Part shown: piece by piece, positions 1 through 64,000 of the stretch
Layout: each line of letters starts with the position of its first letter
Position numbering within the stretch: the stretch's first letter is position 1
NCBI GenBank assembly: GCA_029856155.1
Contig: JAHQWL010000081.1
Location: forward strand, 45,637-109,636
Reading direction: 5' to 3'
Source of the DNA: Promethearchaeia archaeon
GTDB lineage: Archaea; Asgardarchaeota; Lokiarchaeia; Sigyniarchaeales; SOKP01
DNA length: 64,000 nucleotides
Notes under the pieces: generated by a model
What the model was told of the DNA's origin: nothing
Seen by the model: only the letters and a program-made list of their open reading frames with translations
The model's database searches: none
Made by a program: the position numbers and the translations under genes

Positions 1-72
1 AATAAAAAGAGATCAAAAATATATTATTAAACTAAATTCAAAAAAGAACCTTATTATTATCTAATGATCTAA

Positions 73-1689
73 ATGAGGATAAGAACACGAAAAAATCTTA
101 AGAAAAAAAATGCAGTAATTACAATTTTCTTTCTACTTCCACTTATTAGTTTTGGGGCTTATGCTGGTTTATGTTTTTATATAATTGAAGATGTTGCTTC
201 CTTTACCCAGAATCTTGATCCGCCAAATACAGAATATTTTTATAAATTAGATGAGATATTAGGAAATTCAACATACTTAGACAAAATGGCTAATATTTAT
301 GATAATCAGATGGAACATTTCCACATGCCTACAAATATTAGTGTTGATATTACCTTTAAAAATGATAACTATACTGAAATTGAGACATGGCATGATACAG
401 ATAATGGAGCGTTAAAAATTGGATATACTTTGGCTTCCCAATGTTTCCGATATAAAGCAGCTGTAGATGAAGGAGATGCTAATGAACTTTTAAATGCCAC
501 TCGAATGGTAAAAAAATGTGTGTCTGCTTTTAGTAATATGATGGCAGCAACTAATGGGGGTATAGGTCCAGATTATCCAGGAACTCCCGCTAGATTTGTT
601 TGTGCCCCTGAAAATCGAAAGTATCATCCTTGGATTTTTGAAGAACATCCACGACATTTTAATGGTACTGGAAAATATCAAAAATGGCGAGTTCGACTTC
701 ATACAAGTAGAGATGAATTAGCGGGCTATTATTTAGGATTTGCGTGTGTTCTAAAATTTATTGATCCCAATCTTGATAGTAATAGTAAATGGTGTGTTGA
801 TCGTATTAAATTACTCGTAGAACAAATGATTGAAGGATTTAAAAAGACAAATTGGCTTGTTTTAGGTGGAGAGGGGGAACCAGTTGGTTCTGATTTAAAT
901 CCATATTTTGAAGGTAGTATGTGGCAATTAACTTTGCTTAGGATTGGTGCCACAGCTCTACCCGAAAAATACACTTCACTTTATCAATATTCAGCTGCTA
1001 AGATGCTTTCTATGAATGAAGCAGCTATGGGAGGGAAGCAGAATACTGTATATGATACATATGCACTAGCTTTTGGGATGGATGTTGAAATTGCTTTAAT
1101 TCTACTTGAAGATAATCCTTCATTGCAGTATCATTATATTAAAAATTTTGAAAATAAATTTTATAGATATGTCAGATATCATCGAAATGCATTTTTTAAT
1201 ATTGGGCATCTAGTTTTTATGACCTTAATAGAGAATCCCTCTAAATTTGAAGATTCTTATTATCCAGACGAAATGATAAGATGGGATGTACTTGATCAAT
1301 TATGGAGATTCAATACTTCTGGATGGGGGAATGGAATTAGAAATTACAATCTTACAGTAAGGCCAAATTCAACACGAGCAACAAGTCTTAACCCTGAAAT
1401 CTCTCAGATGGAAATTGAACCTAACAAAGAAAAATGGCGAAATTTCTTCGATAATAATGTCTATGGTGGACTTTTTTCTTGGCTCGAAGATGTTATCGAT
1501 TTCGAAGACCCATTATATATTTTACCTTTAACAGTTTCAGAAATGGGAATACACAGCTACCTTTGGGAGCACTCTAAATTTTATGGAGAGGGTGGTAATA
1601 ATGAACCAAGGGATAATGGCTTAAGTCAAGCAGTACCTACATCTTACCTTGTCGTTTATTGGATGGGAAAAGCATTCAATATTTTTTAG
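73..1689 (+). CDS. Membrane-anchored/secreted protein, possible (alpha/alpha)6-barrel hydrolase-like
   Basis: 538-aa ORF with basic N-terminus plus hydrophobic helix. Motifs DTDNGAL..YTLASQCFRY and HTSRDELAGYY resemble an uncharacterised bacterial glycosidase-like family (recalled, unverified). Confidence 0.45.
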   Translation: MRIRTRKNLKKKNAVITIFFLLPLISFGAYAGLCFYIIEDVASFTQNLDPPNTEYFYKLDEILGNSTYLDKMANIYDNQMEHFHMPTNISVDITFKNDNYTEIETWHDTDNGALKIGYTLASQCFRYKAAVDEGDANELLNATRMVKKCVSAFSNMMAATNGGIGPDYPGTPARFVCAPENRKYHPWIFEEHPRHFNGTGKYQKWRVRLHTSRDELAGYYLGFACVLKFIDPNLDSNSKWCVDRIKLLVEQMIEGFKKTNWLVLGGEGEPVGSDLNPYFEGSMWQLTLLRIGATALPEKYTSLYQYSAAKMLSMNEAAMGGKQNTVYDTYALAFGMDVEIALILLEDNPSLQYHYIKNFENKFYRYVRYHRNAFFNIGHLVFMTLIENPSKFEDSYYPDEMIRWDVLDQLWRFNTSGWGNGIRNYNLTVRPNSTRATSLNPEISQMEIEPNKEKWRNFFDNNVYGGLFSWLEDVIDFEDPLYILPLTVSEMGIHSYLWEHSKFYGEGGNNEPRDNGLSQAVPTSYLVVYWMGKAFNIF

Positions 1690-1882
1690 AAATTTTTAAA
1701 TGACGTTTTTATTACGCAAAATCCTCTGAGATTTAAATTTCTGATTGATTTTATAAAAATCTTGAAAAAAAAATTTACTTCTTTTTATATCAGATATTAG
1801 ATTAGTATTTGAAATAACTATCAAAAAGTCTATATGTTAATTTCATTGGAAAAATAATTAATTAAACAAAGGGAACTAAAGG

Positions 1883-2398
1883 TTGGAACAAATTCTCGAG
1901 AAAAGAAGGATGATTATCTTCTGTGATCATGCTAATTTATTTCATAACATTGAAGAACTTAAAATTAGGATTAATTATTTAAAATTAAAGGAACTTTTTA
2001 CTAAAAATCATCACCTAGTTGGTTTTATCATCTACATGGGAATTCCAGATAAGATTTTACCTAAAAAACTAAAATTTTTAAATTATTTGAAATCTCAGGG
2101 ATTTATCATCCAACCAAAAAGGGTAATTATTTCTCCAACAGGAATAAAAAAACAGAAAGGAGTAGATATTTTTATATATAAAGATATTGTAGAATTAGCT
2201 GAAGAAGATTCGTATGATAAGGCAGTTTTAATAAGTGGTGACTCAGATTTTCTCGATGTTGTAAAAAAACTTAAAGAATTGAAGAAAGACATTGAAATTT
2301 GGAGTTTTAAGAAATCAATCTCGCGAGTGTTAATAGAGGAGGCAGGTCAGGAAAATGTTCATTATATTGATACTATATTAGATGAAATTCGATATTAA
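1883..2398 (+). CDS. NYN (LabA/DUF88) PIN-like domain protein
   Basis: Motifs FCDHAN, QKGVD and LISGDSDF. Confidence 0.9.
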   Translation: MEQILEKRRMIIFCDHANLFHNIEELKIRINYLKLKELFTKNHHLVGFIIYMGIPDKILPKKLKFLNYLKSQGFIIQPKRVIISPTGIKKQKGVDIFIYKDIVELAEEDSYDKAVLISGDSDFLDVVKKLKELKKDIEIWSFKKSISRVLIEEAGQENVHYIDTILDEIRY

Positions 2399-2704
2399 CC
2401 CATCAAAAAGTTACAAGTTTAAAAATAACAAGTAAGAATAATGATCGTTTTTTTGAATAATTTTCTCCTACCAGAGAGAATGGTGAGAAGATTTTCTAAT
2501 TAAGTCATTCGCTAATCTCTTTTCCCTTCGAAAAAACTCTTCTCAAAAATTCTCTCTTTTTTTCTTTAAATTTCTGGCTTTAATATGGACACATAATTCT
2601 GATTGTTTTATTTAATCAACTTTATAAAAATTGGACTATTCAAGAATTATTAACAAAGTATCTTTTTGATTGTTATAGTAAAAGCTATTATCAAAAAAAA
2701 ATAA

Positions 2705-3283
2705 ATGATAGAAATGAGTGGAGAAAATAAATATCGTCATAGGTATTATTATAAAGAATCTTATGAAGCAGCTATAGGAACTTTTGCTACAGGTATAGTT
2801 TTTCTTTTTGTGGCAATATTATCACTGTTTTTTAGAACCTTTGATATAACGTTTATAGGACTTGCATGGTGGGGTTATTGGCTTTTCATTCCTGCTTTTT
2901 TCATCTTCATTGGAGGATTTGACCAACTTTATCGAAATTATAAGTATAAAGAAGTTGTTAAGAATGCTGTTGCTCAACGAGATTTTCAAGGAACATATAA
3001 ACTGGAGCATATCGCATTGGAAATAGGTATGAAACCAAGCGTACTACTACGTGTATTAGTAGATCTAAGAAATAAAGGAATATTAAAGTATAGTTTTGAT
3101 GCGGATTCAGGACAAATTATCTTAGGCCAAACAATAAAATATACTCAAGCGACTGAATATGTTCCACCTCCTAAAAAGATAGAAGAGCCTTTACCAACAG
3201 AAGGAAAAAACTTTTGCGTCTATTGTGGTCATAAACTTGAATCAAGTGGAAATTTCTGTCCTAATTGTGGGTCTAATCTTTAA
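2705..3283 (+). CDS. Two-TM membrane protein with winged-helix-like segment and C-terminal zinc ribbon
   Basis: Two hydrophobic helices; LEHIALEIGMKP..LVDLRNKG; CVYC...CPNC. Confidence 0.7.
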   Translation: MIEMSGENKYRHRYYYKESYEAAIGTFATGIVFLFVAILSLFFRTFDITFIGLAWWGYWLFIPAFFIFIGGFDQLYRNYKYKEVVKNAVAQRDFQGTYKLEHIALEIGMKPSVLLRVLVDLRNKGILKYSFDADSGQIILGQTIKYTQATEYVPPPKKIEEPLPTEGKNFCVYCGHKLESSGNFCPNCGSNL

Positions 3284-3372
3284 ATTTCTTTTAAAATCTA
3301 CACCATTTTTTCTTTTTTCATTAATCCTTTTGGCAATTTTAAAAGCTTTTTTTTAATGAACTTATATCTAAA

Positions 3373-3567
3373 TTAAGTTCTTCTTCTATCAGAAATTAAA
3401 ATTCCACCAATACCAACATTTTCTGGCAAGTTTTCTTTAATAACTATAATAATGTGTTCTTTTGGAATATTATAGGCTCTTTCGACAGCAATAGTAATCT
3501 CTTTAATTAAATTTCGTTTTACTTCTAGATTTTCGATTTTAGGCCCATCTATTGTGATATTCGGCAT
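3373..3567 (-). CDS. 4-oxalocrotonate tautomerase family protein (DmpI-like)
   Basis: 64 aa, N-terminal catalytic Pro (MPNI), ENVGIGG motif; GGAGG SD upstream. Confidence 0.9.
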   Translation of the reverse strand: MPNITIDGPKIENLEVKRNLIKEITIAVERAYNIPKEHIIIVIKENLPENVGIGGILISDRRRT

Positions 3568-3905
3568 AAATTAATACCTCCTTATATTTTTTAAAATGTA
3601 ATGAATTAATTTTTTTATATTTTAAATAAATACTTAAATGATTAAATAAATTAATCATAAAAATCAAGAATACATCTTGGTAAAATGAAGAATTTTCTAA
3701 TCCCTAAACCTAAATCTGGGGGGTCAATCCTTTCTTATAAATGTAACGGCAAATTTAAACATTGTATGTATTTTATCCATGTTTGCTTTGATATCAGAAA
3801 AGATGTAGTTTTGAAAACTAATAAAATAAATGAACTCACCCCTGCTGAATTATATCATCACATTAAAAAAAAAAAAGAAAATTTAGAATAGATTTAAATT
3901 TAGGA

Positions 3906-5312
3906 TTAAAGGTTTATCTTTTTCTCAGAGTGAAGTTTCCTTGCATCTTCAGTTAATTGAGTATACTTTTCTTTATCGATTGGGAAATACCTCATAGCTA
4001 TTATTCCAATAATTAAAAATACTATTGGTAAGATAACCATGAGACTTCGAAGACCAAATTCCACCGCATATTCTGCTGTGCTAAGATCGAAGATATTCCA
4101 ATCTGTTCCAATGAATACTAATCCTATTGAGAGAAATACTACTACATTGGAGAATTTTACGATGAAGCCGTTTATTCCATAGAAATTACCCTCCCTTCTT
4201 ACTCCCGTTTTTAATTCATCCTCATCGATAATTGCAGCAATTGTAATATCTCTAACAATTAATACTCCTGCCAGCCCAATGCCTAATAAAAAGAAAAATA
4301 TAAAACCTAAGAGTACTCCTCTAATAAACATGAGAGGTAACAATGTTATAATAAAAACAATCAAAGACAATATATAAGATCCTTTAGCACCAAGTTTATT
4401 TACAATTATTCGCCATGGAAATACAAATATTGCAGCTGAAACAAAACCAGTACCAAGTATTAAAGATAGCGTACCGGCATCTGAAACGCCTAAACATACC
4501 GCTCCATAAATTGGCATTATAGTAGGAATCATATTAAATGCATACCATAATGAAAAATTCCCAAGAACATATAGCTTGAACGATTTGTATCCAAATGTAT
4601 ATTTTAATGCTTGTCTAAACGGGGGAACCCTTTCATAGTCCTTAGAAAATTCAATTCTTTCTTTCAATCCAAATTTAATAAAAATAAACGCCCCAATTGC
4701 GCAAATAATTGAAATAACTGCAGCAGCTATTATGTATTGCAAATGTGTAGTTCCAATAGGTATATTTTCACTGGTGAAGCTATCAATTAGAACTCCAGGT
4801 AATAAGAACGCAATCAATAATGATATCACTTGAAAAAATTGGATTGAATTATTAGCTTTAGATCTTTGATCTAAATCTCGAAACATCTCTGGAAATAAAC
4901 TCGTTTGGTTTAATGAATACATTGTATAAAACAGTTCCCAAATTACAATTATGATTAAGAAATAAAAAAATGAAAGAAGATCAGATCCCCTAGGTGCCGT
5001 AAATAGTAGAATATTTAGAACAAGCAGTGGAATTATACCTATTATGATGAATGGTTTTCTACGACCCATTTTAAAGTGTGATCTATCAGAAATTGCCCCG
5101 AGCATTGGATCATTAAAAGCATTCCATATTGCCCAGAGTATGAAACCAAGAGATATCAATCCTGCAGGCAATTCTATTATAGAAAAATAAAATGTAAATA
5201 TTAAGAAAGTAAAAGATTGCAAAAAAATAACATCCGTAAAGCCAGCAAAACTATAAAGCACAGCTTTTTTTAAAGAATATTCTTCCTCTACATTGGGTTT
5301 TTCTTTAGACAT
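3906..5312 (-). CDS. MFS transporter, GPH (glycoside-pentoside-hexuronide) family
   Basis: About 12 TM; NDPMLGAISDR, GRRKPF and IDEDELKTGVRREG motifs. Confidence 0.9.
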   Translation of the reverse strand: MSKEKPNVEEEYSLKKAVLYSFAGFTDVIFLQSFTFLIFTFYFSIIELPAGLISLGFILWAIWNAFNDPMLGAISDRSHFKMGRRKPFIIIGIIPLLVLNILLFTAPRGSDLLSFFYFLIIIVIWELFYTMYSLNQTSLFPEMFRDLDQRSKANNSIQFFQVISLLIAFLLPGVLIDSFTSENIPIGTTHLQYIIAAAVISIICAIGAFIFIKFGLKERIEFSKDYERVPPFRQALKYTFGYKSFKLYVLGNFSLWYAFNMIPTIMPIYGAVCLGVSDAGTLSLILGTGFVSAAIFVFPWRIIVNKLGAKGSYILSLIVFIITLLPLMFIRGVLLGFIFFFLLGIGLAGVLIVRDITIAAIIDEDELKTGVRREGNFYGINGFIVKFSNVVVFLSIGLVFIGTDWNIFDLSTAEYAVEFGLRSLMVILPIVFLIIGIIAMRYFPIDKEKYTQLTEDARKLHSEKKINL

Positions 5313-5615
5313 AATTTTTTCCTATTTATTATTATTAGAACGATCTATGTAAAAAGTTAATAATATTTTGTTCGCAATATTTATAAAAATTCTTTAAACA
5401 AAATAATTATTTTATTTTAATTTTCAATATCATTTTAATGCAACAACCAGCTATTCAAATTTCCACTAAATTCAGAGAGGCTTTTTTTTTAAATATCAGA
5501 TCAGTTTTAAATGTTACAAATTTAAATTTCTCCGAGCTGACAAATAATTTCAAAAGGATTTATTAATAAAGATCTCTCTGATACTTCTTTTGAAAAAACC
5601 CCTAATTTAGGGAAT

Positions 5616-6020
5616 TTGAACCTTTTTGATCGTAATGATTTTCAAAATTCAACGAATAGTGTAATTTCGAATCTTGTCACGGAGTTATTTAATAACATCA
5701 AATCAAAGGAAGAGTTTAAATATATTTCTGATTTGTTAATTACTTCTCTACATGAATATAAAAAGAGATTTCCAATTGATATAGAAACTGAGAATATAGA
5801 AAATTCTTTTATTGAATTCAATAAAAGTGAATCTAACAACTCGAGATATAACTTTAATGATTCATATGACGAATATCTTTCCATTTCAAATGATATCCAC
5901 ACTATATTATCAATTTGTCAGGATTTAACTAACACGCAGAAACTTGATTTCTGTAATAATCAAAGGTATTTCATGAAATTGTATTTAAAAGAATTATTAC
6001 TAAAAATTAATAAAGCGTGA
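5616..6020 (+). CDS. Hypothetical protein
   Basis: 134-aa ORF with TTG start. Its 3' end has a diverged, codon-conserving copy at 6966-7105, which supports coding status. Confidence 0.6.
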   Translation: MNLFDRNDFQNSTNSVISNLVTELFNNIKSKEEFKYISDLLITSLHEYKKRFPIDIETENIENSFIEFNKSESNNSRYNFNDSYDEYLSISNDIHTILSICQDLTNTQKLDFCNNQRYFMKLYLKELLLKINKA

Positions 6021-6117
6021 GTTTTGCTTAGAGTTTTAAGAATATTTTTCAAAATTAACTTTAATATAGTAATTGACATTAAAAAATTAAAAAAAGGAAA
6101 AATTTAATTATTTTCTT

Positions 6118-6828
6118 TTAAGTTTTTAAACCTAGATACATCCAGACAGCAAATGTAGCCATAACAACCCTTATAACGCCAATAGCAAGAGGAAGAGTAA
6201 GAATTGAATCTAAAGCTCCACATAGGACAAAAATTATGAAACCAATCGATAAATAGGTAAATTTTTTCCTTAATAAACCTGTTGCTTGTTTTGCCTTTAC
6301 TGCCATTCCAATTCCTAAGAAGATTAACGATGTCACTAGAAATGCAGCCACCATAATAAACGTTGGATGAGTTTTATTAAAACCTGCATCAATTAGACCA
6401 TCAACGGGGGGTCTAACTTCGATAAATTCAAATGATTGCCCAGGATTTGGCTGAGTCCATAGAAAAAATTCAAATATTGCACCCAAAACTATAAAAATCC
6501 CAACCAAAACCCATTTATACTTCGGTATCAGAAGTTCCCCACCTAGATACATAGCAAAAAACAGAGCTGGTGCGACCCAAGTGTAACTTAAAAATACATA
6601 AATTACTACAGGACTAATATTTGTATCTGTAATTAATTTGAAAAAGAAATCAGATGTTGGTCCGAGCCATAAGAAACCAACGAAAATCATAACTAAACCC
6701 GCGAAAGTAAGTAGTTTTGCTTTCAGTTTTATTGATTTATAGATAGAAAACAAACCAAAAATAACCGAGGAAAAAACTATTAGGGAAGCAGTTATCCCAT
6801 CCAGCCAACCTTCAAAAACGATTGCCAT
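6118..6828 (-). CDS. Stand-alone 7-transmembrane protein (paralog 1)
   Basis: Seven hydrophobic segments; highly similar to 7154-7852. Confidence 0.8.
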   Translation of the reverse strand: MAIVFEGWLDGITASLIVFSSVIFGLFSIYKSIKLKAKLLTFAGLVMIFVGFLWLGPTSDFFFKLITDTNISPVVIYVFLSYTWVAPALFFAMYLGGELLIPKYKWVLVGIFIVLGAIFEFFLWTQPNPGQSFEFIEVRPPVDGLIDAGFNKTHPTFIMVAAFLVTSLIFLGIGMAVKAKQATGLLRKKFTYLSIGFIIFVLCGALDSILTLPLAIGVIRVVMATFAVWMYLGLKT

Positions 6829-6965
6829 TTGTATTTATACCCCTTTTTTATAAAAATTCAATTCAATTATAAAATTATATATTTATTTAACTTAATTCTA
6901 TTTATAATTATGTTTTTTGATGTAATATAAGAATATAATATATACTGAACAACTAAATTAAGATC

Positions 6966-7105
6966 TCTATTTCAAATGATATCCATTCGAATTTATCTAA
7001 TTGCTCAGATTTAACTAACTCGCAGAAACTTGATTTCTGCAATAATAGAAATATTTTATAAAATTTTATCTAAAGGAATTCTTAATGCAACTTAAAAAAA
7101 CCTAA
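6966..7105 (+). pseudogene. 5'-truncated, frameshifted copy of the C-terminus of ORF 5616-6020
   Basis: SISNDIHSNLSNCSDLTNSQKLDFCNN versus SISNDIHTILSICQDLTNTQKLDFCNN; 1-nt deletion, then KYFIKFYLKEFLMQLKKT*. Confidence 0.8.
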
Positions 7106-7153
7106 TTTTAAATTAAACAAATTAAAAAAAAAGAAAAAATATTTTAATTTTTC

Positions 7154-7852
7154 TTATGTTTTAAGTCCTAAGTACATCCATAAAGCGAAAGTAGCCATAA
7201 CGACTCTAATAACTCCTATAGCAAGAGGTAATGTAAGAATTGAATCTAAAGCACCGCATATTACAAATATTATATTTGCTATAGACAAATATGTAAATTT
7301 TCTTCTTAATTGCCCTGTAGATTGCTTCGCTTTTATTGCAAAACCAATACCTAAAAACACAAGTGCGGATACTAGAAAAACAGCGACCATTAAAAATGTT
7401 GGATGAGTTCGTACAAAACTTGCATCTATTAAATCTTCACCTGGTTTTGCTAATTCCCATGTAAATGATGCATCTGTTTGAAACCATAAGAAGTATTCAA
7501 AGATTAATCCCAAGACTATAAAAATCCCTATTAAAGTCCATTTTCCTTTTGGAAAAATTAATTCACCTCCAAGATAGATCGCACAGACTAAAGCAGGGGC
7601 AACCCACAGATAGCTTAATAAGGAATACACTTCAATTGGAGCAATATTCTCACCGGTCAATAAAACCATAAAAAGATCTACTGTTGGTCCTAACCATAAA
7701 CAACCAACAAAAAACATCATTAATGCTGCTACAGAAAGAAGTTTAGCTTTTAATTTTATTGATTTGTATAATGATAATAACCCAAAAATCACTGAAGAAA
7801 GAATAATTAATGTTGCTGTCGATCCATCTAACAATCCTTCAAAGGAGACCAT
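7154..7852 (-). CDS. Stand-alone 7-transmembrane protein (paralog 2)
   Basis: Shares WLGPT, WVAPAL, THPTF and CGALDSILTLPLAIGVIRVVMATFA with paralog 1. Confidence 0.8.
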   Translation of the reverse strand: MVSFEGLLDGSTATLIILSSVIFGLLSLYKSIKLKAKLLSVAALMMFFVGCLWLGPTVDLFMVLLTGENIAPIEVYSLLSYLWVAPALVCAIYLGGELIFPKGKWTLIGIFIVLGLIFEYFLWFQTDASFTWELAKPGEDLIDASFVRTHPTFLMVAVFLVSALVFLGIGFAIKAKQSTGQLRRKFTYLSIANIIFVICGALDSILTLPLAIGVIRVVMATFALWMYLGLKT

Positions 7853-8016
7853 TACATATTACACCTTATTTTATAATTCATTTATTCAATTTTTAAAATT
7901 AAATATTTATTACTTCTGATTTTATTTATAACTATATTTTTTGATGTAACACAAGAATATAATATTTGCTGAATAATTATATTAAGATTATTCTCTTCCT
8001 CATAATTTTAAATCAA

Positions 8017-8574
8017 TCATGAAATTTTTTTATAAATGAAAGTAAAAATTTTTTGTTTTTCTCTCTTATGAGCTAGTATATATTTTTCTTTCAAAATAGA
8101 GCTAAAATTTTCGAGTTTATGCCTATGAGATATAATAACTGCTCCTTTTTTTGCCGTTCTGAATAGATGTTTAAGATATCTATGCATTGAAGGGAGTGAA
8201 TAAATGTAAATATAATCGTATTCTTTTAAATTATGCAGAAAGAAATCTCCAAGCTTAATTTTTGTCTTTTTTAATAGTCTTTTTTTATATTTTCCCTCCT
8301 TTTTCAATGATTTGATGCGATTATTTGCTTCTTTTTTTAGGTTTTGATTAATTTCAATTCCATGGGCTCTAATACAATAATTTAAAACAGTAAAAATTAC
8401 TATAGTTCCATTTCCCGCTCCTAAATCAATCAATTTTTGATTAGAGGCGTATTTTAAACCAAATTTAAGTTCAAGTGTTTTAAATATCTCTCTTAAAAAT
8501 TCATTATTTGTCTCTGAAAAAGGTAGATCTAATTGCGAATGAAATTTGCCAAAATTCTTTACTTTCTTTTTCAA
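8017..8574 (-). CDS. Class I SAM-dependent methyltransferase (DOT1/aKMT-like protein lysine MTase possible)
   Basis: LIDLGAGNG, GIEIN, GDFF and YIYIY motifs; P-F..T before motif I. Confidence 0.75.
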   Translation of the reverse strand: MKKKVKNFGKFHSQLDLPFSETNNEFLREIFKTLELKFGLKYASNQKLIDLGAGNGTIVIFTVLNYCIRAHGIEINQNLKKEANNRIKSLKKEGKYKKRLLKKTKIKLGDFFLHNLKEYDYIYIYSLPSMHRYLKHLFRTAKKGAVIISHRHKLENFSSILKEKYILAHKREKQKIFTFIYKKIS

Positions 8575-8801
8575 TCTAATATCAATGCCCTTTTAGTTAA
8601 AATTTAGGAAGATCTAATATATAATAATTGAAGCTTTTTAATAAATGCCTTATAAAATGGATATAAAAATCTTTTATTATTTATTCCGAGTTTTCCTAAT
8701 ATTAAAAGATGTAAATCTCACAAGCCTTTAAGATGTCACTTTAATACGATGTAACCTTTTACTATTTTAAAATTTCTTTATGATACATTAATATTCTTGT
8801 C

Positions 8802-9797
8802 ATGGCAAATATATTAATAACTGGTGGCACGGGTTTTATTGGAGTACCTTTAGTAAGGAAACTACAAAGTTTAGGATATAACTTAAAGTTATTAGTAAGA
8901 GAGAGTAGTGATATAACTCCATTTGAAGGATTAAAAAACATTGAATATTTCTATGGTGATGTTCGAGATATTGAGATTCTTTACAAAGCTGCAGAAAATA
9001 TAGATTTAATATATCATCTAGCAGCTTATACCAGAATGTGGGCAAAAGACAAGTCAATTATCGAGGACACTAATGTAAAAGGCACTGAAAATATTGCTCA
9101 AATAGCTTTAGAAAAAAAAATTCGCCTCATCTATATCAGTTCTTTTATTGCTTTGGGGGGAACTCCGATTGATCCTGTGGATGAAACCTATGAGTGTGAG
9201 GATGGATTATATCTTGATTATGCAAAGACAAAATTTCAAGCCAAAAAACTAATAAAAGATTTTATTAACAAAGATCTTAATGTAACTATATTTTACCCGG
9301 GAATAGTCTATGGTCCTGGAGATTTTAATATATTTGGTCAAATAGTTTTAGACATTACGGCAAGGAAGTTCTTAGGATGCCCTGGAAAAGGAGACAATAT
9401 CGGAAATTTTGTATATGTGAATGATGTTGTTGATGGAGTTATAAGTGTTATTGATCGAAACGACTTAAAAGGCGAAGATTTCATTCTTGGGGGAATTAAT
9501 ATCAAATTTAAGGATTGGTTAGATTTAATTGCTGAAATAGCAGGAAATAAAAAAAATCCACGACATTTTCCAATGAGTTTTGCCAAATTATATGGCTTAT
9601 TATGTGAATTAAAAACAAAATTGACTAAAACAATGCCATATACCAATAGATCAACCGTTAAAATGATTAATCATAATTGGTCATATTCCTCTGAAAAAGC
9701 AATTGAAAAATTAGGTTACAAGATTACTCCTTTAAGAGAAGGATTAGAAGAGACGATAAAATGGTACAAAGAATATATAGAAAAAGAAAAAAATTAG
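8802..9797 (+). CDS. NAD-dependent epimerase/dehydratase (extended SDR)
   Basis: TGGTGFIG, HLAA, YAKTK (YxxxK) and VYGPGD. Confidence 0.92.
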   Translation: MANILITGGTGFIGVPLVRKLQSLGYNLKLLVRESSDITPFEGLKNIEYFYGDVRDIEILYKAAENIDLIYHLAAYTRMWAKDKSIIEDTNVKGTENIAQIALEKKIRLIYISSFIALGGTPIDPVDETYECEDGLYLDYAKTKFQAKKLIKDFINKDLNVTIFYPGIVYGPGDFNIFGQIVLDITARKFLGCPGKGDNIGNFVYVNDVVDGVISVIDRNDLKGEDFILGGINIKFKDWLDLIAEIAGNKKNPRHFPMSFAKLYGLLCELKTKLTKTMPYTNRSTVKMINHNWSYSSEKAIEKLGYKITPLREGLEETIKWYKEYIEKEKN

Positions 9798-9815
9798 GAA
9801 GAGTGTTTTAAGGAA

Positions 9816-10286
9816 ATGCTGGAAGAAGAAATGACGAGTAAAATTGTAGATAAAGAAGCTTACAAGACAAAAATTACAAAAAAATACACCACATTTCTAT
9901 CAAAATATCCTGAAATTTTTTCTGATCTAATTAGTGGGTCAGATTTTGATTTTGCCCTTTATGATTCGATTGAAGCATATGATAAGAGAGCTCCTATAGA
10001 TATTTTTAATGTCTATCGAAATGGAAATGGGATTGAAATAAAACCGGGGAGTGCTATTGATTCAGATTTGGAACTAGCACTCTCATTAGATGCCGTAGAA
10101 AAATTAATCCAAACAAAAACGAGGTTAGAATATGCACAACTTTTAGGATCTTTTTATAATGATCCAGACGAGAAAAATGGATGGATTGATTTTATGTTGC
10201 ATAAAAGAACACAAACCTTAATTGATATGGGTTATGGTAAATTTGCTCAAACTGCCGGCATCCTCAAAGATGAAGACGAGACATAA
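9816..10286 (+). CDS. Hypothetical protein, possible SCP2-like fold
   Basis: IEIKPG...SDLELALSLDAVEKLI pattern resembles the SCP2 strand-helix. Confidence 0.45.
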   Translation: MLEEEMTSKIVDKEAYKTKITKKYTTFLSKYPEIFSDLISGSDFDFALYDSIEAYDKRAPIDIFNVYRNGNGIEIKPGSAIDSDLELALSLDAVEKLIQTKTRLEYAQLLGSFYNDPDEKNGWIDFMLHKRTQTLIDMGYGKFAQTAGILKDEDET

Positions 10287-10338
10287 GGTTTGCACTTTTT
10301 ATTCTATATTTGATATTGAAAAAAACTAATTAAGAATT

Positions 10339-11832
10339 ATGCCAAAATTACAAGAATTAGAAATAAAAAATAAGTACACTGGTGAACTTATAAGAACAGT
10401 TCCCGCTGATACACCGGAAACAGTTAGAGCAAAAATAAAAAAGATACATAAAAATGAACATCTACTAAAAGAGATGGATTTTTTTGAGCGTTCTCAACTT
10501 CTTTCTAAATTTGCTACTAAATTACGATTTAAAAAATCCCAATTGAAGGATTTGGTTGTGGCAGAAGGAGGTTTACCCATTAAGTATTCTGAATGGGAAT
10601 TAAATATTGTAATGAATGGTTTTAAATTTTGTGATTGGTATTATCAATTCTTAGAAGAAAAACCATTAACAAGTATAGAAGGAGAACAACTCGTTAAAAT
10701 CAGGTACATTCCGCATGGTTTAGCAGCATGCATTTCTCCTCGTAATACTCCTTTAAGTCTTCCTCTCTATCAATTAGGTGCAAATTATCTAGTAGGAAAC
10801 GGAGCTATAGTAAAACCCTCTACAGCATGTCCATTAACAATGATAGAAGCTTATTCAATAATGAAAGAAATGGATTTACCAGCTCTTGAAGCTTTAGATT
10901 TAGCTATAGCTCCTGGAGAATGGGCAGTAGATGAATTCATTAAATCACCCTTAATTAAAACTTTGATGACAATTACTGCATCTCATACAGCAAAGGATAT
11001 CTTAGCACGTTATGGTAGATTTTTGAAAAAAACCGTCGATAGGTCGATGGGAGTTCCTATGTATACTCAACCATTTAAAAACTTTTTTTTCGAATGTGCT
11101 GGTAACGATGCAGGTATAGTAATGGATGATGTAAATTTAGAAAAAGTAGCAAAATGGAATGTCATGGCTAGTTATACTAATTCTGGACAACAATGCTTTT
11201 CAATGAAAAGAATTATTGTTCATAAAGACATTTATGATGAATATTTAGAATGTCTTGTAAAAGAAATTCAAAATTTAAAGTATGGAGATCCAACCGATCC
11301 AGATGTAGATATTGGTCCTTTAGGGAGTAGGAGAATCTTGATGATGATGGAGGTAATGGTAGAGGATGCAAAAAAATATAATGCTAAAATCTTTACGGGA
11401 GGTGAAAAAATCGATACAGGGGAGGATTATGGGTTGTTTTACACACCAACTCTAGTTGAGATTAAACCAGAATTGTGTGAAGATTTATTAAAGGCTCCAT
11501 TTCTATGGAGAGAGGAAGCATTTGGACCTGTCCGTTCTATTACTAAAGCTAATGACATAAAAGATGCAATAAGATTAGCAAACGCGAGTAACTATGGTAT
11601 GAGGGCAGTTGTTTACACATCAAATTTGAAAAATATCGAGACTTTTAAGAATGATTTAGAAGCAGCGAATATTTATATAAATGCAAGACCCATGCTTGTT
11701 GATATTACCGTTTCATTAGGGGGAATTAAAGATTCTGCTTATCCCGCAGGTTGTAAATATTACCCTCAGGAATTAGTTTATGGAAAATACATCTACGATG
11801 GGACTCCAATAAATTTAGAGAAAATTAAATAA
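10339..11832 (+). CDS. Aldehyde dehydrogenase family protein (divergent)
   Basis: ISPRN, VKPS, ECAGND (Glu), NSGQQC (Cys), EEAFGP and YGM. Confidence 0.92.
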   Translation: MPKLQELEIKNKYTGELIRTVPADTPETVRAKIKKIHKNEHLLKEMDFFERSQLLSKFATKLRFKKSQLKDLVVAEGGLPIKYSEWELNIVMNGFKFCDWYYQFLEEKPLTSIEGEQLVKIRYIPHGLAACISPRNTPLSLPLYQLGANYLVGNGAIVKPSTACPLTMIEAYSIMKEMDLPALEALDLAIAPGEWAVDEFIKSPLIKTLMTITASHTAKDILARYGRFLKKTVDRSMGVPMYTQPFKNFFFECAGNDAGIVMDDVNLEKVAKWNVMASYTNSGQQCFSMKRIIVHKDIYDEYLECLVKEIQNLKYGDPTDPDVDIGPLGSRRILMMMEVMVEDAKKYNAKIFTGGEKIDTGEDYGLFYTPTLVEIKPELCEDLLKAPFLWREEAFGPVRSITKANDIKDAIRLANASNYGMRAVVYTSNLKNIETFKNDLEAANIYINARPMLVDITVSLGGIKDSAYPAGCKYYPQELVYGKYIYDGTPINLEKIK

Positions 11833-11844
11833 TTTTAATGCACA

Positions 11845-12252
11845 ATGGATACTGAAGAATTATTCAAAAAATTGAAGGGTTATTTTTCAACTAATCTGGA
11901 TTTAATGAGACATCTTAATGTACACGCATGTTGGGAATATATTATTGCTACAAATTCTACGAATGAAGAAAATTTCAAACTACACTATTTTTTGTATAAA
12001 GAACAAGAGAAAAAATTGGAAATAACGAAAGATAATCCAAATATTAAACCAGATTTAATTTTATATTTTACTGAAAAAGCAATATTGGATTTAATTAAAG
12101 GAGATCCGAGTGCTGAAGAATATTATTCTCGGTATCGTGAACTAATGAATAATTCTAAACCTGGAATTGAAGTGGATAATAAAGTGAATAAACCTCGATT
12201 GAAACTATGGCAAATGGGATATAAAAAGTGGCAGTCTGATTTTAAATTTTAA
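11845..12252 (+). CDS. Hypothetical protein, possible SCP2-like fold
   Basis: LEITK...KPDLILYFTEKAILDLIKG; shares an L..MGY.K motif with 9816-10286. Confidence 0.45.
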   Translation: MDTEELFKKLKGYFSTNLDLMRHLNVHACWEYIIATNSTNEENFKLHYFLYKEQEKKLEITKDNPNIKPDLILYFTEKAILDLIKGDPSAEEYYSRYRELMNNSKPGIEVDNKVNKPRLKLWQMGYKKWQSDFKF

Positions 12253-12378
12253 AACAATTAATTTAATCATTTACGTCCTTATTTTAATCTAACAATTTTA
12301 GATTCTATTTAACATTTTAAAGAGTAATTTTTATATTAGTTAATATCACAATTAATTCTATTGATATTAATTAAATAA

Positions 12379-13806
12379 TTGGTTAAAATGAATAAAGAAG
12401 ATATTTGTTTTATGTCTGCTTATGACATGAAAGACGCAATAATAAGACAAGAATTAACTTCACAAGAAATTACAGAGATAATAATTGAAAGGATCGAAAA
12501 AATAAATCCAATTATTAACGCATATTGCACTCCAACCCTCGATATCGCGAGGGAACTCGCAAAAAATGCAGATGAAGCTGTTAAAAGGGGTGAAAAACTA
12601 GGTTTATTACATGGAATTCCTACCTCCATTAAAGATTTATTTTTAACTAAGGATATTAGAACTACTTTTGGAAGTATGATTTATGAACATAATGTTCCTG
12701 AGCGAGATGATGTCGTCGTAAAACGCTTAAAAAAAGCAGGAATTGTACTTCTTGGAAAAACAAATACACCCGAATTTGGATATGCTGGTGTTACACATAA
12801 TTTTGTTTTTGGCAAATCTCGGAATCCTTGGAATACAGATAGAATACCTGGCGGTTCAACTGGAGGTGGAGCTGCTGCTGTAGCTTCAGGTTTAGGACCA
12901 TTGGCTTTAGGAAATGATGGTGGTGGTTCAATAAGGATCCCCGCTAGTTGTTGTGGTGTTTTTGGGCATAAGACAAGTTTCGGGAGAGTTCCAGTCTATC
13001 CTAGAACAGAACTTCATGCTGAATCTTATGTTCATGTAGGACCTATAGTAAGATATGTAAGGGATGCCGCTTTAATGTTAGATGCAATAAAAGGACCTCA
13101 CGATGGAGATAGGTACAGCCTACCTGAGGAAAAAATCAATTATTCTGATTCCGTTTCAGAAAAACCAGATAAATTAAAAATTGGGTATTCCTTAGATTTA
13201 GGATATGCGAAAGTGATTGACCCTGACGTTGAGAAAAATGTTATTAACTCAGCTGAAAAATTTGAAGAATTGGGTTGGACTGTTGAAAAGGCGACCTTCA
13301 AAATGAGAAAACCAGAGGTACCATTCTACACATTATATACTGCTGATTATGCATTTGATTTAAAGTCGAAATTAAATGAATGGAGAGAGAAAATTGATCC
13401 CGAATTAATGAAAATGGTGGACGCGGGGTCTGGGTATTCTGCATTTGATGTAATGAAAGCTATGAGTCAACGCACCAAGATTTATGAGACTTTCTATAAA
13501 TACTTCAAAAACTTTGATATTCTAATAACTCCAACAATAGCTATTCCTCCTTTTGAGTTAGGAATTATGTTTCCACCAAAAATCAATGGAAAAAATGTAT
13601 CACCCACAGCATGGATGCCATTTTCCTTCCCTTTTAATTTAACAGGTCATCCTGCGGCATCTATTCCTTGTGGTTGGTCCAGTGGAGGGTTACCGACAGG
13701 TATGCAAATTGTTGGGAATAGATTCAATGATCTACTCGTTTTACAAGTATCTCAAGCTTTCGAAGAATTAGCGCCTTGGCAAGATAAAAAACCTAAATTT
13801 GAATAA
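12379..13806 (+). CDS. Amidase (amidase-signature family)
   Basis: SIKD, GKTNTPEFG, GGSTGG and GNDGGGSIRIPA. The true start may be the ATG at 12388. Confidence 0.93.
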   Translation: MVKMNKEDICFMSAYDMKDAIIRQELTSQEITEIIIERIEKINPIINAYCTPTLDIARELAKNADEAVKRGEKLGLLHGIPTSIKDLFLTKDIRTTFGSMIYEHNVPERDDVVVKRLKKAGIVLLGKTNTPEFGYAGVTHNFVFGKSRNPWNTDRIPGGSTGGGAAAVASGLGPLALGNDGGGSIRIPASCCGVFGHKTSFGRVPVYPRTELHAESYVHVGPIVRYVRDAALMLDAIKGPHDGDRYSLPEEKINYSDSVSEKPDKLKIGYSLDLGYAKVIDPDVEKNVINSAEKFEELGWTVEKATFKMRKPEVPFYTLYTADYAFDLKSKLNEWREKIDPELMKMVDAGSGYSAFDVMKAMSQRTKIYETFYKYFKNFDILITPTIAIPPFELGIMFPPKINGKNVSPTAWMPFSFPFNLTGHPAASIPCGWSSGGLPTGMQIVGNRFNDLLVLQVSQAFEELAPWQDKKPKFE

Positions 13807-13842
13807 TTTTTTTCAAATTAATTTAATCTTTTTTTGAAATAT

Positions 13843-14931
13843 TTAAAATGACTTCATATTAGAAGTAGTTATATAAGAGGAATCTCCTATTGTAATGCTT
13901 TTCTTAATTAAATCCTCTAATATCGAATAATCACCGACAATACTCTCTGAAGAAATAATTTTTTTTAATTTTGCTCCATCCCCTATTACCGATTCAGATA
14001 ATATACATTTTTCTAAAACTACATCATCTCCTATAGATACATTTGGCCCTATAACTGAATCAGTAATTTTTGTATTTTCACCAATAAAAACGGGTGCAAC
14101 GATTTTTGAATCAACTATATTATTAGATTGAAATAATTTCTCGTATGTGGGATCTTCTCCTTTGATTTCTGCTAGTAATAGACGATTTCCTGCGATTAAA
14201 GTTTCAGGTCGACCAAAATCTAATATATCTCCTTTCATTTCATTTATTTTTAATTTAAACCCTTCTTCGACTAATTCTTGAATAATTGGTGTTATATGAT
14301 GCTCCTGTCCATTTTCTAATGGAATTTCACTTTGTTTTTCTAACAACTCAAATAATCGGGATATCATACTCATTCCAAATAAATATGCTCCTGATACCGC
14401 ATAATTTGATTTAGGTTGGTCTGGTTTTTCAACAATATTTTTCACCGTACCATTTTCATCTAATTCAATTACTCCGTAAAATTGCGGATTTTCTACTTGT
14501 TTAACATTCACAACACCATCACAAATATCTTGATGAAAATTCAATAAGATTTGTGAGTAATCTTCAATAGGAAGCCTATCACTCAAAAATATGAAACAAT
14601 CATCATTTTTGGCAAGATCTTTGGCCAATAAAATAGCATCTCCAAGACCACTAAAGAATGGTGTATCTGCTTCATATCCTAATGGTTTTTGCTTGATAAA
14701 GTGGAGATTAAAATAATCTGAATGATTATTTTTAAGATATTCGGTTATTTGTCGTTTTTTATAACCAACTATGAAACAAATGTTAGTTCCTTTAGGAAAC
14801 GAGTTTTTCAATTTTATAAGAATATGATCAATTAATCTTTTTCCAGCTATTTTCAAAAACGCCTTTGGCTTAGAATATGTAAAAGGTTGTAATCTTCTAC
14901 CCACGCCAGCAATAGGACAGATAAGCCACAT
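13843..14931 (-). CDS. Sugar-phosphate nucleotidyltransferase (glucose-1-phosphate thymidylyltransferase-like)
   Basis: IAGVGRRLQPFT..KPK and VEKP; C-terminal hexapeptide repeats. Confidence 0.9.
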   Translation of the reverse strand: MWLICPIAGVGRRLQPFTYSKPKAFLKIAGKRLIDHILIKLKNSFPKGTNICFIVGYKKRQITEYLKNNHSDYFNLHFIKQKPLGYEADTPFFSGLGDAILLAKDLAKNDDCFIFLSDRLPIEDYSQILLNFHQDICDGVVNVKQVENPQFYGVIELDENGTVKNIVEKPDQPKSNYAVSGAYLFGMSMISRLFELLEKQSEIPLENGQEHHITPIIQELVEEGFKLKINEMKGDILDFGRPETLIAGNRLLLAEIKGEDPTYEKLFQSNNIVDSKIVAPVFIGENTKITDSVIGPNVSIGDDVVLEKCILSESVIGDGAKLKKIISSESIVGDYSILEDLIKKSITIGDSSYITTSNMKSF

Positions 14932-15019
14932 TTATTACATTCAAAAAAGTGTCTAATTCTTAATATAAAAAATATAAAAATCGATAAAATAAAAAGTATT
15001 TTGAAATTTGCTAACAATG

Positions 15020-15565
15020 TTAGAATTTTTTGATTATTTCATCCAAAATCTCATAATATTCTCCTTCTTTTAGCTTTTCTTGAATAAGACTTTTTAATTT
15101 TCTTAAATAATAGTTGTCTGAATTAGTTCTTTTTGTACCATAAATTTTTTTATTTATTGCAACTCTGGTTTTCTCATCCAGAAGTTTAGGTGGAATTTCT
15201 TTATATTTTTTAATAATCTCTCTTTTTTCATCTTTTTCAATTAATTTTTCCTTCTGCTCAATTACAGATTGAACTGTTGAATGTAAATTTCTTATCCATA
15301 TTTCAATTTTATCAATATCTCCTTTTAGATAAGTTCTCTGGTTTAACCAATCCTTAAATTCAATCACTTTATTTAAAATCCTATCTTCCTCTAAAATTTT
15401 ACTGGAGATTTGACTCTTTTTTTTTACCATATCTCGAATTTTCTTCTTTTTTAACTCCTGAACCTCATCCTTTGTAAGACGCTTAAACGCAGCTTCTCTT
15501 TTCATTCTATCTTCTTTTGAATCTTTTTCAGAGAGCCATTTATCAATTGACATTTTAATTCTCAC
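15020..15565 (-). CDS. Hypothetical protein
   Basis: 181-aa charged helical ORF; probable start is MSIDKWL. Confidence 0.65.
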   Translation of the reverse strand: MRIKMSIDKWLSEKDSKEDRMKREAAFKRLTKDEVQELKKKKIRDMVKKKSQISSKILEEDRILNKVIEFKDWLNQRTYLKGDIDKIEIWIRNLHSTVQSVIEQKEKLIEKDEKREIIKKYKEIPPKLLDEKTRVAINKKIYGTKRTNSDNYYLRKLKSLIQEKLKEGEYYEILDEIIKKF

Positions 15566-15692
15566 TAGTATTAAATGCCTTTGTTAATATTTTATTTTTT
15601 ATTAAGGATTTAACAGAAACGAAAGTTATCACACTTACGTTTTAATTTGGTTAAATTAAAATTGAGAATCGATTTTTATTATTATTAACACG

Positions 15693-16463
15693 ATGATGAT
15701 TAAAGGAGTAATTTTTGATTTTGGTTTTACTTTATTCTATTTTGATAATCCTTCTGTTGAGAGGTATTATGAATGTTTTAAGAAAGGTTTACTAAAATCA
15801 ATCGCTAGATTAAAAGAGAAGCAAGTTTGGAATGAAAACTTAACAAATGAAGCATTCGTGAAGAATTTTAGTAAAAAAAGAGAGCATTTCTTTAGAAAAA
15901 GCCTTAAAACAAAAATGGAATACCCGACTTCTTTGATTTTCCAAAATGTTTTAGAATCACTCAAGGATGAGGAAATAATCGATAATTTAGATAATTTAAC
16001 AGAATCTGCATATAACGAATTAGCTGAACTTTATCATTCCTGTGAAGAGGATGAATGGGAACCTTTTGAAAATACTAAAGAGACATTAGAAGAATTAGGT
16101 CTGAAAAATTTGAAACTAGCTTTAATCTCTAATCATCCTAATCATAAAACCATTAAAAATGTGTTAAAAAAACATGGTTTATTTAAATTTTTTAACGTTG
16201 TAGTAACATCTGCTAAATATGGGAAGAGAAAACCAGATCCAAATATCTTCTATCATACATTAAAGAAAATGGGTTTAGAGAATCAAGGTAATTCTGTAAT
16301 TATGTGTGGAGATGAATATGCTGACATTATTGGGGCTGAAAGAGCGAACTTGCAATCAATTTTATTCGAAAGAAAATATAAATTTCCCTTCGAAAAGGAA
16401 ATTAATGTATCAAATTTAAGAAAGATCAATAATATTTCAGAAATCTTAGATTTTCTTGAATAA
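15693..16463 (+). CDS. HAD-family hydrolase
   Basis: FDFGFTL, ISN, KPDP and GDEYADI. Confidence 0.88.
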   Translation: MMIKGVIFDFGFTLFYFDNPSVERYYECFKKGLLKSIARLKEKQVWNENLTNEAFVKNFSKKREHFFRKSLKTKMEYPTSLIFQNVLESLKDEEIIDNLDNLTESAYNELAELYHSCEEDEWEPFENTKETLEELGLKNLKLALISNHPNHKTIKNVLKKHGLFKFFNVVVTSAKYGKRKPDPNIFYHTLKKMGLENQGNSVIMCGDEYADIIGAERANLQSILFERKYKFPFEKEINVSNLRKINNISEILDFLE

Positions 16464-16494
16464 TTTTAAAAAAAAGGCAAGGAGTTTAAAATAA

Positions 16495-16569
16495 TGGCCT
16501 GGGGGGGATTTGAACCCTCGATATCTGGCTCCGCAAGCCAGCGCCCTATCCAAGCTGGACTACCAAGCC
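16495..16569 (-). tRNA. tRNA-Arg(GCG), no encoded CCA
   Basis: Cloverleaf: acceptor GGCTTGG/CCAGGCC, anticodon arm CTGGC-TTGCGGA-GCCAG, T loop TTCAAAT (one A.C mismatch in the T stem). Confidence 0.93.
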
Positions 16570-16706
16570 ATTATAATCTTTATATGTAATTCTTGATAAA
16601 TAATTATTTTCTCTAATAAGTATTGTATTTATTTTAATATTTCAAGATTAAAAATGTAATCTAATGCAAAAAAATTAAAAAAAAGATAAAAAAAGGGTTA
16701 ATAATG

Positions 16707-19700
16707 CTAGTATTCTCTCATAATTTCTGTATAGAGATTCTCAATAAATTTGCTAAAATTGTCTTTATCATATTTGACATTAAGTAAGTGCCATAATATC
16801 TTTGGAATATGCTTTTGATCTTCATATACGGGAATCAGTTTTATCAAACCTTCTTTTCTCATTTGGAACGCTGCTTGCCATTCATCTTTTACAGCTTTAG
16901 ATTTCACAGAATTTTCGCTACAAAAGAGTAGAAAGGTATTACTTACTTCTAGTGTTTCTTCCATGAATTCTACGATGTTTGGTTTGCTATCTTTTTCCCA
17001 ATACGAGACTTGGTTGATGTTAGGATACTTTTTGAGCTCTTCACAATCTTTTCTATCTGAAAATGATCTCGATCAGCGGTAGAATAACTTATAAAGAGAT
17101 TATACTTTTTTTCTTCCTCTTTCTTTATTATAGGTGGAGGGATAACCGCTTTTTTTATTTCTCTTTCTTTAACGGGTGGAGCTACTTCTTCCTTTATAAC
17201 TGGTTTAGAAATTTCTACTTCTAATTCTTTACAATCTTCAACCTTTTCATTTGCTCTGTTAAAAATGTAGTAGAAATCATACATATCCGCGGTATCTTGA
17301 ATTTTTCCTAAATTTTTATAAGCTAATTTAATTTTCCTTTCCCTTATGAGATAATCGACAAAATCCAGCTTTTCTTCAAGTTTAGCTCTAACTTTTTCTT
17401 TTTTCTTCTCACTTATTTCTTTTTCCTTCTTTGTTGGAATTGATATTCTCTTTTTTATAATTATGGCTGCCCCCGTAACTCCAACAACTACTAAACCAAT
17501 TATCAAAACGATTATTAAAATATCAAAAGGAAATCCACTAGGTAGCCTTGGTAAAATATTATTTAAACCAATATTATTTCCAACACCCGTATCTACAATT
17601 GCTTGACCATTATTCAATAGAGTGTTCCAATCAATAGAATTATAGTTAGACTGATCCAGAAATATTCCTATTCCGTTGTTGTTTATTATATTATTTGTTA
17701 TATTATTATAATGACTGTTAGATAAATGAATACCATATAGCTCGTTAAAATTTATTGTCTCTTTATTATTAAGGATATCGATATTACTACAATCAATCAA
17801 TACAATTCCAGACCTCTCATTGTTATTAATTGAATTCTCTGTTATCAAAATGTTTTGACAAGAATCTAAAATTATTCCATTCGCGTTATTAAACGAACAA
17901 TTATTATAGATTAATTCACCATTTATCGTTGAGTCTAGTTTAATTCCCCCATCATAAAGATCGTCGCCAGAATTATAAAAAGTACAATTTTCAATCCTGA
18001 AATCTACATTCGAATTTCTAATTGTAAGACAACTAGTTGAATTCAAGCCATCAATTGTAATTAATCCAATTATATATGGATCATTTAAAGTACCAGAACC
18101 ATAAATCCATGCTAATTGGCTAATACATTCTACCCACGTAAAATCTCCAGTTCCACTATCATCAATAATAATTGGATCTGTGAAACCATTTTCAACATTC
18201 CAATTAAAGATATTATTTACACCACCACTTTCATAGATACTATATAAGTTTCCAATGAATACATTACCTATGACCTTAGTATTATTGCTGCTCCATAAAT
18301 ACAGTCCCGCAAAAGTGTTATAATTTGCTATATTACTTGCAACGATGGCATTATTGCAGTTCCATACAAATATTCCATTCCAACCATTATTATCTACGAT
18401 ATTTCCTACAACTTTAATATCTTGACCATCATATATGTCTATTCCATTGTCACCATTAAAGGTAACATTGTTGTTCATTATAGTATTGTTATTACTTGAA
18501 GATGATAAATAAATGCCTTTTTGGTCATTATTAAAAGCTGAGTTTTCTGAAATTGTATTATTGTTACTTAAACCTAAATACATCCCATCAGAATTTTCAT
18601 TTAAAATGTTTCCCGAAAGAATATTATTATGACTTACTTCTAAAAATATTCCAGACTCTTCATTATTGTTTACTATATTTCCATCAATCGTAACGTTTTG
18701 ACTTTGGTATAACCCAATTCCGACACCATTATTATTTGAACAGTTATTGGTTATCAATTGTCCATTAATAACATTTGTTAATTTAATACCTGCATTATAC
18801 ACTCCTGAACCGGAATTAGAAAGTGTGCAACCTACTATCTTAAAAAATACCGTAGAATCCCTAATTTCTATGCAGCTACTTGAATTTTGACCATCGATAA
18901 TTAAATTTTGAATTATAAACGGATCAGAGTAGCTGCCAGAACCTGTACACCAAATAAACAGATAAGCTGCTTCTACCCATATAAGATCGCCTCCTCCATT
19001 GTTATCTATAACAAATGGAGAAAGCATTCCATCAAAATAATTTAAAATAAAATTGTTATTTACACTTTCAAATTCACTAATGTGTTGAAATAAGTTCCCA
19101 ATGAATGAATTACTTATAACATCTGTATTATTGCTTCTATATAACCTTAATCCGAATAAATCGTTATTACTTAAAGTGTTTCCAATAATTGTATTATTAT
19201 TGCTTTCCCACAACCACATTCCATAATCGTTATGGTCTACCGTATTTCCTATTACTGTATTATTATGACTATGAGCAATAAATATTCCTTCATCATTATA
19301 GGAAAAATTATTATTTAAGATCCAATTGTGATTACTTGAAGATTCTAAATAAATCCCTCTTTGGCCAATATTATTAAAAGCTGAATTATCTGAAATGTTA
19401 TTGGCGGTACTTAATCCTAAATAAATCCCAGAATAATAATTCTCATTACAAACATTTCCCGAAAGACTGTTATTATGACTTGTTGCTAGAAATATGCCAT
19501 ACTCATCATTATTACCTGCAGTATTTCCTGAAATTGTAATATTTTGACTATCAGATAAACGCATTCCATTGCCGTTATTATTTGAAAAGTTATTGGATAT
19601 CAATTGTCCATTAATCACATTTATTAATACGATTCCTGCATTATCTAGCCCTGAAGAAGAATTAAACGTTATACAGCCTACAATTATAAAATACTCATCG

Positions 19701-22009
19701 GAGTTCTTAATCGTGATACAACTGCTTAAATTTAATCCATCTATAATTAAATTTTTTATAGTATAAGGATCCTTAAATGTTCCAGATCCAGAACACCACG
19801 CTAATTTATTTGATGCTTGATCCCATTTAAAATCCCCTCCCCCACTATTATCAATGGTAAATGGAGAACTTTCATTATTAATAACATTCCAATGAAATGT
19901 ATTATTAAAGCTATTTATTTCATTATACCATCCGTTTACATTATCATTCAAAATATTACCACATATAAAGCTGTTATTACTATCATGTATAGTTAATCCA
20001 AAATCATAGTTTTCTTTAATTAAATTTGCGATAATAAAATTATCTTCACAATTATATAAATAAAGCGCGCTTAAAGTGCTCTCTGTTATAGTATTTCTTG
20101 AAACCGTATTATTATAAGAGTCTGAGTATAACATAATTCCATAAGTGTTGTCTCTAACTAAATTTTCTAGAACTGTATGATTATTACCAAAAGATAAAAA
20201 AATCCCATACATCGAATTAGATTGTAACAAATTTCCTAAAATGGTACTATTTTGACACCAGGCCACAATAATTCCTCCTAAATTATTGTTATTTAAATTG
20301 TTACCTGAAATGGTGCTATCATCACTCCAACTTTGAATCCCACGTTCATCATTATAACTTATGTTATTTCCTAAGATTTTACTATTATCACTGTGAAAAA
20401 TATGTATACCATCGTGAACATTATGGTTTACGATGTTTCCTATAATAGTACTATTATCACCTTCCCAAATGTATATTCCATTTCCATTATTATTTGAACA
20501 ATTATTACCTATTAATGTACCGTTATTTGAATGGTCTAACTTAATTCCTGCATGATTTAAACCTGTGGCGGAATTAAAAACTGTACAATTTTCAATCTTA
20601 AAAAAAACATCAGAATTCTCAATTGTGATACAACTGCTTAAATTTAATCCATCTATAATTAAATTTTTTATAGTATAAGGATCATTAAGAGTTCCCGAAC
20701 CAGAACACCATGTTCGAGTTTTAGCCCAATTCCAGTTATTAGATGCACTATCATCAATGGCAATCTTACTTCCATTATGTCCATCATCCCATAAAGGGAA
20801 ATGATCTTGACCTCCTGCAATACCTGAAATATTATAAGGTGAATCTCCAATACCATCATCATTTTGATCTATTCCTGTATAATCATCCCAGAAATTTCCC
20901 ATATTTGTTTTATTCCACTTATTATTTGTACCAGTACCTCCATCAAAAGCGTTAATTCCATTTTTAATAAAAGAATTATTATAAAAAAGATTATGATTAC
21001 TATCTGTGAATGCGTCTTCAATATAGATACCACTATTATTATTTTCATGAATCTCATTATTAGTGAAATTATTATAATCACATTGATCGCTTAACCATAT
21101 TCCAATGTCATTTTTACTCAAATTATTTCGCGAAAGCACGCTATTATCAACATACATGAAATATATTCCTTCACTAGTACTATTATATATTATATTATCA
21201 GAGACTGTGTTAAAATTACTATGCTGTGAGAAAATACCCTGATCATTATAATATAATGTATTTCGGACAATAATATTACTATCACCGGAGAAGTAAATCC
21301 CACTATGACCATTATTATATATTTTATTGTCTGTAACATTATTATGGTTACCACCCGATAAATAAACTCCAATCCAACCATTATCAATAGTATTTTCAGA
21401 GATTATATTTTGGGTACTTATAACCTCAATAATTGCATTATGGCTATTATCAATAGTATTTATTGAGATGTTATTTTGATGACTGTATCTTAGAGCTATT
21501 CCTGAATCTCCATTATCTTTTAAAGTGTTTCCTGTGATTGTGATATTATTACAGGTTTCAATCCACATTCCAGAACGTCCGTTATTAGAACAATTATTGT
21601 TTTCTATTGTTCCATTGTTGACATTTTCTAAAAAGATTCCCCCATATAGATTATCATCCTTTGAATTAAAGAGAGTACAGTTACGAATGATAAAATATAC
21701 ATTAGAATTCCGAACTGTAAGACACCTAGCAGTCGTTTGTCCATCAATCGTTACATTTTCAATAATATATGGATCACTCCATGTACCTGAACCTGAGCAC
21801 CAAGGTTGACCTACTGCCCAAGTCCAATTATTACTAGGATTTAAATCATTAATAAGAATTGGAGTACCGGTGAGATCCCAATATCCTGCATTTTTTAAGC
21901 TAGTTTCATAATTATTGTTAGGTTGATCAAAAGTATCTAAAATGAAATTAGTTAAAGTTATAAATGTAATGATTCCCATTAAAGACATTATTTTTAAGTT
22001 CTTTTTCAT
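16707..22009 (-). CDS. Beta-helix (NosD/CASH-like) repeat surface receptor with single TM and C-terminal TIR domain; 1-nt frameshift in TIR near 17040
   Basis: ORF 16970-22009 reaches YNLFISYSTAD...IVK. The -1 frame continues ELKKYPNINQVSYWEKDSKPNIVEF into ORF 16707-16964 (FLLFCSENSVKSKAVKDEW...IPV). Confidence 0.85.
19713..20683. repeat. Exact 59-bp direct repeat (19713-19771 and 20625-20683)
   Basis: gtgatacaactgcttaaatttaatccatctataattaaattttttatagtataaggatc occurs in modules 2 and 3. Confidence 0.9.
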
Positions 22010-22158
22010 AATTATTCAACTCTATAGATCATAATACCCTCTATTTTAATTCATAATTATGTTTTCTTAATATTTAAATCAATTTCTAATTGATATTTTA
22101 AAATCTTAAATCCTTAATAAGAATGTATTTTAAACATTGAATGAAATTTTGATCTAAA

Positions 22159-22836
22159 ATGAAATATAATACTATTTATTCACAATATTGCATTATTTTT
22201 GATATGGATGGTGTCCTTGCTGACACAGGTCCTATTCATTTTGAGAGTTGGGTAAATTTAGGACGAGAGATTGGAGTAGAGTTTACAAGAGAGTTTTTTG
22301 AACAAACTTTCGGTCAGCAATCACCTGCAATCACACAAAAATTAGTAGGTCCAGAAGCAGATGAAGAACTTATAGAAGAATGGTCTGATTTTAAAGAAAA
22401 AAATTATCGAGAAATTGTAAGGGACAAATTAGTGCCTTTACCCGGAGTTTTGGAAATTTTAGCTGATCTAAAATCAAAAGGTTTTAAACTAGCCATAGGG
22501 TCTAGCGGTCCATCTGAAAATGTAGATTTATTATTGACTAGTTTAAAAATAAAGTATTATTTTGATGTTATTATTACCGCAGCAGAGGTTAAAAAAGGAA
22601 AACCCGAACCAGATGTTTTCCTAATTATTGCTAAGACTTTAAATATTGACCCAAAAAATTGTATAGTTATTGAAGATGCGCCAGTGGGAATAGAAGCAGC
22701 GAAGAGAGCAAGAATGACATCGATTGCCGTTACAACTACACATAATAAGGTAGAACTTCTTGATGCAGATTTAATTATAAAGGATTTAACAGAGATCAGT
22801 ATTGAAGATATACTGAGATTATATAAGTTAAAGTAA
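22159..22836 (+). CDS. HAD phosphatase, beta-phosphoglucomutase-like
   Basis: FDMDGVLADT, GKPEPD and IEDAPVG. Confidence 0.9.
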   Translation: MKYNTIYSQYCIIFDMDGVLADTGPIHFESWVNLGREIGVEFTREFFEQTFGQQSPAITQKLVGPEADEELIEEWSDFKEKNYREIVRDKLVPLPGVLEILADLKSKGFKLAIGSSGPSENVDLLLTSLKIKYYFDVIITAAEVKKGKPEPDVFLIIAKTLNIDPKNCIVIEDAPVGIEAAKRARMTSIAVTTTHNKVELLDADLIIKDLTEISIEDILRLYKLK

Positions 22837-22938
22837 AAATAACCAAGAAAATGAAATTTTTTATTTTTTACTGTAATAGATTCTATCAATTAAATTAAAT
22901 TAAATTTTTACAATATTTTAAAAAGAAGTGATAGATTT

Positions 22939-23904
22939 ATGATAAAAACGAAAGTTACAGAAATGTTGGGGATAAAATACCCAATTTTCTGTGGAAATAT
23001 GATGAATATAAGTTATCCCGCTTTTGCCGCTGCATGTTCAAATGCAGGGGCCCTTGGAATTCTCGCTTCAGTTATGTACAGAACATCTGAACCACTACGT
23101 GAAGCTCTTCATGAATTACAAACTTTAACGGATAAACCATATGCAGTAAATGTAAATTTATTTCCTATGCTCAAACCGGTAAAACAAATCGATTTAGTTA
23201 AAGCAATGATTGATGAAGGTGTTAAAATTATTGAAACATCAGGACATCAAGCTCCAGAAAAATACATCCCTTTATTTAAAAAAAATGATATTATTTGGAT
23301 CCATAAATGTGCGGGTTTGAGATACGCAAAAAAAGCAGCTTTATTAGGAGCAGATATAGTAGAAGTTGTCGGTTGGGAAAATGGGGGCGCTACCGGGCGA
23401 TATGATATTGGTACGCTAGTACTAACACCTGCTACGGTTGATGCATTAGATATTCCTGTTGTTGCGGGAGGGGGGATTTCAGACGGAAGAGGTGTGGCTG
23501 CTGTTTTAGCATTAGGAGCCAAGGCAGCGTTAATTGGTACCCGTCTTTTAACTACTCAAGAATGTCCTATTCATGATAATTTAAAGAAAGCTCTAGTTAA
23601 TATTAGTATCTATGATACAACTATCATTATGCGATCACTTAATGCTACTCATCGAGTTTGGAATAATGATGCCGCTAAACTAGTCCTTGAGCTAGAAAAC
23701 TCAAAAAGTGACCAAATGGAGATATTTAATGCTGCTGCCGGTGCAAAATCAAAGCTTATGTATGAAGAAGGTGATTTAACTGCTGGTATAATCTCTGTAG
23801 GGCAGGGTATTGGACTAATTCACGATATACCTACAGTTAAAGAATTAATTGATCGAATTATGAAGGAGGCTAATGATATCATTCAAAATCTTTACAATTC
23901 ATAA
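22939..23904 (+). CDS. Nitronate monooxygenase / FabK-like flavoprotein
   Basis: LGIKYPI, VVAGGGISDGRG, GTR and GQGIGLI. Confidence 0.9.
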   Translation: MIKTKVTEMLGIKYPIFCGNMMNISYPAFAAACSNAGALGILASVMYRTSEPLREALHELQTLTDKPYAVNVNLFPMLKPVKQIDLVKAMIDEGVKIIETSGHQAPEKYIPLFKKNDIIWIHKCAGLRYAKKAALLGADIVEVVGWENGGATGRYDIGTLVLTPATVDALDIPVVAGGGISDGRGVAAVLALGAKAALIGTRLLTTQECPIHDNLKKALVNISIYDTTIIMRSLNATHRVWNNDAAKLVLELENSKSDQMEIFNAAAGAKSKLMYEEGDLTAGIISVGQGIGLIHDIPTVKELIDRIMKEANDIIQNLYNS

Positions 23905-23925
23905 AATACCAATTTTAAAGAAAAC

Positions 23926-25206
23926 ATGATGAGCTCAACAGAAGAGGCAATGGATAAATGGTTCGGTAATTTTCCATCTAAGCCATTTGCAGATGATTCT
24001 TGTTATCTTATCGGAGCTTGGGCCAATGTTAGTGTGATAAAAACTAATCAGGGTTTAGTTGTTTTTGATCTGTCCAATAGGATATATCATCGTCGCATAT
24101 TCAATAAAATTCGAAAGTTTTCAGATAAGCAAATAAGATATATCATATATTCTCATGGGCATTTTGATCATTGCTTTGGATATGCTTCGATTGTTAAAGA
24201 AATCAAGAATAAAGGTTGGGAGATGCCTCAAGTTATTGCACATGAAAATATTTTAAATAGATTTGAGAAATATAGAGAATTAGACAGTTATCATAGTTGG
24301 ATCAATAGTCAGCAATTTTCTTCACTAGGGAATATACCAAAAGAGGGGGTTTCTGCTCATGATACACTCAACCCAACAATAATAATTCATGGAAATAACA
24401 AATATGACTTTAAATTAGGAAATTATTCTTTTGAGCTTTATCATGATAAAGGGGAAACAGATGATAGCTTATGGATGTTTTTTCCTGAAAAAGAAGTTCT
24501 ATTTTCTGGGGAGTTAGTATCGAATCCTACATTTCCTAATGTAGGAAATCCATTTAAAGTACAACGTTTCCCTAAACAATGGGCTATAGCTATGGAAAAA
24601 ATGTTAGAAAAAGATGCCAAATATTTGGCACCTGGTCATGGACCACTTATTGAAGGTAAAAAAAGTGTTCAAGAGGCTTTATCAATTAGAGCAGAAGTAC
24701 TGCATTTTGTGTATGATGAAGTCGTAAAAAGATTAAATGAGGGAAAATGGTTCGAGCAAATTTATTATGAGATGCTTGATATTTATCCTGAAAAATTCAA
24801 AAAACACAAATACCTAACTCCCGCATATGGTTGTTATCGATTTGCAATACATGCTGTTTATAGACTTTTTCATGGCTGGTATACTACAGGAAATCCAACT
24901 GATCTTTTTCCCGCTAAATCTAATGAAATTGCAGAAGAGTTTTTAGCAATTAATAATGAGGAAAAATATCTTTCTCACGCAAAGAAATTATATAGTCAAG
25001 GAAAACTCCAATTAACTTTACATATTCTCGATGTAATAATTAAAGGTTCAAGTTCAATAAATAAAAGCGTACTTTTGGAAGCTTGTTCTTTAAAATCAAT
25101 GATCTTAATGCAAAAAGAAGAACAAGAATCTTCATTCATAGCAAAAAATATACTAAGAAATGCTATTAATGAATTAGAAACCAAAATTACAGAATTGAAA
25201 AACTAA
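23926..25206 (+). CDS. Alkyl-sulfatase-like metallo-beta-lactamase fold hydrolase
   Basis: SHGHFDH, GETDD, PGHG and the GWY.GNP dimerisation motif. Confidence 0.88.
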   Translation: MMSSTEEAMDKWFGNFPSKPFADDSCYLIGAWANVSVIKTNQGLVVFDLSNRIYHRRIFNKIRKFSDKQIRYIIYSHGHFDHCFGYASIVKEIKNKGWEMPQVIAHENILNRFEKYRELDSYHSWINSQQFSSLGNIPKEGVSAHDTLNPTIIIHGNNKYDFKLGNYSFELYHDKGETDDSLWMFFPEKEVLFSGELVSNPTFPNVGNPFKVQRFPKQWAIAMEKMLEKDAKYLAPGHGPLIEGKKSVQEALSIRAEVLHFVYDEVVKRLNEGKWFEQIYYEMLDIYPEKFKKHKYLTPAYGCYRFAIHAVYRLFHGWYTTGNPTDLFPAKSNEIAEEFLAINNEEKYLSHAKKLYSQGKLQLTLHILDVIIKGSSSINKSVLLEACSLKSMILMQKEEQESSFIAKNILRNAINELETKITELKN

Positions 25207-25232
25207 AACAATTAATTTGATGAAAAAATTCA

Positions 25233-26993
25233 ATGAAAGATGAAGAAATAAGAGAAATTCTTTGGTTAAGTGGTTTGAAGAACGCAGTTAAATTTGATGG
25301 TAAGCCAAATAAAAAAGCTATAATGGGAAAGCTTATGGCTTCAAAACCAGATTTGCGCTCACAAGCTAAATCAATCATTCCTATATTGGATTGTATCATT
25401 TCTGAAATCTTAAAACTTAGTTTTAAGAAACAAAAAGAAAAATTATTAGAATTAGATCCTCATGCATTAGATAAAAAAGAAAAAACAGAAGAAGAAAAAG
25501 AATTACCAGAGTTACCGAACCTTTCTGAATTTGATAAAGTAATAATGCGTTTAGCTCCTTATCCGAGTGGAGCGTTACATATTGGGAACGCAAGAATGAT
25601 CGTACTAAATGATGAATATGTCAAAAGATATAATGGTGATCTTATTCTATTTTACGATGATACGATCGGAAGTCCAAAATCTTTACGAGATAGCCCTAAA
25701 GCTAAATACGTATTACCAGAAGCTTATGATTTAATTAAGGAAGGATTGGAGTGGTTAGGTGTAAAGTATAACAAAATTTATTACAAAAGTGATCGATTAG
25801 AGATTTTTTATGAATACTGTGAAAAACTCATCAAAGATAATATTGCTTACGTTTGTTTTTGCTCCGCCGATGAATTTAGGGAAAAATATAAGAAAAGTAA
25901 AAAAGATTGCCCACATAGGAATCAATCGATAGAAAAGAATTTAGAATTATGGAAGGCTATGCTTAATAAGGAATATCACGAAGGTAAAGCTGTAGTAAGA
26001 CTAAAAACAGGAATGGACCAAAAAGATCCAGCTTTAAGAGACCAAATTATTATGAGGATTTCTGAAGCAGAACATCCTAGAGTTGGTAATAAATATACAG
26101 TATGGCCAATGTTAGAATATTCTTGGGCTATTGATGATTACCTAATTGGAGCAACTCATATATTGAGAGGTAGTGATTTAGTTAAAGAAGGTATTATCGA
26201 AGAATTTATTTGGGACCATTTTGGTTGGAAGAAAGCGGAGTTATTATATTATGGAAGACTCAATTTTGCTGATATGAAATTAAGTAAAACTGAATCGAGA
26301 AATAATATTCAAGACGGAATCTATGAAGGATGGGAAGATCCAAGGACATGGAGTTTACAATCTCTCAAAAAACGTGGAATAAGACCAGAAGCATTAAGAG
26401 AAACATTACTTGAACTTGGTATGTCTCAGTCAGGAATAACTTTTTCTGTAAATTGGTTATATTCAAAAAATCAAGATATTATAGATGAAATCTCCAACCG
26501 TTACTTTTATGTTGAAGATCCAGTTTCAATTACAGTCGATAACATTCCTGAAAATATATACATCGCGGAACCTCTATTACATCCATCAGAGCCAAAAAAA
26601 GGAAAACGGAAAATAAATTGTATATCAAAAAATAACCAATTGAATTTATTGATTGCTTTATCTGATGGGAAAAACTTGGATAAGAATCAAATGGTCCGAT
26701 TAAAAGATTTAATGAATATCGAAATTAAGTCTGTTGATTTGAATAATAAAAAAATAAGTGCTTCTTATCAAAGTAAGGCGTTGGATCGAGATTTTCCAAT
26801 TATTCAATGGGTACCAAAAGATGAAAATATAAGTGTGTCAATTTTAAAACCCGATGGGACAATGTCAAAAGGGAATGGAGAAATAAATCTTTTAAAAATA
26901 CCCATGAACCAAACGATTCAATTCGAACGTTATGGATTTGTCAATCCCATAAATCTTGAAAACAACCATCTTTTCTGTTATTTTACTCATTAA
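25233..26993 (+). CDS. gltX: Glutamate--tRNA ligase (archaeal type)
   Basis: RLAPYPSGALHIGN, THILRG, KLSK, GWEDPR and QFERYGF. Confidence 0.95.
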   Translation: MKDEEIREILWLSGLKNAVKFDGKPNKKAIMGKLMASKPDLRSQAKSIIPILDCIISEILKLSFKKQKEKLLELDPHALDKKEKTEEEKELPELPNLSEFDKVIMRLAPYPSGALHIGNARMIVLNDEYVKRYNGDLILFYDDTIGSPKSLRDSPKAKYVLPEAYDLIKEGLEWLGVKYNKIYYKSDRLEIFYEYCEKLIKDNIAYVCFCSADEFREKYKKSKKDCPHRNQSIEKNLELWKAMLNKEYHEGKAVVRLKTGMDQKDPALRDQIIMRISEAEHPRVGNKYTVWPMLEYSWAIDDYLIGATHILRGSDLVKEGIIEEFIWDHFGWKKAELLYYGRLNFADMKLSKTESRNNIQDGIYEGWEDPRTWSLQSLKKRGIRPEALRETLLELGMSQSGITFSVNWLYSKNQDIIDEISNRYFYVEDPVSITVDNIPENIYIAEPLLHPSEPKKGKRKINCISKNNQLNLLIALSDGKNLDKNQMVRLKDLMNIEIKSVDLNNKKISASYQSKALDRDFPIIQWVPKDENISVSILKPDGTMSKGNGEINLLKIPMNQTIQFERYGFVNPINLENNHLFCYFTH

Positions 26994-27184
26994 ATCCTTT
27001 TTTTAAAAATTAAAGAAAAATATTTTCAATTACTATAAATCACTTGATTTAAAATCATACTTTAAAAAACACATCAAAATATTATGATTTAATAGACTCA
27101 AAGGATAAAATTTTAATAATCGAGTAGCAATTTGTAATATGAAAGAATTTTTATGATATAAAATTTGAGAGAACACTTGTTTTT

Positions 27185-29101
27185 ATGGTTTCATTCTTTC
27201 CGTGCAAAAAGTGCGGTTCAGGACTTCCGGTGATCAAAGGATCAGCAGCCCAGTGTCCTTATTGTGGGGCAAGGACGTTATATATGGAGTCATTATATTC
27301 CCTCAAATATTATTTAACTGAAATTCTAAACCTTGCGTTATTTAAAACTGAAAAAGCAGTCAAAAATTCGGAACTTGAGAGAAGAAAATCTTTAATTGAC
27401 TCTTATTTTTATAGTCTTAATTCTGATTTTAATGAATATAGGCATTTAATTATTACTAAACTAGATAATATAGACATTAACACTATAAAATTATTCAATT
27501 CAATACGCTCTGCAGGCAATTTTGGGATAATTATTGAGGAATTTTTAATACCCCATATAAAAGATAATAAAATCAAAAGAAAGTATGAAGAATTCAGAGA
27601 TCTCTCATATATTATTAATAAATCATTATTAGGATTATATTATAGTTATTTGGCAAAGAATTCCTTATATCTTGAAAAATGTGCCAACTACTACCAATTT
27701 GCTGAGATAAATTATCAGAATATAGTAGATTATTGTAATATCATAAACCTAGAAAATAACAGATTTAAAATCTATGCGAAAAAAGATATCTATATAATTC
27801 TTTCTGAATTTGCTGCAATATTGAGAGGGATTCTAAATAGAAATCCAAAATATTATTCTGACAAGTTAGAAGATTTGCTTGAGAAATTAATTAAAATCAA
27901 AGCAGATGATTTTCAGAAATTCAATTTGTATACACAAATAGAAAATATCTATCAATTGGAGCGTAATACAAGCGTAGTATTAGAAAAAGTAAAAATTGAT
28001 TGTCCACTGTTATCTACAGATACTTTAGAAGAAAATATAATATTCAATAAAGAAGAAAATCTTGAGAAACTAAATAGTGTTGGTAATTGGATAAAAAATG
28101 TATCTGAAAGATATCAAAAATATCAAAGAAGCCTACTAAAATTACATTCTGGTAAATTAATTAAATATTTAGAATCTTACCGTGCAGAATTCATTAATTA
28201 TAAGAATAAAAATGTTACTAAATTAAATAACTTATTAGAAGCTATGATAACAAAGGCTTTTGATGCCTATAACTCTGAAGCTGTTGAAGTATTAAATTCT
28301 TTAAGTGATTTTTTACAAGATGATAAATTGAATGGGAAAATTTTTGAGAAATTTGAAATTGAACATAAAGACTTAATCCATTTAGATGAGCTCTTAAAAA
28401 ATTTTATCAAGGAGATTTTCGAGAAACCTTTACCTCAAAATCTTGAATCCGAATATTACAAGAAATTAATTTCTTTTATATTTGTTAAACATTCAGAATT
28501 TGACAAATACATCTTAAAATATATTAATCGTATGCTTCAAAGTTTTGAAGAATCGAGGAGTAAACAAGTTCTTTCTTTAGAAGAACAAAAGAATCAATTT
28601 ATATTAAATCTAAAACCTAATCTTCAAAAACTCATTAATTTAAGTTTTGATTTAACCGAAAAAATCTTACCATACCCTATTTTCATAGATATCAAAATAC
28701 AAAATAAAAAATTAAAGTTAAATCATCCAGAAATTATCACAATTATAGTCGAGAATCCTAACTTGACTGAAATAAAGGATATAAAGATTTACTTTTTTAT
28801 GTCTGATTCATTTGAATCCAAGTTAGAATATACAAACATTAAAAGGTTAAAAGCTAATGAAATGACAAAAATAAAAACTAAAATTATCCCGAAAAAAGTA
28901 GGAAACTTTCTTTATATGGTTATGGCTGAATACCAGCATAGCAATAAAACATTTTGGATGCCATCAATAAAGCTAGAATTATTAGTTGATAAAAGCGAAG
29001 AGACCGTTAAATACAATTACTATAATTTGACAGATCCTGATATTTACCATAATGATATTGAAACCAACATGATTTTTAAGCATATAAGAAGTCAAATTTA
29101 A
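27185..29101 (+). CDS. Hypothetical: N-terminal zinc ribbon, helical body, C-terminal Ig-like domain
   Basis: CKKC..CPYC; C-terminal ITIIVENP..IKDIKI..IIPKKVG..AEY beta-sandwich pattern. Confidence 0.65.
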   Translation: MVSFFPCKKCGSGLPVIKGSAAQCPYCGARTLYMESLYSLKYYLTEILNLALFKTEKAVKNSELERRKSLIDSYFYSLNSDFNEYRHLIITKLDNIDINTIKLFNSIRSAGNFGIIIEEFLIPHIKDNKIKRKYEEFRDLSYIINKSLLGLYYSYLAKNSLYLEKCANYYQFAEINYQNIVDYCNIINLENNRFKIYAKKDIYIILSEFAAILRGILNRNPKYYSDKLEDLLEKLIKIKADDFQKFNLYTQIENIYQLERNTSVVLEKVKIDCPLLSTDTLEENIIFNKEENLEKLNSVGNWIKNVSERYQKYQRSLLKLHSGKLIKYLESYRAEFINYKNKNVTKLNNLLEAMITKAFDAYNSEAVEVLNSLSDFLQDDKLNGKIFEKFEIEHKDLIHLDELLKNFIKEIFEKPLPQNLESEYYKKLISFIFVKHSEFDKYILKYINRMLQSFEESRSKQVLSLEEQKNQFILNLKPNLQKLINLSFDLTEKILPYPIFIDIKIQNKKLKLNHPEIITIIVENPNLTEIKDIKIYFFMSDSFESKLEYTNIKRLKANEMTKIKTKIIPKKVGNFLYMVMAEYQHSNKTFWMPSIKLELLVDKSEETVKYNYYNLTDPDIYHNDIETNMIFKHIRSQI

Positions 29102-29187
29102 ACACTTAATCCATAAATTTATTTGTATGAATTTCTAATTAGAAAAGTAAAGCTTTTAGTAATTTAAAATCTTTTTGTAGTTTAATC

Positions 29188-30330
29188 ATGGACGATAAAG
29201 AAGTTCAAGATCTTAATCTTCATAATGAACAAGAAACAAGTAGATCTAAAGAAGGAATCGAATTAAATGATACTAGTTGGTTATTTTGCCCCGTTTGTGG
29301 GAAAAAAATTCCAAAAATTCATAAACTTAAATTCTGTATGAGTTGTGGAATTAATCTTGACTACCTTAAGGAACATAGAACTTTGCAGCAAGAAAATGTA
29401 ATTAATCCTTATATAAAACCTTTAAAATATCCTCAACCTTACACTCCTCCAATTTCTTATGGACCTAAGAAAATTTCGGATGATGAAATAATTGATACGA
29501 AAAATCATGAATTATGGGGTACTACCACTTCTATTGGAGTACCTTTAGGTGCCTTTCTTTTAATGAATTTTTTAACTGCGGGGATTTTAGTTATAATTAT
29601 TTATGCTTCTTTTGATTTGGAATTATTATATGAGATCCTCTTAAATCCGTATTTTTTAATAATTAGTTCCTTCTTTGAATTAATATTTATAATAGTTCCA
29701 GTTGTATATGTGGCTAATTATCTACAAAATCCAACTTTGGAAAATAGATTAGGACTATTGGGTTTTACTACAAGGGGATTTGAAAAAAAAGGAGTATTAA
29801 AAGAGATATTAATAGGATTGGGATTTGCTGTAATCGGGGTTTTATTAGTTGGATTAGTATCTTTTTTAACTGAAATCGCTCTCGAGACACTCTTTGGGGT
29901 TGAAATAGTAAGTGATCTTGGTAGTGGTACTGGTGATGTTGAATCTATCATTTATTCCGCAGATATTCTAAGTTTAATTCTCTTATCTATTGTTATGATT
30001 TTAATAATTGGAACATCTGAGGAAATATTGTTTAGAGGATTCATGCAAAAGGGGTTAATGCGGAGCTTAGGAAATAAATGGGGGATTTTAATTACAGCAT
30101 TTATTTTTGCTATGATTCATGTAATAGGCGTAATTTTGTTAGTGCTAGATAGTCCATTAATCCTGCTAATTTCCTTTCTCTTATCTTTTATTCCTTATTT
30201 TGCCATTTCCCTTTTAATAGGATTTATTTATTATTGGAGAAATGAAAATTTACTCGCAGTTATTATAACTCATGGTGTATATGATGCACTTACTATCATT
30301 TTAGCTTTCTTTTTTTATAATATATTTTAG
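29188..30330 (+). CDS. CPBP (Rce1/Abi) intramembrane glutamic protease with N-terminal zinc ribbon
   Basis: EEILFRG, FAMIH and HGVYD; CPVC...CMSC. Confidence 0.9.
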   Translation: MDDKEVQDLNLHNEQETSRSKEGIELNDTSWLFCPVCGKKIPKIHKLKFCMSCGINLDYLKEHRTLQQENVINPYIKPLKYPQPYTPPISYGPKKISDDEIIDTKNHELWGTTTSIGVPLGAFLLMNFLTAGILVIIIYASFDLELLYEILLNPYFLIISSFFELIFIIVPVVYVANYLQNPTLENRLGLLGFTTRGFEKKGVLKEILIGLGFAVIGVLLVGLVSFLTEIALETLFGVEIVSDLGSGTGDVESIIYSADILSLILLSIVMILIIGTSEEILFRGFMQKGLMRSLGNKWGILITAFIFAMIHVIGVILLVLDSPLILLISFLLSFIPYFAISLLIGFIYYWRNENLLAVIITHGVYDALTIILAFFFYNIF

Positions 30331-30351
30331 AGATGATATTCTAACCCAAAC

Positions 30352-31209
30352 ATGATATTTCAAAAATTTGAAGCAGGAGCAAAAAAAAAAAGTAGCATTA
30401 TCGGTATAGGATTAGGGGCTTCTGAATATCATAACCAAAAAATCTTACAAGTAAGCCTAAATTTTTTACAAGAGTATAATTCAGAAGTTTCTTTTATTGG
30501 AAAAAAAAAAAATTTAAATAAACTTCTTGAACAAAATCCAGATTTAATTAACAATTCAAGAGTGAGCTTTATTGAAAGTGAGGATCCTGAAAATTCTATT
30601 TTTGAATTTTTAAAAAATAAGTCTCTTCAATCTATTATAAGAGGTTCTTTAAGCTCAAGCAAATTCATCGAAAATATCAAAATTCATTTAAAGAGCGAAG
30701 ATATTAATAGATTAGCATTACTGGAAACTTATAATGGTTATCAATTCTTTTACGGTCCAGTTGGTATTGATGAATGTAATAACTTAGAAAATAAAATTAT
30801 CTTCCTGGAATCAGCTATAAAAGAATTAGATAAACTTGATATCAATCCTAAAATAAGCATTTTAAGCGGAGGCAGAATAGGTGATATTGGAAGAGATGCC
30901 AAGGTTGATCAAACAATACAGGAAGCAGAGAAAATTGTAGAATTTGTAAACGAAAACTATCCAAATATTATAATATCTCACGATGAAATATTGATAGAAA
31001 AAGCAATTGAAAAAAAATCTAATTTAATTATAGCTCCTAATGGTATTTCTGGAAACTTAATTTATCGTACATTGGTTCATTTAGGCGGAGGTAAAGCATA
31101 TGGTGCTATTTATATGGGTATAGAGCCTACGATTATTGACACATCTAGAGTTGGCAACTACTCTGAAATTTATGGTGCGTTAATAATAGCTGTTGCTTTA
31201 TCGAAATAA
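30352..31209 (+). CDS. mtxX: MtxX / methanogenesis marker protein 4 family
   Basis: IRGSLSS, GPVGIDE, LSGGR..D.GR, GNLIYRTL.HLGGG..YGA and IDTSR. Confidence 0.85.
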   Translation: MIFQKFEAGAKKKSSIIGIGLGASEYHNQKILQVSLNFLQEYNSEVSFIGKKKNLNKLLEQNPDLINNSRVSFIESEDPENSIFEFLKNKSLQSIIRGSLSSSKFIENIKIHLKSEDINRLALLETYNGYQFFYGPVGIDECNNLENKIIFLESAIKELDKLDINPKISILSGGRIGDIGRDAKVDQTIQEAEKIVEFVNENYPNIIISHDEILIEKAIEKKSNLIIAPNGISGNLIYRTLVHLGGGKAYGAIYMGIEPTIIDTSRVGNYSEIYGALIIAVALSK

Positions 31210-31260
31210 TCTAGTAATTTATTGATTTAATAAGGTAAACTTTTCACATTACCAATATAC

Positions 31261-32136
31261 TTAGTAAACATTTTTAAAATCCTTAACTAAATTTGAAAAA
31301 TCCTTTTCTTCATCTGAAGCGTTTAGAAAGGCAAGATTTTCTTTTAATTCTTGAGTATTTTTTACTCCGGGTATAGTAGTTGAGACACCAGTTTGAGAAA
31401 GGGTATAATTTAAGCATTTAATAGGAGTAATCTCCCTAGGAATCTTTTTTTTTAAATTAAACCCTCCAGATTGATATTTTGCTATATAAACAGTTCGGTT
31501 AGTTTGTAATAATTTTCCTCCAGCAAATGGTTTAATAGCTACAAGACCTATGCCTTCTTTTTTACATGTTTTTAAAAAATTTTCTCTCCCAGGGATGCTA
31601 TCATTTACAATATTAACTTGATTCATTATTATATCAAAATTACCACTTTTAACAGCTTTTTGACCTATTGAAATACTATGAGTGCTTAACCCTATAAATT
31701 TTGCTTGACCTTCTTCCTTTAATTTTTTCGCAAGGTCTAATAATCCTCCTGGGGCTAATATTGATTCATATTCTTTTTCTTTAACAAATTGTATATTAAC
31801 AATATCAATATAGCCTTTACCAAATTTTTCAATTGTATTGATAATAGTCTGTTCACATTCTTTAACATTGCGGGATCTTCTAACTTTTCCATCTTGATCT
31901 ATTGATCCTAAGTGGCAAGTAAGGATTATATCATCTCTATGGGTTTCAATCGTAGCACTAATATTCTCAACATACTTAGATACATTAAAAACAATATCAA
32001 AATAATTAATTCCATTCTTAATGGCTTCAGAGATCACTGAACTAACTGTTTCCTTAGGCTGGCTGAATAGATATTCAGTTCCTAAGCCGATTTCACTAAC
32101 TTTTAAACCTGTTCTTCCTAATATTCGGAATTTCAT
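31261..32136 (-). CDS. Aldo/keto reductase
   Basis: LGRTGLKVSEIGLG, GINYFD, IGLSTH and KPFAGG. Some catalytic tetrad positions look altered. Confidence 0.85.
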   Translation of the reverse strand: MKFRILGRTGLKVSEIGLGTEYLFSQPKETVSSVISEAIKNGINYFDIVFNVSKYVENISATIETHRDDIILTCHLGSIDQDGKVRRSRNVKECEQTIINTIEKFGKGYIDIVNIQFVKEKEYESILAPGGLLDLAKKLKEEGQAKFIGLSTHSISIGQKAVKSGNFDIIMNQVNIVNDSIPGRENFLKTCKKEGIGLVAIKPFAGGKLLQTNRTVYIAKYQSGGFNLKKKIPREITPIKCLNYTLSQTGVSTTIPGVKNTQELKENLAFLNASDEEKDFSNLVKDFKNVY

Positions 32137-32164
32137 AAAAAAATAAGAAAAAAGTAATTAAAAA

Positions 32165-32467
32165 TTAAGTAATAATCCCAAGAGCTGCCGCGAGAAGTAC
32201 AATTATTCCACCAATCCAACTTCCAAATACTAATATTAAAATCCCTATAACTACAAGGATTGCTGGAGTATAATGTATTGGTTTTACTCCTAATAAAATA
32301 GTAATAATAGCAAGAACCACCGCAATAATCTCAGTGTATATACCAAAACTCCACACTTCCAGAAACCCAATCATATGTATTATTGTTTCTATTAGTGCAA
32401 CAATTCCCCCAATTATTGCTACAGTGCACATAACTTTATCTGATTTTTGTAACTCACTCCATGGCAC
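32165..32467 (-). CDS. Small multi-pass membrane protein
   Basis: 100 aa, about 4 hydrophobic helices; AAGTGAT SD upstream. Confidence 0.7.
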   Translation of the reverse strand: MPWSELQKSDKVMCTVAIIGGIVALIETIIHMIGFLEVWSFGIYTEIIAVVLAIITILLGVKPIHYTPAILVVIGILILVFGSWIGGIIVLLAAALGIIT

Positions 32468-32600
32468 TTTTAAATCACTTTTATTTTTTTATGTATTTTT
32501 GATCTAAAAAATAGATTGCATCTACTTATAAAGTTTAACAAAATAAATAAGGTTCAATTAATATACAAGATAAGGGTTTTTTATTTGTTATAAAAAGAAA

Positions 32601-32819
32601 TTAAGAATATTTTTCAATTATATAATTTTGTAGAGAACAAACATACTTTTCAAGATTTAGGCTTAAAATCCTCTGCTCAACTTCACGAAGATATGTGACA
32701 TCTAAACTATTAAATAACTCTTTCAATCTGTTAACCGTATCAAATAATTTAACAATAATATTCCAATCATTTGCCCATTCATAATCTTGAATATCTTCTA
32801 ATTGTATAATTTTTCTCAC
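32601..32819 (-). CDS. Hypothetical protein
   Basis: 72-aa amphipathic helical ORF with GTG start. Confidence 0.6.
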   Translation of the reverse strand: MRKIIQLEDIQDYEWANDWNIIVKLFDTVNRLKELFNSLDVTYLREVEQRILSLNLEKYVCSLQNYIIEKYS

Positions 32820-33115
32820 CCTTTTTATTTAGACTTTATAATTTTTGAGTAAATCAAGATAATTCTTAATAAAAAATGTTCAGATACTAACGGAAAAGTA
32901 ATTTATAAAAGTTAGAAATTATTGAAAAGAAGTTTATAAGAATAATTAATTTGGGAAAGGGCAGATTTGAATTTTCGCAACACTACTAAAATCTTTTCGT
33001 CATCTTCACAAAATTCACGTACACCGGGCTTTCTCTTTTCTTTAAAAATTGAGTGATTTCGAGCTTTTCAATAATAATTCTCTTTAAGACTTTTTTCTAA
33101 TTATAACGCAAGATA

Positions 33116-33328
33116 TTAAATTTTTTTATTCGAAGTTCGGATAATTAAAATAATTAGAATCATAATGACAATGAACCATTTTACTATATCTAAAAATGGG
33201 ATAGTAATATATAAGAAACTAGCTAAGTCGAACATAACAATAAAAGCTAATATTATTAATAGAATACAATCTATATTTGAACCAAAAGGTCTTTTTTCTC
33301 CTTCTTCCTTACTGGTAATATTAAACAC
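33116..33328 (-). CDS. Small two-TM hypothetical protein
   Basis: 70 aa with two hydrophobic helices, directly downstream of tRNA-Pro. Confidence 0.45.
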   Translation of the reverse strand: MFNITSKEEGEKRPFGSNIDCILLIILAFIVMFDLASFLYITIPFLDIVKWFIVIMILIILIIRTSNKKI

Positions 33329-33419
33329 CTAATATTGAATAACCTTCAATTAAATTTAAGATTTTTTTAAATTCTATCTCACTTATTTAATATATCTAAA
33401 TATGCCCAAATTTCAACAA

Positions 33420-33524
33420 TGGGAGAGGAGGGATTTGAACTTTCGGAAGACTATCGATATGATTAGTCTTTCCCCGACCACTTGGCCCCCAGCCAAGTAT
33501 CATACCAATCTAGACTACTCTCCC
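33420..33524 (-). tRNA. tRNA-Pro(GGG) with 31-nt non-canonical intron (33441-33471) in the T stem
   Basis: Acceptor GGGAGAG/CTCTCCC; anticodon arm CTTGG-CTGGGGG-CCAAG. Removing the intron gives GGGGG-TTCAAAT-CCCTC, and a BHB-like motif lies at the junctions. Confidence 0.9.
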
Positions 33525-33685
33525 ACTATAAAAAGTGTCTTTTATGCTATGTTATGAATAGTGAAAACTGGTAATTAAATCTTTTTTGCATTAATTCTAA
33601 AATTTTAAACCAATAATTTTTAAATTATTTAGAGAGTTTTTATTCTTATCATTTCTATTTGAAACTTTATTTAAATGGTAAATTC

Positions 33686-33982
33686 ATGAGGTCAAGAAAA
33701 CCTTTTTTGATATTTTGGCCGCAATATTTTGACGTAAAGAGAAGTCGGAGTAATGGTAGAAGACTTCCCAGAAAATTCGCAATAGAAAAAGTTAATTTAG
33801 AGGAAATCGTGAATGCTGCTAAAAATTTAGGTTATACTGCTGAAATTGAGAGAAATTATAGATATTCTAGGACGTGGTGGGACGATCCTGGTAGGATATT
33901 GGTAGATGCAAAAGGGAAGAAAAAGGCTAAAGTACTAATTGAAATTGCCAAAGAACTTAGAAAATCACATTCAAAAACTTAA
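33686..33982 (+). CDS. srp19: Signal recognition particle 19 kDa protein
   Basis: IFWPQYFD..RSRSNGRRLP and Y.R.WW..PGRILV; start moved to the ATG at 33686. Confidence 0.92.
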   Translation: MRSRKPFLIFWPQYFDVKRSRSNGRRLPRKFAIEKVNLEEIVNAAKNLGYTAEIERNYRYSRTWWDDPGRILVDAKGKKKAKVLIEIAKELRKSHSKT

Positions 33983-33992
33983 TTTATCAATT

Positions 33993-34364
33993 ATGCATGA
34001 ATTTTCCTTTGCCTATAATATTTTTAAAGTCGCTGAAGCTACAGCAATTAAATATAATGCTAAAAAAATTACAGAAGTATTACTAGAAATCGGAGAATTA
34101 ACACTTATAGTTCCTGAGCTACTTCAACGATCCTTTGAAATGGCTACCAAAGGATCAATAGCAGAAGGGGCAAAATTGACTATTGCAATGACTCCAGGGA
34201 AAATTAAATGTCGAGAATGTAGTAAAACATCTGAAGTATCATTGACTCGTGAAGCACAATTGACTGGACTTCAGCTGTTTAAATGCTCAAATTGCGGCAG
34301 TAATAACACAGAAATCATTGAAGGAAAAAAAGCTAATGTGAAAAATATTAAAATTCAAGAATAA
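33993..34364 (+). CDS. hypA: Hydrogenase maturation nickel metallochaperone HypA
   Basis: MHE N-terminus (ATG 33993), IGELT, CREC...CSNC. Confidence 0.93.
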   Translation: MHEFSFAYNIFKVAEATAIKYNAKKITEVLLEIGELTLIVPELLQRSFEMATKGSIAEGAKLTIAMTPGKIKCRECSKTSEVSLTREAQLTGLQLFKCSNCGSNNTEIIEGKKANVKNIKIQE

Positions 34365-34387
34365 TTTTAATTAAGAATATTAGAAGT

Positions 34388-35125
34388 ATGGAAGATTATA
34401 AAGATTTAAAAGCAATTTGGGAGGGAGAATTACCACTCGATCAAATTAAGTGGAGAAATAGATCTTTTAAAGAATTTCAGCTATCAAATAAGCATGAATC
34501 TAAAAAAAAATTAAATTGGGATGAGCATATGAAAGATTATCCTAATGATTATGATGGAAAATTACTATTTTTAGATAATTTTCAGTTTAAAGACAACTAT
34601 ATATATTTAGATATTAGTTTTGTCAAGTTCTCTACAATAATTTTTATGGTCAAAAATAAAATCCCCGTGAAAAAAGGAATAGGAATGTTAGGGACTCAAT
34701 GTCTTATATTTTCTCCAAACAAGGAATTTATTTTAGTTGGAGAACGTTCATTATCTCAAAGCTATTATCCAGGAGCAATAGTAAATGTTGGTGGTATGTT
34801 AGAATTGGACGATTTAAAAAAAACACCTAAAGAAGCTCTTATGCGTGAAGCTTATGAGGAGACTCAATTAAATCTTAAATCTGATGCCTTTCTCAAAGCA
34901 ATTCTGGTTGGATGGAACAATGTTTCTGTTACATTTCTAATATCAACAACATTAAGTTCTATATATAATTTTAATCCCGATGAGGAGGTTATACCTGCTG
35001 ATAAAAATGAGTTTGAAGGCAATCTCCATTGGCTTTCTATTCAAGATTTAAAAAAACTACAACAAGGTAAGTATCTTGACGGTTTGTTTTATTATAAATC
35101 CAAACTTCGAAATATTTTAATCTAA
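34388..35125 (+). CDS. Nudix hydrolase
   Basis: GGMLE...ALMREAYEET Nudix box. Confidence 0.85.
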   Translation: MEDYKDLKAIWEGELPLDQIKWRNRSFKEFQLSNKHESKKKLNWDEHMKDYPNDYDGKLLFLDNFQFKDNYIYLDISFVKFSTIIFMVKNKIPVKKGIGMLGTQCLIFSPNKEFILVGERSLSQSYYPGAIVNVGGMLELDDLKKTPKEALMREAYEETQLNLKSDAFLKAILVGWNNVSVTFLISTTLSSIYNFNPDEEVIPADKNEFEGNLHWLSIQDLKKLQQGKYLDGLFYYKSKLRNILI

Positions 35126-35152
35126 AATTACTATAAGGAAGATGTAAGAAAA

Positions 35153-35530
35153 TTAAACGAGAACTCCATTCATAGTTCCCGATTGTCCTGGACGACTTGT
35201 TATTTTTGCATTGCCTAATTCAGTTTCAACAATTGCTCCTTTAGTTAAGATATGCCTTCGATTCAAATCCTTCGAAGCTAGATTGCTTTCAAATCGTAAG
35301 ATTTTTACTTTTGAAGTCTTATTCGTACTTGGATCTGTTACATTAATGAACTTTGTAGAAAACAATTTAACCTTAACATTACCACCTAAAACACGTTGTT
35401 TCTTTTTCTTTTCTTCACCGATGATAGTATCAATTCTCGGACGTTCAAGTTCTCTTTTTCTTTTCTTTCTAAAATGTCTGTATTTTTTTCCGGTGTATTT
35501 TCGTTTACTTCGAGCGTGACTTCTTGCCAT
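35153..35530 (-). CDS. rps8e: 30S ribosomal protein S8e
   Basis: RKKRKRELER, LTKGAIVET and TSRPGQSG. Confidence 0.97.
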   Translation of the reverse strand: MARSHARSKRKYTGKKYRHFRKKRKRELERPRIDTIIGEEKKKKQRVLGGNVKVKLFSTKFINVTDPSTNKTSKVKILRFESNLASKDLNRRHILTKGAIVETELGNAKITSRPGQSGTMNGVLV

Positions 35531-35711
35531 GAAATAATTACCAAATTTATTCCAATTTAATAGGTAAGATAAGAAAGAATATCTTTAAAATTTTTTGATT
35601 AATATCATGAAATTATGATTTATTAAGGCAAAGTAAAAATAGAACAAATTTTTATTTATAATATATCATTTATTAAGCTATATATTAAAACAGACATTAT
35701 TTCACAGCAAA

Positions 35712-36350
35712 ATGATGGAAAATAACAATAAATTAAACCAACTGGATCAAGAACAAATTGAGAAAATACTACAAACCGGTACAACGACAGTTGGAATAAT
35801 TGTAAAAGATGGTGTAATTATTGGTACTGATTCACAAGCGACCGGTGGTACGTTTGTAGCATCCAAACAAGCCCAGAAGTTATTTGAAATAAATAGTTAT
35901 ACTGCGGCTACCATTGCGGGGGGTGTAGCAGACTGTCAGTACGTAGTTAATCAGTTGCGCGCCTTATCTCGACTAAAAGAAGTTGAAGAGGGAAAAGTGC
36001 CAGAACCTAAATATGTAGCTAGCATTTGTCGTAATATATTATTCAGTGGTAGAAGCTATTTCATTGCTATGATGATTGTAGGTGGTTACTCACTGAGAGA
36101 AAAAACGGGGAAACTCTTTGGAATTGACTTACTTGGTACACTTTATGAAGAAAATGAATATCTCTCTTTTGGAAGTGGTAGTCCTTTTAGTCTTGGTGTT
36201 TTAGAATCTGAGTGGAAAGCGAATTTACCTAAAGCTAAAGGGATTGATTTATTAAAAACAGCGATTTCAAGTTCTCGTGAAAGAGATGCGGGTTCAGGGT
36301 ATGAACTGCAAATTTGTACCATTGATAAAAATGGTTTCAAACAACTCTAA
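35712..36350 (+). CDS. psmB: Proteasome beta subunit
   Basis: Propeptide then G|TTTVG; AGGVAD, GSGS and RDAGSG. Confidence 0.95.
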   Translation: MMENNNKLNQLDQEQIEKILQTGTTTVGIIVKDGVIIGTDSQATGGTFVASKQAQKLFEINSYTAATIAGGVADCQYVVNQLRALSRLKEVEEGKVPEPKYVASICRNILFSGRSYFIAMMIVGGYSLREKTGKLFGIDLLGTLYEENEYLSFGSGSPFSLGVLESEWKANLPKAKGIDLLKTAISSSRERDAGSGYELQICTIDKNGFKQL

Positions 36351-36369
36351 TAAAATACTTTTAATAATA

Positions 36370-36855
36370 TCAATTTTCTCTAAATTTGATTAAAATTTGT
36401 TTAAGTTCATCTAAAATATAAATAAATCCATTTAATTCTTTACTTTTAGCATCAATAATCGTCCATATTAAATGTTTAAACTTAGTAATTCCACTTTCAT
36501 AATAATTTTTCATATATGGAACATCTACACCACTTGGATAAGCATTTCCGGGATGAGAATGAAAAATACTTAAGAGTTGAAAATCTTCAGAATATTTGTT
36601 AGAAATTTCAATTAGTTTTTCATAATCATCCATTAAAAATGCGGCCGGACTTTTACGTGAAGAATCAATACACTCAAATTTATACCCACAATAGTAATAA
36701 GCATATTCATCTTCACTATCTAGTTTTTGCTGTTCTTGGATTTTTCCAAAAATTAATCCACAAGCTTCATTAGGAGAAGCTTTCTCAACACAACGTTCTA
36801 TTTCCTTAAAAAGGTTTTTATTAATAAATAGGACTATATCGTTCTCAAATTTCAT
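36370..36855 (-). CDS. JAMM/MPN+ metalloprotease
   Basis: EACG...FHSHP...PSGVD matches E-x(n)-HxH-x7-S-x2-D. Confidence 0.9.
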   Translation of the reverse strand: MKFENDIVLFINKNLFKEIERCVEKASPNEACGLIFGKIQEQQKLDSEDEYAYYYCGYKFECIDSSRKSPAAFLMDDYEKLIEISNKYSEDFQLLSIFHSHPGNAYPSGVDVPYMKNYYESGITKFKHLIWTIIDAKSKELNGFIYILDELKQILIKFREN

Positions 36856-36879
36856 GTGATATATATCTAACCCCCAATA

Positions 36880-37566
36880 TTATAGTATTGTTAAAGCAGC
36901 ATTTAATGCAGCTAAGCGTGCCTTTTCTGGATTTTTACCTAATCCTATTATGACTACGTCGTTTTCTTCTAATTGAGAATTTTTTTTATTAATTAAATTG
37001 TGAATATAATTAAAAATATTATCGTCAACTTTCATTTGGTCTTTTTCATTATAACTAAGACTATGAGATGGAAAAATTAAATTTTTACCATCAAAAAGTA
37101 AACAGGTTGCTCCAACACCCCCAATTTTTATAGCTGCATCTCTTTGTTCGATACCATTTGATATTTTTTCAATTGCCTCCCTTACTAAACAAAAAAAAAT
37201 GTGATTTCCTTCTGGTTTGATAATTATGTCTTTAAGTATCGATGGTTCCCCCTCCTCTATTAGTAGGATTTTTCGTTTTAGCTTTTTTAAAAATTCAAAA
37301 CCATTTTGAGTCAGAATATGACCTTTTCTTTTATTTTCATCAGTTAAGACTCTAATGAAATTTATTACTTGATTCAATTTTTTAATAAGAGATCTTGCCG
37401 TACCTGAACCAATTATCAATTCTTTTTGTAGGCGATATCTACCAATTCCTTCCTTATTTTCCTCAAATATGAATAGAGCTAAAATAACATGGACTATCTC
37501 AAATGATGGTTTAATCGTAGGGCTCTCAAATAACGTATCTAATTCTTCAAACATTATTACACTCAA
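36880..37566 (-). CDS. DUF4443-like HTH protein
   Basis: IGRYRL..EL.IG.GTARSL helix-turn-helix; GIEQRDAAIKIG..GAT motif. Confidence 0.75.
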   Translation of the reverse strand: MSVIMFEELDTLFESPTIKPSFEIVHVILALFIFEENKEGIGRYRLQKELIIGSGTARSLIKKLNQVINFIRVLTDENKRKGHILTQNGFEFLKKLKRKILLIEEGEPSILKDIIIKPEGNHIFFCLVREAIEKISNGIEQRDAAIKIGGVGATCLLFDGKNLIFPSHSLSYNEKDQMKVDDNIFNYIHNLINKKNSQLEENDVVIIGLGKNPEKARLAALNAALTIL

Positions 37567-37683
37567 GTATAATTAATTAATATAAGAAAAAAATAAATAT
37601 AAATCAGAATGTAATTTTATTAACTATCTAAATCCCGAAAATTCAAATAAGATATCCATAAATTGAAATTTCTGTAAAACAAA

Positions 37684-38673
37684 ATGGCTAAAAAAGAGAA
37701 TGATAAAAGCTTTTATGAACCTCATGATTTAGTTTACTTTAAAACTAAAGAGGATGACGAAAGAAAGGCGATCGATAAATATTCATTTGAAAAGATTGAT
37801 CAAGAAGATAAAATCAAACTTGTTAACAATTACCAACCATTTGGAAGTCATTTTCAATACTCGATACTTGTTGATAACCAAAGTTTAGCCCCCATAACAG
37901 AATTAAAAATTAAAGTTAACATTCCTTCCTTCTTAACACTTTCAAGGTGCTACCCTCCTTCAGTAAGTATTCCTCTTTTGAATCCTAATAAAGATTCTAA
38001 TCAATTAACTCTAGAGCTCGATGAATTAAATGAGAAAAGTAATAAACAAATACATTTACATTTTATACCAAATGCTTTAGATAGGAAAGGAGAAATAAGA
38101 ACAATTGTTACTTATGTTAATAATAAGGATACTATACGAGTTCTTGATAGTAGACCTGCAGAAATAACCATTGATAATATATCTATTGAACCTAAGGTGG
38201 TCCCTTCTAGTTTCATTAGAGATTTCTCTCAAACTCCTGGAATTAAAAAAGCAATCAAAAGTATGGGTATTGCTATTAATCACCAAATTGATCCTGGTAT
38301 TTATTTTGATCTTTTAGAACAAATCTTTTTGCTTAATAATTTTCAGTTAGTCGCTAAGGATGCAGAGAAAAAAATTTTATGGTATTTTGGAACTGAATCT
38401 ATCATAAAAGAAGATATCCTCGCGATTGGGCAAATTATTTCGAATAAAGTTGAAATAATAGCTAGTTCTTTTAATCATTACCTGTTAGTCTCTTTTTTGA
38501 CTTTGCTCTCAAATGAGTTTAAAGAAGCAATTTTATCGAAAGGTATAATAAAATCAAAAGATCAAATTTTTAATTTAGAATGCCGGTATTGCGGAGCGAT
38601 TCTCCCTTTTTTTCCAAACAAAGGTAATTCAATTGGTTGTACTAAATGTAATAACGAACAAATCGTTTGGTAA
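37684..38673 (+). CDS. Hypothetical: adaptin-appendage-like (beta-sandwich plus platform) with C-terminal zinc ribbon
   Basis: ILVDNQS..PITELKI sandwich; IEPKVVPSSFIRDF linker helix; alpha/beta platform; CRYC...CTKC. Confidence 0.55.
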   Translation: MAKKENDKSFYEPHDLVYFKTKEDDERKAIDKYSFEKIDQEDKIKLVNNYQPFGSHFQYSILVDNQSLAPITELKIKVNIPSFLTLSRCYPPSVSIPLLNPNKDSNQLTLELDELNEKSNKQIHLHFIPNALDRKGEIRTIVTYVNNKDTIRVLDSRPAEITIDNISIEPKVVPSSFIRDFSQTPGIKKAIKSMGIAINHQIDPGIYFDLLEQIFLLNNFQLVAKDAEKKILWYFGTESIIKEDILAIGQIISNKVEIIASSFNHYLLVSFLTLLSNEFKEAILSKGIIKSKDQIFNLECRYCGAILPFFPNKGNSIGCTKCNNEQIVW

Positions 38674-38759
38674 GATTATTAAAATGAACACTCAAATTTA
38701 TTTAATTTATATTATTCTAAATTTGTATATTTAACTTCTTCTTAATAAAAGTAAAAATT

Positions 38760-40178
38760 ATGAGTTCACTGAAAAAGGAATTAGTGCCTTCAACTGCAGA
38801 AATGATGAGTTGGACTTCAGAGATATTCAAACAAGGTATTAGACGTCCAGGTTACCCCGCTGATTATTGGGCAGAAAACTGGGTGAAAAAGCAATTTGAT
38901 AGAATGGGTTTACAAGATGTTACTCTTGATCCTGTTCAAATAAAAAAATGGGAGGCTAATGAAACCAAACTAAAAATTTGGTTGGTTGATAGTCCTAAAG
39001 ACAAGTATGATATACCTTGTTTCCCTATACCTTATACTGCACCCATAAACGATCTCGAAGCAGAATTATGCTTGATTTCAGACAACATGTCAATACCAGG
39101 GAAAATTGCTGTTTCAGAATTAAATTTACTTACGTTTCCCGTCAAGACATTAAAATCTTTATCCGGGATAGATCGATTTTATGATCCTAAGAATGATTTT
39201 GATAATTTAGAGCAAACAGTTCCTTTTGATTATAAAATACGTGCATTCTTAGAACCTCAATTAAAAGATAAGGTTGCTGGGTTTATTGGGATTTTATCAG
39301 GTTACCCTAGGGAAACAGATGAGTATTATGTTCCCTATGATGCTGTTGAGAGAGATATCCCTGGGGTTTATGTTAGTCGAAATAATGGAAAAATAATATT
39401 AGAATTAATTAAAAAAGGCGTAGTGAAAGCTAAGTTGTCATATAAAGCTACTATCTCCGAAGTTCGTTCCCATAACATTACAGGTTCCTTAGAAGGAATG
39501 TCTGACGAATGGATTATTATTGGTACTCACCATGATGGACCCTGGAACTCCGCAGTAGAGGATGCATCTGGCATGGTATTAGTCCTGGCTCAAGCTAAAT
39601 ATTGGTCTCAAATTCCTAAAGAACAACGTCCTTTCAATTTATTATTTCTAATGAACTGTGCACATATGGCGGGAGGAAAAGGGGCATCAACCTTTTCAGA
39701 AAAAAATAAAGATTTTTTGAAGAAGGTAGTGGTTGGGATTCATTTAGAACATGTTGCTCGCGATATAAAAAGTGAAAACGGAAAGTTAGTTCCATTAGAT
39801 GATCCTACTGTACGTTGGTGGTTTGTAAGTCGAATATTACCTCTTGAAGAAATTGTTGAAAATGCTATAATACATGAAGATTTGCAACGCTCCATTTTAC
39901 TACCACCAGATGGATTCCCTCCTGGAAGAGAGAGTCCTCCTACAGATGGAAGTTTTTATCACCTAGGCGGAATTCCGTTCGTATCATTTTTAACAGCTCC
40001 TCCATATTTATTTGATACTGCCGATACAATGGATAAAATCCACGAAGAGAGTTATCACCCTCTCACTCAAGCAGTTATTCTGATAATCAATGATTTAAAG
40101 GATTATACAGCAAGAGGATTAAGAAGTCTTGTTTTAAGTAAGAAAGAACGACATAAATTAAGAAAATACATGAAATAA
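38760..40178 (+). CDS. M28 family metallopeptidase with PA-like insert
   Basis: IIGTHHD, AVEDASG and TADTMDKI; the usual EE motif is replaced (CAH). Confidence 0.8.
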   Translation: MSSLKKELVPSTAEMMSWTSEIFKQGIRRPGYPADYWAENWVKKQFDRMGLQDVTLDPVQIKKWEANETKLKIWLVDSPKDKYDIPCFPIPYTAPINDLEAELCLISDNMSIPGKIAVSELNLLTFPVKTLKSLSGIDRFYDPKNDFDNLEQTVPFDYKIRAFLEPQLKDKVAGFIGILSGYPRETDEYYVPYDAVERDIPGVYVSRNNGKIILELIKKGVVKAKLSYKATISEVRSHNITGSLEGMSDEWIIIGTHHDGPWNSAVEDASGMVLVLAQAKYWSQIPKEQRPFNLLFLMNCAHMAGGKGASTFSEKNKDFLKKVVVGIHLEHVARDIKSENGKLVPLDDPTVRWWFVSRILPLEEIVENAIIHEDLQRSILLPPDGFPPGRESPPTDGSFYHLGGIPFVSFLTAPPYLFDTADTMDKIHEESYHPLTQAVILIINDLKDYTARGLRSLVLSKKERHKLRKYMK

Positions 40179-40187
40179 GTAGTTAAA

Positions 40188-40631
40188 ATGGAATATAAAG
40201 ATTTATTAAAAGTAATTGCTCCATGTGGTCTTAATTGTTATAAGTGTTTTGCTAACTCTGAAGGACCAATAAGAAAGACTAGTCTAAAGCTACAAGAATC
40301 TTTAGGCTCATTCGATATATATGCCGAAAGATTTTCATCGGTTCTCCCTATATTCAAAGAATATCCTTCTTTTAAAGCATTACTCCAATATTTATCTGAA
40401 GAGAATTGCCTTGGATGTAGGGAAGGTTCATGTTTGTATCCCAACTGTGGAGTAAGAAATTGTTACAAAGCTAAAAATGTCGATTTTTGTTTTCAGTGTA
40501 ATGAATTTCCTTGTCAAAAAACTAATTTTGACTCCCACCTTGAGCAAAGATGGAAAAAAATAAATAATCGAATGAAAGAGATTGGGATTGAAGCTTATTA
40601 CCAAGAAACTAAGGATTTACCAAGATACTGA
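40188..40631 (+). CDS. DUF3795-like Cys-rich protein
   Basis: APCGLNCYKC, CLGCR and FCFQCNEFPC. Confidence 0.8.
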   Translation: MEYKDLLKVIAPCGLNCYKCFANSEGPIRKTSLKLQESLGSFDIYAERFSSVLPIFKEYPSFKALLQYLSEENCLGCREGSCLYPNCGVRNCYKAKNVDFCFQCNEFPCQKTNFDSHLEQRWKKINNRMKEIGIEAYYQETKDLPRY

Positions 40632-41164
40632 TAATAGAATAATTATAAATTGGAAAAAATCAATTGTTATTTTCTTTTTATTTTAAAATTATTTATGTAA
40701 GATCATTCCAAATTGATTCTCCTCTTTTGGACTGGGAATATCATCGAAAAATCCAATTTTAAGGACTCTATACATCTTAATTTTTAAAAAAAGTCATATA
40801 GCAAATCTTCAAAAATTTATTAGTATAGCGTTTCACAATTTGAATAAATTTCCCCTATCCTTTCTAATTTCATCTTTATTAATTTTTTAACAAACTACAG
40901 ATAGGAAATAATATTATATCTTCCCAAATTTCAACAAAAATCGAAATTCCATAAAAATGTTCTAACTTACACGAGATTGATCATTTTATTAATTTTGAAT
41001 TTTGGCGTTCAATTCTTTTGTTTTTTATCTCCATAAAATGAAGCACTAAGGAAAATCTTTAAATATGTCAAAGAACATAGATATTATAATAAAATTAATT
41101 TAATCAAAAACTTTAAAATTAAAATTATTAACCAAAATAATAAAAAAGTGGAGGAATGAAAATT

Positions 41165-41374
41165 ATGAGCGAATATATATCCTGGTCTCCAATTAGAAGA
41201 TTAATGAAACATAATGGTGCAATTATCGTTGCTCGTGATGCTGTGAATGAATTAGTTGATTGGATGGGTACATCTGCTACCAAAATCACAAAAACTGCTT
41301 TATCCTTAACCAAGCATTCGAAGAGGAAGAAAGTAACTCGGGACGACATTCTTTTAGCAATTAAATACTTCTAA
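41165..41374 (+). CDS. Archaeal histone (HMf-like)
   Basis: PIRRLMK.NGA..VARDA...HSKRKKV..DDI.LA; GGAGG 10 nt before the ATG at 41165. Confidence 0.93.
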   Translation: MSEYISWSPIRRLMKHNGAIIVARDAVNELVDWMGTSATKITKTALSLTKHSKRKKVTRDDILLAIKYF

Positions 41375-41399
41375 GGATTAAGAATCGTTTATTAAATCT

Positions 41400-41891
41400 T
41401 TATTTTATTTTTTTTTTACTCTTAAGTCTCATATTTTTATAAAATTTCTTTCTAATAACAATTATCATATAACCAGCTGCAATTGAAATACCTAATCCCC
41501 AGAATGGAGTTTTAAATATTAATATAATACTCCCAACCGGATAAAGAAAGCGACTCAGAAATTTGATTTTTCGATTTTTAAATGGTTTGTTTCTTATACC
41601 TTGAATCGAGTACTGTAAAATTGAAGGGATCCAACAAAGTAAGAAAATTATTATAATTATTGGCAAACTAATGAAATTTATGATATAAAAATAAAATATA
41701 TTGCAAAATATTAACGCGACTATAGTACCCAAACTAAAAGAAAAACATCCTATACAAATTGCATAGTTAAATAAATAAAGTACATGATCATTAAAATCTG
41801 GACGATTTGGATTATGATGTGCTAACCAACTGATGATTATCTTCTTATCCTCTTGAATATCTTTTTTTTGGTCATGCATCTTTCTGTCCAA
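41400..41891 (-). CDS. Membrane protein, DUF2085-like
   Basis: HH..H..CIGC metal motif followed by TM helices. Confidence 0.55.
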   Translation of the reverse strand: MDRKMHDQKKDIQEDKKIIISWLAHHNPNRPDFNDHVLYLFNYAICIGCFSFSLGTIVALIFCNIFYFYIINFISLPIIIIIFLLCWIPSILQYSIQGIRNKPFKNRKIKFLSRFLYPVGSIILIFKTPFWGLGISIAAGYMIIVIRKKFYKNMRLKSKKKIK

Positions 41892-41969
41892 TTTAAATAG
41901 TGAATAATCTAATGATCGTTTGATTGCAAAATAGAGATTGATTTTTCTTAATTACTGGGAAAAATATAT

Positions 41970-42383
41970 TTATGAACAATCACAATCTCCACAATCGCAA
42001 CCACTACAATCACACCCTCCACCACCACCACCACATGATCCTCCTCGGCGCTTTCCAGATCCACATGCTGTAGACCCTATGCAACAAATTATAATAGCAC
42101 CTATAACAAGAAATGAAATTCCAATGGGAGTTCCTCCAATCATCATCGGTAGTCCAAAATAAATTAATATAATTCCGACTACTACAACAAGAAGAACAGC
42201 AATAGCTGCACCCCCTTTAGTTTTTTTTGGTTTTGAAGGGGTATAAGGAGCTGCTTGATATGTTGGTTGTGTTGGTTGTGTTGGTTGAATATAAGGACTA
42301 GTGGAACTACCAATTGGTTTTGCACAAAAAGGACAAAAAACTGCCTCGTCAGGTATTTCTGAACCACAATTAGTACAATACAT
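41970..42383 (-). CDS. Zinc-ribbon membrane protein with Gly/Cys-rich tail
   Basis: CTNC...CPFC; (QPT)3 linker; TM hairpin; GGGGGGCDCSGCDCGDCDCS. Confidence 0.8.
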   Translation of the reverse strand: MYCTNCGSEIPDEAVFCPFCAKPIGSSTSPYIQPTQPTQPTYQAAPYTPSKPKKTKGGAAIAVLLVVVVGIILIYFGLPMMIGGTPIGISFLVIGAIIICCIGSTACGSGKRRGGSCGGGGGGCDCSGCDCGDCDCS

Positions 42384-42703
42384 TTCAAACTCTAATTTAT
42401 TTTGTTAAATTTCACATATTAATTCCTATAAAATAAAAGAAGAAACTTTTCAATTTAAATATACATAAATTAGAGGGAGATAAGTAATAGTTAAATCTTT
42501 AATCGTCTTAAAACCCATTTTTTATCTTTCTTTGAGATTGTTTAAGTTTACCAAAAGACTACTATATATCTGAAAAACTAAAATAATTATACAAAGCTGT
42601 CAATGCTAACTTTCCTCATCAAAAGTAAGAACAATTGCATACAGCATAATTATAATCTTTATAAGACCAAGTAATAAATATTTTGAAAATTTATAAAGAT
42701 TGA

Positions 42704-43717
42704 ATGAAAGAAGTTTATCCCGGTATTTTTCTAATAAAGGAAAAAGGGACATCTGGAGCAATAAAACCACCGGAAAATATATATGTGTTAGCTGGTTCAG
42801 ATGGTATCATTTTTGATGCGGGATACGGAACTAAAAAAGCTATAAAGCACTTAATCACAGAATTAAAAAAAATTGAAGAAATCTATAAAGAACAAAATGA
42901 AGAGTTTAAGCTTACAAGAATCATCGTATCTCATTGCCACCCCGATCATTTTAGTGGATTAAAGCGAATAAGAGAGGCATTAGGAATAAAAATATCTCTT
43001 ACAAAAAAAAGTGCTGAAATTATAAAAGACAAAAAAAGTTTTATTAAAAGTTTTGAAACAGATGCATATAAAGACTATATGAGAGTGAGGAAAAACATAA
43101 CTCGAAGAATAATAAATGTATTAAGAAATGTTGGTTCGAGATTATTTTATCAACGCATATACGGTGTTTCTTATATAGATGATCCGGAGGAAATCCTTGA
43201 TGAAAATGAAGATATCATAATAAATGGTGAGGTATGGCAAATTTTTCCCTCACCAGGACATGCTATAGACCATATATCTCTTTATAATAAGGAAAAAGGT
43301 ATTTTATTCTCTGGAGATAATATTTTAAGGAGTATAACTACTTGGCTTGGACCTCCAAATTGTGATATATCAGAATATATAAAATCTATTGAAATGATTC
43401 AGAACTTACCTAATCTTAAATTAATATTAGCAGCTCATGGAAGTCCTATAGAAAATCCAAAAGAACGAATTGCAGAGATCTTAACACATAGAAAAGAACG
43501 GGAGAAACAAGTACTTTATATAATTTATGAGAATTCAGACAATGGAATCTCTCCAAAAGATATAATTAAAGCTATCTATCCAAAGGATAGTAGATTTCTC
43601 CATCAAGTTGCTCGTGGCTGGATAGTATTAACTTTAAAAATGCTAGAAGAAAAGAATTTAATAAAACGACAAGACACGAAAAAAAAGATAATATTTTTCC
43701 CTATCAATAAGGATTAG
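42704..43717 (+). CDS. MBL-fold hydrolase with C-terminal winged helix
   Basis: SHCHPDH, PGH, FSGD and AHG. Confidence 0.88.
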   Translation: MKEVYPGIFLIKEKGTSGAIKPPENIYVLAGSDGIIFDAGYGTKKAIKHLITELKKIEEIYKEQNEEFKLTRIIVSHCHPDHFSGLKRIREALGIKISLTKKSAEIIKDKKSFIKSFETDAYKDYMRVRKNITRRIINVLRNVGSRLFYQRIYGVSYIDDPEEILDENEDIIINGEVWQIFPSPGHAIDHISLYNKEKGILFSGDNILRSITTWLGPPNCDISEYIKSIEMIQNLPNLKLILAAHGSPIENPKERIAEILTHRKEREKQVLYIIYENSDNGISPKDIIKAIYPKDSRFLHQVARGWIVLTLKMLEEKNLIKRQDTKKKIIFFPINKD

Positions 43718-43864
43718 ATTATCCATATCCTTAATTAGTTTACACATTCTTATACTTATTTCTAAATTAATAATAAGATTCTATTAACTGGAGGTCAATT
43801 TAATATTATAAAAATCTTACAGCGATATAGCTTTTAAAAATAATTAATCTAGAGTTTTTATAAT

Positions 43865-46018
43865 ATGCAAAAAGAGCTTAATCAATATTTAAATGGACCG
43901 TTCTTAAAAAAAAATCAGATATTTTGGAGAGATTATCAAAAAAATGTTGTTAATAGCTGTAAAAATAAAAATTCTTTAGTAGTTCTACCAACAGGTTTAG
44001 GAAAAACAATAATTGGCATTTTATTAGTATCTACTTGTTTGAAAAAATATCCTAAAGCAAAAATTATTATTCTTGCTCCGACACGGCCCTTAGTTTCACA
44101 ACATAAAGCTTCATGTGAGCAATTTCTTGATATTAAGTTGGAAGAAATTACCTCATTTACGGGAAGAATCTCTCCAGAAAAAAGAATGTTATCATTTGAA
44201 AGCTCAAGAATTATAATTTCTACTCCCCAAGTAATAAAAAATGATTTGTTGAGGGGTAGATATGGATTATCTCAGGTCGCTCTAATTATTTTCGATGAGG
44301 CTCATAAAACTAAGGGAAATTATGCCTATAATTTTATTTCAGAAGAATATATTAATACGTGTAAAGATCCCCTAATCTTAGGATTAACTGCCTCACCCGG
44401 AAAAGATTATGAACGCATCCAGCAGATATGTGATAACTTGTATATAGAGAATATTATTTTTAAAACTTATCAAGATAAAGATGTTAAAGATTACATTCAT
44501 GATATCGATGTTTTCATAAATCTAATTGATTTACCGATTAAAGTGAGGGAATTAAGTGCTGTTTGGTACAATTTATTCGAAAAATTCTTAAGATTTTTTA
44601 TTAAAAATAACCTCATTCCTCCAAATAAAGCATTTTATTCAAAATTAGATTTTTTGGGAATTTCTCGTGATTTAACATTTTCTTTACACTATGAAAAAGG
44701 AAATGAATTCGATTTATCTGAGGATGAATATTTGGAAAGTCTATATTACAAATCTCCAAAGATTATTGATATTGTTAAAGAAAATCAACTTGATATCCCT
44801 TCTGTATACTCCTATTGTTCAAGTTGTATATCCATACTTCACGCTAAAGATTTACTGGAAACACAAGATATTTCTCTTTTTAAATCTTTTCTAGATAAAA
44901 TAAAATATAAAGCAAGCAGAGATATCTTATCTGCTAAAAGAATTATAAATTCAGAGCATTTTGATCACATAAATTCTGTAATTGAAAATGAAGAGCAAAG
45001 TAATCTATCTCATCCTAAATTAAGAAAGGTTACTTCCATCATTAAAGAGGAAATTAAAGAATTTAGCAATAAAAAAATCCTAATTTTTACTCAATACCGG
45101 GAAATGGCAGAATTTCTTAAGAATAAGCTACAAAAAGAATTTAATGAACAACTAAATATTGAAAAATTTATTGGTCAAACAACTAAAAAAGATGATTGTG
45201 GATTTCCACAAAGGCTACAAATAGAAATATTACATAAATTTAGAGAGGGAGGTATACACATATTAATTGCCACAAGTGTTGCTGAAGAAGGATTAGATAT
45301 CCCCAATGTGGATGCTATTATATTTTTTGAACCTATCCCTTCAGAAATAAGGTTAATTCAAAGACGAGGAAGAACTGGAAGATATGCGCCTGGAAGATGC
45401 TATATACTTGTTACAGAAGAAAGCGTTGATATACCATTTCATATTGTTGCAAGACGAAAAGAACATTCAATGAACTCTGTTTTATCTAATCCTCAACAGT
45501 TAACATTAGTAAGTGGATTGGAACGCGAAAAAATTGATTTCTCTGTTAAAAATGATAAATCTACTGGCTCTCAAGTTGTTAAAAATTTTAGAGAAAGAAG
45601 GGACTTAGAGCAAATCTATTTAGCAAATCGCGCTATTGAAGAAATTATTACACAGATTGATAAATTTTGTAATAGTGAAGAATACAAGAATCTCAAGGAT
45701 AGTGGCATTATTTTTTTTTCAGATATAATAAATATCGATGAACAACATTTGCGCCAGAAAATAACTAAATTGAAAAAAAGAAGAATCAAACCTCCTACTA
45801 AACAAAAAGTTTATTTAAATAAACACGTAAAGTCATTGATAAATTTGGTTAAAATTTATGGCGTGAATGGAAGATTAGATTATACTGAATTTCAGAAACT
45901 TGCACGCGATGAGGAAATAGTTGACCAGAAGTTTACCATTCATTTCAATCAAGCATGCTTTTTAGGATATCTTGAAAAACTAGATGATTGTGTCCATTTT
46001 GTCATGGATTATGATTAA
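43865..46018 (+). CDS. hef: Hef/FANCM(Mph1)-like DEAH helicase, no evident nuclease domain
   Basis: LPTGLGKT, DEAH, LTASPG, ATSVAEEGLDIP and QRRGRTGR. Confidence 0.9.
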   Translation: MQKELNQYLNGPFLKKNQIFWRDYQKNVVNSCKNKNSLVVLPTGLGKTIIGILLVSTCLKKYPKAKIIILAPTRPLVSQHKASCEQFLDIKLEEITSFTGRISPEKRMLSFESSRIIISTPQVIKNDLLRGRYGLSQVALIIFDEAHKTKGNYAYNFISEEYINTCKDPLILGLTASPGKDYERIQQICDNLYIENIIFKTYQDKDVKDYIHDIDVFINLIDLPIKVRELSAVWYNLFEKFLRFFIKNNLIPPNKAFYSKLDFLGISRDLTFSLHYEKGNEFDLSEDEYLESLYYKSPKIIDIVKENQLDIPSVYSYCSSCISILHAKDLLETQDISLFKSFLDKIKYKASRDILSAKRIINSEHFDHINSVIENEEQSNLSHPKLRKVTSIIKEEIKEFSNKKILIFTQYREMAEFLKNKLQKEFNEQLNIEKFIGQTTKKDDCGFPQRLQIEILHKFREGGIHILIATSVAEEGLDIPNVDAIIFFEPIPSEIRLIQRRGRTGRYAPGRCYILVTEESVDIPFHIVARRKEHSMNSVLSNPQQLTLVSGLEREKIDFSVKNDKSTGSQVVKNFRERRDLEQIYLANRAIEEIITQIDKFCNSEEYKNLKDSGIIFFSDIINIDEQHLRQKITKLKKRRIKPPTKQKVYLNKHVKSLINLVKIYGVNGRLDYTEFQKLARDEEIVDQKFTIHFNQACFLGYLEKLDDCVHFVMDYD

Positions 46019-46069
46019 ATGCTTACAAATTAAATATGTCATAAATCTAAAACAAGAAAAATTCGATTA

Positions 46070-49000
46070 TTAATTTATTTTCTCCTCTTTTCCCTTTCTA
46101 AAAAAGTATAAAACCAAAATAATGGTAGTAATAATTGCAGGAAACGCAAATATTGCGGGATTGCCTCCACTGAAAAGGAATAGATAATATGAAATTGTTA
46201 CAATTGAAGCAAAAAAAGCTATAATACTCCCATATTGGCTCGCAAAATTTTTTAGATGTCGTAGCATCATATTGACTTTATAATTTGTGCTTTTGATTAC
46301 TTCTAATTCTGTTTCATCAATTTCATCTAAAACTTCTGGATTTTCATAATAAATAGACAATACTGGATTATATTTACCATTTAATTTTCCAGCACTGATT
46401 AAAAATAATAAATGGTCTTGGATATTTTGTTTTTTTATTTTTAACTCATTATTCAAAAACCCTACTGTCAAATATTCGTTTGCTACAGCCTTTATAGTCA
46501 TATCAATGTAGGATTTTAATATTAAACGTTCTAACGCTTTCACTTTTTCGTTTAAAATCTCAGAATATTCATCTATAAAGTTATTAAAGTCTTCTAAAAT
46601 AAATTTCGATATTTGATTAAAGTTTTTAGATTGTTTAGAAAAATCCTTGAATTTCGCTTCAACACTTTTTTTAATCTCTTTTATCTCTGAATCAATTGTC
46701 TTAGCTCTCCTTTGGATCAAAATATTGCTTTTCTTAAATTCTTTGATTTCTATATTATCTTCTACTTTTCTTTCTAAATTTCCAAGTAATTGGCTTAAAT
46801 TTATCTTATTTTTATTAATTAAAGTTAATAATTGTTCACGGTATGATTCATTCTTCATTGCTACTATCTGATCACTAATTTTTTGTATCTTGTTGTTATA
46901 CTCATTAACGAAATTATTTTTGGCTTTTACATATAACTCTCTAATTTCAGGTACTAGTTTAGCTAAATCGCCCGATTTGTGTAATAAGGCATTTATTTTG
47001 TGTTCAATTTTATCTTGAGATTGTTTTAGATTCTCCTTAAAAATAAGTTTTTTATTTACAAATGTTTCTTGAATTTTAATATAATTCTCATAACCTTCGG
47101 TTTTTTTAAAAACTTTAGCAATATATCCCTTTAATTCAGTATTGAGAGAGTTAAATTGTTGTTCGATGAAGATATGTTTTTTATTGAATTGATTTAAACC
47201 GTGTTTAATATTATTTATAGCACTTCTTTCATTTTCTAAAATAGATTCAAAATATTTTTTAGATTCAAGGAATTCTTCTCGTTCTTGATTAATTTGAAGT
47301 TCTTTTACCTTTTCATAGAATTGTTTTGGTAGTACTTCTTTAAAAATTCTTAAATCATTGATTCTATTTTGAAGTTCTAACATATTTACATTCAATGTTC
47401 TATTCCTAATACTCGAATCATATAAGGCAAGAATTTTTCCAATTCTTTCCCTATTTAGTTTTAATAAATTATTATCAATATAATTCTTGAGTTCTTTATT
47501 TAAATAATAATACTTTGTGTACACCAAAATGGTTTTTTCCTTATCGTCAAGTTCCGCATTAATTTTAGATATATCGATCATAGCTTTTAATTTATTTATA
47601 AGAACTTTACATGATAAGTTGACTTCTTTCTTCAAATCCACTAATTTAATGTTATTCGTTTTTTTCTCGACAATTATTGCACTTATTTTATTTGAAATGA
47701 TATTATTTATGAGATCATCTTTCAAGAGAGATATTTCATTTATAAAATAGTTATTGAATTTTTCCCATTGGATTATGCTTAATTCTGACTCCTCTTTAAA
47801 ATTCTCTCTATATTTAACACATTCATTTAGTTTTTTTTGGTAAGTCTTATTTATCTTATTAAAATTAGATTCAAGAGTGTCAAATTCATTCATTATAGCT
47901 TCAATTTTTAGATTAGTTGAATTTTCTATATTACTTTTGACACCATTTAGTTGAGATTTAAATTTAACAATCTCTTGAGAGACAAAATTATCAAAATCTT
48001 CTATTCTCGATCGATTTCTTTCTTCAATAATTTTATTCTTTAAAATTTTTACTTGGTTTGCAATTAATTCAATTACATTAGTTTCTAACTTTTCTACCTT
48101 TTCTTGAAGGTGACGATAAAGTAAAGAAAGCTTTTGTTTTCTTTTGATTTCTAGTTTTATTGTTGATTGAAGTTCTTTAATTTCATTTAGCCTTTCATTC
48201 ATTAGAAAATCTGATTCTTTTTTGGTAATATTGAAAGCATCCTGAAACTTATTTTCTAAAATTTTACTTTTAGCTTTTTCTTCAATTTCTTTTATATCAG
48301 TCTCTATTCTATTATTGATCTCTTCAATTTTTTGTTGGTTAATGTTAAAAAATTGGAAACCATCTGTATAATAATTAAAATCTTCATCGAATTTTTCTTT
48401 AATTCTTATCCAATTATCTATTACTTTCTTATGTTTCTTAACTATTTTTCTTTCTTTAGTTGTAACCTGTTGAGATACATTATAAATAATTTTATCATAT
48501 TTCCTTACATTTTGAGATATTTTATCCAAATCATACATTATAAGATTGACTTTTTCACCATCATACTCCTTTTCTAGAGTTTCACAAAAAATCTTTCTAA
48601 ATGAGTCTATTTTTTTATCTAAATCTTCTTCTATGATTCTTATTTTTTCTTTAAGAGTTTCTAATAGATTATTTAAATTTCTTACTTCTTCTTTTTCCTG
48701 AATTTTACTTTTCAGATATGAATCTACTTCAGTTAACCTTTTTTGCAGAACTGAGTATAATTTTTTCCAATTTGAGATTTCTGAACCTAAACTAGCTTGT
48801 ATATTAACATAATTAAGTTCTTCATAGAATGAGTTTTCAATATTTTCATTTAAAAAATCCGCTTCCATTAAGGCATCCCTTATTACAAATTTTAATCTCT
48901 GTTTAGCATAGTCGATCTCATTAATTAGAAGATAACTTTCTATTTCTTCTCGTATCTGAGAAGTAATACCCTCTAATTTCAAAGTCATATTATAAATATC

Positions 49001-50539
49001 ATTCTTTATATCCACCAATTTCTCTTTTTCTTCAAATAATCTTTCCACATTTAGATCCATGTCAGATACGATTATATTTTTAAAAAGATAATTCAAATAG
49101 AAGAAATATTTTGTTTTGATACCTAAAAAGACTTTTTTTGTTCTTATATTTCCATTAAAAAATCTTTTCTCAACCATATCTCTAATAATGGGAAAGATTT
49201 CTTCCTTTAATTTCAATGGTTCATTATGGAGAGTTCTATACCTTTTAAAAAGATCGGAAAGAGAAACTATGCTATTATTTAACAGTTTTTCATAGAATTC
49301 TTGAAAAAATACTTTTTTACCATAGCTAAAATTACTAATATAATTCTTGAATTCAGTCTCATTGTTTAGAACGCATAAATTAAAATTATAGTTAAGATTA
49401 ATATATGAAATAAGTTCATCTATATATTCTTCTAAACCAAAAGTGGTTTTAAGTTGATTTATATCAATAAATTTTTCCTTTTCTAATTGCTTAAAAAGTA
49501 ACCTCTCAATTTCATCAATAAATTTCTTCCAAACCAAGGATAAAAGAATTATTAACTTTGAAGCTTCACTCAATTTATCAGAATCCAAAATAGTTTGATT
49601 ATCTAATATTAAATTTAGTTTTTTATTTATAAAAGAAAAAACTCCAGCGGGATTATAATCTAAAATCCAAGAATATAATTCAAGAGTATAAACAAGCCAA
49701 AAAGTTATTTCAATATTATCCATTTGATTAAAACTAAAACCACCACTTTCTTTTTGTAATTGTTGAAGGAATTGAATTTCTTTTTCTTTTACTTCTAAGT
49801 CGAGATCCAAATACTTAAGACAAAGAAATCTGAAAATTAACGAAGGACCTCTTTTTTTATCACCGAGATATAAGCCAAATTGGTCTCTATTAACGCGAAC
49901 ATCAATACAAAGAAGAGAGAAGATTTCTAGAACATAATACAACGTCTGAGCGGAGGTGATGTTCTTATCAATATAACACTCTTTATCTTGACAGTGTAAG
50001 AATTTATTACCCTTTTTAAGTGACAATACAAAATTTTTAATTTCTCCTTTAATTTGGTCAGGTTCTTTAGAAAAGAGATATTGTTTTAATAATCCTAAAT
50101 TCTTAAGGCAAGATAAAGCTAAATAGGTGGAGTGGAGATCAGGAATATTTTCCGAATGTGGAGAGCGTTTAAATCCTAACTGTTCATATTGTTGAATTTC
50201 ACAATTCTTTATATAATCAAAGATTTCATCTCTATGAAATGTTTTTTCTTGTTTAAGGTATTTCCTAAGTAAAAGAAACCAAAAAATTGTCTCTAAATTT
50301 AAATTAGGGTCTTTTAATAAGTTTTGATTATAATATTGATAGAAATCAACTAATCTATTATGCTCAATATAATAAAAATTCCTTATCTCTTTTCTCTTTA
50401 CTCTTATAAAAGATTTAAATGGTTCTTTTTTAAAAGTTGTTATGTATGGATAAGCAGATTTCTCTTCCACATTAAGCAATATTAAACAATTCCCGACAAT
50501 GTTTATTCTGTTTTTTGTAATTAATGAAAATCTATACAT
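46070..50539 (-). CDS. Giant protein: prenyltransferase-beta-like barrel, winged-helix repeats, coiled coils, C-terminal TM hairpin
   Basis: FLQQLQKESGGF and PDLHSTYLALSCL repeats; PCI-like segments; two C-terminal hydrophobic helices. The start may be somewhat downstream. Confidence 0.65.
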   Translation of the reverse strand: MYRFSLITKNRINIVGNCLILLNVEEKSAYPYITTFKKEPFKSFIRVKRKEIRNFYYIEHNRLVDFYQYYNQNLLKDPNLNLETIFWFLLLRKYLKQEKTFHRDEIFDYIKNCEIQQYEQLGFKRSPHSENIPDLHSTYLALSCLKNLGLLKQYLFSKEPDQIKGEIKNFVLSLKKGNKFLHCQDKECYIDKNITSAQTLYYVLEIFSLLCIDVRVNRDQFGLYLGDKKRGPSLIFRFLCLKYLDLDLEVKEKEIQFLQQLQKESGGFSFNQMDNIEITFWLVYTLELYSWILDYNPAGVFSFINKKLNLILDNQTILDSDKLSEASKLIILLSLVWKKFIDEIERLLFKQLEKEKFIDINQLKTTFGLEEYIDELISYINLNYNFNLCVLNNETEFKNYISNFSYGKKVFFQEFYEKLLNNSIVSLSDLFKRYRTLHNEPLKLKEEIFPIIRDMVEKRFFNGNIRTKKVFLGIKTKYFFYLNYLFKNIIVSDMDLNVERLFEEKEKLVDIKNDIYNMTLKLEGITSQIREEIESYLLINEIDYAKQRLKFVIRDALMEADFLNENIENSFYEELNYVNIQASLGSEISNWKKLYSVLQKRLTEVDSYLKSKIQEKEEVRNLNNLLETLKEKIRIIEEDLDKKIDSFRKIFCETLEKEYDGEKVNLIMYDLDKISQNVRKYDKIIYNVSQQVTTKERKIVKKHKKVIDNWIRIKEKFDEDFNYYTDGFQFFNINQQKIEEINNRIETDIKEIEEKAKSKILENKFQDAFNITKKESDFLMNERLNEIKELQSTIKLEIKRKQKLSLLYRHLQEKVEKLETNVIELIANQVKILKNKIIEERNRSRIEDFDNFVSQEIVKFKSQLNGVKSNIENSTNLKIEAIMNEFDTLESNFNKINKTYQKKLNECVKYRENFKEESELSIIQWEKFNNYFINEISLLKDDLINNIISNKISAIIVEKKTNNIKLVDLKKEVNLSCKVLINKLKAMIDISKINAELDDKEKTILVYTKYYYLNKELKNYIDNNLLKLNRERIGKILALYDSSIRNRTLNVNMLELQNRINDLRIFKEVLPKQFYEKVKELQINQEREEFLESKKYFESILENERSAINNIKHGLNQFNKKHIFIEQQFNSLNTELKGYIAKVFKKTEGYENYIKIQETFVNKKLIFKENLKQSQDKIEHKINALLHKSGDLAKLVPEIRELYVKAKNNFVNEYNNKIQKISDQIVAMKNESYREQLLTLINKNKINLSQLLGNLERKVEDNIEIKEFKKSNILIQRRAKTIDSEIKEIKKSVEAKFKDFSKQSKNFNQISKFILEDFNNFIDEYSEILNEKVKALERLILKSYIDMTIKAVANEYLTVGFLNNELKIKKQNIQDHLLFLISAGKLNGKYNPVLSIYYENPEVLDEIDETELEVIKSTNYKVNMMLRHLKNFASQYGSIIAFFASIVTISYYLFLFSGGNPAIFAFPAIITTIILVLYFFRKGKEEKIN

Positions 50540-50709
50540 TTATTTTTTTGGAAACAAAATTGTAAGAATTAGGGAAACTTCTACACGAAGAATTTATGAA
50601 AAATAAATTGATATTAATTGCTTCAATTTATTGGAGTTTAGTGTAAATGAGATCCACGAGAATAAAATATCTAAATATTAAAAATCTTCCTTAAGTTTTT
50701 CTTTTTTTC

Positions 50710-51321
50710 TCATGATGCTCTAAATCTCCATTTTCTATTTATATACACCATTATTGCAGCAAAAATGAACGATACGGCTATTATATAAAGAACTACGTTT
50801 AATATCGGCGGTCCAGTAGATATACTTACAGTCAAATAAAAATATACAGACCAACTATAATTTTCATTTGGAGAAGAATCTTTGGCCCAAACTTTAATTT
50901 TATAAATATTATAATTTGGATATAAACTAATATTATTCCAATTAAAATTCCAGAGACTTCCTCCTTCCTGGTTCATTAAGGCATTAAATAAGACGTTTGT
51001 ATTATTTGAGATTTGAATAGTAACATTTCCATATGAAGGAAGATTATCATCACTAATATTAACGATGAATGTATAAGAATTTCGATTTATAATTGTAAAA
51101 TTATCAGATGGTTGAATAAAGGTAATAATTGGCACTGTTGTATCATTAACAGGAGCTTGAGTAAATAATAACCCTTCATAATTGTCCAGATTGTTTTCTG
51201 TTTCTTTCAGATTACCTAGATTAATGTAAAAATGAGCAATTGATATTATTAAAAAAAGGGTTATAAAAATAGTTAATTTAGGAATAACAGTTTTTTTAAA
51301 CTCCTTATACACAATTTTCAT
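50710..51321 (-). CDS. Surface protein with Ig-like domain between N- and C-terminal TM helices
   Basis: DTTVPIITF..P and YKIKVWAKDS..N; C-terminal TM followed by RKWRFR; many NxS/T sequons. Confidence 0.75.
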   Translation of the reverse strand: MKIVYKEFKKTVIPKLTIFITLFLIISIAHFYINLGNLKETENNLDNYEGLLFTQAPVNDTTVPIITFIQPSDNFTIINRNSYTFIVNISDDNLPSYGNVTIQISNNTNVLFNALMNQEGGSLWNFNWNNISLYPNYNIYKIKVWAKDSSPNENYSWSVYFYLTVSISTGPPILNVVLYIIAVSFIFAAIMVYINRKWRFRAS

Positions 51322-51471
51322 TGTAATCTTTCATAGCTTTTATATTAAATTAGAATAAATTCTACTTAATTTAAATTTAAGTGAAGAATATCGAATCTGT
51401 TTAGAAATATTTATCGAATCAAATAATAGAGTTAAAATGTTAAAAAAATGGAGAATATTAAGATAATTTGT

Positions 51472-52965
51472 TTATAATTGAGGATTTCCGTTAAACCCCC
51501 AACTATCCTTAATCCCTAAATTATCATGAATTAAAGGTGCTTGAATCTCATCTATAGCTTTCATTTGTCCAGAAGGGATGAAGTTTTTTGAAAAGTTAAA
51601 TGCAGCTCCAATAGATTGCCCTTGATTTAATTGATTCCAAAATTGATGAAAAAACCATGAACCTGCAAAACCATCAGCATTTGCATTATCTCGCCAATAC
51701 CATGAAAAAATATCTGTGGTTGATGTGATTAATATAGAATTAGGAATATCATACCAGCTTAATCCTATACTTGAATTTTGGTTTAAGAAATTCCCACTGA
51801 AGCAAATATCAATGTTTATTAAAATACGTCTACAACTTATATGTTTAGCTAGATTAATAAATTCAAATTCCGTAATATAATCGTTGTCAGCTTCGAAATG
51901 AAATGTTGCATTTCCATCTCCAAGGATTTTGTTGGAACCATGGTCTACCATATAAATTATTAATTGATCTTTTGGTCTAATGTTTGATGCAAATGAACCA
52001 GAAATTGATACATTTAATTCTTGTTTGAATCTACTTGAATTCACATCGTTATTTTCTACATCAATGATAGCTCCAGTTAAATCATTTGATATTCCATCAT
52101 ATGCATTTACATCGATAATATCGTCATTTGTATGGTAGAGCATTAAAAAGATATTATCATCAGTATATCCATGATTCTTTAAAATCCAATAGACTTGAAG
52201 TGCTTGAGCAGGAAAACCATCTGAATCTATATTACTTGGCGGAGGGCTTGGAATGGGAGGAGGAAACCAATATTCTACTTTTACATCATCAAAAAGAACC
52301 ATATCAGTACCAGTCATATTCCCTTCAACTGCTAGCACTAGATGTAATTGAGTTATTTCATATTTAGTAGAATTATCAGCTATACCAGTTGAATTTAGGA
52401 AAGTCCATCCTGAGAAAGTATCAAAAATCCCTTTTGACCAATCAGTTCTTACTACATCATTGCTAGAATTTAACCAACGTAATCCTATTCGTGCTCCTGC
52501 CCCTGTAGGTATTATCGTAGCGGGTGTCCATCCATTAGTGGTGATATTAACCCACGCAGAAAGATTATATGCGGCATATTTAAATAATGGATAAAATTTT
52601 GTCCAATTGTATACAAACTCCATATTAACATATTTGGAAGTAGCAGGAGCAGTTACAATCAATTGTACAACTCCCGGAGTATCATGACCGGGTATAGTAA
52701 TATCTACTGCACCATATCCATTAGGATTAAAACTTCCCTCCCAGTTAGTTGTTTCATTATCAAATTTTCCCTCATCAAAATCAGGTTCACCATCCTTCCT
52801 ATAAAAATCATTTGCACTACAAAGAATAATTGCCTTCCGTTCTCCTGGAACTTTTTTACTTCGCATTATAGGTATATACATTATCCATAAAGAAAGAACC
52901 AAACCTATACTTATAAAAAAAACAACTAAAGGAATATATCTCATTACACTTTTCTTTAAATTCAT
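51472..52965 (-). CDS. Clan CD cysteine peptidase, C13 (legumain/Gpi8)-like, with inserted CBM-like domain
   Basis: YWILKNHGYTDDNI; IIYMVDHG and INIDICFSG His-Cys dyad; N-terminal TM. Confidence 0.8.
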   Translation of the reverse strand: MNLKKSVMRYIPLVVFFISIGLVLSLWIMYIPIMRSKKVPGERKAIILCSANDFYRKDGEPDFDEGKFDNETTNWEGSFNPNGYGAVDITIPGHDTPGVVQLIVTAPATSKYVNMEFVYNWTKFYPLFKYAAYNLSAWVNITTNGWTPATIIPTGAGARIGLRWLNSSNDVVRTDWSKGIFDTFSGWTFLNSTGIADNSTKYEITQLHLVLAVEGNMTGTDMVLFDDVKVEYWFPPPIPSPPPSNIDSDGFPAQALQVYWILKNHGYTDDNIFLMLYHTNDDIIDVNAYDGISNDLTGAIIDVENNDVNSSRFKQELNVSISGSFASNIRPKDQLIIYMVDHGSNKILGDGNATFHFEADNDYITEFEFINLAKHISCRRILINIDICFSGNFLNQNSSIGLSWYDIPNSILITSTTDIFSWYWRDNANADGFAGSWFFHQFWNQLNQGQSIGAAFNFSKNFIPSGQMKAIDEIQAPLIHDNLGIKDSWGFNGNPQL

Positions 52966-53151
52966 ACGACTTCACTTAATCTTAATTTGATTTCAAATTT
53001 TAAATAATCATCATATTTAAAGTACTTATAAAGTAGAATAACACATGTTTTTAATTTAAATCTTACTTCTCTGCTTTATTTAAAACTAAATTTCAAAGAA
53101 AAGACTTGGTATAAAAAAAGTAAAAAAAATAAATTTAAACGAGTTTTTTTC

Positions 53152-54585
53152 TCATTTTTTAGTTATTTCATATATTGACTCTCTGATGGATGGTGTTATG
53201 AAATCAACTTCTTTTGGCTTCTCTAAAGTATCCAAAAGATTATATTCTGTAATCATTTGAAGAACACCCATAACAACCATTCCATGATTGTACTGTTCAT
53301 TAGCATCGTAGAGATTTCTCCAACAGAAAGGACATTCGGTTGTTAAGATATCCGCTCCTATTGCATTTGCTTCATCACATCGAAGACTTGCGGTTCTAAT
53401 AGAAAATTCAGGATATCCTGCCCTCACACCTCCACCAGCACCACAACACATACTATCAAGTTTTATACGGTACATCTCTTTAAATTTAATTCCTACATCT
53501 TCTTCAAGTTTTCTAAGAATAACCCGTGGAACATCATACCACGCTTCGATTGCATTCTTAATTTTTCGACTATCTATCATTAGATTTTCAGATTTCTCAA
53601 TCATCTCTTGTTCCATATCAAGTGCAAAATGTCTTCCAGTGTGACAAGGATCATGGTATGTAACCACTTTACCCTTTAATTCCTTGTTAGGTTTGAATTT
53701 GATTTTTTCTTGTTGGACTAATCGTGCCACAAGTTCAAATGCATGTTGAGTCTTAAATGGAAGTTTTTCATCTTCAGCCATCCATTTTGGATAATCAATA
53801 GTAAAAGTTCTATAACAACCAGCACAGCTGAAGTAAACCATTTCTACATTCTTGAAAGTTTCAAGATTTTTCCTCATTAATCCTTGAGCTGTATCAACTG
53901 CACCAATCCTAAAGAATGGACTTCCACAGCATACCTCATCAGCAACTAACGTGAAATTCATACCCAATTGCTCAAATAGTTTTGCAGTTGCTATGGCAAC
54001 CTCTATTTGTCGATAACTTGCGGTACATCCAACATAATAAGCAATTTTAGCGTCTTTATTATTGATAAATTTCTCTAAACCAGCATCCTTAGCCCATTTT
54101 AATCTTTCAGCTGCCGCTCCACCATATGGATTATTTCGCTCCTTTACTAATTTATCTACTAACTCATGTTTATCAATCATAGGTATTCCAGATTCAATAC
54201 AGGCGGCTCTTAAAGACTCAATAATATCAACAGTACGAACCTTGGTTTCACATTGAGCAGAACACTGACCACATGTAATACACGGTAAAATTACATCCCT
54301 AACTTCTTCGCTAAATTCTAAGTCTCCACTTAAAATTGATCGAGCAATCCACATCTTACCTGCATTCCAGAAGGCTTCCCATCCATATTCTATACCCGCT
54401 GGACAAGCGTCTATCATTCCTTCATAAAGTACTGTACTTTGCTTTCCAGAAAATTCTCCAATTCCTTCCCTGTCAGGTTCATTAGAATAGGCAAATTTAC
54501 ATGCTTTACAATGAATACATTTATAAATATCCTTTTTTAATTCTTCTAATCTTTCCATTCCTGTTTTAGCCATTTTTTTAATCAA
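53152..54585 (-). CDS. Fe-S oxidoreductase, HdrD/GlcF-like (CCG domains)
   Basis: CIHCKAC..CP, CITCGQCSAQC, YYVGC, CCG twice, YHDPCH and CPFC. Confidence 0.92.
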   Translation of the reverse strand: MIKKMAKTGMERLEELKKDIYKCIHCKACKFAYSNEPDREGIGEFSGKQSTVLYEGMIDACPAGIEYGWEAFWNAGKMWIARSILSGDLEFSEEVRDVILPCITCGQCSAQCETKVRTVDIIESLRAACIESGIPMIDKHELVDKLVKERNNPYGGAAAERLKWAKDAGLEKFINNKDAKIAYYVGCTASYRQIEVAIATAKLFEQLGMNFTLVADEVCCGSPFFRIGAVDTAQGLMRKNLETFKNVEMVYFSCAGCYRTFTIDYPKWMAEDEKLPFKTQHAFELVARLVQQEKIKFKPNKELKGKVVTYHDPCHTGRHFALDMEQEMIEKSENLMIDSRKIKNAIEAWYDVPRVILRKLEEDVGIKFKEMYRIKLDSMCCGAGGGVRAGYPEFSIRTASLRCDEANAIGADILTTECPFCWRNLYDANEQYNHGMVVMGVLQMITEYNLLDTLEKPKEVDFITPSIRESIYEITKK

Positions 54586-54595
54586 CCTCTTTAAT

Positions 54596-56089
54596 TTATG
54601 GAAGAGCTAATCTTCCTGGATGCATTATCATATTTGGATCTACAAGCTTTTTGAAGGCTCTCAAATATTTCCAATACATACCTGCTTGATAATAAGCTTG
54701 GATATGAATATATGGATCTGGTCTATAGTTAAGCCAGCCTTGCTTCAGACCATATTCAGTAGTTTCTCTATTCAATTCTTGAACTCTTTCTAATTCCTCT
54801 GTCTTTGTGCTGTCAAAGCAAATTATAGGCATACAAATTGCTTGTCGACCGCGTTCAATTGAAGCAACCCACATCGTAGGGGGAAAACCATATTTTTCCA
54901 TTGCGTTACAGTATGTTTCACAGAAATGGGCACATTCTGGCCAAGGTGTATACCAAGTTATAAATAAGAAACCCGCATCCCATAAACCATACGGAACAGC
55001 AATTTTATTTGGTTTTTTCAATCTACTTGCGATTTGTTTTGGATGTAATTCCTGGGCTTTTATTGAATCAGGGTCTTTAGCTCTATTCGCTTTATAATCC
55101 TTTGCCATCTTATCAATTCTATTTGTAACATAGTCTAATTCTTCCTGTGTTTGAGCCCAGCATTCAAAATTCATCCACCACTGCGAAATCCCCATTTCTT
55201 CAAAGAATTTGTAATCATGCGGTACTTTATCCTTTGGCCATCGAGTCATCACAAGAGGGTAATTTCCACCTTGGACCATAACTGTATTATGTGCAATTCC
55301 AAATTCTTGTTTTTGGATTTCCAAAGTTAAATTCTGCATATCATAAGGATTTGACATGCCCCATACTACAATAGTTTTAAATTCGGGATGTGGATAAATC
55401 TTTACTGCTACTTTGGTGATTACTCCCATAGTTCCTTGACTACCCATCAAAAGGGACCATATATCAGGACCAAGTCCATATTTGTAGAATGGTTTCGCAG
55501 TAGGTAATGCCCAAGAACCAGTTCTTAAAACATCACCATTTGCAAACACAACTTCAGCACCCATAAAATTGTCTCCTTGTGGCCCCACACTTGAAGTATA
55601 TAATGAAAATCCTCTATCAATGGCATCTCCCATAACTGTAGAGGCTGGTGGAGCTCCATCTGGTATTGGTGGTGCCCATTCAGGAGTATTTTTGTGCATA
55701 TATGCCCAGAGTCCTCCTATGGTTACTCCAGGTTCTACAATTGCGAATCGATTTTCCTCATCGATTTCAATAATTCTATTCATTCGCCCTAAATCAAGGA
55801 GTACCCCCCCAGGTTTGATTGTTGGACACGAAAACCCACCAGACAATCCCCCAGAGACTGGACTTACTGCAATCTTCTCCGCGGAACAATAAATCAAGAT
55901 TTTGCGAATCTCTTCAACATATTTAGGTCGAATGACGATATCTGGAATTTGCGATTCTAAACCCATAACAGATTTAGCGAGGTATGATGCTGTAATAGCT
56001 TTGTTATTTGTAGCATACTCTTTACCAACAATACCGATCATAGCTTCTAAATCTTTTTCATCTGGTAATTTATAGCTCATATTTTCCAA
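54596..56089 (-). CDS. FAD-binding oxidoreductase (GlcD/VAO-PCMH family)
   Basis: LDLGRMNRI, VEPGVT, GSQGTMGVITK and DPNMIMHPG. Confidence 0.92.
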   Translation of the reverse strand: MENMSYKLPDEKDLEAMIGIVGKEYATNNKAITASYLAKSVMGLESQIPDIVIRPKYVEEIRKILIYCSAEKIAVSPVSGGLSGGFSCPTIKPGGVLLDLGRMNRIIEIDEENRFAIVEPGVTIGGLWAYMHKNTPEWAPPIPDGAPPASTVMGDAIDRGFSLYTSSVGPQGDNFMGAEVVFANGDVLRTGSWALPTAKPFYKYGLGPDIWSLLMGSQGTMGVITKVAVKIYPHPEFKTIVVWGMSNPYDMQNLTLEIQKQEFGIAHNTVMVQGGNYPLVMTRWPKDKVPHDYKFFEEMGISQWWMNFECWAQTQEELDYVTNRIDKMAKDYKANRAKDPDSIKAQELHPKQIASRLKKPNKIAVPYGLWDAGFLFITWYTPWPECAHFCETYCNAMEKYGFPPTMWVASIERGRQAICMPIICFDSTKTEELERVQELNRETTEYGLKQGWLNYRPDPYIHIQAYYQAGMYWKYLRAFKKLVDPNMIMHPGRLALP

Positions 56090-56312
56090 CCTTTTAATTA
56101 ATCTTTAAATTTTTGATTTTTTATAATTGAATGTATTATTTTGGAAAATTAAGTACTGAATTTTAAATTTTGTTATATCATTTTCATACAAACTACGATT
56201 TTTTCTTATAGAAATTATGTTTCTTATTAAAGTATAAAAAATATATCTGAGAAAAGGAATAAAAAGCAGTAAAGTAATGAAAAAACATCAATTATATTTA
56301 TTGATTGTAGTT

Positions 56313-56864
56313 TTATATAGTTATAAATTCAGGTATATTAGAGCTAATTGAAGATTTTTGCCTCCTATTATCTTTAATGATATATTCGAGAAAAATTTCA
56401 TTATTTTCGTCAATAAATTCCCAGAATTCTTCATAAATTTCTTTCCAATTCATCTTTTTCTTTTGTTGTTTAATTTGTTTCTCTAAAGTACCATGATTTT
56501 TATTGTTTTTACTATCTAGAGGGATAAACTTCACATTCTTATCATCAAGAATCAAACTTTCAAATGCATTTTGATTAATCTTCTCATTTTGATTATAAGC
56601 TTTTACGCCATTTCTTAAATTTTTAGAATTTTCTTGGTTCAGTTCCAAATCTACTTTCTGATATCCTCTGACTTGAAAATTATTATCAATAAAAACTTGA
56701 AAATGATGGGGACAAATTAATCCCTTATGGATTGAAATAGTATTTAAATTAGAATTTTTATTTAATCTCGATCTTGGTATGCCAATTAAATCACTTGTTT
56801 TACATATTGGGCATATCACTTGAATCTTATTTGTTCGGTTAGGGATTAACATTAAAGTTCTCAC
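56313..56864 (-). CDS. Zinc-binding hypothetical protein
   Basis: CPIC...CPHHFQVFID.NF.VRGYQ motif. Confidence 0.7.
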   Translation of the reverse strand: MRTLMLIPNRTNKIQVICPICKTSDLIGIPRSRLNKNSNLNTISIHKGLICPHHFQVFIDNNFQVRGYQKVDLELNQENSKNLRNGVKAYNQNEKINQNAFESLILDDKNVKFIPLDSKNNKNHGTLEKQIKQQKKKMNWKEIYEEFWEFIDENNEIFLEYIIKDNRRQKSSISSNIPEFITI

Positions 56865-57017
56865 ATTTTTAAATAAAAATTTAATCTTGTAAAAATCTCT
56901 ATAAGATTATATTTAAACTTAGCATTTTTGTTGGCTATGACCGAATCTTTAAGTTCAATAAATAATTTTTACAAGTATTATACTCATCCTAATTCAATTA
57001 TAATATAAGAGGATATC

Positions 57018-58421
57018 ATGTCAGAAATGGATATTTTTTTTCACCCAAAATCGATTGCGATAATTGGAGCATCTGATAGTTTTAAATTCGGATATGCTAC
57101 AACAAAATATCTACTAGGTTCAAAATTTAAAACTTTTCCCGTTAACATCAAGAAACAAGAAATTCATGGTCATAAAGCTTATAAAAGCATAGAAGATATT
57201 CCAGAAGAAATAGATTTAGTAGTAATTCTTGTTGGAAATGAATTTGTGCTTCAAACAGTAAAAGATTGTATAAAAAAGGGAGTAAAAGGGATAATAATAG
57301 AATCAGCTGGTTTTGCAGAGACTGGTATAGAGAAGTATATAAAGATTCAAGAAGAAATTGAAATGATTGCTAAAGAATCAAAAGTCAGAATTATAGGTCC
57401 TAATTGTATAGGAGTGACCGATTTTAACAATCAATTCACAACCGCAGACATGAGTTTTGATCAAGCGTCTAGTGGAAAGGTTGCCGTTATTGCACAATCT
57501 GGAGTACTTGGAAATATATTTATAGATTGGGCCACAGATAAAGGGATTGGTTTTTCTAAAACTATTACAATAGGAAACAAAGTGGATGTTGACGAAGTGG
57601 ATTTACTTAAATATTTAAACGAAGATCCTGAAACAAAAGTCATAACTCTTTATCTAGAAGGTACGAAACGAGGGAAAGAATTATTTGAAACATTTAAAAA
57701 CATGGAAAAACCCGTTATAATTCTTAAAAACGGAAAAAGTGATATAGGTTCAAAAGCAGTTAATAGCCATACGGGATCAATGGCGGGGAATAACAAAGTA
57801 TATGATGCTGTCATTAAACAGAATCCTAAAATCTTTAGAGTAAATAATTTTTATGAAATGTTTAATGTGGCACATGTTTTTGCTAGTCAACCTTTACCTA
57901 CAGGGAAAAATATTGCTATTATCACAGGTTCAGGAAGTTTAGGAGCATTAGCATGTGATGAAATTGAAGAACAGAGACTAAATCTTGCAAATTTAACTGA
58001 AAATACCATCTCTCTTATTAAATCAGTAATTCCCAACTGGGTTTCAATTCGAGGTACTATAGATTTAGGTCCTTCTATCTTTGAGACATTTATTCCAACT
58101 ATAGAAGCACTTTTTCAAGATGAGAATGTAGATTGCATTTTATATATTTTTTCAGTTCCTCGATGGCCACTTCAAATGATGGGGTCAATGGCGAAAAACT
58201 GGGCAGAACAGCAATTTGAACTCATTAAAGAATTAACGCAAAAATTTAATAAGCCATGCGTATGTGTATGCTTTGGTTCTGGATGGACCTTTGATTTTCT
58301 TAGAAAAGCTGAATCTTCATCAAATTTAGAATTTAAAATTCCAATAATGAGCAGAATAAAACATGCTCTAAAAGCATTTAAGATGATGTATGAATTTGGA
58401 AAAATAAAGAAGTTAGATTAA
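57018..58421 (+). CDS. Acyl-CoA synthetase (NDP-forming) alpha subunit
   Basis: PKSIAIIGAS, IGPNCIG, QSG, GNKVD and SHTG phospho-His. Confidence 0.9.
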   Translation: MSEMDIFFHPKSIAIIGASDSFKFGYATTKYLLGSKFKTFPVNIKKQEIHGHKAYKSIEDIPEEIDLVVILVGNEFVLQTVKDCIKKGVKGIIIESAGFAETGIEKYIKIQEEIEMIAKESKVRIIGPNCIGVTDFNNQFTTADMSFDQASSGKVAVIAQSGVLGNIFIDWATDKGIGFSKTITIGNKVDVDEVDLLKYLNEDPETKVITLYLEGTKRGKELFETFKNMEKPVIILKNGKSDIGSKAVNSHTGSMAGNNKVYDAVIKQNPKIFRVNNFYEMFNVAHVFASQPLPTGKNIAIITGSGSLGALACDEIEEQRLNLANLTENTISLIKSVIPNWVSIRGTIDLGPSIFETFIPTIEALFQDENVDCILYIFSVPRWPLQMMGSMAKNWAEQQFELIKELTQKFNKPCVCVCFGSGWTFDFLRKAESSSNLEFKIPIMSRIKHALKAFKMMYEFGKIKKLD

Positions 58422-58693
58422 CTAAAACGTATTTTCCCTTTTTTAATCTATGCTTATAATTAAAAAACTTACGAGAGAAATTTATTGTGAGGTTAAAAAA
58501 AATTGATATAAAAACCATTGAGAATGTAAATGAGATATAATTAATTTTAGTTCTATGCAATTTCGTGTCAAATTTTAAGATCTTCTTATTGGTTTTCATA
58601 AGAATACTTCAAAAATTGGACTCCAAATTTTTTTAATTACATTATGATCTCCTTTTAATTAAGTAAAAATATTAAATTTAAAGTGATAGAATA

Positions 58694-59221
58694 ATGAGTG
58701 AAGTATATATTTTTAATATCGCATGGCAAGAAATTGTCAATTGGTTTTTAGTTCAACCTATTTACGCACAAGTTCTTGTATTGATAGGAGTCTTTGCTGT
58801 ATTAACTCTTGCTGTAATATTAGTTTATTACATTCTCAAAGGTGTGGCTTATTTAGTTTACTATATACTAAAAGGAGTTTATTACCTTCTGAAAGGAATT
58901 GGTCTACTCTTTTATAAGATATTCGAAGGACTGTATTATGCGATTTCAGGAAAAACTAAACCGGTAAAGAATCTAGCACCAGAACAACAAGCACCACCTC
59001 AACAACAAATGATACGTCAAGTGAAACATGAACAAGAACCAATTGTACCCATTCAACAGAGCATACAAATAGTTCGACCTGAAGTTGCTTATTGCAGTGA
59101 ATGTGGTAATAAATTTACAGATTCAATGCTTCAAACTCTACAAGAAAGTGGAGTTGCCTACTGTATTCATTGTGGAAATAAAAAAACTCAAGAATACAAA
59201 ATGAGTATTGAAAGTCAATAA
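58694..59221 (+). CDS. Membrane protein with YYILKG repeats and C-terminal zinc ribbon
   Basis: TM helix, amphipathic repeats, P/Q-rich linker, CSEC...CIHC; AAGTGAT SD. Confidence 0.75.
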   Translation: MSEVYIFNIAWQEIVNWFLVQPIYAQVLVLIGVFAVLTLAVILVYYILKGVAYLVYYILKGVYYLLKGIGLLFYKIFEGLYYAISGKTKPVKNLAPEQQAPPQQQMIRQVKHEQEPIVPIQQSIQIVRPEVAYCSECGNKFTDSMLQTLQESGVAYCIHCGNKKTQEYKMSIESQ

Positions 59222-59249
59222 TATTTTTTATTCTTTTTTTTTTCTTTAA

Positions 59250-61016
59250 TGTCAAACAACACTCACCCGACAAAAATAAATAGGCTCTGTGAGCTTAATA
59301 GAAAGATTTATCTTCGTTAAATCCTTATTTTATTTAATGCCAGCAAAACCTTCTGAAATCAAAAAAGCTACAATCCATACTTATTGGAATTCTAAAGAAG
59401 GATTGATCTGCCCCTTATGTTCTTCTCAACTACAATATGAATTTAATAATGGAGGTAGGAAAATTATTACTTTAAAGGGACCTGTATGGGTAATGACTAA
59501 TTATTATAGCTGCATTAATCCTAAGTGTGAAATGCACGAGGCATTTCCAGTAGCATATCATTCTGCCATGCAACGGAAGCGATTTTCCTTGGAAGTATGG
59601 GCAAAAGTGATACAACATCATTTCAAGCATCATCTTAATTATTCCACTATTGTTGAACTCATGTGGGACGATTGGGACGTGTCAATTTCGAGGAACACGG
59701 TGAGAAACATCTGCGAATTTTTTGAAATGGCAGGAAAGCAATACACGGACAAAAAAGTCCTAAAAGAGGTAGAATCAAGCGGGAGAATCGTTTTATCGCT
59801 TGATGGTGCCCAACCAGTTAAGAACGAGCCTTCTCTTTGGGTCTTTTCTGATCGTCTCACGGGAAACGTGCTCCTAGCAAGGAACTTAGAATCTGCTCCC
59901 GCATTCGCGTTATGTGCTATATTTCGAGAAATTGAAATGCTCTATAGCGTTCCCATCGTAGCCATCATTTCTGACAAGCAAAAAAACATTGTGAATGGTG
60001 TCAAGCAATTCAAACCAGATATCCCACATGCATATTGCCAGTACCACTTCCTTAACCACGTTGCCGAGCCCATTGCTTCGAAAGATTCGCATCTCAAGAA
60101 AATTCTTCGGAAATCTGTAAGACAATTCTCAATTGTCTATAATAATAAATATACCGATTCAAACGAGTTATACAAATTGTTTCATCCCATTAGCGAGGAG
60201 CTGAAATGTGCCATCTCCACGCGTGGTGTTCGATTTGACATGTTTCCAGGAATCGAAGCATATGCGAATTTAGAGTATGTTGTGTCACGATTGGAACAAT
60301 TCGGGGAAATGGAGTTCACTCCGAAAGTTTCTCGCACACTAAACGCTCTTCTTGCAGCATTAAAGAATTTACTTAGAGAGAATCGTCATTTACGAGAGGA
60401 AATAACCTCCTTGATACCTGATTTTCAGCAGATTCGTAAGATTTTGGCCAAAAGGGATAAAAAATCTTCTCAAATTGAGAAAGAAGTGAAAAAATGGGTG
60501 TACAAACTCCAAAGCCGCTTGAAAAGAAGAAAATTGGAATCTAATCCTCAGAACATCAAGTGGCAACAACCTTCTTTCAAGGTAAGTTGCGAGGAAATAT
60601 GGCAACAATGGATTCGGTTAGTAAAATCTTATAATGAAGGATTATACAGGGCTTATGATGTCGAGGAATTAGAGTTTACCAATAACGCCAAAGAACAGCT
60701 GTTTCACCGCAGTAAGCACCATTTTAAAGCCCTATTGGGCCGTGAAAACGTTGCAAGAGCGTTTCTGAACCACGGAGGACTGCATGTCCAGTTATTAGAT
60801 ATCGATTTTACGAAAAAAAAAGTTACTAGCGTGCTGTTAGCATGTGAAACCCCACTTATTGAAGCCCACAGGAAAGAATTTAACGCACAATACGCAACAA
60901 TAAAACGAACGTGGAGAATTAGAGAAAAAGACACGGGAAACTTTACCCAATTCAAAATTAATTTGACTCAACTAGGGGGAACCTAATCTATTTTGTCGAG
61001 TGAGTGGGCTTTGACA
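59250..61016 (+). mobile_element. Insertion sequence (~1.77 kb) with imperfect ~26-bp terminal inverted repeats
   Basis: Left end tgtcaaacaacactcacccgacaaaa; right end (reverse complement) tgtcaaagcccactcactcgacaaaa; visibly higher GC than host DNA. Confidence 0.9.
59337..60986 (+). CDS. DDE transposase (IS256/ISL3/MULE-like signatures)
   Basis: Zinc ribbon CPLC..C..C, HTH, SLDG, ISD, CQYH (CxxH) and TNNAKE. Probable ATG is 59337; the ORF is open from 59289. Confidence 0.88.
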   Translation: MPAKPSEIKKATIHTYWNSKEGLICPLCSSQLQYEFNNGGRKIITLKGPVWVMTNYYSCINPKCEMHEAFPVAYHSAMQRKRFSLEVWAKVIQHHFKHHLNYSTIVELMWDDWDVSISRNTVRNICEFFEMAGKQYTDKKVLKEVESSGRIVLSLDGAQPVKNEPSLWVFSDRLTGNVLLARNLESAPAFALCAIFREIEMLYSVPIVAIISDKQKNIVNGVKQFKPDIPHAYCQYHFLNHVAEPIASKDSHLKKILRKSVRQFSIVYNNKYTDSNELYKLFHPISEELKCAISTRGVRFDMFPGIEAYANLEYVVSRLEQFGEMEFTPKVSRTLNALLAALKNLLRENRHLREEITSLIPDFQQIRKILAKRDKKSSQIEKEVKKWVYKLQSRLKRRKLESNPQNIKWQQPSFKVSCEEIWQQWIRLVKSYNEGLYRAYDVEELEFTNNAKEQLFHRSKHHFKALLGRENVARAFLNHGGLHVQLLDIDFTKKKVTSVLLACETPLIEAHRKEFNAQYATIKRTWRIREKDTGNFTQFKINLTQLGGT

Positions 61017-61042
61017 ATTAAGAAAAAAAAAAGAAATATTTG

Positions 61043-62458
61043 TTAAAATTTGGTTTCATCGATAATGGGCATTTCTTCAGAATCTAAATTTCTTTGGATC
61101 TCATTAATAGGTAATTCAAATTCTTTTAAATTTCCAGCCATAAACTCCTTATAAGCTAATAGATCAAAAAATCCATGACCACTAAAATTGAACAAGATTA
61201 CCTTTTTCTCATTGTTTTCTTTAGCTTTCAATGCCTGATTAATCGTTTCTTGTATGGCATGCGCAGTTTCTGGAGCAGGAAGTATACCTTCAGCTCTAGC
61301 GAACTGAATACCGGCGTTAATTACTTCAGTTTGATGATGCATAACTGTATTGAGAAATTTGTTTTTGTATAGAATTGAAATAATAGGAGCCATTCCATGA
61401 TATCTTAATCCTCCCGCATGAATTGGGCTTGGCACGAAAGTATGCCCTAGAGTATACATCTTCACTATCGGCCCCTTCATCGAAGAATCTCCAAAATCCC
61501 ATCTATACTCTCCTTTACAAACACTAGGGCATGCTCGAGGTTCTACACCAATAAATTCCATATCTGGAGTTGTTCCGTTAAGTTTATCTTTCATAAACGG
61601 AATCATCAAACCTCCAAAATTAGAACCACCTCCCATGCACCCGATAATTATATCTGGTTTTTTAATACCCACTTTCGCTAGTTGTATTTTAGCTTCTTGT
61701 CCTATAATTGTTTGATGTAAAAGCACAAAATTAACTACACTTCCAAGAGAATATCGTGCTTTATCACTTCTCATACTATGTTCTAATGCTTCAGAAATCG
61801 CGATTCCTAGACTACCTGGGTGTTCGGGATCTTTTTGTAAAAATTTATTTCCTGATTCAGTAAGATTTGAAGGACTAGCATATACTTCAGCATTAAAAGC
61901 TCTCATTAAAATAGTTCTGCCTGGTTTTTGGATGAAACTTGCTCTTACCATGTATACGATGCATTTAAGTCTATATAAATTGCAACCATATGCCAAAGCT
62001 GATCCCCACTGTCCAGCACCTGTTTCCGTAACCAATTCTTCAGTACCTTCTTTTTTCGCATAGTATGCTTGGGTTATGGCAGTATTAGGTTTATGTGACC
62101 CCGTTGGAGAACAAGACTCATTTTTATAAAATATTTTAATTCTATCTCCTTCTATACCTAAGTCTCTCTCTAAGCCTAAAGCGCGATGTAGTGGACTTGG
62201 TCGATAGGTACGGGCAAAAATTTCCCTTAATTCCTTAGGGATGGGAATACTAGGTTCTAAAGAGAACTCTTGCATTACACATTCTTTTGGAAATATAGCA
62301 AATGCCATTTCAGGAGGAATTGGTTTCCCATCCATCGGATTAATTAAGGGCGTCATAGAAGAGGGTAAATCTGGTAAAATATTTATCCAATTCTTTGGGA
62401 TTTCATTTGGTTGTAATAATACTCTTCCATTAAAATTATCTACCATTCTAATTACCAT
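61043..62458 (-). CDS. trpB2: Tryptophan synthase beta chain 2 (TrpB2)
   Basis: GSHKPNT PLP-Lys, TETGAGQWG, GGGSN, HAGGLRYHG and SGHG. The start may be the ATG at 62446. Confidence 0.95.
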   Translation of the reverse strand: MVIRMVDNFNGRVLLQPNEIPKNWINILPDLPSSMTPLINPMDGKPIPPEMAFAIFPKECVMQEFSLEPSIPIPKELREIFARTYRPSPLHRALGLERDLGIEGDRIKIFYKNESCSPTGSHKPNTAITQAYYAKKEGTEELVTETGAGQWGSALAYGCNLYRLKCIVYMVRASFIQKPGRTILMRAFNAEVYASPSNLTESGNKFLQKDPEHPGSLGIAISEALEHSMRSDKARYSLGSVVNFVLLHQTIIGQEAKIQLAKVGIKKPDIIIGCMGGGSNFGGLMIPFMKDKLNGTTPDMEFIGVEPRACPSVCKGEYRWDFGDSSMKGPIVKMYTLGHTFVPSPIHAGGLRYHGMAPIISILYKNKFLNTVMHHQTEVINAGIQFARAEGILPAPETAHAIQETINQALKAKENNEKKVILFNFSGHGFFDLLAYKEFMAGNLKEFELPINEIQRNLDSEEMPIIDETKF

Positions 62459-62560
62459 TGATATTCATTTTTTCACACCTTATGATGTGTGTCATCAAAT
62501 TATTGGAAATCAATATATTTAATGCGCATTTAGAAAGAGATTTTAATATTTTTCAGAATA

Positions 62561-62656
62561 TTAAAATGAAAAAATAAAATTACATAGAATCCACTGCATT
62601 TGGCTTTATTGCCAACGCCAGGGCCACTGCCAACCAAAATTTCGCACAGTTGCCAT
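62561..62656 (-). promoter_or_regulatory. Candidate attenuator: leader ORF, hairpin and U-tract
   Basis: GCGUUGGC-AAUAAA-GCCAA(A)UGC hairpin followed by AUUUUAUUUUUUCAUUUU. Confidence 0.55.
62606..62656 (-). CDS. Trp-rich leader peptide (TrpL-like) MATVRNFGWQWPWRWQ
   Basis: ATG GCA ACT GTG CGA AAT TTT GGT TGG CAG TGG CCC TGG CGT TGG CAA TAA on the same strand, about 150 nt upstream of trpB2. Confidence 0.85.
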   Translation of the reverse strand: MATVRNFGWQWPWRWQ

Positions 62657-62698
62657 AATTATAAAAAAAGACTTCAAATTTTTTTATGTAATTTTTAA

Positions 62699-62716
62699 TT
62701 ATTGATATATCAATAA
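62699..62716. promoter_or_regulatory. Perfect 18-bp palindrome, candidate operator
   Basis: TTATTGATATATCAATAA, 43-60 nt upstream of the leader ATG. Confidence 0.4.
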
Positions 62717-62768
62717 AAAGTTAATGGTATTTCATAATAGTATTCTGGAAATCTAGATGTTTAATCAA

Positions 62769-63020
62769 TTAAAATAGATTAATGTACTTATTTTCAATAC
62801 TATCCAGAGCTTCATTCAATAAATTGATTAATATAATATTATCATATACGTAGGTATTTTCTAAAACGTAATCTAAGATATCATTTGCGAGTTTCCTATC
62901 TTCTTTAGAATAATTCTGCATTTTTGATTTAAATAAAATCTCAAATTCTTCTTTTATCCAATCCAATTCTTTTTCTAAAAATTCTTCTATAATCTCATGA
63001 TACCTTATACTAACTTTCAT
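62769..63020 (-). CDS. Hypothetical acidic protein
   Basis: 83-aa ORF with ATG start. Confidence 0.65.
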   Translation of the reverse strand: MKVSIRYHEIIEEFLEKELDWIKEEFEILFKSKMQNYSKEDRKLANDILDYVLENTYVYDNIILINLLNEALDSIENKYINLF

Positions 63021-63160
63021 TAAAATACATCAACACTTTAAAATTAATATAAACTTAATACTTCTTTAAGTCAAATAAATTGAAACGGTTATAAATAATT
63101 TTCATAGACCATTCATTGAAAATATGTTTTATTCCATTAAAATTAATTTATAAGATAGAA

Positions 63161-64000
63161 TTACACTTTATGGTAAAGATATCTGTCATAGGTTACATAT
63201 TCCACTCTTCCCGTCTTAGAATTTTGATGAAATTTAACTTTTTGAAGATTTGAGGGAATTGTTGAAAATAATCTGAAAGTTAAATCATCGAAATTTTCAA
63301 TAATAAGGGGGAAATTAAAGACTCCATCATCCGATTCAACTTTAATATGAATGGACATAGCTTTAAAAGATACTTCTAATTTATACAAACCTAGGGATGA
63401 TTTATAACTGCCAGCAATTTTATCATAAATTTCAATTATTTTTAGTTTTTCATTAATTTTTTCAGGATCTTTTCCAACCATCAAAGTTAAAGCAGAAATT
63501 CCAACTATACCGCAAATTCCACTGTCATCATTTTCAGCAACGCTCACAGCAATATTTAACTCTGGGATTAATCCAAAAAAGGAAGTACTTACACCCAACC
63601 CTCCTCCATGATGAATTAGGGTGTTATTCAGAAAATCTTCCTCCCGAACCCAACCTAGACAGTATTTAGGAGCTTTCCCATAACCATATGGAGATTTAAT
63701 TCTAGGAGTCCAAAGCAATTCTATAGACTCTGATTCAATAATTCGCTTGTTCTTAAAAACTCCTTTTTGTAATAAACATTCAGCATAATTTAACATTTCA
63801 TGCATAGATGTATATAAACCACCAGGAGCTTGAAGATACTCTGAAAACGGTAACTTTGGTTTATCAAATTGCAATTTTTCCTCTGTTCCTTTATGAATAT
63901 ATCCTGTAATATAATCCTTCAATGGATCCTTTTCAAGTTGTTCTCGGTTGACCGTAGCACGTGTCATTTCTAAGGGTTTCAATAGTTCTTCACTTAAAAC
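63161..64000 (-). CDS. Serine hydrolase (beta-lactamase/AmpC-like), 5' end outside the window
   Basis: LKPLEM, APGGLYTS, YCLGW and HGGG; the frame stays open to the window edge. Confidence 0.88.
   Translation of the reverse strand, partial: VLSEELLKPLEMTRATVNREQLEKDPLKDYITGYIHKGTEEKLQFDKPKLPFSEYLQAPGGLYTSMHEMLNYAECLLQKGVFKNKRIIESESIELLWTPRIKSPYGYGKAPKYCLGWVREEDFLNNTLIHHGGGLGVSTSFFGLIPELNIAVSVAENDDSGICGIVGISALTLMVGKDPEKINEKLKIIEIYDKIAGSYKSSLGLYKLEVSFKAMSIHIKVESDDGVFNFPLIIENFDDLTFRLFSTIPSNLQKVKFHQNSKTGRVEYVTYDRYLYHKV

Follow-up and report, generated by a model that had tools for sequence, protein, structure and literature searches.

A family of transmembrane TIR receptors with interchangeable input parts in Asgard archaea, and a possible link between the cell surface and nucleotide signalling

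Whether an archaeon can possess a receptor built like the Toll-like receptors (TLRs), with a solenoid outside the cell, a single transmembrane (TM) helix and a TIR domain in the cytoplasm, and how such a protein might signal, is the question raised by a 5.3-kb gene of a Loki-type Asgard archaeon. To our knowledge, the TIR domains of prokaryotes are known as soluble defence enzymes, and receptors in which ectodomain, TM helix and TIR follow one another have been deemed an invention of animals. The gene lies on the minus strand, to which all coordinates below refer, at 16707-22009 of the window, the whole stretch of 64,000 nucleotides that was analysed. An earlier note on this DNA had read it as a TLR-type receptor with its TIR domain split over two open reading frames (ORFs), and two such ORFs are present: 16970-22009, encoding 1679 amino acids, and 16707-16964, encoding 85 amino acids and continuing the TIR domain in a frame that is open from 17072.

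All of the parts named in that note, namely signal or anchor, beta-helix ectodomain, single TM helix with KKR, linker and TIR, could be located. The N-terminus (21929-22009, residues 1-27), with three lysines and then a hydrophobic stretch, is a predicted signal peptide or signal anchor; it recurs in the intact ortholog P0006, and a hydropathy scan of relatives agrees. The ectodomain (17522-21928, residues 28-1496, 19% Asn) consists of five tandem right-handed beta-helix modules of the NosD/CASH type. Profile searches for NosD, Beta_helix and TIR_2, which the note had proposed, matched all three, and the long ORF is recognised by NosD (PF05048) in nine stretches (E-value 1.1e-126) and by Beta_helix (PF13229) in 11 (2.4e-117). 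The modules start with W-x-x-GSGT..DPY at residues 70, 434, 738, 1020 and 1301 and correspond to five direct repeats in the DNA; module 1 matches the solved NosD structure 7o0y (E 2e-6), and the TIGR03804 repeat is found in 16 stretches of the ortholog. Each module thus resembles the NosD-type parallel beta-helix proteins, from which the ectodomain differs in having five modules in tandem, in its fusion to a TM helix and TIR, and in the lack of nos gene context; the ectodomain of the ortholog, at 214.9 bits, falls well short of the NosD subfamily cut-off of 300.

The single TM helix (17456-17521, residues 1497-1518) is followed by KKR, and Lys and Arg account for one of the 15 residues before it and six of the 15 after it. 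As these flanking charges obey the positive-inside rule, the TIR tail is expected to be cytoplasmic. The "many" NxS/T sequons of the earlier note turned out to be no more than a composition of 19% Asn predicts (49 in 1468 amino acids, 43.7 +/- 5.2 in shuffled sequences), and sequon enrichment was dropped as evidence of topology. The cytoplasmic linker (17105-17455, residues 1519-1635) comprises a helix rich in Lys and Glu, a conserved TPR-like helical hairpin containing AYKNLGKIQDTAD, and a Pro-rich spacer; an alignment of 20 relatives shows almost no change over its first ~65 residues, and variation in the Pro-rich part. The gene therefore has a type-I layout, with outward beta-helix modules, one TM helix, a helical juxtamembrane module and a C-terminal cytoplasmic TIR. 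This order of ectodomain, TM helix and C-terminal TIR is shared with the Toll-like, IL-1 and Hydra Toll-related receptors of animals. The TLR-like interpretation thus stands for the layout of solenoid, TM helix and cytoplasmic TIR, but does not extend further, as the TIR shows no clear special affinity to those of TLRs, and whereas animal TLRs have leucine-rich repeat (LRR) ectodomains, only NosD and Beta_helix, and no LRR, were found here in the Pfam search.

The TIR domain begins in the frame of the long ORF, where its residues 1-21 (YNLFISYS...FQIEKIV; 17042-17104) align with four intact paralogs and with orthologs. Judged against intact relatives, one base is missing at 17041/17042, between GTG (Val1656) and AA-GAG, which cuts the domain after its first strand and helix; the long ORF then continues out of frame for 23 unrelated residues to a stop (16970-17041). 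The remaining 111 TIR residues, including the SxAVKDEW helix, are encoded in the -1 frame (16710-17041), of which the 85-aa ORF is the ATG-started end, so that the split described in the earlier note is present in this assembly and its restored length of 1767 amino acids is right (1656 + 111). At the same site, relatives have GTG-GAA-GAG or GTA-AAA-GAG in a DNA alignment with the ortholog locus, and intact relatives read KIV-(E/K)-ELKKY (KIVEELKKY in P0121, KIVKELKKY in P0006). An indel in the nearby A4 run was ruled out, since frame 1 still reads KIV as in every relative. Programmed frameshifting was likewise ruled out, there being no X_XXY_YYZ heptamer at GTG-AAG and one extra base in the relatives.

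It may be that the missing base is an error of assembly or consensus and that the organism holds an intact 1767-aa gene, a reading that is given serious weight, somewhat short of an even chance. In the case of such an error or of a strain mixture, the source DNA would have GTGGAAGAG or GTGAAAGAG at the site. The lesion is the sole one within 5.3 kb, the downstream TIR frame has no break and shares ~95% identity with an intact relative, and every relative examined is intact at the site; moreover, the genome is a 104-contig metagenome-assembled genome (MAG) with 5.7% contamination, in which a mixed-strain consensus is possible. However, the missing base sits in a GG or AAA context with no long homopolymer. 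In addition, eleven flanking genes keep their reading frames when set against the ortholog locus and differ from it in length by only 0-4 residues, so indels are not a general feature of the assembly. Four other genomes also hold broken copies, so copy decay does occur in this family. The protein collection contains no exact copy of the 1679-aa product and the 85-aa ORF from one NCBI contig only, which leaves no independent assembly of the strain for comparison, and the closest DNA relatives, at 85-88% identity, are too distant to date the lesion. If the frameshift is real, the product would be a surface protein without an output domain, either a very recent pseudogene or a decoy, and the window copy also illustrates the loss of family members through small lesions.

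The 85-aa piece matches Pfam TIR_2 (PF13676) with an E-value of 2.5e-9 (38.1 bits, cut-off 28), the tail of the intact ortholog with 4.5e-16 (59.9 bits), and the family profile matches the -1 frame of the window gene with 3.9e-59. The earlier expectation that the restored C-terminus would model as a TIR was borne out on the ~95%-identical TIR of P0121, which is predicted to adopt the flavodoxin-like alpha/beta TIR fold (pLDDT 90.2, pTM 0.84) and gave 48 TIR-dominated Foldseek matches at E<=1e-3. The best fold matches include the TIRs of Hydra TRR-2, TLR2 and MyD88, and the highest VIA scores, tied with others, belong to the oligomerisation-activated NADases SPARTA and Cat1.

On these grounds and on those of gene neighbourhood given below, we favour, at roughly even odds (about 0.5), a sensor family in which binding outside the cell switches on a TIR NADase and, for some members, an ADP-ribose-type messenger reaches the SLOG domain of a RelA/SpoT-like protein. 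The outer, fastest-diverging modules would bind an extracellular glycan, polymer or particle, and binding would cluster or reorient the cytoplasmic tails. The TIR would act as an oligomerisation-dependent, NAD+-consuming enzyme producing the messenger. For some members at least, the reader of this messenger may be the SLOG domain of a neighbouring gene's product, a RelA/SpoT-TPR-SLOG protein, whose nucleotide pyrophosphokinase domain would deliver the response.

The active-site residues speak for and against such an enzyme. The conserved Glu of KDEW, claimed in the earlier note, is present, lines up with the Glu of WDEL in Cat1 and with that of a TIR-TPR chain, and is invariant in 117 of 117 relatives, as is the Trp directly after it; one paralog in the same genome has Gln instead. 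The canonical S-x-W-C-x-x-E is absent and is replaced by S-x-A-V-K-D-E-W, with a nearly invariant Ala and an invariant Val. The Trp four residues before the Glu is needed for NAD+ cleavage in AbTir and SARM1, and both its replacement by Ala and the Gln of the one paralog count against a NAD+-cleaving enzyme. The TIRs of animal TLRs also retain the Glu and are not known to be NADases. Besides this Ala at -4, the family TIR differs from SPARTA TIR-APAZ, CRISPR-associated Cat1 and AbTir, to which it is 15-20% identical, in that its input is an extracellular domain and not a sensor of nucleic acid or cyclic oligoadenylate.

The same residues would suit a non-enzymatic scaffold, as in TLR, IL-1R and MyD88, in which clustered tails recruit a conserved cytoplasmic partner, through contacts of TIR with TIR or of the linker, and no NAD-derived messenger is made. 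A common protein partner would fit the extreme conservation of the TIR (50-95% identity) and of the juxtamembrane helical module, the fold matches to Hydra TRR-2, TLR2 and MyD88 point the same way, and the genome encodes candidate adaptors in its cytosolic TIR proteins, among them an ankyrin-TIR and a 559-aa divergent TIR. The scaffold is nevertheless considered rather unlikely: the Glu is without exception among the 117 relatives, the top VIA scores fall to NADases, and family genes adjoin a SLOG protein with a fold like that of an ADP-ribose-binding domain.

The window gene is one member of a large, Asgard-only receptor family with interchangeable input parts. Its own genome encodes four intact paralogs sharing the same tail behind different ectodomains: beta-helix, Peripla_BP_6/ANF_receptor plus beta-helix, PKD plus beta-helix, and one of no recognised type. 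Among the 117 relatives, the TIR always lies 127-138 residues from the C-terminus, preceded by beta-helix, Venus-flytrap, SBP_bac_5, FG-GAP propeller, fn3 or 3-4-TM inputs, and across these unrelated architectures conservation is far higher in the TIR than in the ectodomains. The survey of Asgard genomes suggested in the earlier note found a family match in 61 of 301 genomes of the phylum, concentrated in one taxonomic family (48 of 68), with 0 to 13 matches per genome, tandem arrays of genes and patchy presence inside one genus (10 of 21); a search of 185,579 species genomes gave 69 loci, all of them in Asgard MAGs. In the literature searched, which includes PMC11291487, PMC11249213, 10.1101/2024.10.26.620412, PMC11284389 and 10.64898/2025.12.03.692087 and covers subscription journals thinly, so that an earlier report is possible, no description of Asgard transmembrane TIR receptors was found, and very few signalling pathways of Loki-type Asgard archaea are described; only Rst 2TM-1TM-TIR and TIR-NLR hits are listed as enriched in Asgard (PMC11291487).

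This exchange of input parts bears on a further reading, in which the protein is mainly a structural surface protein, an adhesin or a carbohydrate-active enzyme, and the TIR merely anchors or organises it from inside. NosD/CASH beta-helices are typical of carbohydrate-binding or -modifying surface proteins, and the Pfam and NCBIfam matches include a weak one to AlgG epimerase. Compared with the syntenic ortholog, the outer modules are 41-42% identical and the inner modules 84-86%, alongside 100% for the TM helix and 85% for the linker, so that the outer modules diverge fast, like adhesin tips, and the truncated product would still be membrane-anchored at the surface. Nevertheless, the same tail is also joined to inputs other than adhesins, namely Venus-flytrap Peripla_BP_6 and SBP_bac_5, well-known sensors of small ligands, and 4-TM parts, and a 140-residue enzyme-like domain at 50-95% identity exceeds what an anchor needs, which makes this reading highly unlikely.

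The proposed sensor pathway gains its downstream part from the neighbours of other family genes. In Thoeris, the TIR protein ThsB makes a cADPR-type signal that is read by the SLOG-domain effector ThsA. The present family is similar in that the TIR has a conserved Glu and family genes adjoin a gene that couples SLOG to an effector enzyme. It differs in that the TIR, instead of being a soluble cytoplasmic sensor, ends a membrane-spanning protein whose extracellular part is large, and in that the candidate effector is a RelA/SpoT-like protein with TPRs and an LSDAT-type SLOG instead of SIR2-SLOG, to which the window gene itself is not adjacent. Such a protein (RelA_SpoT, TPR, LSDAT_prok) is encoded in the same genome, 100 bp from a contig end. 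At nine or more loci, in seven genomes and on two JGI contigs, an ortholog of it and a family TIR gene are no more than 3 kb apart; gene order and the type of TIR partner differ from locus to locus. The SLOG half, as predicted (pLDDT 83.6), matches MHR1/2 of TRPM channels, and its best matches include TRPM2 with ADP-ribose bound. This adjacency and the TRPM2-like SLOG fit outside-to-inside signalling through an NAD-derived messenger.

Other observations weigh on the opposite side. At the window gene and its true ortholog no SLOG gene is adjacent and the neighbours are housekeeping genes (in the window, HAD, NMO, an MBL-type protein and gltX on one side; HAD, an NTP-transferase and an amidase on the other), and most TIR-positive genomes are without the RelA-SLOG gene (in genus g4, 26 of 28 have the TIR and 3 of 28 RelA-SLOG). 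Both the housekeeping neighbours and the scarcity in g4 count against the messenger being read by SLOG. No further SLOG partners were found in the 71 family genomes with Pfam LSDAT_prok, a weak detector with matches at or near the cut-off, which recognised the RelA-SLOG proteins of genus g1 only. Around one RelA-SLOG locus, the nearest 7 kb contain no TIR gene. Furthermore, synteny between the RelA-SLOG gene and a lysine-fermentation cluster is conserved, which means that some of the adjacency may simply reflect a gene order passed down from ancestors. A complete second-messenger pathway of Loki-type Asgard archaea, with single-pass and multi-pass receptors of swappable sensor domains, a shared TIR enzyme and an LSDAT-SLOG reader of its ADP-ribose-type product switching on a RelA/SpoT-like pyrophosphokinase, is put forward as a tentative proposal, possible and yet on balance doubtful.

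The Thoeris-like logic of TIR and SLOG effector also invites an antiviral reading, namely an abortive-infection sensor in which a virus or foreign particle docked on the ectodomain would make the TIR either exhaust NAD+ or switch on a toxic RelA/SpoT-type effector, and the infected cell would stop growing. A role in defence is established for nearly all characterised prokaryotic TIR proteins (see the Thoeris survey, 10.64898/2025.12.03.692087), and the tandem arrays, copy number of 0-13, patchy presence (10 of 21) and broken copies resemble those of defence genes, as would the fast divergence of the outer modules suit it. On the other hand, the genes lie among housekeeping neighbours and not in defence islands, and PADLOC gave only marginal matches, to PDC-S66, ThsB, bSEFIR and TIR-NLR, with E-values of about 1e-3 (0.002-0.007 for ThsB). 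Ectodomains that bind amino acids or peptides suggest nutrient or chemical sensing, and no known defence system has an extracellular virus-sensing domain. Defence is thus regarded as quite unlikely to be the main function.

For the biology of these archaea, the family shows an independent, or a much earlier, origin of the receptor layout within the archaeal lineage nearest to eukaryotes. If the second-messenger pathway is true, it would make this the first transmembrane TIR receptor system in prokaryotes, and it would provide, in the closest relatives of eukaryotes, a functional parallel to TLR signalling and to ADP-ribose sensing of the TRPM2 type. If the link between SLOG and RelA/SpoT is true, it would offer a testable path by which events at the cell surface feed into nucleotide alarmone signalling.

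The window gene (16707-22009, minus strand) begins with a long ORF of 1679 residues (16970-22009, minus strand), in which an N-terminal MKKNLK and hydrophobic stretch, evident on translation, lead into about 1470 residues with an Asn content of 19%. HMM searches, proposed in the earlier note, assign this ectodomain to NosD (Pfam, E 1.1e-126, nine stretches) and to Beta_helix (E 2.4e-117, eleven stretches), and with the TIR match described below the protein belongs to the TIR superfamily and the NosD/CASH beta-helix class. Five modules, starting with the motif W-x-x-GSGT..DPY..IDG at residues 70, 434, 738, 1020, and 1301, correspond to five-copy direct repeats in the DNA; a full NosD-type C-terminal cap is found in module 1 only, which also matches the solved NosD structure 7o0y (E 2e-6). 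Around the strongly hydrophobic helix at residues 1497-1518 (TM), K/R residues number one among the 15 preceding positions and six among the 15 that follow (KKRISIPTKKEKE...), which places the C-terminal part in the cytoplasm rather than outside the cell. The layout of N-terminal signal or anchor, beta-helix ectodomain, one TM, and cytoplasmic TIR, initially read from the sequence, is thereby established. The NxS/T sequons are abundant as claimed (49), but not above the 43.7 +/- 5.2 of composition-matched shuffles; the Asn content accounts for their frequency, so they carry no weight for topology.

Up to a break within the TIR, the long frame reads YNLFISYSTADRDHFQIEKIV, beyond which it yields 23 unrelated residues before a stop; the -1 frame stays open between 17072 and 16710 (...EELKKYPNINQVSYWEKDSKPNIVEFMEETL...) and contains the annotated 85-aa ORF, which matches TIR_2 (Pfam, E 2.5e-9). 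The junction K-I-V-x-E-L-K-K-Y shows no length change in alignments of the four intact paralogs of the same genome and several orthologs, being KIVEELKKY in P0121, a metagenomic fragment of about 95% identity, and KIVKELKKY in P0006, the full-length ortholog, whose DNA is ATT GTA AAA GAG versus ATT GTG AA GAG in the window. These protein and DNA alignments therefore place exactly one missing base at 17041/17042, and the repaired protein would have 1767 residues, in keeping with the earlier note, which had a TIR split over two ORFs and the same restored length. Programmed frameshifting is unlikely because a slippery heptamer is absent. Eleven flanking genes match the lengths at the ortholog locus within 0-4 residues, which argues that the assembly is not generally indel-prone; a search for a near-identical second assembly of the locus found none. 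The frameshift is probably a real lesion, an assembly or consensus error being quite possible. Broken family copies are present in further genomes too, as at L017 (G071:C47) and L020 (G273:C15), and one of these two genomes has, split into two ORFs (616 and 335 aa), the gene of the RelA/SpoT-TPR-SLOG protein (RelA-SLOG) considered below as a candidate partner; the window is thus not the only place where this gene set carries lesions. Its copy is a broken member of an Asgard TIR receptor family.

Since the window copy is frameshifted, the tail of P0121 was folded in its place, using an alignment of 117 relatives. As anticipated for the C-terminus, the model (pLDDT 90.2, pTM 0.84) has the strand order of the five-strand alpha/beta TIR fold, and almost all structures listed among its 48 Foldseek matches at E<=1e-3 are TIR domains, led by Hydra TRR-2 and TLR2 and followed by MyD88, AbTir, SPARTA, and plant TIRs. 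By these matches, which mix several classes, the modelled domain is a regular TIR that shows no particular closeness to TLR TIRs. The conserved Glu of KDEW claimed previously is, like the Trp, invariant in all 117 relatives, and lines up with its counterparts in Cat1 (WDEL) and a TIR-TPR protein. Four positions before this TIR Glu the usual residue is Trp, where the family has a nearly invariant Ala; moreover, one paralog in the same genome carries Gln in place of the Glu. Hence, as far as sequence can indicate, enzymatic activity is plausible without being certain. Both the absent Trp and the paralog with Gln favor the main rival explanation, that the TIR is a non-enzymatic scaffold, which we regard as rather unlikely.

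The tail is shared by four intact paralogs in this genome (4.1 Mb, 104 contigs, 97% complete). The first (1037 aa) has a beta-helix; the second (1262 aa; C81:14513-18301 = L008:5514-9302, minus strand) combines Peripla_BP_6/ANF_receptor (Venus-flytrap), beta-helix, TM, and TIR, has the window gene's linker, and is the closest paralog of its tail (63% TIR identity). The others form a tandem pair of 512 and 799 aa (C79:7656-11626 = L009:4657-8627, minus strand), the former with an ectodomain of unknown type and the latter with PKD and beta-helix and the exceptional KDQW; a 1430-aa FG-GAP surface protein without TIR adjoins the pair. The genome also encodes a cytosolic ankyrin-repeat and TIR_2 protein of 421 aa (C4:33370-34635 = L010:3371-4636, plus strand), the TIR of which falls outside the receptor family, and a further divergent TIR in a 559-aa frame (C31:38178-39854).

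Searched against 5.8 billion proteins, the window TIR piece retrieved 117 longer proteins (E<=1e-27), whose source names, where given, are all Asgard (Promethearchaeota, Lokiarchaeota/Lokiarchaeia, or Thorarchaeota). Of the 114 with a locatable strand-A motif, 113 have the TIR start 118-138 residues (nearly always 127-130) from the C-terminus, the exception carrying its TIR at the N-terminus, ahead of a resolvase domain. The family is modular: ahead of the TIR stand type-I ectodomains (beta-helix, Peripla_BP_6, SBP_bac_5, FG-GAP/PQQ propellers, PKD, fn3), an N-terminal 3-4-TM block with a long linker, or parts lacking any TM. TIR identity holds at 48-95% across architectures, and in the closer group the juxtamembrane linker hardly varies over its first ~65 residues. 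Three proteins from Promethearchaeota MAGs (P0065, P0093, P0104; 483-485 aa) join LRR and helical (PCI-like) parts to the family TIR, and as a hydropathy scan finds no hydrophobic helix in them, they are, judging by sequence, a soluble LRR-TIR form. The survey of Asgard genomes suggested in the earlier note finds the family TIR in 61 of 301 sampled genomes of the phylum. A single family (48/68) and its order account for most of these; one genome can hold up to 13 matches, and presence is patchy within the genus to which the source genome belongs (10/21). A pattern scan of 185,579 prokaryote species (one genome each) gave 69 loci, all in Asgard MAGs, the patterns being the family's own motifs, which would miss distant relatives elsewhere. 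The proposed analogy to TLRs stands in that the protein is laid out alike, with ectodomain, TM, and cytoplasmic TIR; however, it falls outside the animal TLR/IL-1R group, having no LRR or Ig ectodomain and showing no specific TIR affinity, and its occurrence in only part of a single archaeal phylum speaks for convergence. No description of transmembrane TIR receptors in Asgard archaea was found in the literature searched, the coverage of which is incomplete.

Compared with the intact P0006 (1707 aa), whose syntenic locus occurs in three metagenome contigs, identity climbs from 41-42% (modules 1-2) through 65% (module 3) to 84-86% (modules 4-5), and stands at 100% for the TM, 85% for the linker, and ~90% for the TIR; the membrane-distal tip has thus diverged far more quickly than the other parts, a pattern that a surface in contact with ligand would show. 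That the protein is mainly structural or adhesive is quite improbable. Housekeeping genes flank the locus (HAD hydrolases, NMO, MBL-type protein, gltX, NTP-transferase, amidase, aldehyde dehydrogenase); the surroundings are not a defence island. A defence role is unlikely. At the syntenic locus, a 377-aa class-Ib tRNA synthetase gene (tRNA-synt_1b; L011:13245-14378) lies between the TIR and HAD genes, to which corresponds an interval of only 243 bp in the window (16464-16706).

The sole RelA_SpoT match in the genome is an 856-aa protein (C92:82820-85387 = L014:4818-7388, minus strand) comprising RelA_SpoT (residues 49-169), TPRs, and LSDAT_prok (SLOG; 509-660), the C-terminal half of which (model pLDDT 83.6) matches the MHR1/2 (LSDAT-SLOG) of TRPM channels, including ADP-ribose-bound TRPM2. 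The gene lies 100 bp from the contig end with its upstream neighbour unassembled; 97%-identical relatives have a multi-TM TIR protein of 827-833 aa in that position. Across 301 genomes, orthologs (at least 48% identity) are confined to TIR-positive genomes and have a family TIR gene no more than 3 kb away in all assessable cases (G189, G276, G177, G273, G207, G147, and G071; six loci confirmed by ORF calling, family HMM, and BLAST), counts that come from related and not independent genomes. The arrangement recurs in two further JGI contigs; at one NCBI locus no TIR neighbour was found, and there the second gene upstream encodes a metallo-beta-lactamase that weakly matches Anti-Pycsar Apyc1 (L092:5284-5946). 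Gene order and TIR partner vary (827-833-aa multi-TM, 254-aa, or 1638-1689-aa beta-helix forms), and a conserved 526-aa protein of unknown family, with a sub-threshold DUF4407 match only, is often adjacent (L016:7755-9335, L017:11806-13386, L020:6525-8105, L091:9695-11275). As caveats on a link between the TIR and RelA-SLOG genes, a lysine-fermentation cluster also keeps synteny with the RelA-SLOG gene, which is absent from most TIR-positive genomes and is not adjacent to the window gene.

In Thoeris, a TIR product is read by a SLOG effector; the pairing of family TIR and SLOG genes resembles this, but the candidate effector here is of RelA/SpoT type. For the family as a whole, we propose, with a probability of about 0.5 for the entire chain, that the outer modules would bind a ligand, that the resulting clustering would activate the receptor tail, and that the TIR would then produce an NAD+-derived messenger, which SLOG proteins may read.

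Follow-up and report, generated by a model that had tools for sequence, protein, structure and literature searches.

A tryptophan-codon leader upstream of trpB2 in an Asgard archaeon, a probable ribosome-sensed attenuator

Among bacteria, leader-peptide attenuation is textbook knowledge; it needs ribosomes closely trailing RNA polymerase. The E. coli trp leader ends W-W-R-T-S-stop. A separate antiterminator is not universal in the leader-peptide attenuator class, as attenuators of the pyrBI type illustrate. The TnaC peptide carries as its hallmarks Trp12, Asp16 and Pro24, the last immediately before the stop. To our knowledge, regulation of archaeal trp genes is so far known to work through repressors, and TrpY of Methanothermobacter is a DNA-binding repressor of trp genes that acts at initiation. 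Our literature searches found no description of a leader-peptide attenuator in archaea, and a co-mention of "leader peptide" and "Asgard" proved to concern bacteriocin precursors. Termination by archaeal polymerases occurs at oligo(dT) tracts or via FttA, a factor with a preference for U-rich RNA, and one archaeon has been observed to translate co-transcriptionally (reviewed in PMC13681488).

We analysed a stretch of 64,000 nucleotides (the window) from a genome whose closest public records are metagenome-assembled genomes (MAGs) labelled Promethearchaeota, in agreement with the Asgard-like host proposed in an initial annotation of this DNA. Upstream of trpB2 the window carries several features of the attenuator class, namely a Trp-codon-rich short ORF, co-oriented and 5' of trp genes, and a hairpin whose formation depends on ribosome position. 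The resemblance to trpL (RF00513) extends to the downstream U-tract, to a stop codon only a few codons past the Trp codons (here W-R-W-Q-stop), and to a hairpin resembling the 1:2 hairpin, in which Trp codons supply the 5' arm and the stop lies between the two arms. Unlike trpL, the element has an archaeal host, no Rfam match and no 2:3 antiterminator that we could find; in the window its hairpin and the U-tract are set apart, about 90 nt of conserved, structured spacer come after them, and it is the archaeal oligo-U or FttA machinery that would carry out termination. A cmscan search of positions 61800–63400 at E up to 10 returned no Rfam match, neither to RF00513 Trp_leader or RF01692 Bacteroid-trp nor to the T-box. 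The Asgard element differs further from Bacteroid-trp in standing also before trpD and trpE and in being shared across Asgard families, which argues against a recent import of a single cassette from bacteria.

The best-fitting mechanical analogy is E. coli pyrBI, in which one ribosome-sensitive hairpin has its 5' arm occluded by a stalled or close-following ribosome and no antiterminator takes part. The same analogy of a ribosome blocking a hairpin applies to the poly-Cys leaderless sORFs of mycobacteria (bioRxiv 10.1101/834739); signal and organisms differ from ours in both cases. What the locus would share with TrpY is tryptophan-responsive control of archaeal trp genes, but the conserved unit here is a candidate translated leader with RNA structure. 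The leader looks as though it works like a bacterial trp leader, yet it lies outside RF00513 and RF01692 and is without a demonstrable antiterminator.

The leader frame and its association with tryptophan genes

The two genes of the locus and the ribosome-binding region are as follows.
62606–62656, minus strand: leader ORF MATVRNFGWQWPWRWQ, 16 codons plus stop, read from the sequence.
61043–62446, minus strand: trpB2, encoding a stand-alone TrpB-like PLP enzyme of 467 aa from the conserved ATG, assigned by NF009057/TIGR01415 and orthologue alignment.
62454–62456, minus strand: Shine-Dalgarno-like GGU, 7 nt 5' of the trpB2 start, invariant or nearly so in the same-genus alignment.

The 16-codon minus-strand ORF with four TGG codons that the initial annotation had claimed at 62656–62606 is present. 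Its codons are ATG GCA ACT GTG CGA AAT TTT GGT TGG CAG TGG CCC TGG CGT TGG CAA TAA, encoding M-A-T-V-R-N-F-G-W-Q-W-P-W-R-W-Q-stop, with Trp at codons 9, 11, 13 and 15 (62632-30, 62626-24, 62620-18 and 62614-12), that is, four Trp in 16 codons. The GC-rich island described for it in AT-rich DNA was recovered as well, GC being 0.47–0.48 across the ORF against 0.10–0.20 in the flanks. No Shine-Dalgarno sequence precedes the leader ATG.

Among about 45,500 ATG-started frames of 8–45 codons in the 4.1-Mb genome, 33 contained at least four Trp codons, and nearly all of these were alternative frames of coding DNA. The roughly 575 kb outside long ORFs held two sORFs with at least four Trp codons, at least two of them close together, and only the leader ORF sits close (147 nt) 5' of a co-oriented gene. 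A sequence model of the leader (R1) gave a single strong match in the genome (E = 3e-24; runner-up 0.08); the model uses sequence only because RNAalifold gave no base pair on the 57-sequence alignment, in which hairpin types are out of register. The leader ORF is not a chance occurrence. A frame richer in Trp, MWIWK...WWWWWRV (42010–42066), was considered as a leader and rejected because it is an alternative frame inside the coding ORF 41970–42383 (minus strand, 137 aa). The product of that ORF begins, at its N terminus, like a zinc ribbon (CxxC...CPFC), further contains a linker rich in Pro/Thr/Gln as well as hydrophobic segments, and has a tail rich in Cys/Gly/Asp (…CGGGGGGCDCSGCDCGDCDCS); the alternative frame of the ORF is the Trp-richest sORF in the genome.

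The downstream gene is of the TrpB2 type by full-length match (NF009057, 624 bits, cut-off 366; TIGR01415, 578 bits, cut-off 519). An ATG at 62458 was rejected as its start, since orthologue alignment places the start at the conserved ATG 62446. The leader therefore ends 159 nt before trpB2, on the same strand. The gene is monocistronic, the next ORF (59289–60986) being convergent. Three neighbouring ORFs, at 59289–60986 (plus strand, 565 aa), 62769–63020 (minus strand, 83 aa) and 63161–63982 (minus strand, 273 aa), gave no NCBIfam match at E ≤0.001.

The genome is 97% complete, and TrpB2 was the sole Trp-forming enzyme found: neither TrpA nor the chorismate-binding domain of TrpE nor TrpB1 above its cut-off was matched, and for IGPS there was only a marginal fragment. 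TrpB2 has a high affinity for indole. Since the searches turned up no further gene of the Trp pathway, trpB2 probably serves indole salvage, making Trp from scavenged indole and being induced by Trp shortage. Induction on Trp starvation makes sense for the only Trp-forming enzyme found. ARAGORN reported 28 tRNA genes and no tRNA-Trp in the same genome (G000, scored 97% complete); the low count and the missing tRNA-Trp are probably explained by unusual introns or unassembled genes.

The initial annotation had proposed a search for W-rich sORFs before trpB2 orthologues and other trp genes, and relatives carry them before trpB2, trpD and trpE. All 16 same-genus trpB2 loci have a frame of 13–18 codons ending ...W-Q-W-P-W-x-W-Q/R about 150 nt 5' of trpB2, and loci in three other families of the order have frames ending W-x-W plus 1–4 codons. 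A further 80 loci from named Promethearchaeota MAGs (TrpB2 identity 69–99%) yielded a leader in 72 of 79 that were readable; seven were without one and one locus was unreadable. The leader model matched 107 of 151 sampled genomes of the order and 105 of 131 of the family. Within the genus, presence of the leader tracks the gene: it occurs in 16/16 genomes with TrpB2 and is missing in 7/8 without, the eighth having only a 21-bit match to the model. Sampling across the phylum added at least five further families in which W-rich frames end shortly before trpB2, and in a family of 1.4-Mb genomes the leader keeps a ...GCCAC-UGCAAUGG... motif after the stop.

The association is exclusively with trp genes and extends beyond trpB2. 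W-rich sORFs lie 130–430 nt upstream of trpD in genomes G039, G026, G035, G029, G018, G119, G024, G098 and G125, and at the same range of distances upstream of trpE in G133; three of these genomes belong to the same genus, and the genes 3' of these leaders were all confirmed by Pfam. The trpD and trpE leaders are second copies or analogous W-rich frames. By this distribution the element is evidently old and follows tryptophan genes, not one particular gene. One contig (G058:C50) has two trpB2 copies, 67336–68733 (minus strand) and 83547–84941 (plus strand), 76% and 79% identical to the TrpB2 of the window, each with its own leader match.

Across these loci the ATG, the frame joining it to the UGG codons, and a stop 1–4 codons past the last Trp are all kept, codons 5–8 vary freely, and indels come in multiples of three. 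A start, W-x-W within an open frame and a stop are still present in families too distant to align. The pattern is that of a coding frame, one that is presumably translated. A decayed copy was seen at L118 (G078:C96:3600-8000, around 340–450), where one Trp-position codon is TAG and the H4 motif and downstream module described below are lost; the 344-aa ORF 3' of it has no Pfam match and is no recognisable trp gene.

The nucleotides are constrained beyond their coding value. UGGCAGUGGC is invariant, including a synonymous site, 90% or more of the rows have CAG although the genome is AT-rich, and one clade keeps the nucleotides in a shifted frame that leaves only two or three Trp codons.
L083, L084, L086, L087, L090 and L097, upstream of trpB2: frame-shifted clade in which the UGGC-rich nucleotides are kept.
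From the invariant UGGCAGUGGC and this clade it follows that RNA-level constraints act too. In the frame-shifted clade the frame crosses a GCGUU/AACGC hairpin that is directly followed by UUUUU, and a helix, AUGGUU / AACCAU, brackets the whole ORF.

RNA structure of the leader and spacer

The leader overlaps a hairpin that is followed, at some distance, by two U-rich tracts.
62591–62623, minus strand: hairpin H1, with 5' arm 62623–62611, loop 62610–62605 and 3' arm 62604–62591, from folds and covariation.
62569–62579, minus strand: U-tract T1, UUUUAUUUUUU, 11 nt past H1, a candidate site of oligo-U termination or pausing.
62532–62540, minus strand: pyrimidine/U-rich tract T2, UCUCUUUCU (CUCUUUUU in most relatives), directly after hairpin H2, from alignments.

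H1 pairs GCGUUGGC with GCCAA(A)UGC, and its 5' arm starts with Pro12, takes in Trp13 and Trp15 and ends on the first base of Gln16. As first described, the stop codon (UAA, 62608-06) lies inside the loop. H1 is part of the centroid fold, and its 5-bp core UUGGC/GCCAA also appears in the minimum-energy fold. Among 17 same-genus sequences, 88% of its cells are paired and three pairs show double changes. By reading of the folds, 57 of 57 aligned leaders have a hairpin that begins at the last Trp codons and ends shortly after the stop. A strict scripted test, which requires the stop in a loop closed by at least four pairs and so misses leaders with the stop inside the 3' arm, found it in 38/57 against 29% of shuffles. 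By our count the arms come in ten or more distinct sequences, in every case around the stop codon; the global 73-sequence alignment was too noisy for a covariation scan of such variable hairpins. Leaders of other families have a long hairpin that starts at most 12 nt past the last Trp codon, with a U-tract directly after it, and some clades of relatives likewise have U-runs directly after the hairpin. One such leader, L027, with a canonical hairpin and U-tract, comes from a complete single-contig genome of 4.4 Mb in the sister family (G032).

The U-tract reported after the hairpin was located as TTTTATTTTTT at 62579–62569 (T1). A run of at least five T within 48 nt after the stop occurs in 41/57 leaders (72%) against 22% of random genome windows, an enrichment that is only supportive because the leader sequences are related. 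T-runs of at least six are found in 24–31% of gene flanks in this 30% GC genome. A terminator scan called none in the window, because H1 lies 11 nt from T1 and H2 is without a G-C pair. T2 is a possible second termination site.

In folds of nine relatives, masking the site of a ribosome abolished H1 and changed only H1. The initial annotation had also proposed that the GCCAA(A) arm of H1 pairs alternatively with UUUGGU or UUGGC earlier in the leader. This part was not supported, as the same ribosome-masked folds revealed no conserved antiterminator and no alternative partner for the freed 3' arm. RNAalifold on the 17-sequence alignment preferred a pairing of Trp9–Pro12 with Trp15-stop-GCC, and this pairing never varies. 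A long-range helix between T1 and an A-tract before the ribosome-binding site, common in minimum-energy folds, was dropped because it did no better than slid controls or shuffles.

Between H1 and trpB2 the spacer contains further helices.
62541–62566, minus strand: hairpin H2, all A-U, 62566–62557 with 62550–62541, with five compensatory pairs among the 17 same-genus sequences.
62493–62524, minus strand: H3 (62524–62520 with 62497–62493) enclosing H4 (62515–62511 with 62505–62501), from covariation.
62474–62489, minus strand: hairpin H5 (CACAUC / GGUGUG), with a C-G to U-A change in 9 versus 7 sequences.

Over the leader RNA of the 17 same-genus sequences, 89% of cells were paired against 31–43% when partners were slid, and 11 pairs showed double changes against 5.1 in shuffles, with 0 of 500 shuffles reaching 11. 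Three helices 3' of H1 covary. In H3, scored over 68 sequences, the first pair is AU in 42, GU in 7 and GC in 5, and the second UA in 48, UG in 10 and CG in 5; in H5, all five pairs show double changes in the same comparison. The trpD leaders of the genus carry the H3/H4 module with a different, still complementary H3. The covarying stems that the initial annotation had called for are thus borne out by the 11 double-change pairs and by H3, and by this covariation the spacer between leader and trpB2 evidently works as RNA. The H3/H4 block, which contains the near-invariant UUGAUUUCCAAU and the box TTAAATAT, is conserved in sequence far beyond H2 or H5.

Two observations concern the spacer in relatives. 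Loci L056:1413-1497 and L060:1413-1497, of close trpB2 orthologues at 79–80% identity, are without leader ORF, H1 and H2 and retain the H3/H4/H5 block at its usual position, so that they resemble natural deletion variants. In family f2 (L025, L026, L027 and L029), a conserved …AGUGGAC followed by UUUGAG or AAAAGG lies between the leader terminator and trpB2, in a long spacer, in the place of H3/H4 of the window's family.

The only strongly conserved promoter-like element is also the best-conserved one upstream of the leader ATG.
62712–62719, minus strand: TATA-like box TTTTTATT, about 60 nt 5' of the leader ATG, at least 95% conserved in 73 distinct sequences.
TTTTTATT is the probable promoter of the leader transcript, which would start near 62690, and the trpD leaders have ATATAAAT-type boxes at a similar distance. 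A consensus drawn from tRNA upstream regions was unreadable, these regions being too AT-rich, and a sigma-70 promoter scan gave 7 matches against 4.8 expected, about chance for a model that is not applicable to archaea. The second box noted initially, TTAAATAT at 62522–62515, exists, and a trpB2 transcript start there, downstream of the leader, had been named as evidence against attenuation. It lies inside the covarying helix H3, which favours the upstream start: since H3 behaves as an RNA helix, a functional transcript must begin upstream of 62524. An additional internal start may be used besides the upstream one.

Proposed mechanism and competing explanations

The leader is, in our judgement, probably a ribosome-sensed tryptophan leader (attenuator) for trpB2. 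The initial reading of the locus as an attenuator is supported, and the computational refutation tests named with it all came out in its favour. Because the masked folds contain no antiterminator, the simplest model is a single ribosome-sensitive hairpin that promotes termination at one or more U-tracts. A transcript from the promoter about 60 nt 5' of the leader ATG would comprise the 16-codon ORF, the structured spacer of about 160 nt and trpB2. With charged tRNA-Trp plentiful, a translating ribosome would clear the four UGG codons and be released at UAA, and H1 would form. RNA polymerase would then stop at T1 (62579–62569), perhaps also at H2/T2, by intrinsic oligo-U termination or by termination dependent on FttA/aCPSF1.

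The 3' edge of a ribosome lies about 12 nt beyond the A-site codon, as known from toeprinting and profiling. When Trp is scarce, a ribosome would wait with UGG codon 11, 13 or 15 in its A site, and its mRNA channel, reaching about 12 nt past that codon, would cover the 5' arm of H1 and block the hairpin. The nascent RNA would then stay shielded and the polymerase would read on into trpB2, so that starvation would presumably raise expression. Termination at oligo-U is likely, and it is the weak point of the model for this window. Against the attenuator model stands the observation that about 90 nt of highly conserved RNA (H3/H4/H5) between the U-tracts and trpB2 plays no part in it.

That conserved RNA bears most directly on the possibility that the same ribosome sensor has a post-transcriptional output, with stalling protecting the RNA from 5'-3' or endonucleolytic decay or remodelling H3–H5 for better trpB2 translation. 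The window has no canonical terminator, T-runs are common in the genome, a large conserved structured spacer (H2–H5) separates leader and start codon, and H5 is close to the ribosome-binding region. However, no predicted fold sequesters the GGU or AUG of trpB2, and masking the ribosome site leaves H2–H5 unaltered. The hairpin with an immediate U-tract in other families looks like a terminator, and the enrichment of T-runs after the stop (72% of leaders, 22% of background windows) points the same way. We regard a post-transcriptional output as unlikely.

The sequence conservation of H3/H4, far above that of H2 and H5, and the TATA-like, AT-rich stretch within it could instead reflect two units, in which the sORF transcript ends at T1/T2 and trpB2 is transcribed from its own promoter (TTAAATAT, 62522-15), with TTGATTTCCAAT as the operator of a Trp-responsive, TrpY-like factor. 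L056 and L060, which retain the H3/H4 block without a leader, agree with such an arrangement, as does the repressor-based control so far known for archaeal trp genes. But H3 shows G-U intermediates and G-C double changes, and its trpD version is different yet complementary, which is the behaviour of an RNA helix and not of a protein-binding DNA site, and the TATA-like letters themselves vary. A regulon search detected no further intergenic copy of the H4 motif in the genome, only sites in coding DNA, and hence no regulon is indicated. A second exact match to the motif, near 19604, was rejected as a regulon site, as it falls inside a 1679-aa ORF (16970–22009). Two separate units would also leave the Trp-codon ORF before three different trp genes unexplained, and we consider them very unlikely.

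An RNA-only element, riboswitch-like or tRNA-sensing, in which the frame is incidental and the UGGC repeats serve for pairing or for ligand or tRNA contacts, would account for the invariance of UGGCAGUGGC down to a synonymous site, for the nucleotides kept in the frame-shifted clade, and for the conserved multi-helix domain downstream; each of the four UGGC units is able to pair with the GCCA arm. It sits poorly, however, with the preservation, over wide divergence and even in families that cannot be aligned, of a start codon whose frame stays open as far as the UGG codons and of a close stop, and the lack of any Rfam match at E up to 10, T-box included, also speaks against it. We give it a slimmer chance still than two units. 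A TnaC-like arrest peptide, a W-rich nascent chain that would respond to free tryptophan by halting its ribosome at the stop codon, would fit the stop close behind a Trp/Pro-rich C-terminus and the common WPW, but its probability is close to negligible, as the TnaC hallmarks are missing, the last residue is variable (Q, R, H, L, A, S or F), the regulated genes are biosynthetic so that induction by excess Trp would be senseless, and a ribosome halted on the stop codon would have the same opening effect on H1 as starvation.

Coupling and tryptophan supply in Asgard archaea

Read as a ribosome-sensed attenuator, the Asgard Trp-codon leader before trpB2, trpD and trpE would offer a concrete, mutable test case for the coupling of transcription with translation in archaea, and it bears on how oligo-U or FttA termination is modulated. 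More speculatively, and with more doubt than confidence, we suggest that the leader is an ancient Asgard-wide device in which a Trp-starved ribosome shields the nascent RNA and blocks oligo-U or FttA (CPSF73-like) termination, and in which the H3/H4 module UUGAUUUCCAAU would be a second input that binds a protein or RNA. If true, this would give archaea their first demonstrated case of transcription-translation coupling put to regulatory use, and in the lineage nearest eukaryotes. For annotation, the gain is a previously unannotated small gene and RNA element for more than 100 genomes. The leader also bears on indole salvage in the mostly uncultured Asgard archaea, many of which are apparently unable to make Trp from chorismate.
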